NCBI RefSeq assembly: GCF_001975725.1
Contig: NZ_CP019434.1
Span: 2,775,322-2,807,321, forward strand
Reading direction: 5' to 3'
DNA: 32,000 nt
Source: Acidihalobacter ferrooxydans
GTDB taxonomy: Bacteria; Pseudomonadota; Gammaproteobacteria; DSM-5130; Acidihalobacteraceae
Positions 1 to 32,000 of this stretch are shown one piece after another. The notes beneath the pieces were generated by a model. It was not told the DNA's origin. It saw only the letters and a program-made list of their open reading frames with translations, and made no database searches. Made by a program: the position numbers and the translations under genes. Each line of letters starts with the position of its first letter. The stretch's first letter is position 1.

Positions 1-125
1 AAATCAGCGCGTTAAACCGCAGTGTTGCGCTTCAAAATTGAAACCGCCCATTATTACGCAGCCATTTGATGGTGATTTTTGTTGGGAAGCCCCTAAACAC
101 ATGCTTGCAAGACCAGACCACGTTT

Positions 126-183
126 CCGGAAACTCGGGCGCATTTTTCGTTCGCTACGCTCACTACAAATGCGCCGGTTACGG
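126..183 (+). repeat. attC-like imperfect hairpin, copy A
   Basis: GCGCATTT (138-145) pairs with AAATGCGC (167-174), extended by CCGGAAACTCGG against CCGGTTACGG. Central CGCTACGCT. Confidence 0.3.
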
Positions 184-239
184 CTGGCGTAGGGTGTCAT
201 CAACTCAACCCGTCCCGTGACCGTAGTGCATCAACAGCT

Positions 240-264
240 ACTCATAGTCTGTCGCCTTATAGTC
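240..264 (+). promoter_or_regulatory. Tandem C-box-like operators upstream of the HTH-nuclease fusion
   Basis: ACTCATAGTctgtcgccTTATAGTC: two ATAGTC-containing boxes, 43 nt upstream of ATG 308, resembling the tandem operators of C-protein-regulated R-M systems. Confidence 0.6.
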
Positions 265-307
265 GTCATTTGTAGACAATCTCAGCCTGATTAGTTAGGG
301 CTTGAGC

Positions 308-1330
308 ATGGTCAGAAAATCGAGCGACTCCCTCCGCGCTATATTAGCTGAGAACATCAAGACTTTTCGTAGGGAAAAGGGTTTTTCCCAAGAAGAACTA
401 GCCGAGCGATGCGGCTTGCACCGCACGTACATAGGCTCAGTTGAACGACACGAAAGAAATGTCACACTCAGCACACTTGAGGTTTTGGCCTCAACTTTGG
501 GCGTGATAGTTCCCGAGTTGCTTACCGAGCGCGAAAGCCCATCGAATAACGAAAAAATGGGAAAACCTGTAGTGAGCATCTCGGAAAAGGAAATTAGCGA
601 AATTGTTGAGCCGCTACGTCGCCTTACTCCGGCTCAACAGGCTTGGGTCAAGTCCGCTATTCGTGCGTTCGGGACGGCTTGCCAATTCAACCGTGCCCCT
701 GACTCCGATGTGGTAACGGATGCTGTCCTTGCATCCCTTGGTGATCGCTTATTGAGCCACCACGCTGGGAGCCGTCAGGCACTGAGCAAGGATCGTTTTG
801 AGTTTGCGTTTGAGGCTGCCCTAAACGCCTCTGGCATTACGGCCAAGCTTGTGAAAAGCCGGACGAACCGGGGTCACGACATTACCATTCGTGGAATTCC
901 GGTCAGCCTCAAAACAGAAGCCGCGGCCAATATCAAGGACGAATCGATCCACGTCAGCAAGTGGATGGAGCTTGGCCGGGGTGAATGGAAGTTGCCTCTG
1001 CTGCGGGATTTGTTCCTTGAGCACATGCAAAGCTACGACCGCATTTTTACACTCCGACGCTTGAAAGATGCCGGCGCCAAAACACGCTACGAGCTCGTCG
1101 AGATCCCCAAAGAGCTGCTGCTCGAAGCGGCGAATTGCGAACTGGAGGTTTGTTCCAGCAGCAAACAGAATCCGCAGCCCGGCTACGGCTACGTCAAGGA
1201 TGCAGATGGACAACTCAAGTACTCGCTGTACTTCGATGGGGGTACAGAGCGCAAACTCCAGATCAAACACCTGCGAAAAGACCTCTGCAAGGTCCATGCA
1301 ACTTGGATCTTTGGCTCAACGCCCGCGTAA
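308..1330 (+). CDS. Putative type II restriction endonuclease with N-terminal XRE/C-protein-like helix-turn-helix (C-R fusion)
   Basis: N-terminus NIKTFRREKGFSQEELAERCGLHRTYIGSVERHERNVTLSTLEVLASTLGV matches the XRE/C-protein HTH pattern. The remaining ~260 aa is a separate domain, and the gene converges on a DNA methyltransferase. ATG at 308 is preferred over TTG at 302. Nuclease assignment is by context, not by a recognised catalytic motif. Confidence 0.72.
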   Translation: MVRKSSDSLRAILAENIKTFRREKGFSQEELAERCGLHRTYIGSVERHERNVTLSTLEVLASTLGVIVPELLTERESPSNNEKMGKPVVSISEKEISEIVEPLRRLTPAQQAWVKSAIRAFGTACQFNRAPDSDVVTDAVLASLGDRLLSHHAGSRQALSKDRFEFAFEAALNASGITAKLVKSRTNRGHDITIRGIPVSLKTEAAANIKDESIHVSKWMELGRGEWKLPLLRDLFLEHMQSYDRIFTLRRLKDAGAKTRYELVEIPKELLLEAANCELEVCSSSKQNPQPGYGYVKDADGQLKYSLYFDGGTERKLQIKHLRKDLCKVHATWIFGSTPA

Positions 1331-2209
1331 CAACCGCTCACGCGCTAGTTCGGCATACTCCGCGCTTAGCTCGATCCCGACGCAATCCCTGCCCAACTCA
1401 TTGCAGACAACGCCGGTAGTTCCTGACCCGAAAAACGGGTCGAGGACACGGCCATTCTTGCTTGAACCTGCTTCTACGCACATGCGAACAAGAGCCTTGG
1501 GATAGACGGCAAAGTGACTGCCAGGGTATGGCTCTGTATTGATGTTCCATACCGTGCGCCGGTTTTTCGACTTCTGCCTCGGGTTTGTCGCTGGCTCCAT
1601 GATTGCCTGCCAGTCGTAGTAATACTTCTCTGACTTGGAGAACAAGAAAACGTATTCATGAGCGCGAGTCGGACGATCTTTCACGCTCTCCGGCTGACAG
1701 TTGGGCTTGTTCCAAATGATATCCGTTCGCAGGTACCAACCATCCGCTTGTAGGGCAAAAGCCAGCCTCCATGGAACTCCAATCAAATCCTTGGGCTTCA
1801 GTCCTTCGGGCGTAGGAGCCCGGTAGTCCATCGCGCGGCCTTTATTCTTTGCGTCCGCATCGCGCCAAGTCCGGCCGCCCGATGTGTAGCTGTCACCGAT
1901 GTTCAGCCAAAGTGTGCCTTCGTCAGATAGTGTGCGCCGCACCTCACGAAACAAGCGCACTAGATCAGCAATATAATCATCGACAGTGGGTTCTGCACCG
2001 ATCTGACCTTGGACTCCGTAATCCCGTAGTCCCCAATATGGGGGGGAAGTTACAATGCAGTCGAAATGCCCATCAGGCATCCGCGACAGAAGCTGGCGAG
2101 CATCGCCTACGAGCAATTCGCAGCGATTCGCCGTTCCTTCAGCCAGTTGAGCGCCCAACGCTTTACCACCGGTATCAAATAGGTCGAGTATTTGTGTTGT
2201 TTCATTCAT
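1316..2209 (-). CDS. Site-specific DNA methyltransferase, beta-class, probably N4-cytosine (or N6-adenine)
   Basis: Motif IV TSPPYWGLRDYG lies N-terminal and the SAM-binding motif DPFFGSGTTGVVCNELGRDCVGIEL lies C-terminal, which is the beta-class order. The ORF track starts at 2245, but MNETTQ at 2209 is the likelier start. Confidence 0.92.
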   Translation of the reverse strand: MNETTQILDLFDTGGKALGAQLAEGTANRCELLVGDARQLLSRMPDGHFDCIVTSPPYWGLRDYGVQGQIGAEPTVDDYIADLVRLFREVRRTLSDEGTLWLNIGDSYTSGGRTWRDADAKNKGRAMDYRAPTPEGLKPKDLIGVPWRLAFALQADGWYLRTDIIWNKPNCQPESVKDRPTRAHEYVFLFSKSEKYYYDWQAIMEPATNPRQKSKNRRTVWNINTEPYPGSHFAVYPKALVRMCVEAGSSKNGRVLDPFFGSGTTGVVCNELGRDCVGIELSAEYAELARERLLRGR

Positions 2210-2270
2210 TTTTGATGCTCCGCAGTTCGGCATTAGACATGTCACGGGTTGTGCCCACGAGGCAATTGCT

Positions 2271-2303
2271 ACTTATAGTATTCATCACCTACCCCTCTGT
2301 CAA
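2271..2303 (-). promoter_or_regulatory. Methyltransferase promoter overlapped by a single C-box-like operator
   Basis: On the minus strand: TTGACA (2303-2298), 17-nt spacer, TACTAT (2280-2275). ACTTATAGT at 2271-2279 overlaps the -10 and matches the upstream nuclease box (GCTACTTATAGT vs GCTACTCATAGT). Confidence 0.6.
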
Positions 2304-2446
2304 GGCCGGGCATTTAGCTCAGAGCATCAACCTGAACACCCGACTCAAACGTTATGTGATCACACCATAAAATTAAGTTTATTTAATTTTAAAATCCGTT
2401 TAATATTTGCCTGTGGGTCGTCCACGTCAACTTAAAGGTGAAGCAA

Positions 2447-2776
2447 ATGGATGTTTTTGGAAGCAAAACGCAGAAGCTACTAGCAGACGCTCAGGGCTTA
2501 TTGCAACAGGCGCAACATGAAATGAGCAAAGACATTGAAAAGCTGAAGGCTAAGCAATCAGCGACAGATGCGAGGCTGGCAAGGTTGGAAAATCAGCAAG
2601 ACAATTCTGCACGAGAGATTGGCCGATTGCAGCAATCGCTAGACGATATTCGAGACAGTGCGATTCGGGGAGAAATAGCAAGCGGGCAGAAAACAAAAGA
2701 CGTTGCTGATAAGTTCAATCTTACGCCAGCAAGAGTGTCTCAGATAGCTCCCCGCAGAAAGTACAATAACGGATAA
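2447..2776 (+). CDS. Small coiled-coil protein with C-terminal sigma-70 region-4-like HTH
   Basis: Central heptad-like charged region. C-terminus KTKDVADKFNLTPARVSQI resembles an HTH. ATG 2447 has the upstream SD-like sequence AAAGGTGA; the ORF track uses GTG 2438. Confidence 0.5.
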   Translation: MDVFGSKTQKLLADAQGLLQQAQHEMSKDIEKLKAKQSATDARLARLENQQDNSAREIGRLQQSLDDIRDSAIRGEIASGQKTKDVADKFNLTPARVSQIAPRRKYNNG

Positions 2777-2782
2777 ATGCAT

Positions 2783-2851
2783 ATAACAATGCCATAAAAT
2801 CGGCCCCCAAAAAGCTACGCTGCGCTTTGCTTTTCAGGTCCGGTTATGGCA
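2783..2851 (+). repeat. attC-like imperfect hairpin, copy B
   Basis: TGCCATAA (2790-2797) pairs with TTATGGCA (2844-2851), extended by CGGCCC against GGTCCG. Central GCTACGCT. It immediately follows the stop of the small ORF and shares the CCGGTTAYGGC end with copy A. Confidence 0.35.
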
Positions 2852-2939
2852 AAAGAGTGATACCTAAAAATCTGACTCAGAGTAAAAATGTCATTTCAAA
2901 CACCAATTGAACAACAGGGGACAGACCACGGTTTCATGA

Positions 2940-3115
2940 CGATCTAGGAGTCTGTCGGATTTAACGCTAATCGGCTGCAAATCCCCGGATAGCGATCAAC
3001 TCCGCTTATTGAACTCGTTAAATAGACCCACTATTCGCCTCGTTCGATAAACGCATTTGATTCGCCCCCGCTGATTTTCGCGACGATCCGTCAAATCCGA
3101 CAGACTCCTAGATCG
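2940..3115. mobile_element. MITE-like non-coding element with 23-bp perfect terminal inverted repeats
   Basis: CGATCTAGGAGTCTGTCGGATTT (2940-2962) is the exact reverse complement of AAATCCGACAGACTCCTAGATCG (3093-3115). 176 bp in total, with no coding ORF inside. Confidence 0.6.
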
Positions 3116-3141
3116 ATTCAAACCTGGCACCCTACCAGGCA

Positions 3142-3726
3142 TCAGGCGAGATCGGCGACCAGCGATAGCGCCGTCGCTTCGGGTAACGGGTCGACTACCA
3201 GCGGCATAGCCTTGTGATCGATGCCGCCGGAAATTGGCGCGCCGCCCTTGGCCGCAGCCACCATCCCGGCGCTCAACTCGAAGCGCACGAAATGCACCGT
3301 GGAGGTCTTCTCTTCGGTTTCACGTTCGAGATCCTCATCGGCGATGGCATAGACCTTGTCGAAACCCTCAACCCGCATCCACACGCGATCCTCGATGCCG
3401 ATCAGCCGTTTGAGCGCTTCGTGGCGTTCGGCAGCCTCTGTATATTCGAGCATGAAGGTCGCTTTCCAGTTACTTCCGTCTGGAATCAGCGGGTTATACG
3501 CATCCAGCTCATCGACAATGCCAGCAGCCTCGAAAATACGCTCCGCCCGCAGCATTTCCTGAACCTGATACTGAATGGTCAGTCGGTCCTCGAAATACAA
3601 CACGGCATGAGGGCCCAGCGCCAGGCGTCGAGCACGCTTGTGAGCCATCACCTGCGCGCGGAACTCCGGGCGCCTGGTGGCGTATGTTTCGAGCGACATC
3701 AGGTCTGCCCGTGTCAATTTTTCCAT
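3142..3726 (-). CDS. DUF3501 family protein
   Basis: Recognisable family sequence (MEKLTRADLMSLETYATRRPEFRAQVMAHKRARRLALGPHAVLYFEDRLTIQYQVQEMLRAERIF), located next to a CCG-domain Fe-S protein. Confidence 0.82.
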   Translation of the reverse strand: MEKLTRADLMSLETYATRRPEFRAQVMAHKRARRLALGPHAVLYFEDRLTIQYQVQEMLRAERIFEAAGIVDELDAYNPLIPDGSNWKATFMLEYTEAAERHEALKRLIGIEDRVWMRVEGFDKVYAIADEDLERETEEKTSTVHFVRFELSAGMVAAAKGGAPISGGIDHKAMPLVVDPLPEATALSLVADLA

Positions 3727-3765
3727 GTTCGTGACTCCATTTTTGACTGCAATAACGCGCCGATC

Positions 3766-5115
3766 TCAGTCGAGTCCATACGCCAATCGCAACAAAGTCA
3801 ATGGATGTTCGGGCGGGCGTTCGTCCTTGAGGCCGTTTTCGATCTGATGGCCGGCCATTGGGCAATCGCTGGAGTAGTGATCGCTCTCGGCCTTTTGCAC
3901 ACGCGTGACCACCGGACGACAGATTTTCATCGACGTTTCGTGGAACTCGCTCTTTACCGCATAGGTTCCGTCATGCCCGGAGCAGCGTTCGATCACGTCT
4001 AGCGTCGTATCCGGAATCAGTTCCAGCAGTTCGCGCGTTTTCAAACCCATGTTCTGCACGCGCAGATGGCACGCCGCGTGATAGGCGATTTTGCCCAGCG
4101 AATGCTTGAATTCTGTATTGAGAAGCCCTTCTTTCTGACGCAGCATCAGGTACTCGAACGGGTCGAAAATATGCGCCTTGACCTTGGCCACATCGGGGTC
4201 GTCCGGGAACATCAACGGCAGTTCCTGCTTGAACATTAGCACGCAGGAAGGTACCGGCCCGACAATATCCCAGCCTGCGTCGATCATGCGCGCGAGCACC
4301 GGAATATTCGCCTCCTTGGCTCGCGCCACGGCTTCCAGATCGCCCAATTCCAGCTTGGGCATGCCGCAACACCGCTCCTTCTCGGCCAGCGTCATCTCGA
4401 TACCGTTATGCTCGAACACCTTGAACAGGTCCTCGATCAAATGCGGCTCGTTGTAATTGCCATAACAGGTCGCAAACACCGCCACACGCCCCTGCGTGCG
4501 CCCGGCCGACACGGCCTGAGTCACCGCGCTGTGGTGGTCGGCAACGCGCTGGCGCCCGGTTTCGCTGTGATATTGCGGCAGCAGTGCGCCGGCATGGATG
4601 CCCATGGTCTTGTCCAACTGCTCGCGAAACGCCGGATTACGGTTTGCAGCGTTCATCGCCTCGGCAACCACCGGGATACCGGCCAGCCGACCGATGGCGT
4701 CGGTGGAACTGATCAGGCGGTCACGCTTACTCGTGCGGCCCTCGCGATATTTCACCGCCTTGGCACGCAGCATCAGATGCGGAAAATCGACATTCCATTC
4801 GTGCGGCGGCGTGTATGGGCACTTGGTCATGTAACACAGATCGCACAGATAGCATTGATCGATCACCTTCCAGTAGTCGTCCTTGGCGACGCCATCCACC
4901 TCCAGCGTGGAGGATTCGTCGACCAGATCGAACAGCGTCGGAAATGCGTTACAGAGACTGACGCAGCGTCGGCACCCGTGGCAGATTTCATAAACCCGCT
5001 CCAATTCGGCGAACAGGGCTTCATGGTCGTAGAACGCCTCGGTCTCCCATGCCAAAGGATGCCGGGTCGGGGCTTCAAGATTGCCTTCTTTTTTGCTGTC
5101 GGTCGGGGCTGACAT
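3766..5115 (-). CDS. GlpC/heterodisulfide-reductase-like (Fe-S)-binding protein with CCG domains
   Basis: Ferredoxin-like motifs CHGCRRCVSLCNAFP and CYLCDLCYMTKCP, plus CCG-domain motifs ERCCGMPKLE and ERCSGHDG. Confidence 0.85.
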   Translation of the reverse strand: MSAPTDSKKEGNLEAPTRHPLAWETEAFYDHEALFAELERVYEICHGCRRCVSLCNAFPTLFDLVDESSTLEVDGVAKDDYWKVIDQCYLCDLCYMTKCPYTPPHEWNVDFPHLMLRAKAVKYREGRTSKRDRLISSTDAIGRLAGIPVVAEAMNAANRNPAFREQLDKTMGIHAGALLPQYHSETGRQRVADHHSAVTQAVSAGRTQGRVAVFATCYGNYNEPHLIEDLFKVFEHNGIEMTLAEKERCCGMPKLELGDLEAVARAKEANIPVLARMIDAGWDIVGPVPSCVLMFKQELPLMFPDDPDVAKVKAHIFDPFEYLMLRQKEGLLNTEFKHSLGKIAYHAACHLRVQNMGLKTRELLELIPDTTLDVIERCSGHDGTYAVKSEFHETSMKICRPVVTRVQKAESDHYSSDCPMAGHQIENGLKDERPPEHPLTLLRLAYGLD

Positions 5116-5208
5116 CCTGTCCCTCCTCAGTCGGGCGCGCGCATCGCGTACGTCGGCTTTATCGTTCTGCCAGAAATTCGCTACTGTAAAACAAGAATCT
5201 CGCTACGG

Positions 5209-5244
5209 TAAAAATTCAAGGAGCCGCCCACAGCGGCTCCTTGA
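5209..5244 (-). terminator. Rho-independent terminator downstream of rubrerythrin
   Basis: Perfect 12-bp stem TCAAGGAGCCGC/GCGGCTCCTTGA (5216-5227/5233-5244) with a 5-nt loop, followed on the minus strand by ATTTTTACC. Confidence 0.85.
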
Positions 5245-5251
5245 CAACGAC

Positions 5252-5671
5252 TCAGGCGACCATGCTGTCCAAAGCCTTCTGGAAGCGGTTGGCATGCGAA
5301 CGTTCGGCCTTGGCCAGCGTTTCGAACCAATCCGCGATTTCGTCAAAACCTTCCTCGCGCGCGGTCTTGGCCATGCCCGGGTACATATCGGTGTACTCAT
5401 GCGTCTCGCCAGCGATGGCGGTCTTCAGGTTGGCTTCGGTGCTGCCGAAAGGCAAACCGGTGGCCGGATCGCCACAATCTTCGAGATACTCCAGATGGCC
5501 GTGCGCATGGCCCGTTTCGCCTTCCGCAGTGGACCGAAACACGGCGGAGATATCGTTCTGGCCTTCGACATCGGCCTTGGCTGCAAAGTACAGATAACGC
5601 CGGTTGGCTTGCGACTCACCGGAAAACGCCTCCTTCAGGCTTTGCTCGGTCTTGCTACCCTTGAGTTCCAC
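5252..5671 (-). CDS. Rubrerythrin family protein (diiron domain only, no C-terminal rubredoxin)
   Basis: [27 protein letters not shown]...[15 protein letters not shown]...[21 protein letters not shown]...AERSHANRF. The ORF track start at 5686 is TTG; GTG at 5671 has GGAGG eight nt upstream. Confidence 0.9.
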
Positions 5672-5734
5672 AGTGCTATCCTCCAAGTTCTGAACAATTG
5701 ACGAGCGACCGCGATTGCGGCCACAAGCTTTAAC

Positions 5735-5749
5735 TTAGACCCAGTCTAA
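5735..5749. promoter_or_regulatory. Palindromic operator candidate upstream of rubrerythrin
   Basis: TTAGACccaGTCTAA: perfect 6-bp arms with a 3-nt centre, 63 nt upstream of the preferred GTG start. Confidence 0.4.
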
Positions 5750-6026
5750 AATTTCGTCAAGCACGCACCTTTCGACGCGCCACTCACATTTTCAACCCGG
5801 ATATTTCACAGATTTCCATTGATCTCGCGGGGCTCTTGTTACTCAAGGGATATTTCTTCAATCGGCCGTTGTCACCGATATGCTGCCCCTTCCGAGATTC
5901 CTTGTGAAATCACTATCCGGCGCGATAGCGACACAAAGCCATGAAACATCCGGGTTGGAATTGCTCAAGATCACACTCTCAGGTAGTGTTCCCGGTTTGA
6001 TTTTGGCGCACGCCCTGATTACCTCA

Positions 6027-6275
6027 ATGAGCCCAAAGAAACTCAACTTCGAAACAGCTCTGGCTGAACTGGAAGCCCTGGTCGAGCGCATGGAGCACGG
6101 CGATCAGCCACTGGAAGTATCGCTCAAGGAATTCGAACAGGGCATCCGCCTGGTTCGTGACTGTCAGCGGGCGCTTGAGACTGCCGAACAAAAAATCCGG
6201 TTATTGACGGACGACGGCGAACAACCGCTCGAAGCCCAACCATCCGACGAAGACGAGACCGTACATCGTGAGTGA
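6027..6275 (+). CDS. xseB: Exodeoxyribonuclease VII small subunit
   Basis: MSPKKLNFETALAELEALVERMEHGDQPLEVSLKEFEQGIRLVRDCQRALETAEQKI is characteristic, and it sits immediately upstream of ispA. Confidence 0.93.
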   Translation: MSPKKLNFETALAELEALVERMEHGDQPLEVSLKEFEQGIRLVRDCQRALETAEQKIRLLTDDGEQPLEAQPSDEDETVHRE

Positions 6276-7164
6276 CGTGTTACAACTGGCCGAACACTGG
6301 CGCGAGCGCGTCGAAAAAACCCTCGAACGCTGGCTACCCGATTCCGACACTCAACCCAGGCAACTGCACGCCGCGATGCGCTACGCGACCCTGGGTGGCG
6401 GCAAACGCATCCGGCCGTTGCTGGTGTACGCCACCGGGCGCGCGCTCGGCCTGGACGAAACCTGCCTCGATGCCCCGGCGGCAGCCGTCGAAATCATTCA
6501 TGCCTACTCGCTCATCCACGACGATCTGCCGGCCATGGACGACGACGACCTCCGCCGGGGCCGGCCGTCCTGCCACAAGGCATTCGACGAAGCCACCGCA
6601 ATTCTGGCCGGCGACGCCATGCAGGCACTGGCATTTCACATTCTCGCCAACGACACGGCGCCGAACATCTCGCCGGCCACCCGGCTGGCCATGATCGACA
6701 CGCTGGCCATCGCATCCGGCTCCCGTGGCATGGCCGGTGGCCAGGCCATCGATCTCGAAGCGGTGGGCCGTGAACTCTCGCTGGCCGAGCTTGAGAACAT
6801 GCATATCCACAAAACCGGCGCACTGATTCGTGCCAGCGTGCGCATAGCCGCCCTGTCAGCGGAGCAGACCGACGACGCCGCACGTGAGCGCCTGAACCAC
6901 TACGCCGCCTGTATCGGCCTCGCTTTCCAGATTCGTGACGACATTCTCGATATCGAAGGCGACACCGAGGTGATCGGGAAGACCCAGGGCGCGGACCTCG
7001 CGCGCAACAAACCAACCTTCCCCGGATTACTCGGCATGGACGCAGCCAAAACGCATGCGCATTCGCTGCACGAAGAAGCGCTGCGCGCACTGGACACGTT
7101 TGCCGACGACCGCACGGACGCCTTGCGCTGGATCGCCGACTTCATCGTCAACCGTATACACTAG
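6268..7164 (+). CDS. ispA: (2E,6E)-farnesyl diphosphate synthase
   Basis: GGKRIRPLL, the aspartate-rich DDLPAMDDDDLRRG, and the second motif FQIRDDILDIEGD. GTG start overlapping xseB. Confidence 0.95.
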   Translation: MSDVLQLAEHWRERVEKTLERWLPDSDTQPRQLHAAMRYATLGGGKRIRPLLVYATGRALGLDETCLDAPAAAVEIIHAYSLIHDDLPAMDDDDLRRGRPSCHKAFDEATAILAGDAMQALAFHILANDTAPNISPATRLAMIDTLAIASGSRGMAGGQAIDLEAVGRELSLAELENMHIHKTGALIRASVRIAALSAEQTDDAARERLNHYAACIGLAFQIRDDILDIEGDTEVIGKTQGADLARNKPTFPGLLGMDAAKTHAHSLHEEALRALDTFADDRTDALRWIADFIVNRIH

Positions 7165-7397
7165 GTGCCTGACGGCGCAGCGCTGTGCCTCCTGGTAAAA
7201 AATGGTCGCTGCGGCACATGCGTGCCTTATCCCGGATAGTTCGCAATCGGTGGTCGTTGTGAAATGCCCGGGTTATAAGCAGGCCAGTGGCGCGTTAAAA
7301 ATACCGTCATGAGCGACACCGTACATCGGCGCACTTGCAGTCCAGCGCTCAACGGCCAACAATCAAGCAGGACATACCCCGCGATATCGAGTGGCCA

Positions 7398-9284
7398 ATG
7401 ACCTACCCACTACTCAATTCGATCGACAGCCCGCAAGACGTGCGGGCACTCAACCCTGCGCAGTTGCAATCACTCGTCGACGAGCTGCGCGCCTTCATCA
7501 TCGAGTCGGTTTCCAGCACCGGCGGACATCTTGCGTCCAACCTCGGTACCGTCGAGCTCACCGTGGCCCTGCATTACGCGTTCCACACCCCGCAGGATCG
7601 CCTGGTATGGGACGTTGGCCATCAGGCCTACGCGCACAAGATTCTCACCGGACGCCGCGGCGCGATGGGCACCCTGCGCCGCAAGGCCGGACTCGCCGGT
7701 TTCCCAAAGCGCAACGAAAGTCCTTACGACACCTTCGGTGTCGGACATTCCAGCACCTCGATCAGTGCCGCCCTGGGCATGGCGCTGGCGGCAAAGCAGC
7801 AACACAGCGCACGCAAGGTCGCCGCCATCATTGGCGACGGCGCGTTGACCGCCGGCATGGCCTACGAAGCCCTGTGCCACGCCGGCAGCCTCGATGCTGA
7901 CCTGCTGGTGATTCTCAACGATAACGACATGTCGATCTCGCCCAACGTCGGCGCGATGTCGAACTACCTCACCCACCTGCTCTCGTCACGCGTCTACTCG
8001 AACCTGCGCGAAGGCAGCAAAGAACTCCTGAAACGTCTGCCGCCGGTGTGGGAAGTCGCCCAGCGCACACGCGAACACCTGCGCGGCATGATCATCCCCG
8101 GCACGCTGTTCGAAGAAATGGGCTTTCATTATTTCGGCCCCATCGACGGACACGACGTTGGCCTGCTGACCAAGACCCTGAGCAACCTGCGCGAACTCAA
8201 GGGACCGCGCCTGCTGCACATCGCCACCCGCAAGGGCAAAGGCTACGCGCAGGCAGAAGAAGATCCCGTCACCTATCATGGCGTCAGTCGTTTCGATCCG
8301 GCAAACGGCATCCAACCAAGCACTGGCGCGCCCGGCCAACCCACCTACACCCAGGTCTTCGGCCAATGGCTGTGCGACATGGCCCGGAAGGATGAGCGAC
8401 TGGTCGGCATCACGCCAGCCATGCGCGAAGGCTCCGGCCTGGTCGAATTCTCCAAACGCTTTCCGGAACGCTATTACGACGTCGCCATCGCCGAGCAGCA
8501 TGCTGTCACTCTGGCGGCCGGCATGGCCTGCGACGGCCTCAAGCCGGTTGTGGCAATCTACTCGACCTTCCTGCAACGCGGGTACGATCAGCTGATCCAC
8601 GACGTTGCCCTGCAGAGACTGCCTGTGCTGTTCGCCATCGACCGCGCCGGTCTCGTCGGCCCCGACGGGCCGACACACGCCGGCAGTTTCGACCTGAGTT
8701 ACATGCGCTGCCTGCCGAACATGGTCATCATGGCGCCATCGGATGAAAACGAATGCCGCCAGATGCTCTACACCGGCTTCATGCATGACGGCCCCGCCGC
8801 CGTGCGCTATCCGCGCGGCAAGGGACCCGGCAAGCCGATTCAGGAGACCATGACAGCCCTGCCGCTCGGCAAGGCCGAGTCGCTGCGCGCGGGTTCCGAA
8901 GTCGCTCTATTGTGCTTCGGCGCGCCGCTCACGGCCGCACGCGCCGTCGCCGAAAGCCTCGACGCGACGCTGATCAACATGCGTTTCGTCAAACCGCTCG
9001 ACGAGGCACTGATCACCGAGTTGGCCAAAACCCACCGCCTGCTCGTCACCCTCGAAGAAAACGCCATCGCCGGCGGCGCCGGCAGTGCAGTCAACGAATT
9101 CCTCGCCGCGCAGAACCTGTCCGTCGACACCCTCAACCTGGGGCTGCCCGACCGATTCCTCGACCACGCCAATCGTGAAGAGCTTCTTGCCGAGGCCGGT
9201 ATCGACGCCGAAGGCATCCGCAAGGCCATCGCCGTCCGGCTGGCCGACGCCGGGAAGATTGTCCCGCATCGCCGCATCCGGTAA
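7398..9284 (+). CDS. dxs: 1-deoxy-D-xylulose-5-phosphate synthase
   Basis: Start motif [45 protein letters not shown]-binding region [14 protein letters not shown], and [18 protein letters not shown]. Confidence 0.96.
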
Positions 9285-9312
9285 TATCCGACTATTTCAA
9301 TCAAGTAAAATC

Positions 9313-9696
9313 ATGCCCGCCACCTACCTGCTTACCGTACACACCGACTTTGCCGCCGCGCATACCCTGCGCGATTATCCCGGCGACTGCAGCCGCTTGC
9401 ACGGACATAACTGGAAACTCGAAGCGCAGGTACGCGCCACAGCCCTGAACGATGTCGGCATGGCCATTGACTTCAAGGCGATCAAGAGCGTCGCGCGCGA
9501 AGTGGCCGGCGAACTCGATCATCGTTATCTGAACGAACTCCCGCCCTTTACCACGGTCAACCCTACAGCGGAGAACATCGCCGCCTACATCTATCGGCAG
9601 ATGTCCGCACGACTCGACACGGACACCGCGCGCGTAAGCGCGGTCACGCTGTGGGAGACCGATCGCGCCTGTGTGCGCTACAGCGAGGACACATGA
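9313..9696 (+). CDS. queD: 6-carboxy-5,6,7,8-tetrahydropterin synthase (QueD)
   Basis: FAAAHTL...[45 protein letters not shown]. Confidence 0.93.
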
Positions 9697-10508
9697 ATCA
9701 AAACCGCAGTGCCGCCGATTTCGCGGCAGACATCCCCGATGTCCAGAGCAGCCCTGACGAACGACACGTCGCCATCAACCGCGTCGGCATCAAGAGCCTG
9801 CGCCACCCGCTGCGCATTCTGAGCCGCGATGGCAGCGTACAGGCCACCGTCGCCAGTGCCGACATGTACGTGAACCTGCCGGCCGACCGCAAGGGCACTC
9901 ACATGTCACGTTTCGTGGCGCTGCTGAACGAAATCGCGCATCCACTGGATATCCCGGCATTTGAAACCCTGTTGATCGACATGAACCAGCGCCTCGGCGC
10001 CGAGGAAGGCCATATCGAACTGCGCTTCCCGTTCTTCGTGCGCAAGACCGCGCCGGTTTCCGGCGTCGAAAGCCTCATGGACTACGACGCATCGCTGATC
10101 GGCGAACTACGCAATGGCGAGGTTCGCATCAGTCTGCATGTAGTCGTTCCGGTGACCAGTCTGTGTCCGTGCTCGCGCGACATCTCCGAATACGGCGCGC
10201 ATAACCAGCGCTCACACATCACGCTTCGCGCCCGCATCAACCAGCCCATGTGGTTCGAGGACCTGATTGACACCGCGGAAGAAGCGGGCTCCTGCGAGTT
10301 ATTCGGCCTGCTCAAACGGCCAGACGAAAAATTCGTCACTGAACGCGCGTATGAGAATCCGAAATTCGTCGAAGATGCCGTGCGGGATCTGGCCGTGCGC
10401 CTGAACACCGAATCACGCATTGATGCCTATGTGATCGAATGCGAAAACTTCGAGTCGATTCACAACCACTCGGCCTACGCATGCATCGAACGCGATAAAA
10501 CGCGTTAA
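9693..10508 (+). CDS. folE2: GTP cyclohydrolase FolE2 (type IB)
   Basis: [69 protein letters not shown]. Confidence 0.95.
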
Positions 10509-10608
10509 CAGGCAGTAAACAGGCAGTAGCCGCCATCCGGGCGGATGCGCGGGAAGCAATGGCAGATGCCGTGAGCAGATAGTCTGTCGATTGCCGGACG
10601 CAACCGGC

Positions 10609-11373
10609 TCAGAGGCTGCGCCACCCGCTGCCCTCATCCTGCGCGGCGACCGCAATGCGCTCAGTATCATCTCCCAAGCCGGCGATTAACGCCGCACGGG
10701 CATGCGACGGCGTATTGTTTTTTTCGCTGACATGCGCACCGATCAGCCAGCGCAGGCGCGACGTATCGAGCCGGGCCAGTAGCGCCGCTGCCTGATCGTT
10801 GCCCAGATGTCCGTAGTTACCGCCGACCCGCGCCTTCAGTGCAGGCGGATACGGCCCACGTCGTAGCAGTTCGGGCTCGTAGTTACACTCCAGCACCAGG
10901 GCATCCACACCCGCCAGCATGCGTTCAATATGCGGGGTGATGCTCCCCGTATCGGTCAGTTGCCCCAGGCGCACGTCACCGTCGCTGAACACAAACTGCG
11001 CCGGCTCGCGCGCATCGTGCGGAACCGGAAACGGATGCAGTTGAATATCGCCCACCGCAAACACGTCATGCGCGTGAAACTGTTCGATGCGATAAAAACC
11101 GGTATCGCGGCAGGCTGCCAGGGTACCCGCCGTCAGCCACACCGGCAGCCTGTAGCGGCGCGACAACCGTGCCGCGCCGGACAGATGATCACTGTGCTCA
11201 TGCGTAATCAGGATTGCGCCAATATCCTCCCCACGCAGCCCGAGGCGCGCCAGGCGGCGATCCACTTCTCTGACTGAGAATCCGCAATCCAGCAGCAGGC
11301 GGGTGCCGCCAGATTCGATCACGCACGCATTACCTCGACTCCCGCTGCCGAGTGAGGCGTAACGCAGACTCAC
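10609..11373 (-). CDS. MBL fold metallo-hydrolase (YycJ/WalJ-like)
   Basis: YASLGSGSRGNACVIESG, metal-binding THEHSDHLSG, LECNYE, and NYGHLGNDQAAALL. Confidence 0.87.
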   Translation of the reverse strand: MSLRYASLGSGSRGNACVIESGGTRLLLDCGFSVREVDRRLARLGLRGEDIGAILITHEHSDHLSGAARLSRRYRLPVWLTAGTLAACRDTGFYRIEQFHAHDVFAVGDIQLHPFPVPHDAREPAQFVFSDGDVRLGQLTDTGSITPHIERMLAGVDALVLECNYEPELLRRGPYPPALKARVGGNYGHLGNDQAAALLARLDTSRLRWLIGAHVSEKNNTPSHARAALIAGLGDDTERIAVAAQDEGSGWRSL

Positions 11374-11377
11374 GCGC

Positions 11378-12469
11378 TTACGTCAGACCACTCAGCAAAC
11401 GCTTCAGCACCTCATGCGCAGCGGCTGGCGCCAAGGGTTTCCCCTTGGCGTCGAGCGCATGGACGACAACGGCATTACCTGTGGTCGAAGCGACCACCTT
11501 GATCTTGAACTCCGCGCCTTGATTGAGCACCGAACCGCCACCGAACAAGCGCTGCAGCGCATTGCTCTGACTCACGCCGACGTACTTCACGGTGTACAGC
11601 CCCGCCGCGCGATCCTGATGCTCGACGACCAGATCGACACGGTCGAGCCCGAGCCCGATCTGTGGCCAGGCCTGCGCGAAGGGCTGCGCGGCATCGATCA
11701 CCGTCGTGCCATCGGCAGTCGCCAGCGTGAACGCCGATGCGCCGGTTTTAGTGACCGCAGTCGCCAGCGTCGTGGCTTGCGCCTTGGGTGCGCCCATATA
11801 CACCATCAAGGCCTGCAGCAGGCTCGCTTCCTTGCCCGGATTGGGCGGCAACCATTGCCAGACCATGTCGCCCTGCGAATCCTTGGCCTTGATGGCCCCC
11901 TGGCCACTCAGGTAAAGCTCGGTTGTATCTGCTTTTGCTCCGCGCACCAAGCGGACAACATAACGCTCACGCGCACCCGACGCGGCCAGATTGAGCAACT
12001 GCCCCAGAAAACCCTTCGGCAGACCGGCGCTGCTCTTCCAGGCAGTGCGCAACACGCCCGTGCGGGCATCCGCCTCGACCAGGGTATAACCGCGCGCCTT
12101 GAAGAACGCCTCCAGTTTTGGCCACACCTGCCCCGGTTTGGCGTCGATACTCAACCAGCGAAATGCGCCTGCCTGCCGGAGGTGCATTTTCGGCACCACA
12201 GGCAACACGCCGGATTGCACGGCAACGCCCGCTTTTGGACCCGATTGGGCCGTACTCTGCGCGGCCGCACGCGTCGGCCCCAAACCCTGCGCCGGAGGAA
12301 TCGCAAAAGTACTTTCGGCTTTCGGCGCGCTCAGGTTCGGGGGCACTTGCAAACTCTGCGTCGAAGCATCCACCGGATAGGCCGAAGAACCACCCCACAG
12401 CGAGCAACCGCCCATGCCCAATACGGCTCCGAACAGAGCCGCACGGCGTAACACATTAAGCATTCGCAT
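11378..12469 (-). CDS. bamC: Outer membrane protein assembly factor BamC
   Basis: Lipoprotein signal LGMGGCSLWG, BamC-like domain, and placement immediately downstream of dapA. ATG 12469 preferred over 12520. Confidence 0.85.
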   Translation of the reverse strand: MRMLNVLRRAALFGAVLGMGGCSLWGGSSAYPVDASTQSLQVPPNLSAPKAESTFAIPPAQGLGPTRAAAQSTAQSGPKAGVAVQSGVLPVVPKMHLRQAGAFRWLSIDAKPGQVWPKLEAFFKARGYTLVEADARTGVLRTAWKSSAGLPKGFLGQLLNLAASGARERYVVRLVRGAKADTTELYLSGQGAIKAKDSQGDMVWQWLPPNPGKEASLLQALMVYMGAPKAQATTLATAVTKTGASAFTLATADGTTVIDAAQPFAQAWPQIGLGLDRVDLVVEHQDRAAGLYTVKYVGVSQSNALQRLFGGGSVLNQGAEFKIKVVASTTGNAVVVHALDAKGKPLAPAAAHEVLKRLLSGLT

Positions 12470-13352
12470 CTCCAGATAAAGCGACGCCGGCCTGACGCAT
12501 GGCCGCGCGCACCGTGTCATGACAGGACGGTGACAATGGCGTCAGTGGCAGCCGGATACCGTCCTCGATCAAGCCCATTTCATGCAACGCCCACTTGGAC
12601 GGAATCGGGTTGGATTCCACAAACAAGGCACTGTGCAATCCGGCAAGACGCGCATCGAACGCTTCGGCCTGCGCACGATCACCACGCAGCGCAGCAGCGC
12701 ACATGTCATGCATCAGCCGTGGCGCGATATTGGCCGTGACCGAGATCACGCCCTTGCCGCCGGCCAGGATCGACGCCATCCCTGTGGCATCGTCGCCACT
12801 GTAGACCGTGAGCCGGTCGCCACAACGGCGCACCAGCTCCTCGATCCGTTCGACCGCCCCCAAGGCTTCCTTGATACCGATGATATTGGTGATATCCGCC
12901 AGACGTGCAGTGGTTTCCGGGCGCATGTCCACCGCCGTGCGCCCTGGTACGTTATACACGATTTGCGGAATGGCGACCGCCTCGGCCACGGCCTTGAAAT
13001 GCCGGTAGAGACCTTCCTGAGTCGGCTTGTTGTAATAAGGCGTGACCAGCAGGCAGGCATCGGCACCGGCGTTCATCGCGCACCGGGTCAGCCGGATCGC
13101 CTCGGCCGTCGCATTGGCGCCAGTGCCGGCAATCAGAGGGACGCGCCCTCGCACCAGCTTCACGAAACGCTTGATCAGTTGACAATGCTCGTCGAAATCA
13201 ACCGTGGCCGACTCGCCGGTGGTGCCAACCGCGACAATCGCATCGGTACCGTTCTCGACATGAAACTCGATCAGGCGCGCCAAGGCGGCATCGTCGACCT
13301 CACCGTCGGCCCGCATCGGCGTGACCATCGCCACCATACTGCCGTGAAACAT
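12456..13352 (-). CDS. dapA: 4-hydroxy-tetrahydrodipicolinate synthase
   Basis: MFHGSMVAMVTPMRADGEVDDAALARLIEFHVENGTDAIVAVGTTGESATV, YYNKPTQEGLYRHFKAVAEA, NVPGRT. ATG 13352. Confidence 0.96.
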   Translation of the reverse strand: MFHGSMVAMVTPMRADGEVDDAALARLIEFHVENGTDAIVAVGTTGESATVDFDEHCQLIKRFVKLVRGRVPLIAGTGANATAEAIRLTRCAMNAGADACLLVTPYYNKPTQEGLYRHFKAVAEAVAIPQIVYNVPGRTAVDMRPETTARLADITNIIGIKEALGAVERIEELVRRCGDRLTVYSGDDATGMASILAGGKGVISVTANIAPRLMHDMCAAALRGDRAQAEAFDARLAGLHSALFVESNPIPSKWALHEMGLIEDGIRLPLTPLSPSCHDTVRAAMRQAGVALSGDANA

Positions 13353-13497
13353 GCCCTGCCCCTGAACCCTGACAAACCGCCATAGTACTTTCGGGCACAC
13401 CCACTGACAAGCCGCGTGAGACGCTGCGCGGCGCGTTTCGCACCCGCGCACGAACTGGTACTCTTTTGCCATGACAACCCAGCCCACGCGGAACAAC

Positions 13498-14028
13498 ATG
13501 AATACTCATCTGGTGGTATCGATCCTCGGCGAAGACCATCCGGGCATCGTCGAATCGATCGCCGACATCGTGCGCGACGCCGGCTGTAACCTGGAAGACA
13601 GCCGCATGAGCGTGCTCGGCGGCGCCTTCGCGATGATTCTCCTGGCCAGCGGCAACTGGAACACCACAACCAAACTCGAAAAAGCGTTCGACCGTCTCGC
13701 GCAGACCTCCGAACTGGTCATCACCACACAGCGCACGCAACGGCGCGCACCCTCCGGCAATCTCATCCCTTACGGCGTCGATGTCGTCGCGCTCGACCAG
13801 CCCGGGATCGTCTACGAACTGGCTAATTTCTTCGCTGCGCGCGGGGTCAACATTCAGAACATGACCACGGCCACCTATGCCGCTCCGCATACCGGCTCGC
13901 CGATGTTCTCACTGCACATGACGGTGGAAATTCCCGATCACGCCCATCTCGCCACACTGCGCGACGAATTTCTCGATTTATGTGATGACCTCAATCTCGA
14001 TGGCATCATGGAGCCGGTCAAGCATTGA
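13498..14028 (+). CDS. ACT-domain protein, GcvR family (glycine cleavage system transcriptional repressor-like)
   Basis: Tandem ACT domains: HLVVSILGEDHPGIVESIADIVRDAGCNLEDSRMSVLGGAFAMILL and DQPGIVYELANFFAARGVNIQNMTTATY. Confidence 0.82.
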   Translation: MNTHLVVSILGEDHPGIVESIADIVRDAGCNLEDSRMSVLGGAFAMILLASGNWNTTTKLEKAFDRLAQTSELVITTQRTQRRAPSGNLIPYGVDVVALDQPGIVYELANFFAARGVNIQNMTTATYAAPHTGSPMFSLHMTVEIPDHAHLATLRDEFLDLCDDLNLDGIMEPVKH

Positions 14029-14091
14029 ACGTCGCCGTTTGCAGCCCTCTACAAACCCTCCTCTCACCCACCTTCGCAAGGGAGATCCGCC

Positions 14092-14550
14092 ATGCCTGAC
14101 ATCGACCAAGCTGTCCCCGATTTTTCCGCCCCCTCGACCGGCGGCGACATCAGCCTGCACGCACTGCGCGGCCAGCATGTCGTGCTCTATTTTTATCCCA
14201 AGGACAACACCCCAGGCTGCACGACCGAAGGCACCGACTTTCGCGATGCCCACACCGATTTTCAGGCCGCCGGAGCGGTGATTTTCGGCGTGTCGCGCGA
14301 CAGCCTGAAATCGCACGAATCATTCAAGGCGAAGTTTGACTTCCCCTTTGAACTCATCTCGGATACGGACGAAACACTGTGCACTCTCTTCGACGTGATC
14401 AAGATGAAAAACATGTACGGAAAGCAGGTCAGGGGAATCGAGCGCAGCACCTTCCTGATCGATAAAGAAGGCGTGCTGCGGGCTGAATGGCGCAAGGTCA
14501 AGGTACCCGGCCATTGCGCCGCCGTGCTCGACGCCGTACGCGCACTTTGA
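14092..14550 (+). CDS. bcp: Thioredoxin-dependent peroxiredoxin (BCP/PrxQ)
   Basis: GQHVVLYFYPKDNTPGCTTEGTDFRD, GVSRDSLKSHESFKAKFDFPFELISD. Confidence 0.93.
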   Translation: MPDIDQAVPDFSAPSTGGDISLHALRGQHVVLYFYPKDNTPGCTTEGTDFRDAHTDFQAAGAVIFGVSRDSLKSHESFKAKFDFPFELISDTDETLCTLFDVIKMKNMYGKQVRGIERSTFLIDKEGVLRAEWRKVKVPGHCAAVLDAVRAL

Positions 14551-14619
14551 TGACTGCGCGCCGCACGTGTGCGGCGTTCACAACGAACGGAACATCATCA
14601 CCAGCATGGAGACTCGCGC

Positions 14620-16032
14620 ATGAGCAAGGCCGATTCGGGCAAGCGACTATTCGTTCTCGACACGAACGTGCTCATGCACGACCCCACCGCCCTGTTTCGC
14701 TTTCAAGAACACGACATCTATTTGCCGATGGTGGTGCTCGAAGAACTCGACCGCTCGAAAAAAGGCGTATCCGAAGTTGCGCGCAACGTCCGTCAGGTCA
14801 GCCGTTTTCTTGACGAAATCATCGGCCAACAGTCTGATAACGGCATCGCGGACGGGCTACCGATTGTTGTCGGGCACACCGACACCGGCCTGCCGAACGG
14901 CTGCAGCGGACGCCTGTTCTTCGAAACCGAACTGCTGCCCCAGACCTTACCCGATTCGCTGCCAGGCACGTCGGCCGACAACACCATTCTTGCTATCGCG
15001 CTGGCCCTGCAGAACGACGCCAGGCATCGGCGTGTCACACTGGTCTCCAAAGACATCAATCTACGCCTCAAAGCCAGCATCGTCGGCGTGCACGCCGAAG
15101 ACTACAACAACGACCAGGTCCTCGACGATGTCGACCTGCTCTATAGCGGCCAGCAGGAACTGGCCGCCGACTTCTGGGAAAGCCACAGCAAAAACATGGA
15201 GTCCTGGCAGGAGAACGGGCGAACGTTTTACCGCATGCACGGCCCGATGACCGGCAACTGGCACCCGAATCAGTGCCTCATACTACCCGGAGAGCAGGGC
15301 TTTTCCGCGCTCGTGCGCGAGGCCAGCGACGCTCACGCACTGATCGAGACCGCCACCGACTACAGCAGTCCACGGCACAGCGTCTGGGGTATTCATGCAC
15401 GCAATCCCGAGCAAAATTTCGCTCTAAACCTGCTGCTCGACCCCGAAATCGACTTTGTCACCCTGCTCGGCGCTGCCGGCACCGGCAAAACCCTGCTCAC
15501 GCTCGCCGCGGCGCTGATGCAAACGCTGGACGAGAACCGCTACAAGGAAATCATCATGACCCGCGTCACCGTGCCGGTGGGCGAGGACATCGGCTTCCTG
15601 CCCGGCACCGAAGAGGAAAAAATGACGCCCTGGATGGGGGCCCTGATGGACAACCTGGAAGTACTCACCCGCACCGATATCGGCGGCGAATGGGGCCAGG
15701 AAGCGACCAACGACCTGCTGCGCAATCGCATCAAGATCCGCTCGCTGAACTTCATGCGCGGGCGCACCTTTCTCAATCGCCTCCTCATCCTCGACGAAGC
15801 GCAAAATCTCACATCCAAGCAGATGAAAACGCTGATCACCCGCGCTGGCCCTGGCACTAAAATTGTTTGCCTGGGCAACATCGCGCAGATCGACACGCCT
15901 TACCTGACGGAGACCACCTCCGGCCTGACCTACGTCGTCGATCGCTTCAAGAACTGGCTACACAGCGGCCATATCATCCTGCGTCGCGGCGAACGCTCGC
16001 GGCTGGCCGATTTCGCATCGGACGCGCTATAA
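14620..16032 (+). CDS. PhoH family protein with N-terminal PIN domain
   Basis: PIN start FVLDTNVLMHDPTALFRFQEHDIYLPMVVLEELD, PhoH Walker A LGAAGTGKTLLTLAAAL, and LNFMRGRTFLNRLLILDEAQNLT. Confidence 0.94.
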   Translation: MSKADSGKRLFVLDTNVLMHDPTALFRFQEHDIYLPMVVLEELDRSKKGVSEVARNVRQVSRFLDEIIGQQSDNGIADGLPIVVGHTDTGLPNGCSGRLFFETELLPQTLPDSLPGTSADNTILAIALALQNDARHRRVTLVSKDINLRLKASIVGVHAEDYNNDQVLDDVDLLYSGQQELAADFWESHSKNMESWQENGRTFYRMHGPMTGNWHPNQCLILPGEQGFSALVREASDAHALIETATDYSSPRHSVWGIHARNPEQNFALNLLLDPEIDFVTLLGAAGTGKTLLTLAAALMQTLDENRYKEIIMTRVTVPVGEDIGFLPGTEEEKMTPWMGALMDNLEVLTRTDIGGEWGQEATNDLLRNRIKIRSLNFMRGRTFLNRLLILDEAQNLTSKQMKTLITRAGPGTKIVCLGNIAQIDTPYLTETTSGLTYVVDRFKNWLHSGHIILRRGERSRLADFASDAL

Positions 16033-16122
16033 CCCGACAAGCCTTCAGGCGCTCCGCCCTCGCTTGGTTCTTGAACCCAAAGCGCCGCACAATCATCGCC
16101 TCGCCTGAGGAATTATCAGGGT

Positions 16123-17193
16123 TCAAGGGAGAATTTCGGGCGGCGCGGTAGCGCGTCGCAGAGCATGCACCACAGCCTGCACCAGCGTGGCCAGCGGGAT
16201 GGCGAAAAACACACCCCACACCCCCCACAGACCGCCGAACAGCAACACTGCCGTCATGATTGCGACGGGATGCAGGCTGACCATCTCCGAGTACAGCACC
16301 GGCACCAGCAGATTACCGTCCAGAAACTGAACGATCACGTACGCACTCACGATATAGAGAAAATTGCTGGTAAATCCCCACTGGATATACGCCACGAACA
16401 GCACCGGCACTGTCACCACCGCAGCCCCGACATATGGAATGACCACCGACAGCCCCACAAGCACGGCCAGTAACAGTCCATAGTTCAAACCAAAGAAGGC
16501 AAACGCAATGTAGGTCGCCGCCCACACCAACAATATTTCGAGAATCTTACCGCGCACGTAGCCAACAAACTTGATGTTCACTTCCTGCCACACCTCGATC
16601 GCCAATGCACGCTGACGCGGCATCAGCCCGGCGACCCAGGTCAACAGCAGGTACTTGTCCTTGAGAAAGAAAAACACCAGCACCGGAACCAGAATCAAAT
16701 AAATTATCAACGTGATCAGGCCGATGACGGAAGCCAGCGACAGGCTCAGTACATGTTGCCCGGATGCTGCCAGCGCATGGCGTAGCTCGCCCATCAGCCC
16801 ATTAACTTGGGTCTGCGAGATGAAATGCGGATAACGCTCCGGCAAGGTCCGCAGCGCATCCTGCCCCTGCGCAACCATCTTGGGCAACTCGCGCATAAAC
16901 TCATTGGTCTGACTGATCAGCAACGGCACCATGCCGCCCACGAACAAGGCCACGCCGGCAATGAACACGATGAACATGACCCATACCGCCAGCAGTCGCG
17001 GCATGCCCAGCCGTCGCAGCCAATCGACCGCCCCATCCAGCACGAAGGCAATGACCAGCGCCGCAATCAACGGTGCAAGCAAGTGTCCGAACAGCAGCAC
17101 CACGCCGGCGCCCACCGCCAGCAGCAACGCCAGACTGACGATCTGCGGATTGGCAAAATAGCGTTGAAACCAGTCGCGCACAGGTTCGAGCAT
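16123..17193 (-). CDS. AI-2E family transporter (YdiK/PerM-like permease)
   Basis: Multiple transmembrane segments and characteristic GLNYGLLLAVLVGLSVVIPYVGA...DGNLLVPVLYSEMVSLHP. ORF track start is 17208 (GTG); ATG 17193 is preferred. Confidence 0.88.
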   Translation of the reverse strand: MLEPVRDWFQRYFANPQIVSLALLLAVGAGVVLLFGHLLAPLIAALVIAFVLDGAVDWLRRLGMPRLLAVWVMFIVFIAGVALFVGGMVPLLISQTNEFMRELPKMVAQGQDALRTLPERYPHFISQTQVNGLMGELRHALAASGQHVLSLSLASVIGLITLIIYLILVPVLVFFFLKDKYLLLTWVAGLMPRQRALAIEVWQEVNIKFVGYVRGKILEILLVWAATYIAFAFFGLNYGLLLAVLVGLSVVIPYVGAAVVTVPVLFVAYIQWGFTSNFLYIVSAYVIVQFLDGNLLVPVLYSEMVSLHPVAIMTAVLLFGGLWGVWGVFFAIPLATLVQAVVHALRRATAPPEILP

Positions 17194-17294
17194 GTCAGGG
17201 CCATCCACTGGCTGAGAGCATCGTACGACGGTGTTCGGTGTGCGCCGGATTCATGGTATCAGCCCCGTGAACCGTGGCACATTCATCCCTTGAT

Positions 17295-17705
17295 CTAAGC
17301 GGACGAATCAGATGTTTCCGCATCGTCAGTGCCCGTGAATTCCGCCACCACGCTACGGTAATGCGCTTCGAAGATGACCTCAAGTTCGTCAATTACATCC
17401 CTGGCCTCACGCCCCTGCATGACATGCTGCGCGACCAGCGCGGAAGTCTGATTGAGCATTTTCGCTTTATCGAGCATCGGATACGTGGCAGACAGGCGAC
17501 GTATCGCCTTGACGACCGACTCCTCCGCGGGCCGTGGATGCGGCACGGGCTTTGGCAGTTCACGCGGCTCATCGGCGACACGCGAAGCAAGAAATTCGGC
17601 GAATTCGAGCAGCGTTGCCTGCTGCGCTTCGGGCAATCGCCCAAAGATCCGCGTCAACCGCTTCTGCGGATCCCGAATCGCATTCAACGACGACGGCAAC
17701 ATCAT
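17295..17705 (-). CDS. Hypothetical protein cotranscribed with the GATase-like gene
   Basis: 136-aa ORF whose start overlaps the stop of the upstream gene by 4 nt. No family recognised. Confidence 0.6.
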   Translation of the reverse strand: MMLPSSLNAIRDPQKRLTRIFGRLPEAQQATLLEFAEFLASRVADEPRELPKPVPHPRPAEESVVKAIRRLSATYPMLDKAKMLNQTSALVAQHVMQGREARDVIDELEVIFEAHYRSVVAEFTGTDDAETSDSSA

Positions 17706-18436
17706 TCCACCTTGAGTGAAAACACAGGCACTTTGCGGCGCTCCTGCATCAAACCCAGTTCGCTGACCAGAGCAACGACCACCTTGTCTGTGACGCGCTG
17801 CATGTCGCCCCAGTTCATCCGCGCCTCGCCCAGCAACTCGCCGATGTTCGGCGGAGGATTGTGATCCTCTTCCATGATGATGTCTTCGAGCATACCCGGC
17901 TTCATCTCAGGGCGAAACAGGAGTCCGTAGGTATACGGTTCAGGATGGATAGCCAGCCAGTTGCCATCGTCGTCGACCAGAATCGGCTCCATCCCATCCG
18001 GCAGATCGACCGCCCCATGATGCAAGACGAACAGATCCAGTCCGTCCAGAGCCTCGGCCAGGGCATCACCCTCGCCGGCGGGCGTCTTGTGCGCGGTGAC
18101 AAAACCGGCCACGTACTCGGGCTCGGCTCGCGCCGTGCCACCGAGCGCTTCGGCGACTAGAAGCCCGCCCAATCCGATACCCGTGACCGGGCGCTGCGCC
18201 TTACGGAACAACTGAATGACGCGCAGCACGTCGTCATGATAATCCAGCTTCTCATCGTTCGGGGCGCAGGCACCGGCCAGCACGAACAGGCCGTCGAACT
18301 GCCCGACACTGGCTGGAAGCCCCTGATCGAGGAATGGGCGATGGTAGTCGAAACCGATATCACGGCGTTCAAGTTGCTTTTCGATCAGGCCCAGAAATTC
18401 CGAATAGGTATTCTGAACAACCATGTAATTCTTCAT
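17702..18436 (-). CDS. Class I glutamine amidotransferase-like protein, catalytic residues substituted
   Basis: FDGLFVLAG, TGIGLGGLLVAEALGG (cf. GxCxGxQ) and YGLLFRPE (cf. YGxQFHPE) follow the class I GATase scaffold. Confidence 0.75.
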   Translation of the reverse strand: MKNYMVVQNTYSEFLGLIEKQLERRDIGFDYHRPFLDQGLPASVGQFDGLFVLAGACAPNDEKLDYHDDVLRVIQLFRKAQRPVTGIGLGGLLVAEALGGTARAEPEYVAGFVTAHKTPAGEGDALAEALDGLDLFVLHHGAVDLPDGMEPILVDDDGNWLAIHPEPYTYGLLFRPEMKPGMLEDIIMEEDHNPPPNIGELLGEARMNWGDMQRVTDKVVVALVSELGLMQERRKVPVFSLKVE

Positions 18437-18592
18437 CCGACTCTCCTCGCAGACGGTTCAACATGCATTGGAATGAGACGCGATCCGTGAAAGCGGCGGC
18501 CCATCAAAACGGATAACGCGATAGCTCAAAGCATATGCCAGCGACTCATATCGCACGGTGCTATAGAACCCCTGCGTCAATAGGCTCTTTGC

Positions 18593-19507
18593 TCAATCCA
18601 CGCCTGTTGCGGCAGGAACATTGCAGTAACTGCGCGCAAACTCCAGCAACTCCTCCATGGCGCGCAGACGAAATTTCTGCCGCTGGCGAACAAACGAAAA
18701 TGGCCGGGTCAGCGGCGGATCGAGCGGGACGGCCGCCAGCAAGCCCAGACTGAGTTCTTTCGACAAAGAGGCGCGTGACAGGATACTCAAACCCATTCCC
18801 GCTTCCACAGCACCTTTGATCGATTCGGAACTGCCCAGTTCCAGACATTCGTTCATTTCGTTGCGGTCGATCCCCTGTCCGCGGAGATATTCGGTGACCA
18901 CCTCGCGCGTCCCGGAACCTTCCTCGCGGCAGATGAAGGCATACGCGGCAAGATCCTTGGCCGCGACGGACTGGCGCTGCGCCAAGGGATGATCGGCGGG
19001 TACGACCAGCACCATTTCGTCGTCCTGGCAGACCTCGACCAGCAGATTCTTGTTGGCCACCGGCGCCTCCACCACGCCGAGATCGATCACATTGTTCTCG
19101 ACCATCGATACAATGCCTTCGGTGTTGGATACTTTCAGGCGCAGATTAACATCAGGATGATTGGCCTTGAACGTGCCAAGCAACGACGGCAACATGTACT
19201 CGGCGATCGTCGTGCTTGCCCCGACAGTCAGTGCGCCGCTGACATCGCCGGTCAGTTCTTTGATCGCGTTTTCCATCTCGGCGTACAGTTCGAAAATGCG
19301 CTCCCCGAACTGGTATGCCACCTGCCCCGCCTCGGTCAGGCTGACACGATTATGCGTGCGGTCAAACAGGCGGGTATTGAAATGATCTTCCAACTGGCGG
19401 ATCTGGAAGGTCACTGCCGGCTGCGTCATATGCAGCGCATCGGCCGCCTTGGTGAAACTGAGCAACCTGGCGACGGTATAGAAAACTTGCAGTCTACGAT
19501 CTGCCAC
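18593..19507 (-). CDS. LysR family transcriptional regulator
   Basis: N-terminal HTH LQVFYTVARLLSFTKAADALHMTQPAVTFQIRQLEDHFNTRLFDRT, then a substrate-binding domain GALTVGASTTIAEYMLP. GTG start. Confidence 0.93.
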   Translation of the reverse strand: MADRRLQVFYTVARLLSFTKAADALHMTQPAVTFQIRQLEDHFNTRLFDRTHNRVSLTEAGQVAYQFGERIFELYAEMENAIKELTGDVSGALTVGASTTIAEYMLPSLLGTFKANHPDVNLRLKVSNTEGIVSMVENNVIDLGVVEAPVANKNLLVEVCQDDEMVLVVPADHPLAQRQSVAAKDLAAYAFICREEGSGTREVVTEYLRGQGIDRNEMNECLELGSSESIKGAVEAGMGLSILSRASLSKELSLGLLAAVPLDPPLTRPFSFVRQRQKFRLRAMEELLEFARSYCNVPAATGVD

Positions 19508-19805
19508 AGTAAAGACCTCGGGGAGTACTATCCAGGAGCCTGTCGAATCGGGGATATCGGCTGCTGTGAAGAGAAAATCGGGCCATTTTCCGGCCTTTTA
19601 GTTGCTCGGAGCCACCTTGCTCAAAGTTTGGACAACCGGCTTCCAGGTCCCGCTCGCCTCACCTGTCTTCGCCCCGAATAGAACAGGTTCCCGGCAAACT
19701 GATTGGGTCACGCGAGGCGCACGCGAATGCAGGCATACTATCAGTCCACCCTAATCCAGAAAACCATCTTATCCCCATAGATAATTCACCTATCGCGCAG
19801 GACAC

Positions 19806-20375
19806 ATGAAAAAAGCCTGGAAACAACTCGACCTCGACGGCGCCGGACTGCAAGCGCTGAACGCCCACTATACTCAGCAGATGCGTCGACGACCGGTGGC
19901 CTACGCAGCGATGCTGCTTTTCCCGCTTGGCGTCCATCGCTGGTATCTGCGCGAACCGCGCGGCGCCTTGGCATACCTCGGTTTGACCGCAGCCAGCATA
20001 GCCGGCGGCCTGGTGTTCGGACGCCCCGGTTTCGCCATCCCGGCGGTCATCGAACTGGCCTGGGCCATGTTCGATCTGTACTGGGTGGAACAGCGCGTCA
20101 TCGCGCTGAACAAACAATTGCGCATGCAGCAGTTCATGCGCCCTGGTACCGAACCGCCCAAAGATTATCGCGGGCGTTATTCCGACGATGAAGACGGGCT
20201 AGACGCATACCTGAAAGTCAAGGAACGTGAACGAGCCGGTCATCAACCCGCTGACCAGAGCGCAGACCCGCCCCAGAAAGTTCGCCCGAACATGCCTTCG
20301 TTCGCCGAGCAAGAAGCCATGCTGCGCGACCTCACCCGCAAAAACAAAGATCAGCGTAAAAACAAGCCAAAGTAA
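19806..20375 (+). CDS. Small membrane protein, TM2-domain-like
   Basis: Hydrophobic segments LLFPLGVHRWYL...GGLVFGRPGFAIPAVIELAWAMFDLYWV with a charged C-terminus. Confidence 0.6.
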   Translation: MKKAWKQLDLDGAGLQALNAHYTQQMRRRPVAYAAMLLFPLGVHRWYLREPRGALAYLGLTAASIAGGLVFGRPGFAIPAVIELAWAMFDLYWVEQRVIALNKQLRMQQFMRPGTEPPKDYRGRYSDDEDGLDAYLKVKERERAGHQPADQSADPPQKVRPNMPSFAEQEAMLRDLTRKNKDQRKNKPK

Positions 20376-20584
20376 TACGATCCGGGTGAGCGGGGATGAC
20401 GACTCCCCGCTCACGCATCAGTTCAACCCGGATGATCCATTAGAAGAGGCGCCCTTGCTTGATTTTTGACTCCACAGATTGATTCTTCGCACAGGCATCG
20501 CGCCGCGATGCCGCTCACTCGGAATATTCCCTGTGAACCCAAATCTCTGCGCACTCATCACCTCGCCTCATTGGATACCCGGGT

Positions 20585-23500
20585 TCAAACCGTCGCATCA
20601 GGATGCTTGCGATCCTCACGCCGCTGCCACAGGTAATACATCAAGGGGATCACCACCAGAGTCAGCATGGTCGAGGCGAACGTGCCGAAAATCAGTGATA
20701 TAGCCAAACCGCCGAACACCGGATCGCTGACCATGATTGCCGAGCCGAACATGATCGCCAGCGCGGTCAACAGAATCGGACGAAAACGCACCGCGCCAGC
20801 CTCCAGCACCGACTCCGCCAGCGAATAGCCTTCGCGGCGATATTCGAGAATAAAGTCGATCAACAGCAGCGAGTTACGCACCACGATACCTGCCAGAGCG
20901 ATGAAACCGATCATTGATGTGGCGTTGAACGGCATATGGAACAACCAGTGTCCGGGGAAAATGCCGATCAGGGTCAACGGAATCGCGCCCATTACGATAA
21001 CCGGCAGCATGAACGACTGGTAGTACGCGACCAGCAGCAGGTAAATGAAGACCAGAGCCACGATGAAGGCCGCACCCAGATCGCGGAACACATTCAGTGT
21101 CAGCCGCATGTCACCACCCCACAGCAACTGATAGTGGGTGATATCGTTCGGCTGTGCGCTCATGAAACCGAGATTCGACGTTGTCAGGTGCACCCCGTTG
21201 GGCAGCGTCACGTTGTCGAGCATCTTGTTCAGCGTCAGCGTGGCGTAGACGGGGCTGGCATTGAGCATATCGCCCATGACATAGACCACCGGATGCTGGT
21301 CGCGGGTCATGATCGGCTTGGCCACACTGGACGGCTCGATATGCACGATGCCGGCCAGCGAAACCTGCTTGCCCTGCCGGTTGGTGATCGTCAGATCCTG
21401 GATCTGTTGAATCCAGGCGCGGTCCGCCCGCTTGAGACGCACGACGATTTTGACCGGTTCCGGCGAATGCTGTTCACGCAGTGTGCCGATGTCGGCGCCG
21501 ACGACGTAGTCATGCACCAATTTGGCGACCTGCGCCGGAGCCACGCCGGCCAGCATGGCTTTGCGCTGATCGACGCGAATCAGATACTCCGGCGCCGTTG
21601 CGGTAACCGAATCATCGATATTGATGACGCCGTAGGCCTTGTGGAAATCCGCCTCGATAATTTTTGCCGTCGAGCGCAGTTTTGCGTAATTCGGCCCATA
21701 GAGTTCAGCCAGCACCTGCGCACGTACCGGCGGACCCGGCGGTGTCATGTACAGCTTGATATGCGCATGCGGGAAGGCCTTGCGTACCGGTTTGAGCGCG
21801 TTCCAGACGCCGGTCGCAACCACGCTGGTATGCGGTCGCCCATGACGGCCAACGATGTTGACGACGATCTGCGCCAGGTTTGAGCCACGACGCATCGCGT
21901 CGCCACGCACCATGCCGGCAAAACTCAACGGGCCGGTGCGACCGAGATAGGTTTCGTAATTCTTGACGTAACGATCTCGCGAGAGCACCTGACCGACCGC
22001 GAGGGCCACCCGGTTGGTTGCGTCCAGTGCCGTGCCGGCCGGCGTATCGACCTCGATGGTGAACGTGCTCACGTTGCCGTCGGGCAGCATCTGCAAATTC
22101 ACACCCAGCGGACTGATCGGCCCATTCATGCCAGAAGGACGAATAAACTGCCACAACGGCATCAGCATCGACAGCACCAGCAGCACGATGACCACGAGGA
22201 AGAACACGTTGCGCTTGCCGCGACCACGCAACAGCGGCCCCACGACCGCCACATAGCTGCGATGCAGCCAGTCCTTGGCCTGCGGCTCGTCTTCCAGTGT
22301 CTGCCGGTGGGCAATTGCCTTGAGCGCCTTGCCTTTGAGCCAGCGATAGGCGGTCCACGGCACCACGATGTAGGCCAGCACCAGGGACGCGATCATGGCC
22401 ACCGGCACATTGATCGGGATCGGGCGCATGAACGGCCCCATCATGCCGGAGACGAAGGCCATCGGCACGAAGGCCAGGATCACCGCGATGGTCGCGATGT
22501 TGGTCGGATTGCCGATTTCGTTGGTGGCATCGACCAGCAGGGCGCCGAAGTCCTTGCCGCCAGCGCCGTGATGCACATGGCGATGAATGTTCTCGATCAC
22601 CACGATGGCCGCGTCGACCATCAGACCGAGCGAAAGGATCAGAGCGAATAGCGAGATACGGTTGATCGTCTGCCCGATCATCCAGCCCACGCCCAGGACC
22701 ACGAACAAGGTCAGCGGCACGGTCATCGTGACGATGATCGCCTCGCGCCAACCCAGGAAAAACAGCAGGATAAATGACACCACCGCGATGGCAATGAGCA
22801 AATGCTCCATCAGCGTGTTGACCGCATCATTGGCCCGGCTGCCATAATCGCGCGTGACCGTGACATGCACACCCTGCGGCAAGGCATCGCGTTCGAGCTG
22901 ATGCAGCTTGCTCAGCACATTGTTGGCGACCGTCACGGCATTGGCACCCGCCCGCTTGCCGATCGCCAGCGTCACCGCCTGGCGCGGATCGCCGACCCGC
23001 ACGCCGGGCGTTGCCGGCCCATAGGTCAGGCTCGTGAATTGATTGTCATTCAACGGCCCTATGCTGACCGTGGCGACATCCTTCAGATACACCGGCTTGT
23101 GATTGGCCTGCCCGACGATCAGATCGCCCAACTGGCCGATCCCGCTGAATGCCGCGTTGACACGCAGCGCATACTGCTTGTTGCTGTTGACCAGATCGCC
23201 AGCCGGCATTACCACGTTGGAGGCCTTGAGCAACTTGATCACAGCGCTCATGCTCAGCCCGGCGTTCGCCAGCCGATGGGGATCGATGTTGATCCGCACG
23301 GCCTTGCGCTGACCACCGATCACCGTGCTGTTGCCAACGTCAGGCACGCTGCGCAGTTGTTCGAGAAAACGCTCGCCCAGTTCACGCAACTGCATGCCGT
23401 TGAGCGTGTTCGAACTCAGCGTCACGCCCAGCACCGGCACGTCGTTGATTCCGATGCTCTTGACCAGGGGCTGCATGGTGCCCGGTGGCAGCCGGTCCAT

Positions 23501-23881
23501 ATTGCGCGATAACTGGTTATAGAGCAGCAGCAGGCTCTGCTCCTCGTTGGCGCCAACGTGGAACTGCACGGTCACCACGCCCATGTCGTTGACCGCATAG
23601 CCGTAGGTGTGCTCCACGCCCTTGAGGCTCGCCATCAGCGCCTCCAGCGGGCGCACGACCTGGTTCTGTATTTCGCTCGGCGAATCGCCGGGCCGCATCA
23701 CGTAAATCGACGCCGCCGGCACCACGATTTCCGGGTTGTAAAGTCGCGGCGTCACGCTGATCGCCATCAGGCCGAACAGCGTCAGCGCCAGCATGATCAA
23801 CGCGGTGATCTTGGAACTCAGAAAGCTCTTGGCCAGCCGCCCAGCCAGATTGAGCGGCGTATTACCGTCCGCTGCGCTCAT
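20585..23881 (-). CDS. RND family multidrug efflux transporter permease subunit
   Basis: 1098 aa with AcrB-like features (VTPRLYNPEIVVPAASIYVMRPGDSPSEIQNQVVRPLE, LGLMVDAAIVVIENIHRH, GIVVRNSLLLIDFI). Overlaps the adaptor gene by 4 nt. Confidence 0.94.
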   Translation of the reverse strand: MSAADGNTPLNLAGRLAKSFLSSKITALIMLALTLFGLMAISVTPRLYNPEIVVPAASIYVMRPGDSPSEIQNQVVRPLEALMASLKGVEHTYGYAVNDMGVVTVQFHVGANEEQSLLLLYNQLSRNMDRLPPGTMQPLVKSIGINDVPVLGVTLSSNTLNGMQLRELGERFLEQLRSVPDVGNSTVIGGQRKAVRINIDPHRLANAGLSMSAVIKLLKASNVVMPAGDLVNSNKQYALRVNAAFSGIGQLGDLIVGQANHKPVYLKDVATVSIGPLNDNQFTSLTYGPATPGVRVGDPRQAVTLAIGKRAGANAVTVANNVLSKLHQLERDALPQGVHVTVTRDYGSRANDAVNTLMEHLLIAIAVVSFILLFFLGWREAIIVTMTVPLTLFVVLGVGWMIGQTINRISLFALILSLGLMVDAAIVVIENIHRHVHHGAGGKDFGALLVDATNEIGNPTNIATIAVILAFVPMAFVSGMMGPFMRPIPINVPVAMIASLVLAYIVVPWTAYRWLKGKALKAIAHRQTLEDEPQAKDWLHRSYVAVVGPLLRGRGKRNVFFLVVIVLLVLSMLMPLWQFIRPSGMNGPISPLGVNLQMLPDGNVSTFTIEVDTPAGTALDATNRVALAVGQVLSRDRYVKNYETYLGRTGPLSFAGMVRGDAMRRGSNLAQIVVNIVGRHGRPHTSVVATGVWNALKPVRKAFPHAHIKLYMTPPGPPVRAQVLAELYGPNYAKLRSTAKIIEADFHKAYGVINIDDSVTATAPEYLIRVDQRKAMLAGVAPAQVAKLVHDYVVGADIGTLREQHSPEPVKIVVRLKRADRAWIQQIQDLTITNRQGKQVSLAGIVHIEPSSVAKPIMTRDQHPVVYVMGDMLNASPVYATLTLNKMLDNVTLPNGVHLTTSNLGFMSAQPNDITHYQLLWGGDMRLTLNVFRDLGAAFIVALVFIYLLLVAYYQSFMLPVIVMGAIPLTLIGIFPGHWLFHMPFNATSMIGFIALAGIVVRNSLLLIDFILEYRREGYSLAESVLEAGAVRFRPILLTALAIMFGSAIMVSDPVFGGLAISLIFGTFASTMLTLVVIPLMYYLWQRREDRKHPDATV

Positions 23882-24969
23882 GCCCCGTCACCCTTGATCT
23901 TGACACCGTTGAACAGATCGCCCTGTGCGCTGGTCACAACGCGGTCACCCGCCACCAGACCTGCGAGCACAACCACCTTGTCGCCCATCTTTTCGCCCAG
24001 CCGCACCATATGGAATGCCGCCAGACCCTTCTTGCCGACGACGAACACCCCCTCGATGCCGGCGCGTCTGCGCACGGCTGACTCAGGCACGAGAATGCCC
24101 GACTGGTCGCCGAGGCTGACCCGCACGCGGGCATAGTCGCCACTGGTCGCGCCGCTGTTCTCCGGCAAGCCGATCTTGACGGTATGGGTGTGCGTCATCG
24201 GGTCGGCCGCACTGACCATGCGCTCGACGATACCCTGCACCGTATGCGGCTTGAAATCGGCGCCATCAAACGTCACCGGAATTGATTGCCCCAGATGCAG
24301 ATGACCGAAAGCCTGGCTATCGACCTGCACCTGCACCTGCATGTGCCCCGAACTCTGCAGCGTCAGCAGCGGTTGGCCGGGCGTCGCCAACTGTCCGGCA
24401 TCGATCATCTTGCTCACCACTACGCCCGCGAACGGGGCGCGCACATCGGAGTAACTCCATTGCGAATTCGCAGTACGCAGGGCCGACTGCGCAGAGGCGA
24501 GATTGCCCTTGGCGACCTTGTAGGCCAACTCGAATTGCTGAAACTGCTGTTCCGGAACCGCATTCTGCTGGTACAGCGCCTGATAGCGGTCATAGTTCGC
24601 CTTGGCCTCGGACAACGCCGCCTGCGCCTTGGCGACAGCCGCCTTGGCCTGCTGGATGGCATTGAACGCCTCGTTCGGGTCGATCCTGAGCAAAAGCGCG
24701 CCCTGCTTCACCTGCTGGCCCTCATGCACATACACTTTGCGCACGTAGCCTGTCAGGCGCGATGCAATCTGCACCTGATCCGAGGAAGACACACTGCCAG
24801 GGAACGTCGCATAGATCGGCAGCGATTGCGTGTTTAGAGTGACGACCTGCGCGTTGATTTGCGCGGTGGCACCCTGCGTCTTTGCCGTATCCGTCGAGGA
24901 ATGCCCGCAACCCGCCAACGCCACGGCCATGCCGGCCACCGTCAACCATCCGAATATCCGTTTCTGCAT
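23878..24969 (-). CDS. RND efflux periplasmic adaptor (membrane fusion protein), lipoprotein
   Basis: Lipobox AVALAGCGHSS; YVRKVYVHEGQQVKQGALLLRIDP, VRAPFAGVVVSKMIDAGQLATPGQPLLTL. ATG 24969. Confidence 0.92.
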   Translation of the reverse strand: MQKRIFGWLTVAGMAVALAGCGHSSTDTAKTQGATAQINAQVVTLNTQSLPIYATFPGSVSSSDQVQIASRLTGYVRKVYVHEGQQVKQGALLLRIDPNEAFNAIQQAKAAVAKAQAALSEAKANYDRYQALYQQNAVPEQQFQQFELAYKVAKGNLASAQSALRTANSQWSYSDVRAPFAGVVVSKMIDAGQLATPGQPLLTLQSSGHMQVQVQVDSQAFGHLHLGQSIPVTFDGADFKPHTVQGIVERMVSAADPMTHTHTVKIGLPENSGATSGDYARVRVSLGDQSGILVPESAVRRRAGIEGVFVVGKKGLAAFHMVRLGEKMGDKVVVLAGLVAGDRVVTSAQGDLFNGVKIKGDGA

Positions 24970-25007
24970 TGTTTTATCACCCAAACCTGAAAGATTGAAT
25001 GCGCACG

Positions 25008-26432
25008 TCAAGATGCGCGGGCGCTGATCGCATGCGGCGTCAGACGGCCAATACCCAGCAACAGGCCTGCTCGCTGCATGATTTCCTGATATTGAGCCTT
25101 CACCAGATCGCCTCGCGCCTTGTCCAGTTCTGCCTGTGTCGCCAACAGTTCCGTCATCGTCGCCACGCCTTTTTCGTAGCGCAGCCGTTCCAGCCGCAAC
25201 GCCTCTTTGGACTGCCTGATGGCCAACTTGCGTACCTGCACCCGCTCTTTCGCCAGACGCACGTCATGCCAGGCCGAATTGATCTTCAGTCGCAACTGGT
25301 CCTGCGCCGAGCGCAGTTTTGCCGTCTGCAGATTGGTTTTTGCCTGCGCCTGATCGAGCGCGCCGCTGCGCGCGCCGAAGTCGAACAGATTCCACGTCAG
25401 CACGCCGGCTACCGTGCTTGACGGACGCCCGCCAATGCCGAACGACGCATCATCCCACTGATGACTGACCACGATATTGAAGTGCGGCAGATAATCCGCC
25501 TGCGCCGCTTGCACACCGGCCTGGGCACCCTGCAACTGCAAACCGAGTGCGCGAATCCCCGGGTTGTCAACCAACGCTTCGCGCTGCAATTCAGCCAGCG
25601 ACGCATCCGGCACCTTCACGTGAAGAGCCTGCGCCACCTTGATCGGCTCGCTGTCCGGCAGCCCTGTCAGCACCCGCAGTTGTTCGATCGCCTTGGCCAG
25701 TTGCGCGCGCGCTTCGCTAGCACGCAATTTTGCGTTGCCCAGATTCAAATCGGCGCGCAACTGATCGTTGCGCGAAACCACGCCGCGCTTATACAGCTTA
25801 TTGGTAATCTGCACATAAGATTCAGCCGCCGCCTCGGCCTTGTTGGCAACACCGACAAACGCCTGCGCTGCCCGCACACCCTCGTAGGCCTGCAACACCT
25901 GTAGCGTCAGCTTCTGGCGCGCCGCCGTATCGCCGCTGCGCGCTGCGCTCAAATACGCCTGCGCCTTGTGCAGATAGGCCCAGACCTTCCCGCCGTTGTA
26001 GACCGGAATCTGCAACTGCACCTTGCTCTCGTAGTTTCGATACCAGCCCGGATCGTTCAGGTTGGCAGGCTTGTTGAACAACGATGCCGGGCCGGTGTAC
26101 CCACCCGCGCCAAAATCGTTATAGGTTGCGTTCCCCTGCTGCAACTTCATTCCGAACACATTCAAGCCGTTGTTCGACCCGCTACCGGTGAACGAAGCGT
26201 CCAGTTTCGGCAGCAGATGTCCCCGCGCCTCCTTGACAGCGCCGGTCGCCTCCGCCACCTGCGCCCTTGCTTTGAGCATTGCGGGCGTTTGCGCAAGCGC
26301 TGCCGCCCATGCCTGCTCGAAAGTCAATGTGCCGGCCGGAGCCTGAGCGGCGACCGCACTGCCGCCCCACAGACCCACCACCAGCAAACCGGCCACACTG
26401 AGTGTTCGAGAGTAATTCACTGCTATGCGCAT
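25008..26432 (-). CDS. TolC family outer membrane efflux protein
   Basis: Signal peptide followed by TolC-like repeats (LTFEQAWAAALAQTPAMLKARAQVAEATGAVKEARGHLLPKLDA); first gene of the RND operon. ATG 26432. Confidence 0.9.
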   Translation of the reverse strand: MRIAVNYSRTLSVAGLLVVGLWGGSAVAAQAPAGTLTFEQAWAAALAQTPAMLKARAQVAEATGAVKEARGHLLPKLDASFTGSGSNNGLNVFGMKLQQGNATYNDFGAGGYTGPASLFNKPANLNDPGWYRNYESKVQLQIPVYNGGKVWAYLHKAQAYLSAARSGDTAARQKLTLQVLQAYEGVRAAQAFVGVANKAEAAAESYVQITNKLYKRGVVSRNDQLRADLNLGNAKLRASEARAQLAKAIEQLRVLTGLPDSEPIKVAQALHVKVPDASLAELQREALVDNPGIRALGLQLQGAQAGVQAAQADYLPHFNIVVSHQWDDASFGIGGRPSSTVAGVLTWNLFDFGARSGALDQAQAKTNLQTAKLRSAQDQLRLKINSAWHDVRLAKERVQVRKLAIRQSKEALRLERLRYEKGVATMTELLATQAELDKARGDLVKAQYQEIMQRAGLLLGIGRLTPHAISARAS

Positions 26433-26604
26433 ACATTCATTCCCGATAACTTGAACCCGGTACCCGTACTCCATCGCGGATCATCCGGGTTGGAAAAAAC
26501 ACCCGGCGCATACTGCCGCGCCGGGCCGACACACAAGTGTACAACCCTGACCGACGGCGCGCAGACACGCAATTGGGAACGGCGAGGCTCCCATAACGGT
26601 TGCA

Positions 26605-26634
26605 TATTAGAAATTAATTATATTCTTATAGTCA
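26605..26634 (-). promoter_or_regulatory. Candidate sigma-70 promoter for the tolC-adaptor-RND operon
   Basis: Minus strand TTGACT (26634-26629), 18-nt spacer, TCTAAT (26610-26605), in a locally AT-rich intergenic segment. Confidence 0.4.
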
Positions 26635-26756
26635 AGCTTTACCGCCACATCGCTGCTCTCGCTCATCGACAAACAATTTGTATCCACACGGAGTTTGCTA
26701 AACTTCCCCACTCACCGACCATCTGTTCACCCCTTGCTGCGGAGGCTGTTCAAGCC

Positions 26757-27212
26757 ATGAAGCTCCGGACCGTGATCATCGGCACGTTTAGCGTCGCCCT
26801 GCTGACATTTGCCATGACTGCCCACGCGAAAATCTATCGCTGGGTCGGCGCTGATGGTGTGGTCCATTTCTCGCAGCTCCCACCCGACAACGGGCAGAAA
26901 GCGACGCAAATCTCTGACACGCCAATCTCTGTCACGTCGGGTCCGCCTGCCGCAGCGACAAGCACGACAAAGGCGCCCGCGAGCGGCAAAGACAATACCC
27001 AGCAGGCCGCCAGCCAGAAAAAAAACGCCCAGACCAACACCGCGAGCGTGCAGCGCGCCTGCGCGGCGGCGCGCACCAATCTTACGGCCCTGCAGTCTGG
27101 CAAACGCGTAAAGGAACGGTTGCCTGACGGCACCACGAAATGGTTGGACGAGGCGCAACGTACAAAACGTCTGCAGCAAACCCGCAGTTTCATCGACAAG
27201 CACTGCAAATAA
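26757..27212 (+). CDS. DUF4124 domain-containing secreted protein
   Basis: Signal peptide MKLRTVIIGTFSVALLTFAMTAHA followed by KIYRWVGADGVVHFSQLPP, typical of DUF4124. Confidence 0.85.
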   Translation: MKLRTVIIGTFSVALLTFAMTAHAKIYRWVGADGVVHFSQLPPDNGQKATQISDTPISVTSGPPAAATSTTKAPASGKDNTQQAASQKKNAQTNTASVQRACAAARTNLTALQSGKRVKERLPDGTTKWLDEAQRTKRLQQTRSFIDKHCK

Positions 27213-27215
27213 GCC

Positions 27216-27560
27216 ATGCCCCTGCTCAGCATTGAAACCAATCATGCGCTCCCGCCGGACGCGGCCGAGGCCCTGCTCGTCGCAGCATCACGCCGCCTCG
27301 CAGAACTTCTCGGGAAACCCGAGCGTTATGTCATGGTGCGTCTCACGCACAACCCGATGATGCGTTTTGGCGGCTCCGCGGCGCCACTGGCTTACCTTGA
27401 ATGCAAGAGCCTGGGTCTGCCGGAGCAGCGCACGACCGAACTGTCTGCCGCACTCTGCGAACTGCTGGCTGACCATGCCGCCATCCCGGCAGCACGCATC
27501 TACATCGAATTTGCCGCACCGCAACGGCATCTGTGGGGTTACGACGGCGCGACATTCTGA
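27216..27560 (+). CDS. MIF/tautomerase family protein
   Basis: MPLLSIETN with Pro2; MVRLTHNPMMRFGGSAAPLAYLECKSLG; RIYIEFAAPQRHLWGYDGATF. Confidence 0.83.
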   Translation: MPLLSIETNHALPPDAAEALLVAASRRLAELLGKPERYVMVRLTHNPMMRFGGSAAPLAYLECKSLGLPEQRTTELSAALCELLADHAAIPAARIYIEFAAPQRHLWGYDGATF

Positions 27561-27616
27561 TCTGCACACTTCGATCATAGCCCACATTTTCTCTATCTTT
27601 ATCAAGGATTTTTACA

Positions 27617-29335
27617 ATGCGCGTCTCCGCATTTCCCCTCTATACGCTGAAGGAAGTCCCGGCCGAAGCCGAAATCATCAGCCACCAGCTCATGCTGCGC
27701 GCCGGGCTCATTCGGCGCCTTGCCTCCGGCCTTTACACCTGGATGCCGCTGGGCCTGCGCGTGCTGCGCAAAGTCGAACGCATCGTGCGGGAAGAAATGG
27801 ATGCGGCCGGCGCCCTCGAAATCCTGATGCCCTGCGTACAACCGGCCGAACTGTGGCAGGAGTCCACCCGCTGGGAAAAGTACGGACCGGAACTGTTGCG
27901 CCTGAAAGACCGGCACGAACGCGAGTTCTGTTTTGGCCCGACCCATGAAGAAGTCATCACCGACATCGCCCGTCGCGAACTGCGCAGCTACAAGCAGTTG
28001 CCGGTCAGCTTCTACCAGATCCAGACCAAGTTCCGTGACGAAATCCGCCCCCGCTTCGGCGTCATGCGCGCACGCGAATTCATCATGAAGGATGCCTACT
28101 CCTTTCATCTCGACGACGCTTCACTGGATGAAACCTACCGGCGCATGTACCAGGCCTACAGCAACATATTCACGCGCTTCGGACTGGAATATCGCGCGGT
28201 ACAGGCCGATAACGGCGCTATCGGCGGCAACGCCTCGCACGAATTTCATGTTCTGGCCGAAACCGGCGAAGATGCTATCGCGTATTGCGCCGAAAGCGGA
28301 TTCGCGGCAAACATCGAGCAGGCCGAAGCCGTGCCCGATGTCGCGGAACGACCCGCCGCGCGCGAAGCGCTGCGCAAGGTCGACACCCCGCAGGCCAAGA
28401 CCATCCAGGCGCTGGTCGAGCAGTTCGACATCCCGGTCGAGCGCACCCTCAAGACGCTCATCGCCCACGCCAGTGAAGCCGCAGGCGGTGGCCTGATCGC
28501 CCTGATCGTGCGCGGCGACCATGAACTCAACACCATCAAGGCCGAGAAACTGCCCGAAGTGGCAACGCCATTGCGTTTTGCCGATGAAGCGGAAATCCGT
28601 GCGGCGGTCGGCGCCGGCCCCGGCTCGTTAGGCCCGATCGACCTGCCGATACCCTGCATCGTGGATCGCAGCGCAGCCCTGGTCGCCGACTTCGCTGCCG
28701 GCGCCAATATCGACCATGTGCACTACTTCGGCATCAACTGGGTGCGCGATCTGCCAATGCCGCAGATCGCCGACATCCGTAACGTGCGTGAAGCCGACCC
28801 GAGCCCGGACGGAGCGGGGCCACTGCGTATCGTGCGCGGCATCGAAGTCGGCCACATATTCAAACTCGGTCGCAACTACAGCGAAAAACTGCAAGCCAGC
28901 GTACTCGACGAGCAGGGCCAGCCGGCCAGCATGACCATGGGTTGCTACGGCATCGGCGTGTCGCGCGTGGTCGCCGCGGCCATCGAGCAGAATTACGATG
29001 AACGTGGCATCATCTGGCCGACGCCAATCGCCCCGTTCCAGATTGCTCTGGCGCCGATCAATATGCATAAATCCCAGCGTCTGCGCGACGCCGCCGAAGC
29101 GCTGTACGCGACGCTCACCACGGCAGGGTTCGAGGTGTTGTTCGATGACCGCGACGCGCGCCCCGGCGTCAAGTTCGCCGATCTCGAACTGATCGGCATC
29201 CCGCATCGCGTCGTCCTCGGCGAACGCGGACTGGACGCGGGCGAGGCGGAATACAAGGGGCGCCGCGACCAGGAGGCGCAGAACGTCCCCCTCGGCGAAT
29301 TGGTCGAATTCCTGCGTGAACGTTGTGCGGGCTGA
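27617..29335 (+). CDS. proS: Prolyl-tRNA synthetase (bacterial type with editing domain)
   Basis: [61 protein letters not shown]; [37 protein letters not shown]; [16 protein letters not shown]. Confidence 0.97.
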
Positions 29336-29341
29336 ACCCGA

Positions 29342-29629
29342 TCAATAGCGGATAGTGAAACCTTCGGCCGCTTCGAGCGGCGCGGATGCACACTCGACGG
29401 CGTCGACGCGCGCAAGATCCGGCCCCCGCGTCAACCAGTCACGCAACTGGTCCAAACTCCCCGCTGCGCCGCGCGCGTACACCTCTACCCGCCCATCGGG
29501 CAGGTTACGCGCATAGCCACAAAGACCCAGTGCGCTCGCCCGCGCACACGTGGCTGCGCGGAAGAATACGCCCTGTACGCGCCCGCGCACCAGGCAACGA
29601 ACCGCGACCTCATCCATGTACTGGCTCAT
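29342..29629 (-). CDS. acyP: Acylphosphatase
   Basis: RCLVRGRVQGVFFRAATCARASALGLCGYARNLPDGRVEVYARG. ATG 29629, overlapping the end of the YihY family gene by 20 nt. Confidence 0.92.
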   Translation of the reverse strand: MSQYMDEVAVRCLVRGRVQGVFFRAATCARASALGLCGYARNLPDGRVEVYARGAAGSLDQLRDWLTRGPDLARVDAVECASAPLEAAEGFTIRY

Positions 29630-30854
29630 CGTCGTGCGTCTGCCCGGCCAGCAAGACATCGAATGACACGTCCAGGCGCCGACTCGCATCGATCAGTGCT
29701 TCATTGATGCGCTGCCCGATCCAGCGATCCCAAACCTCACTGTCCACGCCGTGCGCACCCTTCAGATCAAGATCGAACCCGCCACCGCGGTAAAGTTCGC
29801 CGAGCGTCAGCTCGTGCAAATCACGTGACACCAACCAATCACCCTCAACCGATTGATGTGCGATATTCATGGTGGCCAGACGTTGCAGCATGTGCTCCAC
29901 CTGCGTTTGATCAAATGCCGGCTCCTTGAGATGCAGTGCCGTCAGGCTCAGCCCAACGCCCCGACGCTGGGCCTCGCCAAGACGCGCGATCAGGCGTACC
30001 GCCAACCATAACGAACGCGCCGCCTGCGCATCGGTAAACCGCTTGCGGTGACAATTGCCATCCAGGCAAGCCGTCACTTCGGCGCCAAACAGAACCATCA
30101 ACCAGGATAAATACAACCAGATCAGGAAAATCGGAATCGCCGAGAACACCCCGTAAATCAATTCGTAACTATTGAAATTGGAAACGTAAAACGCGAAACC
30201 ACGCTTGGCGAGTTCAAACAGCACCGCCGTCAACAGCCCTCCGATCAACACGGCCCGCAGGCGTACCCGCACACGCGGCACGAGCGCAAACAACATACTG
30301 AACGCGAGCGTTTCCAGAAACAGCGGAACCAGACTCAGCAAAAGCCAATCCAGGACATGCGCCGCACCGCCATAGACATGCGCCTTGTACACTGCGTAAA
30401 GGTACGTTGAGGCGACGATGCCGGAACCCAACAGGAGCGGCGCGAGCGTCAGCATAGCCCAGTACACGACGAGCATCATGGCCATTTTACGGCGACGATG
30501 CGCGCGCCAGATCCCGTTCAAAGCCGTATCGACTTCCTCCAGCACCAGAACCACATTGACGAACAACCACAGCGACCCAACTATAGTCAGCTTCGACGCC
30601 TTTTCGCTGAACTGCAACAGATACTGCTCTACATGCTCGCCCGACGCCGGCATCAACTGTCCCATCAGCAGATGGCGCAAATCACCGGTCATGGTCTGAA
30701 ACACCGGAAACAGGCTCAGCACGCCGAATACGACCGTCACCAGCGGCACCAGGGACAACAAGGAGGTGAAAGTCAGGCTCCCGGCTGCTTGCATGCAGCG
30801 GTCCTCGAAAAACCGCTTGATGACAACACGAAACAGATCCGCAAATGCGATCAG
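29610..30854 (-). CDS. YihY/virulence factor BrkB family inner membrane protein (start uncertain)
   Basis: MQAAGSLTFTSLLSLVPLVTVVFGVLSLFPVF...FLWRAHRRRK-like membrane regions and IYLSWLMVLFGAEVTACL. The ORF track start at 30935 is TTG and lies upstream of a strong terminator hairpin; CTG 30854 is only a tentative start. Confidence 0.8.
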   Translation of the reverse strand: MIAFADLFRVVIKRFFEDRCMQAAGSLTFTSLLSLVPLVTVVFGVLSLFPVFQTMTGDLRHLLMGQLMPASGEHVEQYLLQFSEKASKLTIVGSLWLFVNVVLVLEEVDTALNGIWRAHRRRKMAMMLVVYWAMLTLAPLLLGSGIVASTYLYAVYKAHVYGGAAHVLDWLLLSLVPLFLETLAFSMLFALVPRVRVRLRAVLIGGLLTAVLFELAKRGFAFYVSNFNSYELIYGVFSAIPIFLIWLYLSWLMVLFGAEVTACLDGNCHRKRFTDAQAARSLWLAVRLIARLGEAQRRGVGLSLTALHLKEPAFDQTQVEHMLQRLATMNIAHQSVEGDWLVSRDLHELTLGELYRGGGFDLDLKGAHGVDSEVWDRWIGQRINEALIDASRRLDVSFDVLLAGQTHDDEPVHG

Positions 30855-30869
30855 CGCGTTTTTTCCTGC

Positions 30870-30911
30870 TGCTGAAAAAGCGAAGGGGGCTACACGGCCC
30901 CCTTCGCTTTT
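30870..30911 (-). terminator. Rho-independent terminator for the LysM lipoprotein gene
   Basis: Perfect 15-bp stem AAAAGCGAAGGGGGC/GCCCCCTTCGCTTTT (30876-30890/30897-30911), loop 6 nt, ending in a T run on the minus strand, 43 nt beyond the gene stop. Confidence 0.85.
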
Positions 30912-30953
30912 GCCCGGATCAGTGGAATTGCGCAAGACAAACCATCCAGTTGA

Positions 30954-31739
30954 TTACTTACCCTGCATGAACTGCGAAGCGCTCTCATGCAGGTATTTCA
31001 GGTCGCTACCGGTCGGCTGCGTCAGCGTCCATGCACCACGATGCTTGGCGTGATAGATCGCCGCATCGATCTGTATCCGGGTCATTGAGCGGTTGATCGT
31101 AAATATCTGACCGGGGAAAATCAGATCAGGCGAGTGAATTTTCGACGCATTGGCCTTATAAATCAGCGGCCATTCATAGGGGTTGCCGTAAATTTTCTTC
31201 TTGCCGGAAATTGCCCAAAGAGTGTTGCCTTTGACCACCGTATATGTGCTCGGCAAGGCACGCTTCAATGCGGCCAGCATCTTCTTGGTCAGTTCATACA
31301 GCGGCTTGCCCTGCGATTCGCTGTAATACTGCTCGGCCTGTTTCAGCCGAGCGAGTTGACCTGCATTCATTGAACCTTTCATTTTCTGCAACTGTTGCAG
31401 ATTTGCCAGGCCCTTGCCTAAATAATACTGATTGATGCCAACCCCGGCTTCAGCCTTGGCCTTGTTGGCCAACTTGGTGGCCTGCTGATAGTCACCACCG
31501 GAGTAGGCCTTCTCGGCTTGCACGATCAAAGGCTGCGTCGTACTCAAGGCATAACCCTTGGCGTTTGCCTGCGCGTATGCAGACTTGGCCGCCGCAATCG
31601 CATGCGCCGCCGCTTCCTTGGCTGCGCTGTGCTGTACCGTCGGAACTTCGGTCTGCGAAGTGGTCGCACAACCGCCGGCAAGACCCAGCGAAACGGCAGC
31701 CCCCGTAATCAACACTATACGTGTCACACCGAACTTCAT
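30954..31739 (-). CDS. Lipoprotein with helical DUF4398-like region and C-terminal LysM domain
   Basis: Lipobox LGLAGGCATT, Ala/Lys-rich helical region, then TYTVVKGNTLWAISGKKKIYGNPYEWPLIYKANASKIHSPDLIFPGQIFTI (LysM). Confidence 0.85.
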   Translation of the reverse strand: MKFGVTRIVLITGAAVSLGLAGGCATTSQTEVPTVQHSAAKEAAAHAIAAAKSAYAQANAKGYALSTTQPLIVQAEKAYSGGDYQQATKLANKAKAEAGVGINQYYLGKGLANLQQLQKMKGSMNAGQLARLKQAEQYYSESQGKPLYELTKKMLAALKRALPSTYTVVKGNTLWAISGKKKIYGNPYEWPLIYKANASKIHSPDLIFPGQIFTINRSMTRIQIDAAIYHAKHRGAWTLTQPTGSDLKYLHESASQFMQGK

Positions 31740-31892
31740 AAGTTGTACTCCTCATGAACTCGTTCAGCAGAAAACTGCATTGTGCTTCCAGCACAACTGC
31801 TTGCCGGGCGCTTAATCAAGCGCCGCAGAACGCTTTCGAAGCTAGCACCCGACCTAAATACTGTCAAGAAACCCGCCGGACAGCCGTGCGCG

Positions 31893-32000
31893 TCACTGTG
31901 CGGTTTTCCTGGCCTTCAGCGCATCGTCGCGTGCGTGCTGCGCGGCCACCCTGGCCTGATCGGCGAGTTCGCGCGCAGACTGATACCCACCGACCTGAAG
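31893..32000 (-). CDS. C-terminal fragment of an Ala-rich helical protein, probably DUF4398-like, truncated by the window edge
   Basis: Minus-strand open frame LQVGGYQSARELADQARVAAQHARDDALKARKTAQ* running off the window end. Confidence 0.4.
   Translation of the reverse strand, partial: LQVGGYQSARELADQARVAAQHARDDALKARKTAQ

Follow-up and report, generated by a model that had tools for sequence, protein, structure and literature searches.

The analysed stretch of DNA (hereafter, the window) comprises 32,000 nt of Acidihalobacter ferrooxydans (GCF_001975725.1, NZ_CP019434.1, positions 2,775,322–2,807,321, forward strand). It contains a restriction-modification (RM) cassette in which one open reading frame encoding both a controller (C) domain and a restriction endonuclease (R, REase) domain, denoted CR, converges on a methyltransferase gene (M). 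Comparison at the DNA level revealed homology with all relatives only within positions ~228–2344, and hence the unit is a 2.1-kb cassette whose edges are its own two promoters. The genomic neighbourhood of this cassette varies from host to host and, judging by the collected relatives, the 2.1-kb C/R/M cassette is common and widely distributed. The following features were identified.

308–1330, plus strand: CR fusion ORF of 340 aa, from ATG 308 to TAA 1330, controller helix-turn-helix (HTH) plus SmaI-family restriction endonuclease
332–532, plus strand: controller (C-protein) HTH domain, aa 9–75, recognition helix HRTYIG; PADLOC Control_protein, 1.3e-23
533–571, plus strand: former C-protein tail, now the linker, aa 76–88; holds the fusing mutation; pLDDT <50 for aa 77–88
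572–1330, plus strand: SmaI-family REase domain, aa 89–340, starting in frame at the ancestral R start GTG 572–574
1316–2209, minus strand: partner DNA methyltransferase, 297 aa, ATG at 2209, SPPY motif, N4-C/N6-A class
239–264, plus strand: predicted double C-box operator, TACT-CAT-AGTC-TGTC-GCCT-TAT-AGTC; O_L 239–249, spacer TGTC 250–253, O_R 254–264
275–280, plus strand: probable -10 element (GACAAT) of the C-dependent CR promoter, placed from its conserved position and PvuII-like geometry
2275–2303, minus strand: methylase promoter, TTGACA 2303–2298, 17 nt, TACTAT 2280–2275; promoter scan 10/12
2270–2280, no strand assigned: O_M, single palindromic C-box-like operator TACTTATAGTA, predicted, overlapping the methylase -10 TACTAT

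The CR frame is open throughout, with no internal stop, and both of the domains that it encodes, C and REase, are complete. An alternative start at TTG 302 is possible; every homologue begins with MVRKSS. The preliminary description of this DNA had proposed that a C-protein/XRE HTH and a nuclease are joined in one ORF. This is borne out by the Pfam matches to HTH_3 (aa 17–66, E 3.7e-12) and PF17411 (E 2.8e-67), with which PADLOC agrees. Also as it had claimed, the cassette contains no separate C gene, and the partner methyltransferase does converge on the fused gene, the 3' ends of the two ORFs overlapping by 15 nt.

The methyltransferase ORF matches N6_N4 (PF01555, E 3.9e-55) and PADLOC MTase_II (5.9e-135), and its product is 92.6% identical to the methylase of locus L012. 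Its limits were set at 1316–2209 because GGAG lies 8 nt upstream of ATG 2209 and the methylases of the relatives are 297 aa long. Terminator-like hairpins occur at 1438–1453 (plus strand) and 1193–1173 (minus strand), ~110–125 nt beyond the stop of each gene, each within the coding sequence of the other, convergent gene. Since the nuclease and methylase genes overlap by 15 nt with no terminator between them, transcription may collide or yield antisense RNA.

The cassette is flanked by ordinary host genes encoding a DUF3501 protein, a CCG-domain Fe-S protein and rubrerythrin. Just beyond it, at positions 2300–3100, the DNA is AT-rich (44–45% GC vs ~59% for the whole window). There, a plus-strand ORF at 2438–2776 encodes a coiled-coil-like protein of 112 aa with a short HTH-like C-terminus (KTKDVADKFNLTPARVSQI), for which all Pfam and NCBIfam matches were sub-threshold. 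A tRNA search across the 32-kb window, looking for integration signals near the cassette, returned zero tRNAs. The plus strand of the window (1–32000) has a strong excess of C (10342 C vs 8555 G), and the cumulative GC skew drops steadily across its first 8 kb.

The HTH sequence in the N-terminal part of the CR protein, GLHRTYIGSVER, is of the XRE type with an HRTY recognition helix. By sequence, its matches among solved structures are NHTF (3vk0, the best), C.BclI (2b5a), C.Esp1396I (3clc), and C.AhdI (1y7y), and a Foldseek search with the AlphaFold model of the CR protein returned the same set of controllers. The best match, covering CR aa 7–73 (nt 326–526) at 50–54% identity, is annotated as a Neisseria "hypothetical transcription factor NHTF"; although not a named C protein, NHTF may itself be an RM controller. 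Locus L004 has a free 88-aa C protein, to which the first 84 residues of the window protein show 92% identity. The AlphaFold2 model of the 340-aa protein (mean pLDDT 88.4, pTM 0.69) consists of two confident domains with a low-confidence joint. Disorder is predicted for the linker, about 12 aa long, and would leave room for both CR domains to dimerise.

The nuclease, which the preliminary description had left without a type and with its specificity open, can be named. It is, by profile, a full-length member of the SmaI family: PF17411 (SmaI) is matched by aa 110–335 over profile positions 12–240 of 240, with a score of 227.1 bits against a curated cut-off of 27.3, and PADLOC REase_II covers aa 91–335 (3e-89). 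This part of the protein is 93% identical to P0021, a free 252-aa R protein. The target expected from membership in the SmaI family is CCCGGG, with a blunt cut (CCC^GGG), and protection by the partner N4/N6-class methyltransferase is likewise to be expected from family membership. The window contains 5 CCCGGG sites, compared to 20.6 expected from base composition and 7.3 from a Markov model, and GGGCCC is equally rare; the site is thus not clearly avoided, and the counts are uninformative as a test of specificity.

Every residue that is invariant across 67 family members is present in the window protein. Among these, E165, E169, D191, K202, and E204 are candidate active-site residues. In the model of the R part alone (pLDDT 90.2), the elements around D191/K202 follow the order alpha-beta-beta-beta-alpha-beta. 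This predicted order around D191 and S200-L-K202-T-E204, which are invariant, together with a preceding helix that carries E165 and E169, would be compatible with a PD-(D/E)XK core. A structure search with the nuclease domain did not confirm a fold class, PD-(D/E)XK included.

Upstream of CR, positions 239–264 fit the PvuII-group C-box pattern GACT-N3-AGTC-N4-GACT-N3-AGTC at 14 of the 16 core positions. The wild-type PvuII operator, which has been dissected by experiment, is TACT-CAT-AGTC-TGTA-GATT-CAA-AGTC, and its TGTA-type spacer pairs with C proteins that have an HRTY recognition helix (PMC2175313). A scan of the 32-kb window for the full double C-box pattern gave a single match (240–264), with 0.00 expected, and almost every relative, fused or split, has kept the double box upstream. 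Downstream of it, the -10-like position reads TGACAAT, GGACAAT, or AGACAAT in the relatives. The implied -35 of the CR promoter (252–257, TCGCCT) is poor and lies under O_R, and the transcript leader is probably ~20 nt long.

On the other side of the cassette, the methylase promoter is close to consensus and is conserved in relatives, and TACTTATAGTA at 2270–2280 is a perfect palindrome enclosing its -10 element. The preliminary description had proposed binding assays at 230–270 and 2260–2290. Both stretches do contain related operator-like boxes: the 12-mer GCTACTNATAGT, common to O_L and O_M, is found exactly at 237 and 2268, with no other exact match in the window, in a search at a one-mismatch setting for which 0.09 matches were expected. 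All C-bearing relatives share the block TGAATACTATAAGTAGCA in nearly invariant form; the C-less relatives lack it.

The origin of the fusion can be read from a DNA alignment of the junction in the window and in four split relatives (L086, L013, L019, and L004). In the common form of the cassette, an 88-aa C gene overlaps a 252-aa R gene at GTGA, which contains the C stop TGA and the R start GTG. The junction of the split loci, ATGGGAAAACTTGAGTGAGC, has in addition an R-frame TGA directly before the GTG. A typical example is L004, with C at 4738–5004, R at 5001–5759, a convergent M, and the same 15-nt overlap of the gene tails. The window junction, ATGGGAAAACCTGTAGTGAGC, differs from the ancestral ...CTTG^AGTGA... 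by a T inserted at nt 570 and a T>C substitution at 567. The inserted T interrupts the first TGA and moves C to the frame of R, so that both stops are gone. The old R start at GTG 572–574 is still in frame and, like the GGGAAAA upstream of it, is unchanged from the split relatives.

Of the relatives found, L086, which encodes P0021, is the nearest. It is split and has 92.5% nucleotide identity to the window over 188–2344, indicating that the fusion in the window is young. By this alignment, the window locus is a one-nucleotide derivative of an ordinary split C/R/M cassette. The preliminary description had singled it out as the strongest candidate for an individually uncharacterised system; it is instead a common split cassette with one inserted T and an unfused nearest relative. 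The window allele is a singleton in the collections searched, and its nearest relatives are all unfused. The exact 340-aa protein is not on record, an exact 22-mer of the junction had 0 matches in the metagenome collection, and all 16 matches of a degenerate 20-mer of the junction in that collection were unrelated.

Two other ideas were considered and rejected. Programmed -1 frameshifting as a source of fused product in split cassettes, at the in-frame G_GGA_AAA shortly upstream of the junction, is contradicted by the TGA that immediately precedes the GTG start in the R frame of the split relatives. Phase variation at the junction was discarded since three +1 insertions occurred at three different, non-repetitive positions.

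Fusions are frequent in the SmaI-type family. A search of 5.8 billion proteins yielded 1831 relatives, and the architectures were counted in the best 120 clusters. Of these, 36 are fused (HTH and SmaI; 311–342 aa), and 84 are SmaI-only proteins of 247–258 aa that are 75–93% identical to the C-terminal part of the window protein. In species-representative genomes (single-protein scan), 5 of the 28 C-bearing SmaI-type loci are fused, namely, those from Rhodoferax, Competibacteraceae, Aalborgicola, and two from Sulfuritalea. The fused proteins have at least 15 junction structures, with deletions producing proteins of 311–329 aa and frameshifts producing proteins of 336–342 aa. Three 340-aa forms result from three different +1 insertions, in the window, in P0002/L088, and in P0004/L089; in the latter two, the R-frame TGA is also altered, to TGG or TGT. 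SmaI-type fusions arose many times through different small indels at the GTGA gene overlap.

The tree of the nuclease domain is in line with this. In a neighbour-joining tree, a rough one that takes no account of recombination, fused and split tips are intermingled, and Fitch parsimony on the 156 tips requires at least 20 state changes. One clade of 321-aa proteins has lost the entire junction, R start included, while the methylase is intact; in this clade, the nuclease can be made solely as a fusion. Its dN/dS is 0.08–0.11 in both domains. More generally, dN/dS is 0.05–0.12 in both domains and is alike for fused–fused, fused–split, and split–split pairs, the comparisons of the window with split relatives giving 0.05–0.10. 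By these ratios, some fused lineages without an internal start are under purifying selection (dN/dS about 0.1). The frequency of the fusions, their independent origins, the 321-aa clade without an internal start, and the purifying selection, all seen within the SmaI-type family, are indirect support for the view that such fusions can work.

Several other variants were observed in the family. A third class of SmaI-type cassettes (L024, L029, L030, L032, L037–L039, and L044) has no recognisable C gene and no O_M box at the methylase promoter, paralleling the C-less class reported for PvuII relatives. In Candidatus Aalborgicola (L009:2746–3966), a fused allele of the 321-aa type has lost the upstream double C-box and kept the O_M box; its homology to the window begins only at window nt 290, and its frame is open for 406 codons upstream. 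In Sphingopyxis sp. PET50 (L041:3001–5531), the match to R breaks off at about 150 codons, and that to the methylase restarts ~1.1 kb later than expected, which suggests that the nuclease gene was disrupted by an insertion or rearrangement. Finally, fused proteins, including P0002, P0014, P0022, and P0062, are publicly named "transcriptional regulator with XRE-family HTH domain" or "helix-turn-helix domain-containing protein", so that RM surveys can miss the nuclease.

In our opinion, the best explanation of the locus, with a probability of roughly 0.7, is a C-controlled Type IIP RM cassette of the SmaI family whose controller and nuclease genes are now one gene. The support from purifying selection and recurrence is family-wide (36 of the clusters fused, with no fewer than 15 types of junction), the window allele itself having been seen once only. 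No free C protein can be made from this locus, and hence any C function must come from the fusion; we infer that the fused protein regulates its own synthesis. Under the proposed scheme, the methylase promoter (TTGACA-17-TACTAT) would fire first, and basal transcription of CR would supply some fusion protein. Its HTH domains, as dimers, would bind O_L (239–249) and activate the CR promoter. At higher levels of the fusion, O_R (254–264, over the -35) would become occupied, capping nuclease synthesis, and occupation of O_M (2270–2280, over the methylase -10) would turn the methylase down. The C-terminal domains would dimerise and cut unmethylated target DNA. With GTG 572 and the upstream GGGAAAA intact, some free 252-aa REase may also be made.

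This last point leads to the alternative that survives best, although we judge it unlikely. The insertion may be a young frameshift, near-neutral or mildly harmful, with the 252-aa protein translated from GTG 572 being the nuclease that matters; the chimera would then be a by-product with weakened or lost control, and CR expression would be basal and unregulated. The event is recent, given a split nearest relative at 92.5% nucleotide identity; the GTG and the GGGAAAA before it are the same as in split relatives; the allele is unique in the collections searched; and a study of PvuII reports that R is translated independently of C there (PMC2997769). Against this, many fusions of the family persist under purifying selection, some of them lacking an internal start; transcription is activated by a fused C domain among the PvuII relatives; and both operators in the window are intact.

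A sequencing or assembly error at nt 570, the true locus being an ordinary split C + R + M cassette, would have the attraction that a single base decides the matter and no second copy of the allele was found. It is, nevertheless, very improbable: the insertion lies outside any homopolymer run (CCTG-T-AGTG) and is accompanied by a nearby substitution; few positions at the junction can give a one-step fusion; and real fusions, being common in the family, account for about one-fifth of C-bearing loci, far above any plausible rate of errors at the junction. Hardly credible, too, is a decaying cassette that has lost restriction through the fusion and whose methylase is turning into an orphan: RM systems that are inactive and can be recognised only from their sequence are common (PMC3850674), but here neither domain nor the methylase has stops or frameshifts, the residues invariant in the 67 family members are all kept, both promoters and operators are intact, and dN/dS against split relatives is 0.05–0.10.

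Taking the cassette as a C-controlled one with a single CR gene, we can ask what such fusions mean. Within the literature searched, C-REase fusions have been characterised in one nuclease family only, that of PvuII. The SmaI-type fusions constitute a natural series for asking how fusion affects the timing of restriction vs methylation, and the window and L086, at 92.5% nucleotide identity, are a matched fused/split pair. The general understanding of RM systems is unchanged by them. A more far-reaching possibility, doubtful as it stands, is that fusion of C and R, rather than being an accident now and then, has been selected again and again in SmaI-type cassettes as another way of arranging control, and that it has about 15–20 independent origins. 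If so, having regulator and nuclease in one chain would hold them at a 1:1 ratio, the strong dimer interface of the nuclease would pre-assemble the weak C dimer or compete with it, and the lag that precedes restriction in a new host would change. In the window, this transition would then be at its first step, a single base having been inserted and the old start codon retained.

The closest architectural parallels are the C-REase fusions of the PvuII family, i.e., CR.NsoJS138I, Mru1279I, Asp90I, Gsp7428I, and Oni7112I (Liang and Blumenthal, 2013; PMC3850674), among which CR.NsoJS138I is active both as an REase and as a C protein (PMC3850674). Liang and Blumenthal also raised the issue of whether both domains can dimerise in fusions with a short linker (PMC3850674). 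As in the window, these proteins have an N-terminal C-protein HTH in frame with a Type IIP REase and PvuII-type C-boxes upstream; as in the SmaI-type family, split, fused, and C-less classes occur among close relatives, and fusion apparently happened more than once. The nuclease is different, SmaI (PF17411) in the window and PvuII in the PvuII-family fusions. The window further differs in that M and CR are convergent and an extra operator lies on the methylase promoter. A further difference is that the fusion in the window goes back to the insertion of a single base and retains the old R start, and the independent fusions comprise at least 15 junction types in the SmaI-type family vs 5 proteins in the PvuII family. 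SmaI-type fusions and their many origins are undescribed in the literature searched, where a 2025 review cites, for C-REase fusions, only the 2013 PvuII-family paper; REBASE may list them.

By its nuclease, the window resembles the SmaI system of Serratia marcescens, which is listed with C.SmaI as C-dependent (PMC2632904, PMC2175313). C.SmaI is in the set with experimentally identified binding sites. The two systems have in common the REase family (by profile), an N4/N6-class methylase, and control by a C protein. In the SmaI system, however, C and R are separate proteins, whereas in the window they are fused.

By its operators, the window resembles the C.PvuII circuit (Mruk et al., 2007; PMC2175313), with which it shares the HRTY helix and operators of the form TACT-CAT-AGTC-TGTn-Gnnn-nAn-AGTC. 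The left box and the spacer core are identical in both, O_R lies over the -35 in both, and the expected logic of both is activation followed by repression. The differences are the spacer, TGTC in the window vs TGTA in PvuII, the probable ~20-nt leader of the CR transcript in the window, and the tethering of the window regulator to a nuclease.

By its layout, the window recalls Esp1396I, for which Bogdanova et al. (2009; PMC2691842) describe convergent CR and M units and a C protein that binds both promoters; the convergent units and a C-box over the core methylase promoter are common to both systems. PDB entry 3ufd for Esp1396I refers to the "highest affinity operator site OM". Esp1396I differs from the window in having an operator of another sequence family, another REase, and separate C and R proteins. 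Thus, by the features compared, the window locus belongs at once to the SmaI REase family, to the C-controlled group with PvuII operators, and to the natural C-REase fusions.
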